A stretch of 34,830 nt of DNA, from positions 1 through 34,830 of IMG/VR virus record IMGVR_UViG_3300023184_000322. The stretch is one strand, 5' to 3'. Positions 1 to 34,830 of the stretch are shown here, piece after piece. The notes under the pieces were generated by a model that saw only the letters and a program-made list of their open reading frames with translations, made no database searches and was not told the origin of the DNA. Both the position numbers and the translations under genes were made by a program. Every line of letters begins with the position of its first letter. Within the stretch, counting starts at the first letter, position 1. Source of the stretch: a virus. Taxonomy: Duplodnaviria > Caudoviricetes.

Positions 1-160
1 TCTATACGAGTACCTAACGTACTACCAGTCGTTGATAGATTCGTTGTAAGCGTATCTATACGAGTACCTAACGTACTACCAGTCGTTGATAGATTCGTTG
101 TAAGCGTATCTATACGAGTACCTAACGATACTCCAGTCGAAGTTAGATTACTTATTGTGC
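1..160 (-). repeat. 54-bp in-frame tandem repeat (18 aa DTLTTNLSTTGSTLGTRI)
   Basis: 1-54 and 55-108 are identical; a third, diverged copy starts at 109. Confidence 0.9.
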
Positions 161-1874
161 TAAATTTATTATCTGCAACTCCACTATAAACTTGAATGTC
201 TTGTACAGAAGCAATATCTGGTAAAGTTGAAAGGTCACTATTTCTGGTACTAATTCCAAATTTAAAATTTTTACTATGATCAAAACCAATAATTGGACCA
301 CTATCATTTATTCCTGTTAAACCACTTCCAGTAACAAAGAAAATTCCACCATCTACTGCGCCACCAGTAAGATTTAAAAGTAAATATGGACTTTGAACGC
401 TAAAATTATTTGTGCTTACAACTGTTTGAGTTCCAGTAACAAAAAGATTATTAATATAAACATTATCTCTAAAAGTTTTTACTCCACCAATGTTTTGATT
501 TCCATAAAGTAAAACTGAACTGCCACTAAGTGAATTTATCTTATTATCTAAGGTACTTCCTGTGGTTGTTAAATTATTTGATATTGTAATATCTTGAGTA
601 TTAATATATCCACTTAGGTTATTTATTTTAGTATCTAAAATATTTCCTGTGTTATAAAGATTAGTAGATATACTATTATCTTGAGCATTAACATATCCAC
701 TTAAGTCATTAATTCTTGTATTTAATGTAGAACCTGTGTTGGCAAGATTTGAGATAGTAGCATAAGTGTTACTTAAATTATTGATATTTGTTTGTAAAGT
801 TGAACCAGTAAAAGCGAGATTAGTTATAGTAGCATATGTATTTACTACATCTCCAGTGTAACCAGTAAATGTAGATCTTACTACGACTGGATCTCCACTA
901 ATTTTTATTGATTCTTCTGTAATTATTATTGAATTTAAACCAATTTTAATTCCGCTAGCAAAAAATCCACTATTAGTTACTTTTAAATTTCCAGCTACTT
1001 CTAGTTTTTCAGATGGAGAAATTGTGCCAATGCCAACTTTACCATCATTTTTTATTCTTAATCTTTCTGTTCCATCAGAAAAATTTTCAGAAGTAAAAAA
1101 TTTTATATCTCCAGCTTGCCAGTTATATTGTTCAAAATCATTATTTTGTATTCCAAAAAATACTCCTTTATTAGCTCCGCTATGATTTAAAATTTCTAAC
1201 CATGTGTTATTATCATTTGATTGAACACTCAATGTATATAGATAATTTGAATCTACTATAGTATCACCAATTGCTAAACGACCACTTTTAATTTGATTTC
1301 CAGTTGTATAAAGAATTGTAGTTGGTAAAGAAGCAGCTTCACCACTTAAAAGAACACCAGTACCATTTACAGTAGGACGATTGATAAATTGTCCATTAGA
1401 TTTTGTAACATAATTTCCAGTAATAGTTCCGCTTAATGAATTTATATTAGAATTTAAAGTACTTCCAGTTGAATTTAAATTACTTATTGTGGCGTAAGTA
1501 GATGATGCAGAATTTGTTGTGAGATAATTGCCAGTTAAAGTTCCGCTTAATGAAGATATTTTATTTTCTAAATTTGAACCAGTTAATGCAAGATTAGATG
1601 TTGTAGCATAATTAGATAAATTAACTCCAGTTATGAATCCACTAGGATTAGTAATAGAATAATATCTAAGGTCAAATTGTCCTGTATTTACAACACCAGT
1701 TGGTCCTTGTGGACCTATTGCTCCGCTTGGTCCAATTACCCCACTTGGTCCTTGAATTCCAGCTGGACCTTGAGGGCCGGGGATCGAAACATTTGTTGCT
1801 AATGCTTGCGTTGGAGATGTTACATCAACGCTTATTGGGTCTGGCAAAACAACATTAACGTTTATGTCTGCCAT
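1..1874 (-). CDS. Tail fibre-like virion protein, partial (3' end outside window)
   Basis: ATG at 1874 (MADINVNVVLPDP...). Frames sampled by hand give a collagen-like GXY run (GPQGPAGIQGPSGVIGPSGAIGPQGPTG), ERLRIKNDGKVGIGTISPSEKLEV, GNQNIGGVKTF and T/S/N/L-rich repeats. Missing from the ORF track, presumably because no stop lies in the window; not every codon checked. Confidence 0.8.
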   Translation of the reverse strand, partial: MADINVNVVLPDPISVDVTSPTQALATNVSIPGPQGPAGIQGPSGVIGPSGAIGPQGPTGVVNTGQFDLRYYSITNPSGFITGVNLSNYATTSNLALTGSNLENKISSLSGTLTGNYLTTNSASSTYATISNLNSTGSTLNSNINSLSGTITGNYVTKSNGQFINRPTVNGTGVLLSGEAASLPTTILYTTGNQIKSGRLAIGDTIVDSNYLYTLSVQSNDNNTWLEILNHSGANKGVFFGIQNNDFEQYNWQAGDIKFFTSENFSDGTERLRIKNDGKVGIGTISPSEKLEVAGNLKVTNSGFFASGIKIGLNSIIITEESIKISGDPVVVRSTFTGYTGDVVNTYATITNLAFTGSTLQTNINNLSNTYATISNLANTGSTLNTRINDLSGYVNAQDNSISTNLYNTGNILDTKINNLSGYINTQDITISNNLTTTGSTLDNKINSLSGSSVLLYGNQNIGGVKTFRDNVYINNLFVTGTQTVVSTNNFSVQSPYLLLNLTGGAVDGGIFFVTGSGLTGINDSGPIIGFDHSKNFKFGISTRNSDLSTLPDIASVQDIQVYSGVADNKFSTISNLTSTGVSLGTRIDTLTTNLSTTGSTLGTRIDTLTTNLSTTGSTLGTRI

Positions 1875-1878
1875 AAAA

Positions 1879-2223
1879 TTATCTCGTTACTTCTGGTAAA
1901 ATAGAAATTTTTCCTCGCATTAATTTGATGCTATTGCCCGTAGGAATTCCAGATGGAAATCTTTCTATATCATATACCCAATCTCCTACTGGAATATCTT
2001 GCGATATATAAGAGTCTACGCTAATTGAAGAGGCATTGCCGCTATAATTTGTAATAAGTGGATTTAAATTTAATAAAATTCCAGTTGCACCATAACTTGA
2101 TCTAACTTGACCTCTTACATCATATCCACTAAAACTAATTGCTGTTCCAGAAGAACTTGTAACATTTAAACTTAATTGAAGATAATCGCCTTGATAACCA
2201 GTGAAATTATAAAATGTAGCCAT
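1879..2223 (-). CDS. Tail-fibre collar/baseplate adaptor (T5 p132/BppU-N-like)
   Basis: QGD...SGYDVRGQVR...GDWVYDIE...RGKISILPEVTR pattern; directly upstream of the fibre gene. Confidence 0.6.
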   Translation of the reverse strand: MATFYNFTGYQGDYLQLSLNVTSSSGTAISFSGYDVRGQVRSSYGATGILLNLNPLITNYSGNASSISVDSYISQDIPVGDWVYDIERFPSGIPTGNSIKLMRGKISILPEVTR

Positions 2224-2271
2224 ATAAAATATTACACGGCTACACTTTTATAGCGAATTAATTTTTAAATT

Positions 2272-2616
2272 TTATCTTCCTTCTGAAAGAATATCTTTTG
2301 ATTTCTTAGAAAGTTTTCCTACATTATCAATATTTGGTCTTGCTGTGTACAAAGAGATATGTTTTTTAAATTCTGTTTTTAATCTTTTTACAAGAGTTTC
2401 TCTGTTGTCAATTGGAACAAGGCCAATTTTAATTGCGTGAGCTTGCAAATCACTTTTATTTAAATCCGCAAGATATTGGCTATATTTTTCTGGATCTAAT
2501 GTTCCATACTTTCTTTTACCATCATCTCCCCAAATTTGATCCAATGTAATTGGTCTATTTTCTACTTTACCATGAGTTTGGCTAAGTTCATCTAATTTTA
2601 ATTTTTTACGTGGCAT
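2272..2616 (-). CDS. Hypothetical basic protein with Rho-N/HeH-like motif
   Basis: ORF track; LNKSDLQAHAIKIGL...NRETLVKRL; upstream AGGAG and TAGACA-17-TATAAT promoter (2641-2669). Confidence 0.55.
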   Translation of the reverse strand: MPRKKLKLDELSQTHGKVENRPITLDQIWGDDGKRKYGTLDPEKYSQYLADLNKSDLQAHAIKIGLVPIDNRETLVKRLKTEFKKHISLYTARPNIDNVGKLSKKSKDILSEGR

Positions 2617-2668
2617 AATATATTAATCTCCTGTTATATTATTATAATGATTAAATCTAGTAATGTCT

Positions 2669-2710
2669 AAAAAAAAGAAAAACCCGAGGGGATTATCCCT
2701 CGGGCTTTTC
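2669..2710 (-). terminator. Rho-independent terminator after the capsid gene
   Basis: Stem CCCGAGGG/CCCTCGGG followed on the minus strand by TTTTTCTTTTTTTT. Confidence 0.85.
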
Positions 2711-2730
2711 AATTTTTATCCTAATTATTA

Positions 2731-3786
2731 TTAGGCGTTGCTTACTGTTAGACCGTACATTGCACGAGAATCGATGCAAACACGACCTTCTTCTAGGAAG
2801 CCATAGAAACCAATTTTCTCAGAACGAGAAACAAATTGATCATCAGGAAGAGCGGTGAATGTTCCACCGGATTCTGCTTGACGAGCAACTGGACGAACAA
2901 ATGCGTCCTTGGTGAGATCCAAACCGATAACGAGTTCATCGGTTGTTGAATCCCATGTTCCACCACTATAAAAGTCATTAAATAGTGTTTGGTATTTTTG
3001 GCCTTCACCTAGTTCAATCAATTCATGAATTGAGATTCCATAAATTTCTTGAGCACCAGCGTTACTATAGATTCCTTCGCGGACGCTATCTGGCAAGTTG
3101 GTGTTAGAAGTAGTGATTGGCTGATAAGCAAATGCACGAATATCTTCTTTAACTTCTGGACTAACGAATAGATCGGTTAATCCGTAAGCATCAGTTGTAG
3201 AACCACCAGCATAGGAGGTATTAACTCTTTTTACTGAAGTTACTAATGCATTAAGCATTGAGAGTTGGAAGGTAGAATCTGCTCCACCAGCTTTCTCAAG
3301 AACTCTGCCTGAAGAGCCTAGAGCTTTTAGAACTACTGCCCAAGCATTACGTTCTTGTTTGATAAGAACTTCATTGGCCATACGTTCTACTGCTTTGCTT
3401 ACTACGTCGAGACGACCACGACGAGCATAGCGTTTTAGGAAGCTTACAGCGCTATCTAAACGATAGGTGGAAACTTTCATTTCACTGAAGCCTTCTACTG
3501 TTGCGGTAGGAAGACCACCTGCTACAGTTTGACTCCATGTGGAAACATATCCTTCTCCTTCACCAGCAAATAAATCTAGTGGGATTGAGGGACTATCATC
3601 TTCGTCAAATGGAAGATCAGTATAAACAGCAGAAGCTGTACCTGCTTGCATTAGGACTTTGTTTACAACTGGTCCTAGGAAAGCTGCAAAAGCTTCGCCA
3701 GCTTCTCTAGCTACATTGCCATCTCTACTGGCCATAGCTTTGATAAGCTCAACTTGTTCTGGGGTATTTTTTAATCTTAATTTCAT
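2731..3786 (-). CDS. Major capsid protein
   Basis: 351 aa; follows protease and decoration genes; strong SD (AAGGAG); followed by a terminator; HK97-fold-like C-terminus (GFYGFLEEGRVCID). Confidence 0.8.
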   Translation of the reverse strand: MKLRLKNTPEQVELIKAMASRDGNVAREAGEAFAAFLGPVVNKVLMQAGTASAVYTDLPFDEDDSPSIPLDLFAGEGEGYVSTWSQTVAGGLPTATVEGFSEMKVSTYRLDSAVSFLKRYARRGRLDVVSKAVERMANEVLIKQERNAWAVVLKALGSSGRVLEKAGGADSTFQLSMLNALVTSVKRVNTSYAGGSTTDAYGLTDLFVSPEVKEDIRAFAYQPITTSNTNLPDSVREGIYSNAGAQEIYGISIHELIELGEGQKYQTLFNDFYSGGTWDSTTDELVIGLDLTKDAFVRPVARQAESGGTFTALPDDQFVSRSEKIGFYGFLEEGRVCIDSRAMYGLTVSNA

Positions 3787-3809
3787 TTTAAATTTTCTCC
3801 TTTATAAGA

Positions 3810-4379
3810 TTACAGCTCGATCTTGAGAAGAGCAACGTTGTTAACGGCTGTTCCGAGCCATGTTCCAACTTTAACTGCTCCACCTGCTGGTAAAGTAGCT
3901 GAAGAATTTAGATCGCCAGCTGTTGCACCGACCCAAGCAACATGTCCTGCTGTAGCGTTTGTGCCGCTATAAAGAACAAGTCCTTTTGTGAGTACTGGTA
4001 CTGCTTGTCCACTGATTACTACATTCATTTCAGCAGCTTTACGTGGATTGAAAACTAGTTTTTCGCCGTTTTCATCAAGTTCGCGAACATCTAGGAGGGT
4101 TAAACCTAAAACAGAGCTACCAGAAGTAGCTAAACTTATTTTTGGTGTTACTCCGTATCTTTCGGAAACTGTATTGTCATAGGAAGCGCCTACGCTGCCT
4201 AGCATTGTGTTTGGGGTAGAGTTCAAAGCTGTTCCGGGATTAAATCCGGGAGCTTGAACTTTTACTACTGCACCTTTGGTGAGAACTACTGAAGTAGTTT
4301 CAGCATTTCCACTAAAAGCGAATAGATTTACAACGTCATTCTCGTTGTATTGTCTTAATGGTCTTAAATTATGTGCCAT
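3810..4379 (-). CDS. Capsid decoration/cement protein
   Basis: 189 aa Gly/Ala/Val-rich, between protease and capsid gene; SD AAGGAG. Confidence 0.6.
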   Translation of the reverse strand: MAHNLRPLRQYNENDVVNLFAFSGNAETTSVVLTKGAVVKVQAPGFNPGTALNSTPNTMLGSVGASYDNTVSERYGVTPKISLATSGSSVLGLTLLDVRELDENGEKLVFNPRKAAEMNVVISGQAVPVLTKGLVLYSGTNATAGHVAWVGATAGDLNSSATLPAGGAVKVGTWLGTAVNNVALLKIEL

Positions 4380-4388
4380 ATTTTCTCC

Positions 4389-5972
4389 TTATTTTTTTGT
4401 TAATTCAAATCCATCAAAACCGAAAGCTGAAGCGTATTTTTCTTTTACGCTAGGCTGTGCGGCTGGTGCTGAATTTGGAATTTCGATTGAAGCTTTTGCG
4501 CCGTTATCAACAGCTTGTTCAACAACTTCCTGAGTTGTTGCTTGGACTGGTGTTTCAGATGCTTTGGTTTCTGCTGATTTCTCGGCTTTTTCTTTTTGCA
4601 TCTTGTCGGACATAGCTTTTTTGTAAGACTTTTTCTTTTCTTTCATAAGAACAGCAAGGGTTTCCTTGTGATCTTCGAAAGATTTTTCGTCGAGATCTTT
4701 TATTGCTTTGGCAATAACTTTACGATCTTCGTCTTCAAGATCGTATTCCTCGTCGAAAGAAGCCATTCTCATATTGAAAGTTTCTTCTTTAGCTTTTGCT
4801 TCTTTTTCAGCTTCTAGAGAAGCAAGTTTTTGTGATAGTTCTTCAACTTGTTTTTTAACTGCTTCGTGCTCTGCAGTTACTGTAGAAATTTTTTCATTAG
4901 CAGCTTTTAATTCATTTTCTTTTTCTGCTTTTTCAGAAACGAATTGATCGCTAGCTTTTTTAAGCTCTTCTGAAATAAATTCAGCAACAGAACTAGCTGT
5001 TACTTCTTTCAAAAGGGCGTCTGTAATATCTTCAATTTTGGTTATTTTCATATATATCCTCTCTTTTTTTACATTTAATTCTTCTTCATGGGAAGTATTA
5101 TTTTCAGAAGCCTCAGAGGATTCAATGATCTTGTCCTCTGTTTTTTCTGTATTTTCTGACGTTACTGAGCCAGTATCTTCACTATCTTCTGAACTTTTAT
5201 TATCTTTAAGTTGAAGTACTGCTGGCTTCTCTTCTGGAGTAACCACTCCTTGTACATCTGCAGCTGGATTTAGAGTAAAACCTACTCCTAATGGTACAAC
5301 TTTTCCTAATACTTGTCTATATATTGATTTATCATTATCAATTTTACCATTACCACCAAATCCTCTTAAATTATTTTTTAATTTATCAATTTGTTGCGCA
5401 TCAGATACAACCATTCCATTTTCAATATTTTTCTCACCATTATCTAATACAATAATATTAAAATCATTAAATCCAAGTTCCCAACTAGCAGAAATACTCA
5501 TATAATTTTCACTTGTTGGATCATTGCTTTCTTCAATTTGATCTGCAAGATCACGATCTACCACTTTCCAAATAACTCCTCCAAGAGTAATATTAAATGG
5601 AGTTTTCATTGATTTAACATCTATTTCTGCTAAACTTTCATTAGATCCAAATTTACTAAAACTAGCAGATACTATGCAACCAATAACTTGTTTACGATTA
5701 TGTTCTATATTTATTGGCTTATTAACAAAATTTTTAGCAATTTTTGCTGCTGTTTCGCCATCAATTACGTCGCCATTTTTATTTACTCTATTAACAACAC
5801 AAGCATCAAAAGCTACAGGAAGAAGATCAACATTATCATCTGTATTTATCTCTGGTAAAAATTTTTTTAATTTATCAAGAGAAGCAACTGAAAGATATTT
5901 ATCTTTTTCTTCACTTACTACTGGGCGAATTTTAATATTTGCAAATGTTGTTTCAAATTTTTGTTTTTTCAT
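4389..5972 (-). CDS. Prohead protease fused to coiled-coil scaffold
   Basis: N-terminal NKNGD...KPINIEH...VIG...SASWELGF protease-like motifs; C-terminal E/K-rich coiled coil. Confidence 0.75.
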   Translation of the reverse strand: MKKQKFETTFANIKIRPVVSEEKDKYLSVASLDKLKKFLPEINTDDNVDLLPVAFDACVVNRVNKNGDVIDGETAAKIAKNFVNKPINIEHNRKQVIGCIVSASFSKFGSNESLAEIDVKSMKTPFNITLGGVIWKVVDRDLADQIEESNDPTSENYMSISASWELGFNDFNIIVLDNGEKNIENGMVVSDAQQIDKLKNNLRGFGGNGKIDNDKSIYRQVLGKVVPLGVGFTLNPAADVQGVVTPEEKPAVLQLKDNKSSEDSEDTGSVTSENTEKTEDKIIESSEASENNTSHEEELNVKKERIYMKITKIEDITDALLKEVTASSVAEFISEELKKASDQFVSEKAEKENELKAANEKISTVTAEHEAVKKQVEELSQKLASLEAEKEAKAKEETFNMRMASFDEEYDLEDEDRKVIAKAIKDLDEKSFEDHKETLAVLMKEKKKSYKKAMSDKMQKEKAEKSAETKASETPVQATTQEVVEQAVDNGAKASIEIPNSAPAAQPSVKEKYASAFGFDGFELTKK

Positions 5973-5975
5973 AAT

Positions 5976-6560
5976 TTAAATATTATCTAAACCATATATT
6001 ACACTATCTTCTTCATCATCGAGATATAATTCATCAGCATTTAAAAAATCAAAATCTTCTAATTGATAATTTTTAATATCTTCTTCTGCTTGAGCAAAAT
6101 CTTCATCGTCTGGTTCAAAATTAATTTCTACTTCATAGTTAGAAACTGAAGCTCTTGCAATATCGCTGTCAGCTTTTTTATAAGAATCTTTTACTTTACC
6201 ACCGCGCACCATTTTTAAAAACATATTTACGCGTGCCATAGCCCAGCCACCACGAGTCATTCCGGGTCTATGAGAAGAAGAAAATGCGCCTGCTCCACGA
6301 CGATATACTTTTTTTAATTGACCTAAAGTTACTTTCTTTTTATTTTTAGAATTATGTTCTTTAACTTTATTTTTAAGTGCCTCAATTACCTTTTTAGAAA
6401 ATTCAATTGCTTTATCACTTTTTGTTCCTGCACTTCCGGGTTTATTACGAGATGATCCTTTGCGTCTTTCAGAAGGTTTTGATGGTGTTTGAGCAGCGGA
6501 TTTTGGTCCTTTTCTTTCGGCATTTGACTCAAAACCATATTGTTCAGAATTATAATTCAT
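5976..6560 (-). CDS. Head-region protein (DUF5824-like by recollection)
   Basis: LKKVYRRGAGAFSSSHRPGMTRGGWAMARVNMF core; basic N-terminus, acidic C-terminus. Confidence 0.5.
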   Translation of the reverse strand: MNYNSEQYGFESNAERKGPKSAAQTPSKPSERRKGSSRNKPGSAGTKSDKAIEFSKKVIEALKNKVKEHNSKNKKKVTLGQLKKVYRRGAGAFSSSHRPGMTRGGWAMARVNMFLKMVRGGKVKDSYKKADSDIARASVSNYEVEINFEPDDEDFAQAEEDIKNYQLEDFDFLNADELYLDDEEDSVIYGLDNI

Positions 6561-6608
6561 TCTATATATTATACACTTACAGAAGAGGATATTTTAAATT
6601 AATTTTAA

Positions 6609-6755
6609 TTATTTCTTATATAATTCTTTAGTAATATCATCAACAGAGCCCATGGTTGGTGTTTCTGGATATTTTGTTGGTAATTCTCTACTATCTAAAT
6701 TTGGTTCTGAACAACCTATTAGTAATAATGGCAATATTAATATTAACTTTCTCAC
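6609..6755 (-). CDS. Small Pro-rich lipoprotein (o-spanin-like), 48 aa, not in ORF track
   Basis: GTG start; MRKLILILPLLLIGC (lipobox) SEPNLDSRELPTKYPETPTMGSVDDITKELYKK*; directly downstream of the endolysin. Confidence 0.65.
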   Translation of the reverse strand: MRKLILILPLLLIGCSEPNLDSRELPTKYPETPTMGSVDDITKELYKK

Positions 6756-6763
6756 GAATACTA

Positions 6764-7390
6764 TTACACTTTTAATGATTCTTCTATTATCTTAGCTTCT
6801 GCATCTCGTCTGCGACTCATTCCTTTTTCTATACTTCCACCAATCCATATTCTTTTCATGTTTCTTATTTGGTTGGCTATAAATGTGAGAGCTTTTTGAT
6901 CATAATTAGATACTAATTTCATACCATCTCTTATCAATTTCATTTCGCGGCGACGATCTCCTTCTAATGCATTTCCTCTATTAAATACAAGACTAACTAA
7001 TCCACCTTTTGCATCTTCTGGAAGATTATCAAAATTAGGAAAAGTTTGGCGCGTTAAATTATAGAATTTACTTACTGTTTTATTATTAAATACTTTAAGT
7101 GCAAGATTCCAAGGAATAACTATATCCCTTAATCCTCTTATAAGATTCTTGGCATTGTATCCTTTGATTCCAACTACTTTATATAATCTATCAAAAGTTT
7201 CTTTAGGAAGATCTTTCCAATCTTCGCTAAATTCTGTTTTATTTACATAACCTAAATCATAACCAACACCAATTGTAACTCCGCTTTGACCTTCTGGCCA
7301 AGTTGGATTTTTTAAAAATTTATTATAGTAGCTTTCTCCACCGCCAACTTCGAATTCAAGAATAAGATCTAAAGATTTTTTTGAGAGCAT
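6764..7390 (-). CDS. Endolysin, pesticin C-terminal/T4-lysozyme-like muramidase
   Basis: FE...SGVTIGVGYDLG, LVSLVFNRG and GMSRRRDAE motifs. Confidence 0.85.
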   Translation of the reverse strand: MLSKKSLDLILEFEVGGGESYYNKFLKNPTWPEGQSGVTIGVGYDLGYVNKTEFSEDWKDLPKETFDRLYKVVGIKGYNAKNLIRGLRDIVIPWNLALKVFNNKTVSKFYNLTRQTFPNFDNLPEDAKGGLVSLVFNRGNALEGDRRREMKLIRDGMKLVSNYDQKALTFIANQIRNMKRIWIGGSIEKGMSRRRDAEAKIIEESLKV

Positions 7391-7400
7391 AATTAATAAA

Positions 7401-8522
7401 TTAAATACCGTAAATTAAATATTTGTTATTTAAATAAGTCTCTATTTGTTCAATTTCAAATGTAGAGAGCGCTTTATTATAAAATAAAATTTCATAAACA
7501 TACATTTCAGTAGATGCTTCTGCGTTATATCCAGTTCCCTCGCTAAATGGAGAGGCTCCTATAAAAACTGAAGCATCATTAGCTTGGTCTATTCCAACGT
7601 CATTCTCGCCTGTGGCTACTTCCTCTCCATTATATCTAAGTAATCCAAATGTATTAGAAGAATATTGAGAAACAATAAGTCTTTTTACGTTTACGTTATC
7701 TCCAGTTCCTGTATCGTATTCAATAGACGTATCGAAGTTGTTTTTAGATTCAAGGCTATAAATGATTCCGCCGTTCATCAATATTTGATATTTTCTTCGT
7801 TTATTGAAATTATAAGATTTGCTAAATACAGCTGAATTATTTGCCCCAGCTCGAATTACTGTAAATAATGTATAAGGTGTTGTGAAATTTAAACTGGAAC
7901 TTGGAAGAGCTAATATAGACGCATTACGATCGCTATAAGTGCTGTTGGCTGTAAATAATACTGCTCCATTAGAAAATTTTGGAAATCCAGTACTTGCTAT
8001 GCTTTTTGTAAAATTTTTAGAATGACCGCTCTGATCTTTCCATTCTATTACATTCTGACCATCAAGAATAACTCCAGCATCAGATTTAAGCCATAATTGC
8101 AAAATAGTTGATTGAGCGGTTAATTTTCCAAGATTATATCTTTGTATAATTGCTCCAGAATTTACTGATCTTGACGTATTGTCTACAGAATCAACATAAA
8201 CTATGAAAATTGTGCTATCTGGATTAATAACAACATTTGTTGCATCTGCGCCAGCTACCGTTTTCCAACCCGCACCAATACCTGTTTTACGATAATATAT
8301 TACATTATTTATATATAATAAATCTGCTGTTGAAGTCGATGTTCCTCCTACAAAATCTCCAATATTAAAAACTGTACTTATTGTATTTACTGTTCCACTT
8401 TTAAATATATAAAAGTTATTCCGTGGGTTAGTATTATAATTAAATAAACTAGTTAGATTTTCTTTTTTAATAGAAATTTTATTAGTGTTAAGTAAGCTAG
8501 AATTACCTTGTAATTTACCCAT
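7401..8522 (-). CDS. LamG/ConA-like domain virion protein
   Basis: LQLWLKSDAG...WKDQSG...EILFYNKALS..EIEQIETYLNNKY signature. Confidence 0.7.
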   Translation of the reverse strand: MGKLQGNSSLLNTNKISIKKENLTSLFNYNTNPRNNFYIFKSGTVNTISTVFNIGDFVGGTSTSTADLLYINNVIYYRKTGIGAGWKTVAGADATNVVINPDSTIFIVYVDSVDNTSRSVNSGAIIQRYNLGKLTAQSTILQLWLKSDAGVILDGQNVIEWKDQSGHSKNFTKSIASTGFPKFSNGAVLFTANSTYSDRNASILALPSSSLNFTTPYTLFTVIRAGANNSAVFSKSYNFNKRRKYQILMNGGIIYSLESKNNFDTSIEYDTGTGDNVNVKRLIVSQYSSNTFGLLRYNGEEVATGENDVGIDQANDASVFIGASPFSEGTGYNAEASTEMYVYEILFYNKALSTFEIEQIETYLNNKYLIYGI

Positions 8523-8527
8523 TTTAT

Positions 8528-8944
8528 TTAATTATTTATTTTATCTATGGTCTTGTCTAGTATATTATCTTGAGGTACTTTTTCTTTTAACCAACTATTC
8601 AAAACTCCAAAATAAACAAGATGTTCACTATCAATAATATATAATTCATTACCAAAATTATCTTTATAAGGTTTAATACCAGAATCAATTTTTAATTCTA
8701 TTGCTTTTTCTTTTTTGAATTTGATCTTATACATACTAATAAGATTATTATATCGTTCGCGCGCCTGCGATGTAATTAACGCATCATCTCCAATAAAAGA
8801 AATTAATCCACCATTATCTTTTTGATATTGCTTTGGAGTAGTTGCATCATATGAAGATTTATCATCTTCTATTTTGTTTGGGGTTACAGTAGCGCAACCA
8901 ATTAAAAGAAAATTAAGAGCTAATACGCTTGCGAATTTCTTCAA
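8528..8944 (-). CDS. Lipoprotein (spanin-like candidate)
   Basis: Signal peptide with lipobox LLIG-C; start overlaps the 3' end of the upstream TM ORF. Confidence 0.6.
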   Translation of the reverse strand: MKKFASVLALNFLLIGCATVTPNKIEDDKSSYDATTPKQYQKDNGGLISFIGDDALITSQARERYNNLISMYKIKFKKEKAIELKIDSGIKPYKDNFGNELYIIDSEHLVYFGVLNSWLKEKVPQDNILDKTIDKINN

Positions 8945-9113
8945 GATCTTTCTCCTGTACTGCTTTTTCTATTTCACTTTGATGATTAACTTCTTTTTGA
9001 GCTTCTTGGCGCTCTTTCATTTCTTTTGTATTCTTAGCGCCGAATACGTTATTGATTGCTGCGAATATTCCAGATACTGCTGAGAGTAGTGCTGTTAATA
9101 TTCCAGTTGGCAT
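8913..9113 (-). CDS. Small N-terminal TM/coiled-coil protein (i-spanin-like)
   Basis: Hydrophobic N-terminus then a charged helical tail; overlaps the lipoprotein gene. Confidence 0.5.
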   Translation of the reverse strand: MPTGILTALLSAVSGIFAAINNVFGAKNTKEMKERQEAQKEVNHQSEIEKAVQEKDLEEIRKRISS

Positions 9114-9115
9114 GA

Positions 9116-9565
9116 CTACTCTACGTAACTTGCTGTAGCATCTTTACATCCAGATGCAATAGCGTTAAGTACCTTTACTGCAAGAGCACCATTTCCATCT
9201 AGTCTACTAAATTGTTGAGCATACAGATCTTTAATTACGGTAACATAATTTGCCCAATGAGTTTTTTCTGCTGGAAGATAATCATTAAGAGCTTTTTGAA
9301 GTTGAGCTGGAGTTGGGGTAGTTCCAGCTGTTAATCCTTCTACAATAGCTGCAACATGATTAATCATCTTGGCTTTTTCAATTCGATCATCTCCAGAAGT
9401 GGCTTGATCAAGAACAACAGTACAAGCTAATACAACTGCAGGCTTAACATAAGGAAGAGTATTTTCAACGCTTGTTGCAACATCAACTTTTCCAGTATTA
9501 GTTGTGGCGCAAGCACCAAGAAATATGCTCAAAAGAGCAACTGCGGCTAATTGTAATTTATTCAT
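9116..9565 (-). CDS. Lipoprotein
   Basis: MNKLQLAAVALLSIFLGA-C lipobox. Confidence 0.65.
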   Translation of the reverse strand: MNKLQLAAVALLSIFLGACATTNTGKVDVATSVENTLPYVKPAVVLACTVVLDQATSGDDRIEKAKMINHVAAIVEGLTAGTTPTPAQLQKALNDYLPAEKTHWANYVTVIKDLYAQQFSRLDGNGALAVKVLNAIASGCKDATASYVE

Positions 9566-9843
9566 ATGTTTTCTCCAGTTCTTTTTTCTGCTTCAATTGT
9601 TTGACCTACTCTTCCACCAGTAACTGCTGCATCTTTTACTGTAAGTGCAAAAACTATACCAGAAACGACTGCAATTAATTTTGCTATTCCTGTGATATAA
9701 ACTTCTGCTACGTCTGGAAGAAATGCTACTAATGAAGGATCAGAGTGAATTGCTATTGCTGTACAAACTGCTATAACTGTTGCTATTCCAGATGAGCTAG
9801 ATCTCCAATTTGGGCCAAATATTTTAGATAGCATAGTTTTCAT
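9562..9843 (-). CDS. Holin
   Basis: 93 aa, two TM segments, NWRSS..G and KD motifs, charged C-terminus. Confidence 0.65.
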   Translation of the reverse strand: MKTMLSKIFGPNWRSSSSGIATVIAVCTAIAIHSDPSLVAFLPDVAEVYITGIAKLIAVVSGIVFALTVKDAAVTGGRVGQTIEAEKRTGENI

Positions 9844-9890
9844 AAAAGATTACACATTATTATAATAGTATATAATATTAAAATCTAATA

Positions 9891-11387
9891 TTAGTTATAT
9901 AAATATATTGTTGCTGCTGTTCTAACGTTTGTTGCTCCATTATTACTGTTTAAAGAACATGCAACATTATCTCCAGCATTAATATTAATTGGAGGAGTAA
10001 AAGAGCCAGTAAATGTAAATTGATTTTGTCCGTAAGAGGCAGAAATTGCACTATTAATTATTCCAGTTTGATTTGGAACTGATGATGTATTAATAAATAA
10101 TCCAGTAATTCCAACTATATTATTTCCCGGTCCTGAATTTAATAAACTTATTGAAGCTTTTCTAGCAGTACAAGTATCCATTATTGGTATTAATCTTTCT
10201 GTAACAGTAGAGCTATATCCTCCGCCAACATTACTAATATAATTTTGACCAACTGTTAAATTTGCATTGCTACTTAAAAAAGTTATCGTGCTTGTATTGT
10301 ATGGAGTATCATTAAGTCTATATGTACCACTAACAACATTTATTCCAGAATTATCTATTCTTGCTATGGTTCTATTTTGTGTTGAGCCTCCAATATGAAA
10401 TTCAATATATTTATTGGGTGTTTGAGTTCCAATATCTAAATTTCCACCGTTAATAAATAAGTAACCATCATATCCAGTACCGTTAGTAAATGCTGCATCG
10501 TTATATCCACTATTATTTATTCCAAGATTAATATAATTTGAAGAATCTGTTCCGTTATTAGCTGTTATAACTAAATCTGCTGTAGCATTCGTTCCTGAAG
10601 CTCTGTTTTGTATATTTAATTGGAGATAAGAATTTCCACTACCAACTATTGATAATGGATTATTTGGTAAACCAATAGGCGCTGCACCAGAAAGTGAAAA
10701 TATTCCAGAACTAATAAAAGTTTTGACTCCACTTATGGTTTGGTTCCCAATATTATAAACCAGATTAGGAGCACTAATTGGATTTGTTAATGTAACTGCA
10801 CCGCTTGTTATAGTTATATCTACTCCAGAAAGAGATAAAGTATCAATATTGTTTAAATCTAGAGCATTAAAAATACCAGTACCAGAAACTTGAAAATTGC
10901 CAGAAATGGCATTTGCAAAAGTTTTAATTCCACTAATAATTTGATTTCCAGTATTGTAAACTAAATTATCCGCATAAAGTTTTTGGAAAGCTCCGGTATT
11001 TCCAACTATTTGGCCGTTTAAAAAAATTGATCCACCCTGATTTACTTCTAGAACAGAAGCTTCGTTTCCAGCTATAATTCGTACATTTTCATCACTGAAA
11101 CTTATATTCTGATTTGTATTACTTCCAGCAATTGTTAAAGCATTATTAGAAGCAATAAATGATCCAGCAATACTTCCTCGTCCAGATGGATATAAACTAA
11201 TAGTTGAATCTGCACTTGGGTCGTCTATATTCTTGGCAGCAAAAGTTTTAATTCCACTAATTGTTTGATCGCCAACTTTTGTAACAAAATAGTCATTGAG
11301 AAGCCCTGTACTAGCTATTGATTGACCAACGAAACCGCTTAATTCATTTTGATCTAATTGTTTAACTCTAATTAAATTGTTAGGCAT
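9891..11387 (-). CDS. Fibre-like virion protein
   Basis: Three G(D/N)QxISG(I/V)KTF repeats; Gly/Ser/Asn/Thr-rich. Confidence 0.65.
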   Translation of the reverse strand: MPNNLIRVKQLDQNELSGFVGQSIASTGLLNDYFVTKVGDQTISGIKTFAAKNIDDPSADSTISLYPSGRGSIAGSFIASNNALTIAGSNTNQNISFSDENVRIIAGNEASVLEVNQGGSIFLNGQIVGNTGAFQKLYADNLVYNTGNQIISGIKTFANAISGNFQVSGTGIFNALDLNNIDTLSLSGVDITITSGAVTLTNPISAPNLVYNIGNQTISGVKTFISSGIFSLSGAAPIGLPNNPLSIVGSGNSYLQLNIQNRASGTNATADLVITANNGTDSSNYINLGINNSGYNDAAFTNGTGYDGYLFINGGNLDIGTQTPNKYIEFHIGGSTQNRTIARIDNSGINVVSGTYRLNDTPYNTSTITFLSSNANLTVGQNYISNVGGGYSSTVTERLIPIMDTCTARKASISLLNSGPGNNIVGITGLFINTSSVPNQTGIINSAISASYGQNQFTFTGSFTPPININAGDNVACSLNSNNGATNVRTAATIYLYN

Positions 11388-11388
11388 A

Positions 11389-13314
11389 TTATTGTTCTAA
11401 TTTTTTACTATGAAAAAGAATACTTGCAACATATGTATCTATATTATGTTCTGCTGCAATTTCATGAATATTATTGATGATGTCTTGATTTTTATCTTTT
11501 GGATTATCAATATATTCTTTTGCTACAGTTTCCCAAATTTCTGGGTTTTCATTAGCTATAATGATTTTAGTTATTTCATTTGCAACTTCTTTTTGTTGAC
11601 GAGATAATTTTCTTAATAAATGCTTTTCTCTTAATGAAGATTCTACTTTATCTTGGAGTTTTGAGGCAAGAACGAAATTATTTTTAATTTTTTCAATATC
11701 AAAAAATGTCGCTTTAGATTGTTTGCCTTGTCCAATTGGATTAACGTTTTTAGTTGCTTGAGGAGTTCCTGTAGATCCAGATGGTCTACCTGCTTCACCC
11801 ATTTTAGTGCCACCAATAAGTGGTTGATATAAACCTTGATCTTTTAATTCTCTAAATTTTTGTTGAGAAGAAATTGAATCTTGTGGTTCTGGCAATCTTC
11901 CAGTTCCTATCGCTTGAATTCCTTCTTCTGGAGTTAACACCCCAAGTTCAACAAGTCTTGTGTATACTCTTGAATATTGAATATCATCTTTAAGATCAAT
12001 ATCGTCAAATTCTGGTGTTGGGTAATTTTTGAATCCAATATCTTTACTAATTCTTCTTATTTCTGGAATTAAAAATTCATTTAAAAATGTTTGGCGAGCC
12101 TGCTTTAATCTTTCTATAAATACTTGCACTTTAATACTAGTATTAGCAAACTTTTCACTTCCAATAAGAATATTATTTAATCCAATTTGAATATCTTTAT
12201 CTACAACTTCATATTTTTCTGGACCAATTAGATTACCAATATCTGGAATAACAAATTGTGCTTTTGTTGTATAATCTGCGATAAGAACTCTACCAACGCT
12301 TTGATTCTGAAATAGATTTTGCATCGCTTCAAGATTTTTTTGATTAATACCACCATTATCAGGAGTATCTCCCATAGTAATCAAAAGAACTGCTTGTTGC
12401 ATAGTTCTTGTAATTGCCATATCCATTTTTTTCATTTCTGCTTTCCAATTGATATCTTCTAATACTGGAAAACCCATTGGAACTGCAAATGGCTCGTAAT
12501 CTTGTTTTTTATAAAAAACTGCGCAAAGTCTATTTCTATCTAATGGTAGAGTTAATACTCCAACTGTTCTTTGTTTAATTAATTTTTGTGTTTCTGGAGG
12601 AAGACTTTCCAAAACTTCCTTGTCTTCATCTGTTTTAGGCTCTTTTAATCTTTCTAATTCATAATCACTTAATATTTTATAATATCTTCCTAAAGAAAAA
12701 TTAATAGTTCCAGCTATTTGAATGTCTGATGGATTTAACATTATATATCTAGCTGGTAGATTCACTGATGCTGCTTTTGATGTATTCAAACCAAATGTTT
12801 GAGTAATTTTATCTAAATCATCATCTCTAACTTTTGTATCAAATCTATAAATAAAAACGTTTCCACTACGATAATATTCTCTAAAAAATTTATCTTGAAA
12901 ATCAAACAAATTAATTTTCTTAAATAATGCTGAAAAGAAATCTCTGCTCTTTTGACTTCCGCCTTTAAAGTAAATATTGCTACAAGAAAACTCTGTCATT
13001 AAATCGATAGTATTTCTAAAAATAGCAAAATTATAATAACATTTTTGACAAAGAATAACCGCGTCGCGGATATTCATATTAGAATTAGCTTTTACGCCAG
13101 TAGAATATCTGAAAGGAATAAGTCCATCATCAATATTTTTATATCTATCAGTTCTTGCAATAGTCGATGCAGCATTTCTTCTGACAGAAGTATAGCTTGA
13201 ATCACCTGAATTTGATCCAGAAGCCTTAACTTCGTAGGATGCTTCAGATACCATTATAGGTTGGATATCTGCACTTTTGGTATCTTTTGATTCTTTTTTA
13301 GATTTTTTAGCCAT
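11389..13314 (-). CDS. Portal protein
   Basis: 641 aa immediately after terL; REYYRSGNVF and GRP motifs. Confidence 0.75.
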   Translation of the reverse strand: MAKKSKKESKDTKSADIQPIMVSEASYEVKASGSNSGDSSYTSVRRNAASTIARTDRYKNIDDGLIPFRYSTGVKANSNMNIRDAVILCQKCYYNFAIFRNTIDLMTEFSCSNIYFKGGSQKSRDFFSALFKKINLFDFQDKFFREYYRSGNVFIYRFDTKVRDDDLDKITQTFGLNTSKAASVNLPARYIMLNPSDIQIAGTINFSLGRYYKILSDYELERLKEPKTDEDKEVLESLPPETQKLIKQRTVGVLTLPLDRNRLCAVFYKKQDYEPFAVPMGFPVLEDINWKAEMKKMDMAITRTMQQAVLLITMGDTPDNGGINQKNLEAMQNLFQNQSVGRVLIADYTTKAQFVIPDIGNLIGPEKYEVVDKDIQIGLNNILIGSEKFANTSIKVQVFIERLKQARQTFLNEFLIPEIRRISKDIGFKNYPTPEFDDIDLKDDIQYSRVYTRLVELGVLTPEEGIQAIGTGRLPEPQDSISSQQKFRELKDQGLYQPLIGGTKMGEAGRPSGSTGTPQATKNVNPIGQGKQSKATFFDIEKIKNNFVLASKLQDKVESSLREKHLLRKLSRQQKEVANEITKIIIANENPEIWETVAKEYIDNPKDKNQDIINNIHEIAAEHNIDTYVASILFHSKKLEQ

Positions 13315-13334
13315 TTTACTTCAAATATTACACA

Positions 13335-15179
13335 TTATCCAAGCATTATTGGCGAAAAAGTTACGGATTCTTGTTCTTTAGGACTATTCATTATATCATT
13401 ATAACATTTTATAGCCCAATTCGCTAACATAAATGCGGAATAATTGTCTTTTCTAGCTTTATTTGCCGAAGCACTTCTTTTTAAATGTTGAGGTAAATCA
13501 AAGCTTTGCGTTCCCCTGCTTGTAGAAGAATGTTCGATTAGTACGCATTGTTTTTTAGTTTGATATATAAAATCATCTTGATTTTCTATAAAATCTAATA
13601 TACCCCAATCTTTTTTATCTTCAGTTTTCATTAATTCGATTGGAATATTTAGTCCAATTGTTTCATTAAATGCTTTTTCATCAGATGCAGTTCTACTTGC
13701 GAACCATACTTTTTTATAATCTATACAAGCTTGTAAATGTTCGTTAGCCTTACGAATAAAATTTGTAGTAAATACTTGATTAAAAGATATTTTTTTATTT
13801 TCTAAATTATATTGATTTCTTGCTACTCTTAATTGATTTTCATAATCTTGACCTTCTAGTTCTGAATTAAAATCAAAAACTTTAATTTCCAGATCTTTCG
13901 ATTTAAATAAAGAAGATTGATTGCATGCAGCTAAAAAAGTATCTGCTCCTGCATTATCAAGAATCATAAATACAATATTAAAATTAGTTAAGATATAATA
14001 AAAATAATTAACATGATTTTTTAAATTGCCAAGTCCTGCGTAAGTATGCACCAAAACTCCTTGTTTTTTTTCTTCATCATATTCCATAACGGCCATAGCG
14101 AAATAATCTGCATTTGGACTATCACTCATATTCGGATCTATACCTAAAATATATTTTTTATTTCGATCTCCTTTCATAAGTGTGTGAGGAGATTCTCCGG
14201 TTTTTAGGGTACATTCTTCCATTTTTTTTGCATTAAAATAGCTATCACTTCCGTCTGTAAACTGCGCGCAATATTCTCTTAAAAATCCACTATGACTTGA
14301 TCCGCCAGCCTGAGCTTCCTCAATAATTGTTTTATCAATCATTTCTTCTGGTAGCGCTTCATAACTCATTTGACTTACAAAATAAGTAGCTTCACCTTTT
14401 TCTGGACTATTTATTTTTTCGCACCATTCTGTATAAGTCTTGTAAAGATTTTCAAATGTATAGCTTGCAGAAGAAAGTGCTATCATTTTACTGGTATTTT
14501 CAAATACCATTCTATCTTCTTCTTTCATTAAATTTTCTTCGATTAGTTTATCTTCAAATTCTCGTATTTCCATTCTTTCTTTAATATTTTGTGGCGCAAC
14601 TAAAAATGGCATTAATACATTTTTAATAATTTCTTCTGGAAGTAAAAGAAACTCGTCAAGCACTAAAATATTTGCACGAAATCCTCGGATTTTTTCTCCA
14701 TTCAAAGGGATAGCAACAATACTGCCACCATTTATCTGCCATTCAAATTGATCATTTCTTTTAGTCTTTGCTCCAAAGCATTGACCTAATAATTCTGCTC
14801 CGGGACTTTGAACTATTTTTTCTAAATTATTAAAAATAAATCTTGCTGTTCTAAATGTTGGCCCAGCTATAAGAATTTTTGTGTTTGGTTCAAAAATGCA
14901 TTGAAGAAAACAGAATACAGCTGCCATAAATGATTTACCGCATCCGCGACCAAATACGCACATATTAAAATTTCTATTCATCATGGCTTTTAAATGTATT
15001 TCTTGATATGGAGCTAATTTAACTCCACTTATGAGTTCTGTAGAAAATCCGAGATTTGCTCTTAAAAATTTAGCTAGTGATATTTTCGCTTCTTTATCGT
15101 TAAGAAAGCCCTTAAGCTGAGATAATTCAGCATTTATATCCTTGACTTCTCTTAAATATTTGTCTGGACAATATATCAT
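13335..15179 (-). CDS. terL: Terminase large subunit
   Basis: Walker A GRGCGKS, IRGFRANILVLDE (Walker B), ILGIDP nuclease motif, C-terminal RKDNYSA. Confidence 0.92.
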   Translation of the reverse strand: MIYCPDKYLREVKDINAELSQLKGFLNDKEAKISLAKFLRANLGFSTELISGVKLAPYQEIHLKAMMNRNFNMCVFGRGCGKSFMAAVFCFLQCIFEPNTKILIAGPTFRTARFIFNNLEKIVQSPGAELLGQCFGAKTKRNDQFEWQINGGSIVAIPLNGEKIRGFRANILVLDEFLLLPEEIIKNVLMPFLVAPQNIKERMEIREFEDKLIEENLMKEEDRMVFENTSKMIALSSASYTFENLYKTYTEWCEKINSPEKGEATYFVSQMSYEALPEEMIDKTIIEEAQAGGSSHSGFLREYCAQFTDGSDSYFNAKKMEECTLKTGESPHTLMKGDRNKKYILGIDPNMSDSPNADYFAMAVMEYDEEKKQGVLVHTYAGLGNLKNHVNYFYYILTNFNIVFMILDNAGADTFLAACNQSSLFKSKDLEIKVFDFNSELEGQDYENQLRVARNQYNLENKKISFNQVFTTNFIRKANEHLQACIDYKKVWFASRTASDEKAFNETIGLNIPIELMKTEDKKDWGILDFIENQDDFIYQTKKQCVLIEHSSTSRGTQSFDLPQHLKRSASANKARKDNYSAFMLANWAIKCYNDIMNSPKEQESVTFSPIMLG

Positions 15180-16111
15180 AAGACTTTCATATCATATGCT
15201 AATTGTAAATCTATTTTTTTATAAAAACATTTACTTGCAAATATTGTTTCTATTAATCTTGTCATTTCTTTTCTTCCGTCTACAAAAAGAAATTGAAGGT
15301 TATCGTATTCTTGCAAAAGCTCTCTAACGTTGTGGAAAATATACTCTGGCGTAGCTTTAATTTTTTTACTTATATGAGGAAGATATTGAAAACTTAAAGC
15401 GTTTTGCAAAATTTCTTCAACCATTACTATTACATATGAATTATTTTTTTTTGCTTTTTCTATTTCATTTTTGAAACGATCATAATTTTTTACGCTTAAA
15501 GTGCTTATAAAATCGCTTAAACTTTTTCTTTCAATAAAACAATTACAATTGTCATTTGAACAAGTATAGTCGCCAAATGATAAAGTTTTAATTTCAAATG
15601 GTATATTAAATTTTAACCAACTTTGTTCTCGAGTATCTACATATATTATATCTTTGTGAGTTAATTTATTTTTAAAAAAATCGCCAATTAAATTTGGATG
15701 AATAAACTTATTTTCTAAACCTATAGAAGAACACAAATCATAATAATCTTTAAATATCTTATTATAAAATATAATAGAGGGAGCCATTATAGTTCTTAAT
15801 TCTATTTGAGTCGGAGAATATGTGATATTTTTATTTTGTTTTCTTTTAATTATTATATTTTTGCAATATTCTTGAGCTTTGTCTAATGGTTGTTGTTTTA
15901 ACCATTTTTTCATGTTATTTTTATCATTGAAATCATTATTTAAATATTGCTCTTTAGTTTTAAAATTAATTAATTCATTAGTTAATAAATCTCTGCGTTC
16001 AAAATATTTTTGATAATATTTTACTTTATTTAACCCATAACCCTTTAAAGCAAGATGAAGACTTTTTTCATCTTTAAACTCTTTCCCGTCTATTTTACAT
16101 ATTACGCTCAT
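15176..16111 (-). CDS. ERCC4/XPF-family endonuclease
   Basis: VDTREQ, GDY, IERKSLSDF motifs; N-terminal CxxD-x12-H finger-like segment. Confidence 0.8.
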   Translation of the reverse strand: MSVICKIDGKEFKDEKSLHLALKGYGLNKVKYYQKYFERRDLLTNELINFKTKEQYLNNDFNDKNNMKKWLKQQPLDKAQEYCKNIIIKRKQNKNITYSPTQIELRTIMAPSIIFYNKIFKDYYDLCSSIGLENKFIHPNLIGDFFKNKLTHKDIIYVDTREQSWLKFNIPFEIKTLSFGDYTCSNDNCNCFIERKSLSDFISTLSVKNYDRFKNEIEKAKKNNSYVIVMVEEILQNALSFQYLPHISKKIKATPEYIFHNVRELLQEYDNLQFLFVDGRKEMTRLIETIFASKCFYKKIDLQLAYDMKVL

Positions 16112-17202
16112 CCATTTAATATTTCGTCTTTTGAAATACCTAAAATCTTAGATTTAATCTCGTCCATTGTAGAAAGTCTGTCGATTTCTTTTTCAACTAC
16201 TTGTTTACGCATCTCTGCCATTTTAATAAGTTTATTTCTGCTATCTTCTTCTTTCCACATTTGAACAAGATTAATAATTGAAGCTGTTTCTTTTACTTGT
16301 TTGCTTAATTTATCGCTTCGTTTTACTTTAAGGTCATTATTTAATTTTTGTTGTCGATTAACGCAATCATTATATTCTTTTCTTGCAGTATTACTTGCTT
16401 CAACAAGAGCCATCGGGATTTTTCCATCTTCTTGAATAGCTAAGTCTATTTGATTTTGAAGAACATTAATTGTTTGTTGAATACTAGACGAAATAACTAC
16501 TTCCGTGCAAAGAACAATATATTGATCTACTTCTTCTTGAGTTAAGTCGCTCTTATCGTAAGTATATCTTACAAAACTACTTTCAAACAATTCTCTATCG
16601 CTTTCATTATCATAAATATTAATTTGATGGATGAATCTATGAGTATTCATGTAACCAATAACTGAATTAATATCTTTTTTATGTTTATGCGTCAATTTAT
16701 TTTTATCAATTCCATCTAAAATATATTTATTAATTTTAACTATCATTCTTTCTTCACTGCGAGGAGGTTTGTATCCTTCTGTTATTGTATTTTCGTTCTC
16801 TGTATTATTAAATTTTATATTACTTGGAATATTTTTCATATATTCTAGCACGCTTCTTGTTTCTTGCGATAAATTAGTTAATGATTCGTTTTTAAATAAT
16901 ATTTTTGCCATTTCAAGTCCTGTCATTGTATGGCAATTATTGCTAATATATTCTTTTTGTTCTATTGATAATTCAATAAGACCTTTAGCTTGGTATTCAT
17001 GGCTTTTTTTGGGTTTGATTTGTCTAGTGGCTAAGAAATTTTTAACAGCTTTACCCTCTTTACTTCTACCGTCCAAATCATCTCTTCCAAAAGCTAATTG
17101 AACTAATTCTACTAATGATGGCGGATTTTCTAAACGATTATTCCATTCATTTAGTAATTTAAGTTGTTGCTCTTCGGTTAAAATGATAACGTCTTCGTTC
17201 AT
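16108..17202 (-). CDS. Hypothetical protein (possible terminase small subunit/packaging accessory)
   Basis: 364 aa, helical C-terminus, 4-bp overlaps with both neighbours; function inferred from position only. Confidence 0.45.
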   Translation of the reverse strand: MNEDVIILTEEQQLKLLNEWNNRLENPPSLVELVQLAFGRDDLDGRSKEGKAVKNFLATRQIKPKKSHEYQAKGLIELSIEQKEYISNNCHTMTGLEMAKILFKNESLTNLSQETRSVLEYMKNIPSNIKFNNTENENTITEGYKPPRSEERMIVKINKYILDGIDKNKLTHKHKKDINSVIGYMNTHRFIHQINIYDNESDRELFESSFVRYTYDKSDLTQEEVDQYIVLCTEVVISSSIQQTINVLQNQIDLAIQEDGKIPMALVEASNTARKEYNDCVNRQQKLNNDLKVKRSDKLSKQVKETASIINLVQMWKEEDSRNKLIKMAEMRKQVVEKEIDRLSTMDEIKSKILGISKDEILNG

Positions 17203-17882
17203 GAAATATCAATATCTCCGTTATATAAGTGTTTTTTAACTTTAAAAATAATTATTTTCTTTATATTTTTTATTTGTTTATATCCAGCTATTCGATTTTT
17301 TTCACTAGTTCTGTATCCCATTAATTTTGCTGTTTGCTCTTCATCTTTACCTTCAACATACAAGTGATTATATACTTTCCATTCAATTGGTTTTAAAATT
17401 TTTTGCATTTTACAGTGAATATTTTTTGCTGCCTCATCTAAATTAATATTATTCATCGGCATATCATTTATCTCTTGAGAATGATTTTCTATGCTTACTG
17501 TTAATTTTGTATCATGTGCGTTTTTTTTAGTTTTTTCCCAATTTGCAAATAAAGGGCAAGAACTACATTGATTTTTATAAATTGCACATCCATCTTCTCC
17601 ATCTGCTGCAGCACATTTTAAACATGGTCTTGTAAAATTACTATAATTATTTCTTATTAAATTTTTTATTTGATTACTAATAATTCTATTAACCCATGGA
17701 GCTAGTGGTTTTTTAGAATCATAAAGATGCCATTTTTTATAAATATGAATTCTTAATATTTGAGAAACATCATTAAAATCCATCCAATTAATGGCTGTTA
17801 AATTCCATTTATTCTTTCTTTTAATAATTTCAGAATTTATTTCAATGATACAATTTTCAAACGTAGGCTTTTTATTAGCCAT
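17199..17882 (-). CDS. Phage sigma-70-family factor (probable late sigma) with Cys-rich insertion
   Basis: Likely start MANKK at 17882. Region-2-like KWHLYDSKKPLAPWVNRIISNQIKN, region-4-like LKPIEWKVY...EEQTAKLMG, with CLKC..C..CSSC between them. Confidence 0.7.
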   Translation of the reverse strand: MANKKPTFENCIIEINSEIIKRKNKWNLTAINWMDFNDVSQILRIHIYKKWHLYDSKKPLAPWVNRIISNQIKNLIRNNYSNFTRPCLKCAAADGEDGCAIYKNQCSSCPLFANWEKTKKNAHDTKLTVSIENHSQEINDMPMNNINLDEAAKNIHCKMQKILKPIEWKVYNHLYVEGKDEEQTAKLMGYRTSEKNRIAGYKQIKNIKKIIIFKVKKHLYNGDIDIS

Positions 17883-18303
17883 TTTTTTGCACCCTATTTT
17901 TTGGTCTAATTGAACCAGCTTCTCGTGCAAAATCTTCAAGAAATTTTTTTCTTTCGGCTTTTGTTATTTTTTTACCTTTTTGTTTCGGGCCTTTTGTTCT
18001 TGATGAAGGATCCGAAGTGCCTAAAATATTACCTATCTTTTCGCTTTTTGATTGGTCATGAATTATTTCACAATCAATTTTAGAAATTTCTGGAACATAA
18101 TCAATATCAGATCCCTCATCATCATCTTCTAAATCTAGATGTTCCTTTTGAACTGGACGAATTTTAGAAATAGTTTGTTTTTGTAATTGGACTTTATTAA
18201 CTACGAGTTTTTCAAAAGCATTGCCACAATGACTACAAAATTTTGGCTTATTTATTGAATAACTTGTAGGACCACCACATTCTGCACAATATATTTTAAG
18301 CAT
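17875..18303 (-). CDS. Zinc-ribbon protein
   Basis: YCAECG...KPKFCSHCG; promoter TTGAAA-17-TATAAT ending 7 nt before the ATG. Confidence 0.7.
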   Translation of the reverse strand: MLKIYCAECGGPTSYSINKPKFCSHCGNAFEKLVVNKVQLQKQTISKIRPVQKEHLDLEDDDEGSDIDYVPEISKIDCEIIHDQSKSEKIGNILGTSDPSSRTKGPKQKGKKITKAERKKFLEDFAREAGSIRPKNRVQKNG

Positions 18304-18339
18304 AATACTGATTATACTTTAAATTAATTAAAATTTCAA

Positions 18340-19059
18340 CTATTTAAGTTCTTCAAATTTTTCAATAATATAAGCTAAAATGTCATTTCTCATGATATCT
18401 TCTCTACCAAATTTAAATGTATGTATACCTTTATCTGAGCTTTTCTTATCATCAAAAAGGTTGTATATTTTTTCAAATCCACTATTTTTAATATCAGATT
18501 GACGAATATCTCCTATTAAAATCAATTTACTGAACCTACCCATTCGAGTGGTAATAAGCAATAAATCATGGACACTTAAATTTTGAGCCTCGTCACATAT
18601 AATATAACTAGCATTAATACTAAGTCCTCTTAAAAAACCTACTGGTAATCCTTTAACTCGTTCTTGCTTTAAAAGCATATCTACTTGATTCTTTGGAAGT
18701 AATTCGTAAAGTTTATCCATTAAAGGCTGAAGATATGGATCTAATTTGCTATGAAGATCGCCTTTAAGAAAACCTAAATTATGAGAGGAACTTTCCACAG
18801 GGTTGCGAACATAGAATATTTCACCTATTTTTTTACTATTTATAGCATTTAAAGCTGCATATACGCTAAGAAGACTCTTGGCTGTTCCTGCTGGGCCTTT
18901 ACAAAATACCATTTTAGTATTTTTATCTTGCAATAATTGAATGAATTTCTTTTGATTATCTGTCCATTGTAATTCGCGAATAGCAAGGAAACCTTCAATT
19001 TTATCTCTTTGAGGAACAGGAACTGACTTATCTTCTTTTTGTTTATGCTTTTTAGACAT
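18340..19059 (-). CDS. phoH: PhoH-like ATPase
   Basis: Likely start MSKKHK at 19059; GPAGTAKS, LGFLKGDL, DEAQN, TRMG, GDxxQSD motifs. Confidence 0.9.
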   Translation of the reverse strand: MSKKHKQKEDKSVPVPQRDKIEGFLAIRELQWTDNQKKFIQLLQDKNTKMVFCKGPAGTAKSLLSVYAALNAINSKKIGEIFYVRNPVESSSHNLGFLKGDLHSKLDPYLQPLMDKLYELLPKNQVDMLLKQERVKGLPVGFLRGLSINASYIICDEAQNLSVHDLLLITTRMGRFSKLILIGDIRQSDIKNSGFEKIYNLFDDKKSSDKGIHTFKFGREDIMRNDILAYIIEKFEELK

Positions 19060-19114
19060 TATACTTACATGTATATTTACACTACATTTTATATTTAGTG
19101 TAAATAAATTAACT

Positions 19115-19753
19115 GTGGCATATCTCAACGCAAACATACCTCCAATTGAATGTTACGTCCGTGCTAACTATTTAAGAAATCAAGAAGATAGTTTTGATAA
19201 AAAATATAAATGTTTAATTTTTGGTGTTACAAGTTTACCTAGTCAAGTTCCACTTTTTAATTTTCTAATGGAAGATGGTGGAATTTGGTGGCATGCGCCT
19301 ATTAGCGCTTTTTGTTCGAAAGAAGATGCGCCAGATATGGAATTAACTGAACTAGAACTTTGGGATAGTTTTAGTTATCATATAGCTGTAACAACTTTTT
19401 ATCTATTAGAAAATAAAGTAGTCAAATATACTGGACGAAGTGGAAAAGAATATATGGGACGTTATTTATTTACTCTCGACTGGGCGCATAGTGATTATAA
19501 TGAATTGAATTTTGGATTTAGTCAAAGACCAGATCAACATAAAGCTGGTCATGTTATAAAACTCGACAATGGCAATTTCGCAATACAACCTAATAATAGA
19601 ATTAAAGTATTCGATCCAAGCTTCGCAACAAAACCAAATGAATTATTGTTGCAAAGAAAAATAAACTCTCATATTTATACATCTGAAAATAGCCCCAAAT
19701 GGGTTACAGAAGATAGTGATAATTATGATTATAAAATACAGGAGACCAAATGA
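19115..19753 (+). CDS. Phage hypothetical protein
   Basis: 212 aa, GTG start; YLNANIPP, YLFTLDW, GNFAIQPNNR motifs that I recall from aquatic phages. Confidence 0.65.
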   Translation: MAYLNANIPPIECYVRANYLRNQEDSFDKKYKCLIFGVTSLPSQVPLFNFLMEDGGIWWHAPISAFCSKEDAPDMELTELELWDSFSYHIAVTTFYLLENKVVKYTGRSGKEYMGRYLFTLDWAHSDYNELNFGFSQRPDQHKAGHVIKLDNGNFAIQPNNRIKVFDPSFATKPNELLLQRKINSHIYTSENSPKWVTEDSDNYDYKIQETK

Positions 19754-20034
19754 ACCATAAAATTAATATAACCAATACTAACATTCTTGAGGGAGAAAAA
19801 GCTAATCCTCAAAATTGTGCAATAGCAAGAGCTATTAAAAGTAAAATGAAAAAGAAAATCAGTAGCGTGTCTGTACTACCAAGTCATGTTACTTTAAAAA
19901 TAGATAATAAAATGTTTGTTGCTAAAATGCCAAAAGCTGGCGCAGATTTTATCAAAAGATTTGATAGAGGCATAGCAGTAAATTCATTTAAATTAAATTT
20001 AAAATTTAGAAAAGGTTTTCAACTGGCCGCTTAA
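19750..20034 (+). CDS. Hypothetical protein
   Basis: SD GGAG; ATGA overlap with the previous gene; NCAIARA motif. Confidence 0.6.
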   Translation: MNHKINITNTNILEGEKANPQNCAIARAIKSKMKKKISSVSVLPSHVTLKIDNKMFVAKMPKAGADFIKRFDRGIAVNSFKLNLKFRKGFQLAA

Positions 20035-21075
20035 AAACATTCCTCCGCTAGAGCGTATAGTAGCTCGTAATTCCTCATCAGGAGGAAAGTCTAGAGATTT
20101 AACATACAATCTAATGCCTTTTGCTTTAAGTATATTTTTTATTTTTTCCATACCATCTTTTGTTCTATTATCCTGAAGATCACAAAACCAATAAATCGCA
20201 TCTACACCTTTATTAGCTAAGTCTTCTATTGCGTAAGTTGTTGGGCTTGATTGCCTAATGCCACATCCATTTACTTCTTGAAATTTTGCATCTTTAAAAT
20301 TGGCTTCTATTTCTGATTTTAATTCAGGTATGTAAATTGCCATGCTAGGTGAAATATCTAAAATAACACCTAATTTTTTAGCTATAATTTTTTGTCCAAA
20401 TAGAGTTTTACCATCTCCATTTCCATTTCCATTACCGCCGAAACCGTTGCCATTACCAAATCCATATCCATTGCCTTTACCTGCTGAATTACCTTTTACA
20501 AATCTATTAAAATTTACTTTTGCTAAATGAGTTTTATTACTAAATTTAATTGGTGATGGAGCATTTATGTTTGCATTTATTATAATAGTATCTGATATTT
20601 CTGGTATTGGTATATTTTGAGCATAATCATCTGTTTTATTTTCATTACCACCTTGTTCAGAGCTATCGCCTTCCTCTTCTAACGGAGGAGCCATATTTGC
20701 TACTTCTACTTCTTGAATTTCTTCTTCACTCGGAACTAATTGTACTTGCCAATTCATTTCTATTGGTTTTTCTTTTACTTTAATCATGCTGAGTATAAAA
20801 AGTGCAACAATATGTACTATTACTGAAATGATTATAATACCATTAAGTTGATATATTCTTTTAAATATATTTAATTTTTTGATATATTGGACGACAGATA
20901 ATATTTGTTTATATGTTTTAGTAAAATTTAACTTTGGAGGGGCTGGGCAAAAAATATTAGGCTTGGGCGCATTTAATTTATAAGAATTATTAACAGAACC
21001 TGTATCTGTTGCTAAAGTTTCTTTTATAAAACTAAAAGCATAAACAAATAATAGTAATAAAATAGTACATACCAT
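19999..21075 (-). CDS. Membrane-anchored vWA-like protein with Gly-rich linker
   Basis: TM ISVIVHIVALFIL, acidic/Pro linker, GNG repeats, MIDAS-like VILDISPSM and DAIYWFCD. Confidence 0.7.
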   Translation of the reverse strand: MVCTILLLLFVYAFSFIKETLATDTGSVNNSYKLNAPKPNIFCPAPPKLNFTKTYKQILSVVQYIKKLNIFKRIYQLNGIIIISVIVHIVALFILSMIKVKEKPIEMNWQVQLVPSEEEIQEVEVANMAPPLEEEGDSSEQGGNENKTDDYAQNIPIPEISDTIIINANINAPSPIKFSNKTHLAKVNFNRFVKGNSAGKGNGYGFGNGNGFGGNGNGNGDGKTLFGQKIIAKKLGVILDISPSMAIYIPELKSEIEANFKDAKFQEVNGCGIRQSSPTTYAIEDLANKGVDAIYWFCDLQDNRTKDGMEKIKNILKAKGIRLYVKSLDFPPDEELRATIRSSGGMFLSGQLKTFSKF

Positions 21076-21076
21076 A

Positions 21077-21457
21077 TTATTGTACCATGTATTTTGCGTA
21101 TTTTATTCTTGCGTTAGGATATATTAACCTAGCAGCTTTAAATGCGTCATTTTTTAAATCTGATGTGGTATTTAATATAAAAGAGCCTTGATTGATATCA
21201 TATACAAAATATTTACCTTGCCAATTAAATATTGAAACTGCATGACCAACAGTAACATATCTATTATTACAAGACTTTATATCAAATTTAAATATAAGCA
21301 CATTATTCCATATATCTCTATCATTAAATTTTCTATTTACATCTTCGTATACTTTAACGCTATTAATTAAACATGAATTAGGAGCATAAGCTAAAGACTG
21401 GCTATATGCATTTATATTTAATATTAGTAATATTAAGAATATGCTAAATTTGAACAT
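21077..21457 (-). CDS. Secreted protein with Cys-His-Asp triad pattern
   Basis: Signal peptide; NSCL, GHAV, FVYD; TTGACT-17-TATACT ending 6 nt before the ATG. Confidence 0.55.
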   Translation of the reverse strand: MFKFSIFLILLILNINAYSQSLAYAPNSCLINSVKVYEDVNRKFNDRDIWNNVLIFKFDIKSCNNRYVTVGHAVSIFNWQGKYFVYDINQGSFILNTTSDLKNDAFKAARLIYPNARIKYAKYMVQ

Positions 21458-21498
21458 ATTTTAAGTATAATCAAATCTATACATTAAGTCAATATAAA

Positions 21499-21972
21499 TT
21501 ATATATAAACTACTTGAATACTATTAAATTCTTCTGTTGTTAGGGTCAATATGCTTCCATTTTGTGGCTCAAAGAATATGGGTCTTACTAGTGGGGAATT
21601 ATCCTCTTTTAAGCCATGATCACAAAATATAATATTTATTGCATGATAAATGGTCTTTGCTTTTTGTGGTCTATAAGCATGATAGAAAATAGTTCCAACT
21701 CCTATACCGTTTGCTTCACTTTGATCCAGCTTCTCTTTATGATAAACATTACAAAAAAATTTAAAACTATCTGCAAAATTATCACAATCCCATTTAGGAG
21801 TTCTTTGGTCTAGATTTAATGATTTTAACCATTCTATGTATTTAGGGGATATATCATTTACTAAACAACTAACGGTTGGACAAAAATAATCACGATCTCC
21901 AAGAATTAAATGAACAGGATACGTGTCATTCTTAGCAAACAAAGACCTTATGCTTTTTGTTGATATAATCAT
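21499..21972 (-). CDS. Papain/transglutaminase-like protein (MOA agglutinin C-terminal-like)
   Basis: WDCDNFA...HAINI...FFEPQNG; likely start MIIST at 21972 with AAGAGG upstream. Confidence 0.65.
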   Translation of the reverse strand: MIISTKSIRSLFAKNDTYPVHLILGDRDYFCPTVSCLVNDISPKYIEWLKSLNLDQRTPKWDCDNFADSFKFFCNVYHKEKLDQSEANGIGVGTIFYHAYRPQKAKTIYHAINIIFCDHGLKEDNSPLVRPIFFEPQNGSILTLTTEEFNSIQVVYI

Positions 21973-22181
21973 TTTATTTACCTCTTTTAATATAAATGTA
22001 TTACACATAGCGGCCAAATAACAAAGAGATATATAATAAAGGGTTTTATAGAAAAATAGCCCCGTGGATTTTTTTACCTTGAAGTATATAGCATTATAGT
22101 GAATTTTAATAGATTTTAAAAAAGGGGGGGTATATATAGGTATATAACTAATAGTTTATTTTATTCGGGGAGAATGATGTT

Positions 22182-22242
22182 AGTACCCCCACGGCTTTTT
22201 TAGAAAAAGAGATTGTATGATTTTTTCAAAAATGGGGGTACT
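22182..22242. repeat. 10-bp perfect inverted repeat in the strand-switch region
   Basis: AGTACCCCCA (22182-22191) and TGGGGGTACT (22233-22242). Confidence 0.7.
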
Positions 22243-22259
22243 TTTTTATAACTTTTGTC

Positions 22260-22286
22260 GTAAGTTGTTGACTATCAATGAAATTT
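22260..22286 (+). promoter_or_regulatory. Solo 27-bp palindromic box
   Basis: GTAAGTTGTTGACTATCAATGAAATTT, 5 bp before -35 TTGCAT. Confidence 0.75.
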
Positions 22287-22291
22287 AAATG

Positions 22292-22319
22292 TTGCATAAT
22301 TCCTATTCTGTGATAGATT
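22292..22319 (+). promoter_or_regulatory. Early sigma70-type promoter (leaderless)
   Basis: TTGCAT-16-TAGATT with extended TGn; ATG 6 nt downstream. Confidence 0.75.
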
Positions 22320-22325
22320 ACCTAT

Positions 22326-22475
22326 ATGAAGAAATTAAGCAAATATGAACAACTCATCGCAAACCTCAACAAAGCTAGCCAAGACCTAAAGGATGCGTCC
22401 TCTAAGGCCATCGCTACCCTTGACGCTCACGCTCAAAAGGTGGAAGCTATCCATCAAGAAGCGATGCAAAAATAA
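22326..22475 (+). CDS. Small helical protein, 49 aa (paralog of 23709-23897)
   Basis: MKKLSKYEQLIANLNKASQDLKDASSKAIATLDAHAQKVEAIHQEAMQK*; not in ORF track. Confidence 0.75.
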   Translation: MKKLSKYEQLIANLNKASQDLKDASSKAIATLDAHAQKVEAIHQEAMQK

Positions 22476-22514
22476 TTGTTGACGAAACCAATCCAGAAAG
22501 GCAATATAGAACCT

Positions 22515-22934
22515 ATGAAACAAAACCTCAAAATCAGTTACCAAACATTCGGCGAAAACAATGCTTACCTTCTCGAAGGAAGCATCAAACAAATCAATCA
22601 CTTCTTCAATAGTATCTATAATTGGGAAGGAACTAACGGCAAGTTGCACGATATGGGCAACGGCAAGGCGTTTTACTTCTACGCTCATCCAGATGATGTG
22701 AAGAAGGCACTTGTTAAGGTTGCTCTTCACGCTTTCGTGAACAAAATCAACGCCAAGGGTCGTAAAGGTGGACTACTTGACCTTGCGACAGACAAGGCAC
22801 AGAGCATCATTGACGATATGGTGCAGACCTGTTTCCTATGGGGTGCGAGTAGCTCCGAGGGGTATAGCCTTGGGACTATCAGTGCAGAGAAGCCAAGTGA
22901 TTACTGCGGTGCAGTTAGCAACGGAAGGGACTAA
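22515..22934 (+). CDS. Hypothetical protein (paralog of 29266-29652)
   Basis: Likely start MKQNL at 22515; YNWEGTNGKL, KGGL, YSLGTISAEK. Confidence 0.75.
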   Translation: MKQNLKISYQTFGENNAYLLEGSIKQINHFFNSIYNWEGTNGKLHDMGNGKAFYFYAHPDDVKKALVKVALHAFVNKINAKGRKGGLLDLATDKAQSIIDDMVQTCFLWGASSSEGYSLGTISAEKPSDYCGAVSNGRD

Positions 22935-22938
22935 TACT

Positions 22939-23316
22939 ATGACAGCAGAACTATTCATCGTAGCATTAACAATACTTGGCGAAGCTAGGGGCGAGACATT
23001 CGAAGGAATGGCTGGCGTTGCTAGCGTTATCCAAACACGGATGGTAGAGCGTAACCAATCAGCTAAACAAGTATGCTTATCACCTAAACAATTCAGTTTC
23101 TGGAATGGTGGAGTAAGTGAAGCAACAAAGAATAAGCTACTAGCAACAGCACAAGGCAAGAACGCTCTATACCTTGCTGACCTAGTCATCCATAAACAGA
23201 TGCCAGACATTGTAAAGGGTGCAAACCATTACCACGCTATCAGCGTCTCGCCTAAGTGGGCAAAGGGTGCTACTCTAGTAGCTACTATACGCAACCACAA
23301 GTTCTATAGGTTATAA
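22939..23316 (+). CDS. SleB/Hydrolase_2-family cell-wall hydrolase
   Basis: Start MTAEL at 22939; GEARGE, QFSFWN, GANHYH, PKWA, IRNHKFY. Confidence 0.88.
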   Translation: MTAELFIVALTILGEARGETFEGMAGVASVIQTRMVERNQSAKQVCLSPKQFSFWNGGVSEATKNKLLATAQGKNALYLADLVIHKQMPDIVKGANHYHAISVSPKWAKGATLVATIRNHKFYRL

Positions 23317-23318
23317 CC

Positions 23319-23528
23319 ATGAACGAGAACATACTACGCAGAGTGTTTGTTGCAGGGATAGTAATCTATGGCCTAGCCCTCATAGCTGTAATGGGCAAGC
23401 GTACCAACCTATCTACATGGAACGATGTAGCTAGCACTAGGATGGCGCTGGCTAGATATGCAGACATGCCTCCTGTGATCGAACTAAGGAAAGAGGGGCA
23501 ATTTAGCGTGACCTATAAGGATAACTGA
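23319..23528 (+). CDS. Small membrane protein
   Basis: N-terminal TM; follows the hydrolase by 2 bp. Confidence 0.55.
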   Translation: MNENILRRVFVAGIVIYGLALIAVMGKRTNLSTWNDVASTRMALARYADMPPVIELRKEGQFSVTYKDN

Positions 23529-23534
23529 TACCAT

Positions 23535-23610
23535 GTAAGTAGCTCAGTATCAACGACTTACATAAGGCGCCCCCCGATCTTGCGTAAGTGCTTAAGCATC
23601 AACGACTTAA
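23535..23610 (+). repeat. 76-bp paired-palindrome element, copy 1
   Basis: GTAAGTAGCTCAGTATCAACGACTTAC + ATAAGGCGCCCCCCGATCTTGC + GTAAGTGCTTAAGCATCAACGACTTAA. Confidence 0.9.
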
Positions 23611-23708
23611 GTCATTAGAAAAAAACAAATCATCATAAGAAAATCTACTACCTAAAAAAATGTAAAAAAATCCCTTGCAAAAATTCTAAAGTGTGATAGA
23701 TTATAGGT

Positions 23709-23897
23709 ATGAAAAGAAAAACAAAACTAGAAATCCTCCTAGGAAATATCGACAAGGCTTCTGCTGACCTTAAAAAATCAATCGAAGAATCTCAAAAGAG
23801 ACTAGACGAAAGCTTTGCAAAATATCAACACAAAGTTGAGGTCGCTCATCATAACTCGATGACAATCAACGAAAAACAAATTGAAGAAATAATTTGA
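23709..23897 (+). CDS. Small helical protein (paralog of 22326-22475)
   Basis: NIDKASADLK...HKVEVAH; promoter TTGCAA-16-TAGATT-6-ATG. Confidence 0.75.
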   Translation: MKRKTKLEILLGNIDKASADLKKSIEESQKRLDESFAKYQHKVEVAHHNSMTINEKQIEEII

Positions 23898-23970
23898 CTT
23901 TTGAAGGAATTGTGGTAAACTATATACATAAGATAAAAGATAACAAATAACAAAGAAAGAAAAAAATAAA

Positions 23971-24243
23971 ATGACACATAGAATGATAAATTGGAATTTT
24001 CACCGCAGACAAATGCGTGAAAATATGCGTAAAAATATGGATACTACTGAATCCATCATAACTAACTCTAACAATACACCAACTTACTTTGGTGAAATAT
24101 ACCTTTACGAAGGAACTCTAGTAAAAGTTTCTTACAAAACTTCTGCAAATACTGCGGTTGTAACCTTCCTTGAAGGTATAGACAAAGATAAGGTTGGAAC
24201 TATCAACCTTAACAATGCTAAACTAGTAAAGGAAAATAAATAA
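23971..24243 (+). CDS. Hypothetical protein
   Basis: ORF track; promoter TTGACT-16-TAAACT at 23894-23921, A-rich leader. Confidence 0.6.
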   Translation: MTHRMINWNFHRRQMRENMRKNMDTTESIITNSNNTPTYFGEIYLYEGTLVKVSYKTSANTAVVTFLEGIDKDKVGTINLNNAKLVKENK

Positions 24244-24244
24244 A

Positions 24245-24433
24245 ATGAATAACGATAATAAAAAACAATTAACTTCCCAAGAATGGGAAATTCAACGCAA
24301 AGAAAAAAATCAAGCTCTTTGGGCTAATCGTAAAAAGCGATGGTCTGAATGGAAAAAGAATAATCCTGAAAAGGCTAAAGCTCACGCCTTACTAAAGGCA
24401 AAACTTAATGGAAAAAGTCCTAAGTCGTTCTAA
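24245..24433 (+). CDS. Small basic protein
   Basis: 62 aa, K/R/W-rich; directly after the previous gene. Confidence 0.6.
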   Translation: MNNDNKKQLTSQEWEIQRKEKNQALWANRKKRWSEWKKNNPEKAKAHALLKAKLNGKSPKSF

Positions 24434-24446
24434 ATCAAAGAAATTT
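24420..24446 (+). promoter_or_regulatory. Solo 27-bp box
   Basis: CTAAGTCGTTCTAAATCAAAGAAATTT, 6 bp before TTGACA (24453). Confidence 0.65.
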
Positions 24447-24486
24447 AATAGCTTGACAAAATAAGAAAGTGTGATAAATTAAAGGT

Positions 24487-24888
24487 ATGACATACGAAAA
24501 AAGAAAACAAAAAGAAATAGCAACTCAACAAGCCAACAGAGCTGAAAAAGCTAGGCTCACAGCAGAAAAGGCTGAACTTTTCAAAAGTCTCAACATTCAA
24601 ATTGGTGACTTCATCGAAGTAACAACCTCTAAAGGTAGTGAAGTTTTGTTCGTGGAAGATTCTGCGAATACTTACGACACTTTGCCTTTCCTCAAAAACA
24701 TTCTTTTCCTCTCATTCAAGGGAAACAATGGTGCTGGCATCGTTGGGATGACTTCTCTCCTCGATGTTGTGGAAGTTAAAAAAGTAAAAGGAAGCATCGC
24801 ACTTCTACAAGAAGTTGAAGAAGCGATGAAAGTTTCAAACCGAATCTTTCAAAGCTATAACGAAGCTGGAAGTTACAAAGGAGACTAA
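24487..24888 (+). CDS. Hypothetical protein
   Basis: TTGACA-16-TAAATT-6-ATG. Confidence 0.7.
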   Translation: MTYEKRKQKEIATQQANRAEKARLTAEKAELFKSLNIQIGDFIEVTTSKGSEVLFVEDSANTYDTLPFLKNILFLSFKGNNGAGIVGMTSLLDVVEVKKVKGSIALLQEVEEAMKVSNRIFQSYNEAGSYKGD

Positions 24889-25025
24889 TGAAAAAAATAC
24901 TTTTCAAACTAAATAAAAAAACTTATAGACTCGCTATAAAAAATGGTGAGCAGAAAAACTTTTTGCGTGAAAGATTTTTTTACTACATCTCTGCGAGTTG
25001 TTTGCATTTTCGAGACTTGTTGTAA
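24888..25025 (+). CDS. Small basic protein, 45 aa
   Basis: TAATG overlap with SD AAGGAG; MKKILFKLNKKTYRL...; the stop lies inside the next element. Confidence 0.55.
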   Translation: MKKILFKLNKKTYRLAIKNGEQKNFLRERFFYYISASCLHFRDLL

Positions 25026-25097
25026 GATACTGAGTATCAACGACTTACGACGCGCCACCCATGCCCGCGCGCAAGTGCTTGACAGTCAACGACTTAC
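25022..25097 (+). repeat. 76-bp element, copy 2
   Basis: GTAAGATACTGAGTATCAACGACTTAC + GACGCGCCACCCATGCCCGCGC + GCAAGTGCTTGACAGTCAACGACTTAC. Confidence 0.9.
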
Positions 25098-25247
25098 AAA
25101 AGTGATCTTAAAACAAAAACTGAATGAAGCAAAAAGATCGGGGCTATTTCCTATTAGGCTATTTCCTATTTGCTATTAGCAGTTCTTCTATTCTCTTTTT
25201 TCTAAAATAAATCTTGCGCTAAAAATAATCTGTGATACATTTAATCT

Positions 25248-25412
25248 ATGACAAATCAAATTACATCCCTAGCGACGGAAACCTGCGAAGAGGCTTATGT
25301 GGACGCTAATGCGTTCTTTGACTACATCAATTCCAATGATGTAGTTAACTCGATGCTTGATGCGTTGTCTGGAGTCTATGACTCCAGCGAAACTACTGTG
25401 GAGGTTGTTTAA
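25248..25412 (+). CDS. Small acidic protein, 54 aa
   Basis: TTGCGC-16-TACATT-6-ATG; MTNQITSLATETCEEAYVDANAFFDY...; not in ORF track. Confidence 0.7.
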   Translation: MTNQITSLATETCEEAYVDANAFFDYINSNDVVNSMLDALSGVYDSSETTVEVV

Positions 25413-25413
25413 T

Positions 25414-25677
25414 ATGGACTACAAAGCGTCTCTCAAGGAATGGATGAGTCAGCACATGCTGTCTCCGCTGGATGTGCGTGACATCCTTAATCAGATGCGC
25501 GAAGATGACCGCGCTATCAAATCCGAAACCTCAGACGAGCCAGACGATTCTATGGATGGCGACTTCGACTCTGCTATGGCTTCTGCTGGCCACGGCACTG
25601 ATGAGGATTACAATGGTGGGTGCTTCCAGATGGAAGACTTCGGTTGGGCTGGTGACGAAAACTTTTGTGGAGAATAA
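25414..25677 (+). CDS. Very acidic small protein
   Basis: Start MDYKAS at 25414 with GGAGG upstream; DDSMDGDFDSAMASAGHGTDEDY. Confidence 0.7.
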   Translation: MDYKASLKEWMSQHMLSPLDVRDILNQMREDDRAIKSETSDEPDDSMDGDFDSAMASAGHGTDEDYNGGCFQMEDFGWAGDENFCGE

Positions 25678-25679
25678 TT

Positions 25680-25796
25680 ATGTTTAATCTAGAAATTTTT
25701 GATCCAGAAGAAATCAGACTGCATCGCCTAGAACTTGCAGAGCAAGAAATGGAGCGATCTTTACAAGAGGGGCTCGAGTTTGATGATGTTGAATAG
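25680..25796 (+). CDS. Small acidic protein, 38 aa
   Basis: MFNLEIFDPEEIRLHRLELAEQEMERSLQEGLEFDDVE*; GGAG upstream. Confidence 0.55.
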   Translation: MFNLEIFDPEEIRLHRLELAEQEMERSLQEGLEFDDVE

Positions 25797-25872
25797 CTAA
25801 GTTGTTGGTTATCAACGACTTACGGCGGGACAGGGGTGGGCTTGCGTAAATCCTTGATTATCAAAGACTTAC
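25797..25872 (-). repeat. 76-bp element, copy 3 (at the transcription convergence point)
   Basis: CTAAGTTGTTGGTTATCAACGACTTAC + GGCGGGACAGGGGTGGGCTTGC + GTAAATCCTTGATTATCAAAGACTTAC (plus-strand text). Confidence 0.9.
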
Positions 25873-25887
25873 GAAAGCTGATAAAAA

Positions 25888-26037
25888 TTACATACTAGCT
25901 CGCCAACCTTCAAACACTTCATCAATCTCTTTCTGCTTTTGCACAAAACTTTTATCGGTATCGAGAGGAGGATTTTCGTTATCGCTCCAAGGATAAAAAG
26001 ATTCTAAGTTTTCTTTTAATAGTTTTTCTATGTTCAT
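25888..26037 (-). CDS. Small protein, 49 aa
   Basis: MNIEKLLKENLESFYPWSD...WRASM*; preceded by a 23-aa TM peptide ORF at 26034-26105. Confidence 0.55.
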   Translation of the reverse strand: MNIEKLLKENLESFYPWSDNENPPLDTDKSFVQKQKEIDEVFEGWRASM

Positions 26038-26106
26038 TTTGTTTTTCCTGTGATTAAAAAGAAGCACACGATTGCAAAGATTAAAATTATAAGCATAGAG
26101 GACATC

Positions 26107-26742
26107 TTAATGCTTTTTATAATCTATTGCAAACTCATTTTTGTCCCAACACTTGCGACAATCTCCGCACTTGTTACCTTGTTTGGAAGATGGGCAGTTA
26201 AAGTTTCCCAACTTGCTTGCACCGCTAACGCACAAACCTAAACGCTGTGCAATTCCCACGGGTGCGGGGCCATCCATCATAAGAGCAGACAAACGGATGG
26301 TAAGATTGCTAGGCACTTCTCCACCTTTTTCGATATAGGTTGAAACGAAAGCATACTCTCTAGTTGGAAGCCAAAAAGAAATATGCGGAAGATTCTTTGC
26401 AATCTTCACAATCTTTTCCAAATGCCACACACCTTGAATGTCTCCTGAATCGTGCCAGCGGAAATGCGGATTCTTAACCTTGCCGATTAAGTATGTCATA
26501 GCATCCACCCACAAATCATTAGTAAGAGAAGCGAAACGCTTTTCCATAGCTTTAACAACATTAGGGAAAATATATCGCCCTTTAAGAGCGTAGCAGAAAG
26601 CACAAATGCTTCCTGCGACATTCCTCATCTTTGCACCAATTTGACAACGCTTGGCGGGCGTTGAGTATGCAAATCCGGGCATCTTCGAGGGTTTTGAGAG
26701 TGTGCCAACAATCTCTTCGGCTTGTTTTTTGTTTTTGAACAT
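26107..26742 (-). CDS. Gene product 88-like Cys-rich protein
   Basis: KPSKMPG, C..CYA.KG.Y, FRWHDSGD, WLPTRE, NLTIRLS, CGDCRKCW; leaderless promoter TTGCAC-16-TAACCT. Confidence 0.75.
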   Translation of the reverse strand: MFKNKKQAEEIVGTLSKPSKMPGFAYSTPAKRCQIGAKMRNVAGSICAFCYALKGRYIFPNVVKAMEKRFASLTNDLWVDAMTYLIGKVKNPHFRWHDSGDIQGVWHLEKIVKIAKNLPHISFWLPTREYAFVSTYIEKGGEVPSNLTIRLSALMMDGPAPVGIAQRLGLCVSGASKLGNFNCPSSKQGNKCGDCRKCWDKNEFAIDYKKH

Positions 26743-26791
26743 AAAAAAAGGTTACCACTTTTTTGTTTTCGTGCAAGTTTTTTTTACAATT

Positions 26792-26867
26792 AAATCTCAT
26801 TGAATATCAATGACTTACAAAAGAGCAGGGGTTGCCTTGCGTAAATGCTTAATAATCAAGCACTTAC
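26792..26867 (-). repeat. 76-bp element, copy 4
   Basis: AAATCTCATTGAATATCAATGACTTAC + AAAAGAGCAGGGGTTGCCTTGC + GTAAATGCTTAATAATCAAGCACTTAC; overlaps the ardC stop. Confidence 0.9.
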
Positions 26868-27689
26868 AGACTCTTCAATAAATTCTTCGCTTTCTTTTTT
26901 ACCAACAAAAGCGTCAAATCTTTTTTGGGCTTTGCTCGAAGCCGAAATAATAAAATTGACATCTTTTTTCAAAACTTCTAACCAGCTCGAAAGATAGCTC
27001 GCAGAATTGTTAAAACATTTTTCAGAATCAATTCCGCAGAAGTTAAGACAGAGATTCGCAAAAATCTCTGCGGTCAATTCTTCTTTGCTATAATTCTGAG
27101 AACCAAAACCATTTTTAACATTATCACCAGTGCTTTTATGCATAGCGTGGCCAATCTCGTGAAACGCTGTCGAGTAATACTCCTCAACGCTATGGAAGTT
27201 TTCTTTTGGAGGCAAATCAATCTTATGTTCTTCTGGATAGTAGCAGGCACGACTGCCACCATACTTAATCTGAATGATGCACTTGTTGATTAACTTTTCT
27301 GCTTCTTCTACTGGTGAAAAATCCAGCTTCTGTACTTCGGGCTGTTTCCACTTCATGCCCTCAATATCACTCAAACCAAAAACTTTATAGAATCTCATAA
27401 GAGGAAAGCCACCTGACTCATCATCTTTCTTTTTTAATAGTTTGTAATAAACTACCATGTGAGACTTTGCACCCTTTTTGATTCTTCCGCCAAGTTCCTT
27501 AATCTGATTGAATGTAAAAAAGAAATCATCAGAGGCAACCATGCGAAGTAAGAATTGATTGATGCCCCTATAACCCTTTTTGGAAACTCCGTTGCAGAGG
27601 TCAAAAACTTTCCAAGGCTTCTGCCAAGGGCACACACCTTTGTTGAGGGCTTCGATGAACTTTTCAGTGATAATTTCGTTTACTTTCAT
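26856..27689 (-). CDS. ardC: ArdC-family antirestriction ssDNA-binding protein with zincin domain
   Basis: PWQKPW, YRGIN, TFNQ...G.RIKKG, FHEIGH, YSKEELTAE, SASYLSSW. Confidence 0.88.
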   Translation of the reverse strand: MKVNEIITEKFIEALNKGVCPWQKPWKVFDLCNGVSKKGYRGINQFLLRMVASDDFFFTFNQIKELGGRIKKGAKSHMVVYYKLLKKKDDESGGFPLMRFYKVFGLSDIEGMKWKQPEVQKLDFSPVEEAEKLINKCIIQIKYGGSRACYYPEEHKIDLPPKENFHSVEEYYSTAFHEIGHAMHKSTGDNVKNGFGSQNYSKEELTAEIFANLCLNFCGIDSEKCFNNSASYLSSWLEVLKKDVNFIISASSKAQKRFDAFVGKKESEEFIEESVSA

Positions 27690-27728
27690 AGGTTAAATAT
27701 ATCAGCTTTTTGTTTTTTGTCTACATTT

Positions 27729-27804
27729 AAATTTCATTGACCATCAACGACTTACAGAAGAAGGGGCGGTTGCCGTTGTAAATACTTAACTATCAATGAG
27801 ATAA
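27729..27804 (-). repeat. 76-bp element, copy 5
   Basis: AAATTTCATTGACCATCAACGACTTAC + AGAAGAAGGGGCGGTTGCCGTT + GTAAATACTTAACTATCAATGAGATAA. Confidence 0.88.
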
Positions 27805-27842
27805 AAATATTGATTTAAAACCAATATGGTGTAATATAAGTT

Positions 27843-28022
27843 ATGAGGGTATCTGGTTTACTTGAATCTTCTGCGTTGTATAGAAAGTTTATGGAAGAAC
27901 GCGAAGAAATATTAAAACTCAAATGGATTGAAAGTGAAAAAGCTGGTCAAGATATTGGTTTTGAAAAAGCTCTGTTGAGTTGGGTTTTCAATCACAGAGA
28001 AAAATGGCGTAATAAAAATTAG
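27843..28022 (+). CDS. DUF4032-like small protein, 59 aa
   Basis: SALYRKFMEEREEILKLKWIESEKAGQDIGFEKALLSW; GTGTAAT 7 nt upstream; not in ORF track. Confidence 0.75.
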   Translation: MRVSGLLESSALYRKFMEEREEILKLKWIESEKAGQDIGFEKALLSWVFNHREKWRNKN

Positions 28023-28234
28023 TTCTTCGACCCTTTACGCTCTAGATTCGTAAAGGAAATACCCTGCTCTTTTAATTTGCCTCAGACTCTGGGCGTTGGC
28101 AGGTTCATCCTCTTATGGAGTTAGTCAGACTCGCTCGAGAAGTATTGGCATTCCGTTATATATAACCAATATCTCTATTGGAAACTTTCCAGAACTGCAA
28201 CCTTGCGGTCAATCTTCTCTGATATCGAAGAACT
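28021..28234 (-). ncRNA. Candidate ~214-nt structured non-coding RNA
   Basis: Promoter TTGCAC-16-TAAGAT (28268-28241) predicts +1 at 28234; perfect 10-bp 5'/3' closing stem; several internal hairpins; no ATG at +1. Confidence 0.7.
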
Positions 28235-28269
28235 AAAACTATCTTAACATAACTTTGTTTAAGTGCAAT

Positions 28270-28301
28270 AAAAAAGGCGAGGTTTTTACGCCTCGCCCTT
28301 T
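28270..28301 (-). terminator. Rho-independent terminator
   Basis: GGCGAGG/CCTCGCC stem followed by a T-run on the minus strand. Confidence 0.8.
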
Positions 28302-28320
28302 CTATAATGTCTTTCTGTTT

Positions 28321-28587
28321 TTAGACTGGCGAAAGACCACCAGCGATTCTATCATAGCGGAATTGCTTCACGCCAGAATCCATACGACCAGAAAAGCAGA
28401 AGCTAGTGAATAGCTTATTCCCTGCCTTGCTGATGGTATGAGAAGAAGGCTTGCCGATGATGTAAGTATAGACATCATTCTTGCCGTAGGGTTTGTATTC
28501 GATTAAATACCTTTGCCCAAAAAGGAAAAGGACGAAGTGTTTCAGATATGAGGTTAAGTATATAACTGCGTTTTTGATTTTGTTCAT
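28321..28587 (-). CDS. WYL-like small protein
   Basis: Likely start MNKIK at 28587 (TTGCAA-16-TATATT-5-ATG); IEY...C...KQFRYDRI. Confidence 0.55.
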   Translation of the reverse strand: MNKIKNAVIYLTSYLKHFVLFLFGQRYLIEYKPYGKNDVYTYIIGKPSSHTISKAGNKLFTSFCFSGRMDSGVKQFRYDRIAGGLSPV

Positions 28588-28625
28588 AGTTAAATATACC
28601 ACGCTTATGTTTTTTTGCAACAATT

Positions 28626-28701
28626 AAATCTCGTTGACCATCAACGACTTACGCGCAGAAGGGGCGCGCCTTTTGTAAGTATCTTATAGTAAGTAACTTA
28701 T
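28626..28701 (-). repeat. 76-bp element, copy 6
   Basis: AAATCTCGTTGACCATCAACGACTTAC + GCGCAGAAGGGGCGCGCCTTTT + GTAAGTATCTTATAGTAAGTAACTTAT. Confidence 0.85.
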
Positions 28702-28711
28702 AACTGTCAGA

Positions 28712-28873
28712 TTAATCTTCTTGCTCTTTCCAATTTGGATGAGCTTTAACCCATTTCTTCCAAACGACTTCTAGACCTGCGAGATGCTTTTCTATTTCTG
28801 CTATGAGTTTAGGATCTTCATCCATTAAAACTTTTTTCTCTAAAATTTTACTTATCCTATTTTCATGCTTCAT
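28712..28873 (-). CDS. Small hypothetical protein
   Basis: Likely start MKHENR at 28873. Confidence 0.5.
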   Translation of the reverse strand: MKHENRISKILEKKVLMDEDPKLIAEIEKHLAGLEVVWKKWVKAHPNWKEQED

Positions 28874-29103
28874 ATATACTATTTTACAATTATTTGTTTT
28901 GTATTTCAAGTATTTATTGTATCCTATCAGATATTTGGAAAATATTATTTTAGATGTGTAATAACTATTTTGATTAATTCTGTTATCCCGCCCCACGATA
29001 TTGATAACATCAAGCACAAAACAAAAAACTCAACGCCAAATTTATCAAAAATATTTCTCACATAAAAACTTTACATGTTATTTATTATTTAGAGAAAGTA
29101 TTT

Positions 29104-29177
29104 CGCTTCTAGCAGGAATCGAACCTGCAACTTACAGATTAGAAATCTGTTACTCTATCCAGTTGAGTTATAGAAGC
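29104..29177 (-). tRNA. tRNA-Arg(TCT)
   Basis: Cloverleaf: acceptor GCTTCTA/TAGAAGC, anticodon arm ACAGA-TTTCTAA-TCTGT, T-arm GCAGG-TTCGATT-CCTGC. Confidence 0.92.
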
Positions 29178-29186
29178 GACAAGTTT

Positions 29187-29259
29187 TCGCCTAGGTCAGA
29201 CTCGAACTGACACTTGAACGATTTTAAGTCGTTTGCCTCTGCCATTGGGCTACTAGGCG
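29187..29259 (-). tRNA. tRNA-Leu(TAA), short variable loop
   Basis: Acceptor CGCCTAG/CTAGGCG+A, AACGA-CTTAAAA-TCGTT, 5-nt variable loop, GTCAG-TTCGAGT-CTGAC. Confidence 0.85.
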
Positions 29260-29265
29260 GATTTT

Positions 29266-29652
29266 TTAGCTATCGTGGTCTAACTTTTCAGCAGAGACTT
29301 GACCAATAGAATAAAAGTCTTGAACTTGTGCAGTCTTAACGAAATGTTCCGAAGGAATATTATTAATTGTGTTCATCACACGATTCATAACAACTGCTTT
29401 CAGTCCACCTTTTGCTCCACGAAACTTTTTTCCAAGTTTATCGCTCAAACTACTCATAACATACTTAAACATCACACGCTCCAACTTCTCAAGAGTAATC
29501 CAAAAGTATGCGAAAGATTCACTCATCCATTGTAGCTCTCCGTTTGTTCCGCCCCAATTATAGACTCGATTGTGGAACTGCTCAATCTCATCTTTGTTAC
29601 CTTTGATTCCGATAACCCAATGTGCTCCGAGGTTTTGTTTCATTAGTTTCAT
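29266..29652 (-). CDS. Hypothetical protein (paralog of 22515-22934)
   Basis: YNWGGTNGEL, KGGL, YSIGQVSAEK; TTGACA-16-TAAACT-7-ATG. Confidence 0.75.
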   Translation of the reverse strand: MKLMKQNLGAHWVIGIKGNKDEIEQFHNRVYNWGGTNGELQWMSESFAYFWITLEKLERVMFKYVMSSLSDKLGKKFRGAKGGLKAVVMNRVMNTINNIPSEHFVKTAQVQDFYSIGQVSAEKLDHDS

Positions 29653-29780
29653 AGTTTATAGTTTATCCTGTTCTTGTTTTTTGTCAATACTTTTGTTGTT
29701 AAAATACCAATCTATGTCCTCTTGAGATGGCTCACAATACTTACTATAAGAATTGAGCATCCAATCCGCACAACCAGAAG

Positions 29781-29852
29781 TGGGCAAGGCTGGACTCGAA
29801 CCAGCACTAGGAGCATTATGAGTGCTCTGTTTCACCTTTAAACTACTTGCCC
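29781..29852 (-). tRNA. tRNA-CAT (Ile2-like or elongator Met)
   Basis: Acceptor GGGCAAG/CTTGCCC+A, GAGCA-CTCATAA-TGCTC, GCTGG-TTCGAGT-CCAGC; paired 1-72 and no GGG/CCC anticodon stem, so not an initiator. Confidence 0.85.
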
Positions 29853-30047
29853 CACTTTAGCAGGAAAGCTAGAAGGTTTTGGCACTTGAAAGAACTCGAC
29901 TGAAAAAGCCTTGGCGATGTTCTCCAAGTCTTTAATCGAGCAAGTCTCTTTGGGTGTGCACATACGGATTGAGGTGTTAAGGATAACGGCTCGGTCTTGA
30001 CCGAACACATTCATCACATAGAATGGAACTGATTGTTTGTTTGTCAT
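29838..30047 (-). CDS. Small hypothetical protein
   Basis: Likely start MTNKQ at 30047 (TTGACT-16-TATATT-6-ATG); the last 15 nt overlap the tRNA-CAT. Confidence 0.6.
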   Translation of the reverse strand: MTNKQSVPFYVMNVFGQDRAVILNTSIRMCTPKETCSIKDLENIAKAFSVEFFQVPKPSSFPAKVGQVV

Positions 30048-30086
30048 AGGTTTAATATACAAGAATCAGAAAAATAGTCAATAAAA

Positions 30087-30113
30087 ATAATTCGTTGAAT
30101 GACAATGAGTTAC
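30087..30113 (-). promoter_or_regulatory. Solo 27-bp box
   Basis: Minus-strand GTAACTCATTGTCATTCAACGAATTAT, 5 bp before TTGACT. Confidence 0.65.
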
Positions 30114-30114
30114 A

Positions 30115-30205
30115 TACTAGGGGCAGGATTCGAACCTGCATTTTGCCCAAATCTAGAGCGACCACATTATAAGTGTGGGGTCTTAACCAGTTAGACGACC
30201 CTAGC
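30115..30205 (-). tRNA. tRNA with TAT anticodon (Ile) and long variable arm
   Basis: Acceptor GCTAGGG/CCCTAGT+A, CCACA-CTTATAA-TGTGG, 22-nt variable region, GCAGG-TTCGAAT-CCTGC; 91 nt. Confidence 0.85.
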
Positions 30206-30244
30206 AATCAACACAGAGCCGTAGCTCAATGTCAGCCTCCGAAG

Positions 30245-30403
30245 TTATCCGCCGATTTTCTTGATGGTAACTTTCGTTCCATCAGGCCACGAGCGAATGA
30301 CTTTACGCCAAAACTCCGCTTCGTGTTCAGCATCTTCAATCTTCGTGTGCATATCTTCACTCACACGAATTCCATCTCGCAAAACGATATACTTAAGATT
30401 CAT
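30245..30403 (-). CDS. Small hypothetical protein, 52 aa
   Basis: MNLKYIVLRDGIRVSE...WPDGTKVTIKKIGG*; SD GGAGG; not in ORF track. Confidence 0.65.
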   Translation of the reverse strand: MNLKYIVLRDGIRVSEDMHTKIEDAEHEAEFWRKVIRSWPDGTKVTIKKIGG

Positions 30404-30629
30404 TTTCTACCTCCAATGCTACTGCATTATCAAACATAGAGCCACCATCTACTGCATCACAAATCACGATGTCATTACTGCCATCGTCACCAGCATATAC
30501 AGCTCGTAGTTTTTTTGTCTGACTATACTCTTTCTTTGTCCATTGACTCTCTGGAACGCCGAGGACTTGCAGAGCCTCAACTCTCTCTGGAGGGATTGCC
30601 TCACCACTTACAGCACATTTATATGTCAT
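30393..30629 (-). CDS. Protein with degenerate DksA/TraR-like finger
   Basis: Start MTYKC at 30629 (TTGACA-16-TATCAT-6-ATG); CAVSGEAIPPERVEAL. Confidence 0.55.
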   Translation of the reverse strand: MTYKCAVSGEAIPPERVEALQVLGVPESQWTKKEYSQTKKLRAVYAGDDGSNDIVICDAVDGGSMFDNAVALEVENES

Positions 30630-30633
30630 TGTG

Positions 30634-31020
30634 TTATGATACCACAAGTTCTGTTTTTGTCAAATCAATTTTGCGAGGACGGCCACGACCACGCTTCTCG
30701 CCATTAGGCATAGTTGCTGTGGCAACATAAGCTGATAGTTTTTCTTTTAGTTGAACGAATCGCTTGTCTGCATCTTCACGGCTGATACAAGTATAAGCCC
30801 AATCGCCCCATTGACTATCGCTAGGATACATTTCAGCAGGAGGCATCTTGACACCTGCAATCTCATATCCATTGTGACGCTTAATAGCAATCACTTCATA
30901 GTTAAAAGCTTCGCTGTCAGCTTCATCGAGTTTCTTTTTATAGATTGCAACATCACCATCACGCCCAACCATTGTGAACTTAAAGCCTCGACTGGTAAAT
31001 GTTTCTTCAAGAATTTTCAA
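30634..31020 (-). CDS. Hypothetical protein with C-terminal AT-hook
   Basis: TTG start with AAGGAG; KRGRGRPRK. Confidence 0.65.
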   Translation of the reverse strand: MKILEETFTSRGFKFTMVGRDGDVAIYKKKLDEADSEAFNYEVIAIKRHNGYEIAGVKMPPAEMYPSDSQWGDWAYTCISREDADKRFVQLKEKLSAYVATATMPNGEKRGRGRPRKIDLTKTELVVS

Positions 31021-31162
31021 TTTTTACTCCTTTAGGAAGCCACGCTTCTAAAGTCAGATTTTCTCCAATATATCCAACTTGGGTTTCAGTTTTAGTTTTA
31101 GGGTCAACTCCGTATAGTGCATAGCCACCCTCCTTTAGTTTTTTAGCTTTAGTGATTTCCAT
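31007..31162 (-). CDS. Small hypothetical protein, 51 aa
   Basis: MEITKAKKLKEGGYALYG...; TTGAAT-16-TAGAAT-6-ATG. Confidence 0.65.
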   Translation of the reverse strand: MEITKAKKLKEGGYALYGVDPKTKTETQVGYIGENLTLEAWLPKGVKIENS

Positions 31163-31187
31163 TAGATAATTCTACTATACTTTTGTT

Positions 31188-31529
31188 TTAATTCAAGACA
31201 AAAATATCACGATTAATAACACCAACCCACTTTGCTTTATATACTGGCTCTAGGGTGTCTGAATAAACAAAGCTATTAAATTTATAAGGATTATAGGTTA
31301 CTTTTCTTTCATTTTGATCAATAGGCCAGCCATCATCTGGTGTGCCACAAACAAAAGCGTGAACATTCTTTCTCTTCTCACGCAACACACGATCTCGCCC
31401 TGCTTGACTCACTCTAAACTCTACATCACGCAAAAAGAATTCTGAACTATGCTCTAATACTTTTCCTCTAAGCATAATAGAAAGACAATGTTTATGTAAA
31501 TTATAATATACTTTATGTTTTGCTTTCAT
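31188..31529 (-). CDS. Phage hypothetical protein
   Basis: VYYNLHK, GRDRVLREKRKNVHAFV, TYNPYK; leaderless promoter TTGACA-16-TATAGT. Confidence 0.7.
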   Translation of the reverse strand: MKAKHKVYYNLHKHCLSIMLRGKVLEHSSEFFLRDVEFRVSQAGRDRVLREKRKNVHAFVCGTPDDGWPIDQNERKVTYNPYKFNSFVYSDTLEPVYKAKWVGVINRDIFVLN

Positions 31530-31568
31530 CTTATAACTATAATATAAATTTGTTTTTTGTCAAGATAT

Positions 31569-31644
31569 GTAAGTGTTTAACTATCATAGGTTTACAGCGC
31601 GAAGGGGGTGGGCGCGCGTAAGTACTTGATAGTCAACAACTTAT
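31569..31644 (-). repeat. 76-bp element, copy 7
   Basis: GTAAGTGTTTAACTATCATAGGTTTAC + AGCGCGAAGGGGGTGGGCGCGC + GTAAGTACTTGATAGTCAACAACTTAT. Confidence 0.88.
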
Positions 31645-31654
31645 GCATGTCAAT

Positions 31655-31695
31655 AAAAAAGCAAAAAGAAGCGGAGGGTTTTGCCCTCCGCCTCT
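31655..31695 (-). terminator. Rho-independent terminator
   Basis: GCGGAGGG/CCCTCCGC stem then TTCTTTTT on the minus strand. Confidence 0.8.
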
Positions 31696-31714
31696 GTTAA
31701 AGTTTCGTTTTAGT

Positions 31715-32575
31715 TTAGGCTACGAGTTGCAAAAGCTCTTCGTCACGGGTTTTACCGCTGAAGATTTTAAGCAAGTCTTCGTTGATGCCTTGGCTATACT
31801 CATAACGCTCGTTTGAAACATTGCGAGTAAGATACTGCGTTGTTGCATTATAGAGGTTATAGAGATTGCGAGGCTTGTCATCCTCAAACTCAGGATTCAA
31901 CCAGACCGCTTCGATGCCTTGACGCACCTTGCGACTGATAACCTTCTTTTCCTGAAGTTTAGACAGAAGAGAGATTCCCTTTTCATCAGAGAATGCTTTT
32001 TCTGCTAAACGATTGAAGATATGAGCCGATACGTCCATGTTATCTACAGCACGAGCTAGCGCATCAGCAACGAAGTCCAGATTAATCGCAAGCGTATGAC
32101 GCTTGGTCATGTTGAACTCTTTTGAGAGCGATACCATGCCATTCTCGCAAACAAGACGCATAAAGCCAAGAGACAATGAAACACGGCAACTGCGGTCATA
32201 ACTGTTGTTGACAGTAAGACGCAAGCCGAGAATATCACCCTTAGCTCTCTGACCAACAGGTTTCAATTCGGTTTTGAAATCTGGGAAATCATAACGCCCG
32301 TAAAAACGTGCGCCATCTTTTACCACAAACTTCTTACTCTCATACTTCTTGAGAAGAGGATGATTATTCAAGTTAGTTTCCACCATCTCAATAAGGTCTG
32401 CATTCTTCACTACTCCATACTGTTCGGTGCAGGTTCCGAGCAGAATAGGATTGTCAGGAGTATCACGGCGCATCATGCCGAGAGCTCCAACGTTATGTCC
32501 GTCTTTTGTGAACAGAGGCTCTTGATGCACATCGAAATTAACGATGTCAGAGCTTGGTTTGGTTTTTCTAGCCAT
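31715..32575 (-). CDS. DUF932/DUF945-family protein
   Basis: Y.VVKN, NNSYDRS, RLVCENG, KRHT, NLYNLYNATT motifs. Confidence 0.8.
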   Translation of the reverse strand: MARKTKPSSDIVNFDVHQEPLFTKDGHNVGALGMMRRDTPDNPILLGTCTEQYGVVKNADLIEMVETNLNNHPLLKKYESKKFVVKDGARFYGRYDFPDFKTELKPVGQRAKGDILGLRLTVNNSYDRSCRVSLSLGFMRLVCENGMVSLSKEFNMTKRHTLAINLDFVADALARAVDNMDVSAHIFNRLAEKAFSDEKGISLLSKLQEKKVISRKVRQGIEAVWLNPEFEDDKPRNLYNLYNATTQYLTRNVSNERYEYSQGINEDLLKIFSGKTRDEELLQLVA

Positions 32576-32682
32576 ATGTTAATCATACCATACTTTTATA
32601 CTTTGACAAGAACTTTTTTCGTGTTATAAGATAGTGATGTTTAAATACTTGCTAATCCTGTGAAAGTTTTTTTACGATTGCT

Positions 32683-32758
32683 GTAAGTGCTTATCCATCA
32701 ACGACTTGCGCGCGGGGGTCGGGGCCCCAACGTAAACCCCTAATAATCAATTACTTAC
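32683..32758 (-). repeat. 76-bp element, copy 8
   Basis: GTAAGTGCTTATCCATCAACGACTTGC + GCGCGGGGGTCGGGGCCCCAAC + GTAAACCCCTAATAATCAATTACTTAC. Confidence 0.88.
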
Positions 32759-33211
32759 TTAAATCAAACTAAATTTAAAATCACTCTTTCTATACTCTCT
32801 TACTTTCCTTTTAGCATATAAACTAGCATCTACTTCACATAATTTAGCTCTTGTACCCATGTTATATTTTCTTATCTTTTTAATACCATGAAAGAACTTA
32901 TTCTTTTTATATTGATATAAGTGTCTTAATTCATGAGCAATTAATTCAATTAAACCTTCTTCCCAGCTATATGTTTCTACATTAAGATAACCTTTTCTTC
33001 CACCAGTATTATAAGGTCTAAGATACTTGCCATACTTGGGAACTCCAATATGTACCCTCATGCTACCCCAAGCCCTGCCATGCCAATTTAATTTAGTATT
33101 ACCAAAATCTATTTTACGGATGTCTTTAAGGAATACCCCATCTGGCATACACCATTTAATAATTTCTTTTAGTTTATCTGAACAATAAGAGGTGCTATTG
33201 ATTAACTTCAT
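32759..33211 (-). CDS. Zincin-like (HExxH) metallopeptidase
   Basis: LIAHELRHLYQ...CEVDA; TTGACA-16-TATTAT-6-ATG. Confidence 0.75.
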   Translation of the reverse strand: MKLINSTSYCSDKLKEIIKWCMPDGVFLKDIRKIDFGNTKLNWHGRAWGSMRVHIGVPKYGKYLRPYNTGGRKGYLNVETYSWEEGLIELIAHELRHLYQYKKNKFFHGIKKIRKYNMGTRAKLCEVDASLYAKRKVREYRKSDFKFSLI

Positions 33212-33829
33212 CTACCCATAATATGGTAAATTAAAATTATGTCAATATATAACTCATGTCTCAATTTCTTTGTTTCTTATACATGTCTTATAGTTCATGT
33301 TACAATTTACTCATTTTATATATATGTTATACCCCTGCCGTTTTTGGAATCCTTTTCCAGAATCATGGGTACTAAACTTTAATAACGGCTTTTCTTATTA
33401 AAGGTTATTTGTTATTTAATTTTTTCTTATTTAGCTATTAAGATATCCTTAAGTACTGAGGTTATTTACCGATCAGTATTTATTTAACTATAATTAGATT
33501 ATTTAAGCTAATATGTCCCGATTGGGATATATGTCTAGTAATCGTCCTATATGACTATTACGAGGAATGTATCTACTATTTAATCAATCATCATTTATCA
33601 TATCAGTTAATAATATCAAAGGAAATAATAAAAAAAATAAAACTATATTAACTAGACTCTTTAGTATCTTCACTATCTCTTATTACACTCCTAATAAGTA
33701 GCAATTCATCAAATGATATTACAGGTTTTTCCTCTAGTATTTCAATACAAAATAATTTATTCATTGTAGCTAAAGTATATATAAACAGCAAAAACAATAC
33801 TTAATATAATAGCGAAAAATAAAGTAGCA

Positions 33830-33985
33830 TTACTCATTAATCCACTCCAATAGGTTTTCTAGTTCATTAATTACGCTATTTAGTTCATGCACAACATCTT
33901 GGTTATTGTCGTGATCAATTTGCAGACCTTTATATTCCTCAATCCTATCACTGATTTCTTTGACAATTTGCGACCTAAGCTTCAT
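33830..33985 (-). CDS. Small acidic helical protein
   Basis: Likely start MKLRSQ at 33985, overlapping the upstream stop region. Confidence 0.55.
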   Translation of the reverse strand: MKLRSQIVKEISDRIEEYKGLQIDHDNNQDVVHELNSVINELENLLEWINE

Positions 33986-34211
33986 CTTCGTCCTCCTCTT
34001 CTTCCTCAACATCAATAGCTTCGAAGTTATAATCAACCTCATCCCAATCGAGCATAAAGCCATTAGCATCAGTGCAATTCTCAGCCATCTCTGTTGCCTT
34101 ATCAACCGCTTCCTCGTCTGATGTGGCCTCCACCTCGATGTCCACTTCTGCGATTTGGTTGCGTTGCATACGAATCGTGAATTTCTTTAGGGGTTTTTCG
34201 GTGTTGTTCAT
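33975..34211 (-). CDS. Highly acidic small protein (DpnD/PcfM-like pattern)
   Basis: VDIEVEATSDEEAVDKA, poly-acidic tail; TTGACA-16-TATATT-6-ATG. Confidence 0.65.
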   Translation of the reverse strand: MNNTEKPLKKFTIRMQRNQIAEVDIEVEATSDEEAVDKATEMAENCTDANGFMLDWDEVDYNFEAIDVEEEEEDEDEA

Positions 34212-34248
34212 AGTTTTAATATACTCCTTTTATATTTATTGTCAATTA

Positions 34249-34458
34249 TTATTCGCCTTCAACTAACATAATTAAACTATTAGCTTCTTCCATAGCTAGT
34301 TCAGTTTGATATTCATATTCTGCTTTCTTAATTTCTTTGTGATGATAAGAATAATATAAATCAGTTAATTCGCTTAATAGCTTAAAGGCTTCTACTTTAG
34401 CTTCTGTTTCTGTATAGTAAGGTTGAGCAGTTTCAGGATTAATCATTGGTGAGTTCAT
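34249..34458 (-). CDS. Small acidic protein
   Basis: TTGACA-16-TATAGT-6-ATG. Confidence 0.65.
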   Translation of the reverse strand: MNSPMINPETAQPYYTETEAKVEAFKLLSELTDLYYSYHHKEIKKAEYEYQTELAMEEANSLIMLVEGE

Positions 34459-34493
34459 AGATTAACTATAATATAAATTAAATTATTGTCAAA

Positions 34494-34772
34494 TTATATT
34501 TTAGCTAATTGACTTTGCCAGCTTTTATTAATCCATGCTAGTATTTGATCTGACCAGTAGCCACTTACTATTTGAAACAAATCTCTTTCGATTCGAATCC
34601 TATCAAAGCTATAATAGATATACTGATTAATTAAGTATGGTGCATCACAAGAACCTCTAGTAATATGATTAGTAGAAATAACATCTATCTTAATATTAGT
34701 TAGTGTTTTAGGAATACTTACCTTGATAGTTCCACCAAGTGCTGTCTCGCCTATTTTGAATGTTTTAGTCAT
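34494..34772 (-). CDS. Hypothetical protein
   Basis: ORF track; KTFKIGETALGGTIKV. Confidence 0.6.
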   Translation of the reverse strand: MTKTFKIGETALGGTIKVSIPKTLTNIKIDVISTNHITRGSCDAPYLINQYIYYSFDRIRIERDLFQIVSGYWSDQILAWINKSWQSQLAKI

Positions 34773-34830
34773 AAATTAAATTATCCCTAAAGATTCTGCA
34801 ACATCCCAAGCCTTGTCGTATGCTTCGGCA

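Follow-up and report, generated by a model that had tools for sequence, protein, structure and literature searches.

The window analyzed here is a whole virus record of 34,830 bases that encodes a terminase, a capsid protein, PhoH, a sigma factor, ArdC and four tRNAs. On its minus strand, at positions 28021 to 28234, the sequence evidence supports a promoter-driven, structured, non-coding RNA gene without an Rfam family. This reading is supported because promoter geometry, ends and helices are kept in 69 relatives and because contigs from RNA libraries cover the interval. An earlier note on this DNA had proposed a novel structured non-coding RNA at this place; the gene is real, and it is promoter-driven, non-coding and without an Rfam family, but part of the fold first proposed for it is wrong and the internal structure is corrected below. 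As to function, a putative role as a stable self-dimerizing RNA that, acting in trans, would decoy an RNA-binding or RNA-cutting protein of the host, is given somewhat less than an even chance. The features on which the analysis relies are listed below in window coordinates.

27843..28022 (+): convergent neighbor, a 59-aa DUF4032 protein whose stop codon overlaps the last two bases of the RNA; not a fixed partner (downstream in 46/85 contexts)
28011..28020 (-): tract rich in U past P1, a likely signal for the 3' end (at least 5 T within 12 nt past P1 in 67/69 members)
28021..28234 (-): RNA gene, long form, 214 nt (folding, relatives, RNA-library contigs)
28032..28056 (-): P4 hairpin, with an 8-bp stem and a 9-nt loop; the loop hexamer UCUAGA (28046-28041) is self-complementary and predicted to be the site of dimerization (conservation, covariation)
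28063..28103 (-): P3 arm, with CCUGC/GCAGG, a purine-rich internal loop, a (C)GCC/GGC stem and a 10-nt loop (28091-28082) with AGUC at 28088-28085 (conservation)
28104..28106 (-): J2/3 strand GAA, invariant (69/69, partly by construction, as the search patterns required GAA)
28118..28132 (-): P2b hairpin, loop UGACU, with invariant GACU at 28126-28123 (GACU in 69/69; covariation of P2b among short members)
28137..28219 (-): 83-nt arm (nt 16-98) inserted in the long form, absent from the 57 short members
28224..28234 (-): 5' strand of P1, which pairs with 28021-28031 and closes the molecule (conservation, pair probabilities)
28241..28268 (-): promoter of host sigma-70 type, -35 TTGCAC at 28268-28263, 16-nt spacer, -10 TAAGAT at 28246-28241 (geometry kept in relatives)
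28270..28297 (-): intrinsic terminator of the upstream 88-aa gene, a 7-bp GC hairpin and T run that insulates the RNA gene (sequence, compensatory variants in relatives)
28321..28587 (-): upstream neighbor, a conserved 88-aa protein, not a fixed partner (ORF intact in 42/42 aligned copies)

Promoter, ends and non-coding status

The promoter described in the earlier note, TTGCAC-16-TAAGAT-6 on the minus strand, was found in place just past the terminator (hairpin 28297-28276, T run 28275-28270). Its predicted +1 is the A at 28234, 6 nt past the -10 element, and the claimed coincidence of this start with the closing helix was confirmed for both the start base and P1 (10-11 bp). The exact 6-16-6-6 geometry is present in 62 of the 68 members with flanking sequence, compared with a background of 2.1%; in five of the remaining members the promoter is shifted by about one base, and L161 is without it. 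The note had further called the promoter early, a timing that is read from the promoter type only. The same 16-nt-spacer geometry precedes ATG at 8/14 such minus-strand sites in the window. These eight promoters, located between 26776 and 34492 (-) and each 6 nt before its ATG, imply that the corresponding mRNAs may be leaderless.

No open reading frame crosses 28021-28234 in any of the six frames. With the Rfam 15 covariance models, whose families include tmRNA, 6S, SRP, RNase P, Y RNA, GOLLD, ROOL, OLE, riboswitches and ribozymes, only the four tRNAs were found in the window at the gathering threshold, and the interval itself gave no match even at E≤10, and the earlier note likewise could not match the RNA to tmRNA, 6S, SRP, RNase P or group I introns. 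The same models returned only tRNAs on 20 related loci, and only two chance matches (E 4.5-4.9) on one short member. Folding of the 214-nt interval yields a z-score of -3.42, with 0/200 shuffles as good; since 6 of 81 tiled 214-nt segments of the same contig reach -3.4 or lower (12 shuffles each), such values are not rare there and the case for the RNA rests on its relatives. The upstream region folds better still (z=-7.1) yet is a true protein gene.

Collection of relatives

We identified at least 69 distinct relatives, comprising 57 short-form members (about 128-152 nt) and 12 long-form members (214 nt, as in the window). The earlier proposal of a ~214-nt RNA as the unit thus holds for the form in the window, but not for the conserved unit, which is a core of ~128 nt to which an 83-nt arm is added. 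Members came from several sources: 80 of 111 loci around DUF4032 relatives were kept, 16 of which hold the element by covariance model; pattern scans of viral loci gave members at 38/58 and 39/42 loci; and a metagenome pattern scan returned at least 118 loci (36 of 64 parts). The 69-member set leaves out six truncated loci and L418, the 3' part of which breaks off at a contig end. One copy is present in each of three carrier records. A weak model match in L058 was rejected as a member, as it lies within a protein gene.

A scan of 185,579 prokaryote genomes with the core pattern produced 15 stretches, none of them a member by HMM or covariance model, and a diverged cellular homolog may exist beyond the reach of the pattern. 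Two loose patterns for distant members with a changed P3 loop returned at least 120 loci each (17 and 59 of 64 parts), with only known members and noise among the matches listed. When 301 nt were compared by blastn with 50,697 isolated phage records, three 27-nt chance matches were obtained, all outside the RNA. The family is undescribed in the literature searched, a coverage that excludes most subscription journals, and its motifs and contig identifiers have no match in four non-alignment data files of the Fremin 2023 viral structured-RNA candidates (PMC10690425). The members are close to one another, with a mean column identity of 86% in the short form and 94% in the long form. They also recombine, so that changes scored on several branches of the poorly resolved tree may represent one allele moving.

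Secondary structure and covariation

The comparison of members supports, at the level of sequence, a predicted core that forms a four-way junction, in the order P1, P2, GAA strand, P3, AU-rich strand and P4. P2 consists of P2a, a bulge and P2b with the loop UGACU, and P3 of P3a, the purine-rich internal loop, a 4-bp stem and the 10-nt loop. In L113 and L161 the P1 sequence is different and longer. The short-form alignment contains 48 members, leaving out nine short members (length variants or truncation); 97.7% of its cells are paired, and two-sided change is seen in 12/37 pairs, a total that includes four kiss pairs and three hexamer self-pairs, versus 1-5 in slid controls. Our home-made, tree-aware covariation test, applied to 55 short and 12 long members, detected a P2a pair (E=0.003), the P4 closing block (E≤0.003) and a pair of the long-form hairpin (E<0.004). 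It also flagged non-pairing column pairs inside the P4 block, which we read as two loop-closure alleles moving together. Covariation supports the helices P2a, P2b, P3b, P4 and the long-form hairpin; P1 and P3a are kept as well, but two-sided changes in them are few or absent.

The long form inserts its 83 nt at the P2 bulge, and L156 has an extra hairpin inserted there on the opposite strand side, a pattern that a constant core with optional peripheral parts would be expected to show. The arm comprises a helix GAGAAG-AUUG/CAAU-A-CUUCUC, two GNRA hairpins, a helix GC-A-GUUCU/GGAAU-GC and a 10-nt AU palindrome; its hairpin at nt 54-59/64-69, closed by a GNRA loop, shows two-sided change in 3/6 pairs. 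The energy model assigns zero probability to nt 12-14/126-128 (P2a) and to the inner helix 50-52/78-80, and 0.25 to P2b; these three are the weakest parts of the long-form model and rest on short-form homology or invariance. The sole variant of the AU palindrome (28156-28165, minus strand), an A to G change in 3/12 members, keeps self-pairing through G-U, and this element may represent either a small hairpin or a further site of dimerization.

Several elements of the fold first proposed were recovered, namely the GACC-GCAA-GGUU GNRA hairpin, CCUGC/GCAGG, GCC/GGC and the 8-bp CCUUUACG/CGUAAAGG stem, which together with P1 have pair probabilities of 0.72-1.0. The proposed helix GAGA-UAUUGG/CCAAUA-CU-UCUC does not stand: relatives break it (73% of cells paired, with 6/10 pairs departing only by mismatches), and it is excluded by the arm hairpin with its three two-sided pairs. 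UGGAA/UUCCA and UCAGA/UCUGA also fail, with no two-sided change, a probability of at most 0.02 and incompatibility with covarying helices. The inner CAG/CUG pairing is likewise not supported: the energy model favors it (0.95-0.99), but 7/69 members break its A-U pair. Across the 12 long members, two-sided change occurs in 3/60 pairs of the revised structure and in 0/48 pairs of the one first proposed. The first reading also missed two loop features that bear on mechanism, which are described in the next two sections.

A self-complementary hexamer in the P4 loop

The P4 loop holds a strictly self-complementary hexamer in 68/69 members, and the last keeps self-pairing with a G-U pair. Five strict versions were observed (UCUAGA in 53 members, UCAUGA in 7, GUCGAC in 5, UCCGGA in 2 and GUGCAC in 1), the remaining member having UCUAGG. 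Three different double substitutions each keep strict self-complementarity, a property that only 9/135 random double changes would retain, and the adjacent central bases of the hexamer reach E=0.05 in the tree-aware test on the long set. Since adjacent bases cannot pair within one chain, these changes argue for intermolecular pairing, an argument also used for the OLE and GOLLD bridges (PMC12286853). In 54/69 members the loop has 9 nt with the hexamer at positions 3-8; its symmetry axis is therefore offset from that of the stem, and copying across a DNA hairpin would not be expected to yield the palindrome. Six L148-type members carry the hexamer within a differently built P4. The duplex predicted for the UCUAGA loop is modest, at -6.8 kcal/mol. 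On this basis, we predict that the hexamer probably forms a symmetric kissing homodimer.

This arrangement resembles the HIV-1 dimerization initiation site, described as an apical loop in which purines flank a palindrome of six bases (PMC7357161), and one member of our set has the hexamer GUGCAC. The resemblance is one of motif only: here it concerns a free phage RNA with mostly AU-richer hexamers, and in short forms a U usually precedes the hexamer directly.

A second loop pair, and the ribozyme and base-pairing alternatives

The P2b loop contains GACU and the P3 loop its complement, AGUC. Both occur in 69/69 members, whereas the bases beside GACU vary. The next pair outward is U-U in 61 members, U-A in 5, U-C in 2 and A-U in 1. 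All four kiss pairs are invariant, so that two-sided change is zero, and AGUC was partly imposed by one search pattern; when patterns freed part or all of it, the one new loop recovered was AGUCC. Within the P3 loop, the energy model prefers CAG/CUG, which 62/69 members are able to form. Because the P2b and P3 arms are adjacent and of similar length, a contact within one molecule is plausible on the structural model. Overall, we predict a GACU/AGUC kissing pair, within one molecule or between molecules, with slightly more confidence than doubt. If it were intermolecular, the RNA would possess two kinds of sticky site, and rings or cages could form.

The conservation of the P3 loop could also be explained by a base-pairing regulatory RNA that uses this near-invariant 10-nt loop as a seed for a host RNA, since 9/10 of its positions show no variation among unrelated phages, a constraint that a fixed host target would impose. 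We find this improbable: long single-stranded stretches are almost absent from the molecule, the conservation of the loop is accounted for by its complement GACU in the same RNA, the variable loop position is U, A or C, and the comparison with 16S rRNA was negative. A likeness to 16S rRNA near position 340 was rejected as not significant (16 tests, best p=0.13).

Small ribozymes were considered as well. The hammerhead ribozyme has the core motif CUGANGA, which is found in 0/69 members. The RNA resembles the I/V kissing loops of the VS ribozyme in its UGACU loop and in a candidate partner loop with GUC, which tops a short stem with an AA-bearing internal loop below it (PMC4138328, PMC5573960). 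In the published descriptions, VS loop V (U696-G-A-C-U700) makes three base pairs with the substrate loop and cleavage occurs between G620 and A621 (PMC4138328), while the ribozyme crystallizes as a dimer (PMC5573960). A new small VS-like ribozyme can be imagined from these likenesses, in which the UGACU loop would capture the GUC stem-loop and the internal loop one short stem below would be cut, in cis or across the dimer; the AA ahead of the 4-bp stem whose loop holds GUC is likewise invariant. Unlike the VS ribozyme, however, the RNA lacks a counterpart of the catalytic domain (helices II-VI), has a different junction topology and no conserved equivalent of G638. The corresponding position, directly 3' of the P3 short stem, is G in only 16/69 members, so that the resemblance is a likeness of motif and not membership. 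In addition, no Rfam ribozyme matches, one member has AGACU, which breaks the U-turn consensus, and an RNA with its own promoter and U tract needs no self-release. Contigs from runs X1, X3, X5 and X11 run across the internal loop, with which partial cleavage would still be compatible. We therefore consider such a ribozyme about as doubtful as the base-pairing RNA.

Genomic neighborhood

Neither neighbor of the RNA gene in the window is a constant companion, and both long and short forms occur in the DUF4032 slot as well as in a dense tRNA array. The upstream 88-aa protein has no match in Pfam or PHROG. At the stop codon of its gene (28300-28345, minus strand) there is a hairpin with a UCUUUC loop that can pair with a downstream GAAAGA (UCUCUC/GAGAGA in many relatives), which likely forms a pseudoknot spanning the stop codon; many relatives have an optional, variable hairpin after it and before the terminator.

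The distance of ~0.9 kb to the tRNA cluster given in the earlier note is accurate, tRNA-Arg starting 0.87 kb away. A tRNA lies within the fetched flank in 44/85 distinct contexts; in 7 it follows the RNA directly (8-10 nt), and in 14 it directly precedes it (at most 70 nt). This association, together with the fact that GOLLD and ROOL lie near tRNA islands and that GOLLD is reported to have pulled down ribosomes (PMC12286853), would fit an RNA that helps phage tRNA supply or translation by binding to ribosomes, to tRNAs or to a processing enzyme, and that stays with the tRNA island for this reason. On the other hand, 41/85 contexts are without a tRNA, an absence that is partly a limit of the data given flanks of 200-1500 nt, and the neighboring tRNA species differ. 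A CCA near the 3' end is present in 0/69 members, and two 16S rRNAs showed no significant likeness to the RNA in either orientation. A helper role is thus possible though unlikely. With the same lack of CCA, and with ARAGORN silent at the interval, a tRNA-like RNA or tmRNA was rejected.

Five viral contigs (L014, L016, L017, L018 and L019) have, at about 4175-4345 (-), a different structured RNA of ~170 nt with the same kind of promoter in the same slot beside DUF4032. This replacement RNA is multi-branched, includes a GNRA hairpin, shows two pairs with two-sided change among four sequences, has no Rfam match and was found in only these five contigs. The replacement, the convergent gene that adjoins in 46/85 contexts and the fact that the hexamers are also DNA palindromes would be consistent with a role in cis or at the DNA level (terminator, insulator of convergent genes or protein site), or with an abundant but neutral RNA. 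We judge this very unlikely, as the promoter points into the RNA in 62/68 members, the helices covary as RNA, with G-U pairs, and the unit of promoter, RNA and U tract moves between gene contexts; moreover, five different palindromes would not all be tolerated by one DNA-binding protein.

Spread across unrelated phages and the host

The closest terminase relative of the window, at 86% identity, belongs to a complete 172-kb genome, while the best terminase identity among isolated phages is only about 25%. Carriers of the RNA include phages unrelated to the window. G008 (66 kb, 49% GC, 93% complete) has no match to the window terminase or capsid protein and 0 ORFs in common, and in G003 the window terminase matches at only 25% over 147 aa and the capsid protein is unmatched; G007 and G009 are fragments, in which a missing terminase or capsid gene proves nothing. 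In G008, the RNA at about 115-255 (L113) has a much longer, different P1 and is without the standard promoter spacing, which suggests that it may be released from a longer transcript.

This distribution bears on a packaging role. The phi29 prohead RNA is, like the RNA described here, a small phage RNA with two complementary loops, and it oligomerizes when two different loops form four base pairs with each other (PMC7357161), a contact that GACU and AGUC could also make; in G008 the RNA gene also adjoins the first ORFs of the record. However, the terminases and capsid proteins of the carriers are unrelated, the promoter belongs to the host type despite a sigma factor gene in the phage itself, close relatives hold another RNA in the slot, and a separate symmetric dimer loop is present here. 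A prohead-RNA-like part of the DNA packaging motor is consequently the most improbable of the roles we weighed.

The RNA behaves as an exchangeable accessory cassette of promoter, RNA and U tract, which fits a host-directed role. Given that unrelated phages carry the same core and that no phage gene travels with the RNA, the target would belong to the host, although spread over phages of one host group would equally fit a ribozyme or a base-pairing RNA. The DUF4032 neighbor resembles clusters in which the few bacterial members with a classification belong mostly to Verrucomicrobiota, a resemblance that we treat as a lead for the possible host and not as a result.

Possible expression in lake metatranscriptomes

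Fourteen RNA runs, from 14 studies, contain 0.11-0.24 of the words from a 1-kb stretch. Contigs, which show neither strand, ends nor level, were examined from six of these RNA runs and from one run of unknown kind. In X1, X2, X3, X5, X8 and X11, the interval has contigs from RNA libraries over it. Among these contigs are a 214-nt one at 28005-28218 in X3 and one at 28039-28227 that ends in adapter in X11, and contigs of both X1 and X3 stop at 28218. Near-identical contigs extend over 28099-28219 in X2, with a word depth in the thousands versus at most 342 in bins away from the RNA. No X2 contig covers 28021-28098 and two end at 28099; we attach no meaning to this gap, as filtering removes records and contigs of four other runs cross 28099. 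Contigs that continue beyond a predicted end are found in X1 (27848-28218) and X8 (27980-28261). Taken together, these data hint consistently at a discrete, abundant RNA. In run X15, a contig bridges the interval in the manner seen in the five phages with the replacement RNA.

Proposed mechanism and comparison with known RNAs

The decoy reading can be set out as a series of steps of decreasing certainty. Conservation shows a sigma-70-type promoter whose start is the first base of P1, and a U tract past the final base; covariation supports the helices P2a, P2b, P3b and P4 and the long-form hairpin. Next, the P4 hexamer would probably give a symmetric kissing dimer, and GACU of P2b would pair with AGUC of P3 within or between molecules, a step only marginally favored. 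Finally, the target would be a host component, a tentative step somewhat below even that we infer from distribution only. The presence of the RNA in phages unrelated to that of the window speaks for a host target over a part of the virion. In a bolder version, to which we assign a low probability, a compact bivalent RNA would self-assemble without protein into rings or small cages, pass from one lake phage to another, unrelated one as a cassette of promoter and RNA, and neutralize a host defense or RNA-processing protein; if true, it would be the smallest natural RNA nanoassembly known and an RNA-only counter-defense factor.

GOLLD, ROOL and OLE are, like this RNA, phage or bacterial non-coding RNAs without an assigned function and with variable peripheral domains (PMC12286853). 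OLE and GOLLD are reported to have symmetric intermolecular kissing loops with covarying adjacent bases, comparable to the five strict palindromes and one G-U version among the 69 members, and GOLLD and ROOL are often near tRNA islands (PMC12286853). In contrast to them, the present RNA has no Rfam match and measures 128-214 nt, whereas many GOLLD RNAs exceed 800 nt (PMC12286853); its palindrome is a hexamer in a 9-nt loop, and its oligomer is only predicted. RNAC and RNAD of phage T4, small RNAs of a phage tRNA region without an assigned role, offer a possible parallel, a tRNA being present in the flank of our RNA in 44/85 contexts. Those RNAs are classed as late in T4, the portions of the sources used here mention no dimer loop (PMC3014915, PMC9697503), and blastn against isolated phage records matched our RNA neither to them nor to any other phage. 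Phage tRNA-island RNAs, some of them oligomeric, are therefore an already known kind. What is new is this RNA family, its small size and its two sticky sites, as well as the predicted second kiss, the spread over unrelated phages and the different RNA that replaces it in the same slot.

The purpose of abundant structured RNAs beside phage tRNAs has been an open question since T4 RNAC and RNAD. The solved oligomers GOLLD, ROOL and OLE are large, and the RNA described here is small; since nature provides a series of alleles at each sticky site as well as a form that lacks one arm, dimer formation, loop specificity and partner binding become approachable with short transcripts.

Three further candidates were rejected. 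A word likeness to the SAM-I riboswitch has no Rfam support, and among the three carrier records (one complete) neither a Ro60/TROVE gene (0/3), as for a Y RNA, nor a reverse transcriptase gene (0/3), as for a retron or DRT non-coding RNA, is present.

Other observations in the window

Dispersed double-palindrome repeats lie upstream of early-type promoters at 25805-25889, 26800-26884, 27737-27821, 28610-28700, 31577-31661 and 32691-32775. The tRNA at 30114-30206 (-), with anticodon TAT and called Ile, has 93 nt and an unusually long variable arm, and similar long tRNAs are found in relatives. Small proteins encoded at 22515-22934 (+) and 29266-29652 (-) resemble paralogs and have in common, by eye, the motif FxNxxYNWxGTNGxL.
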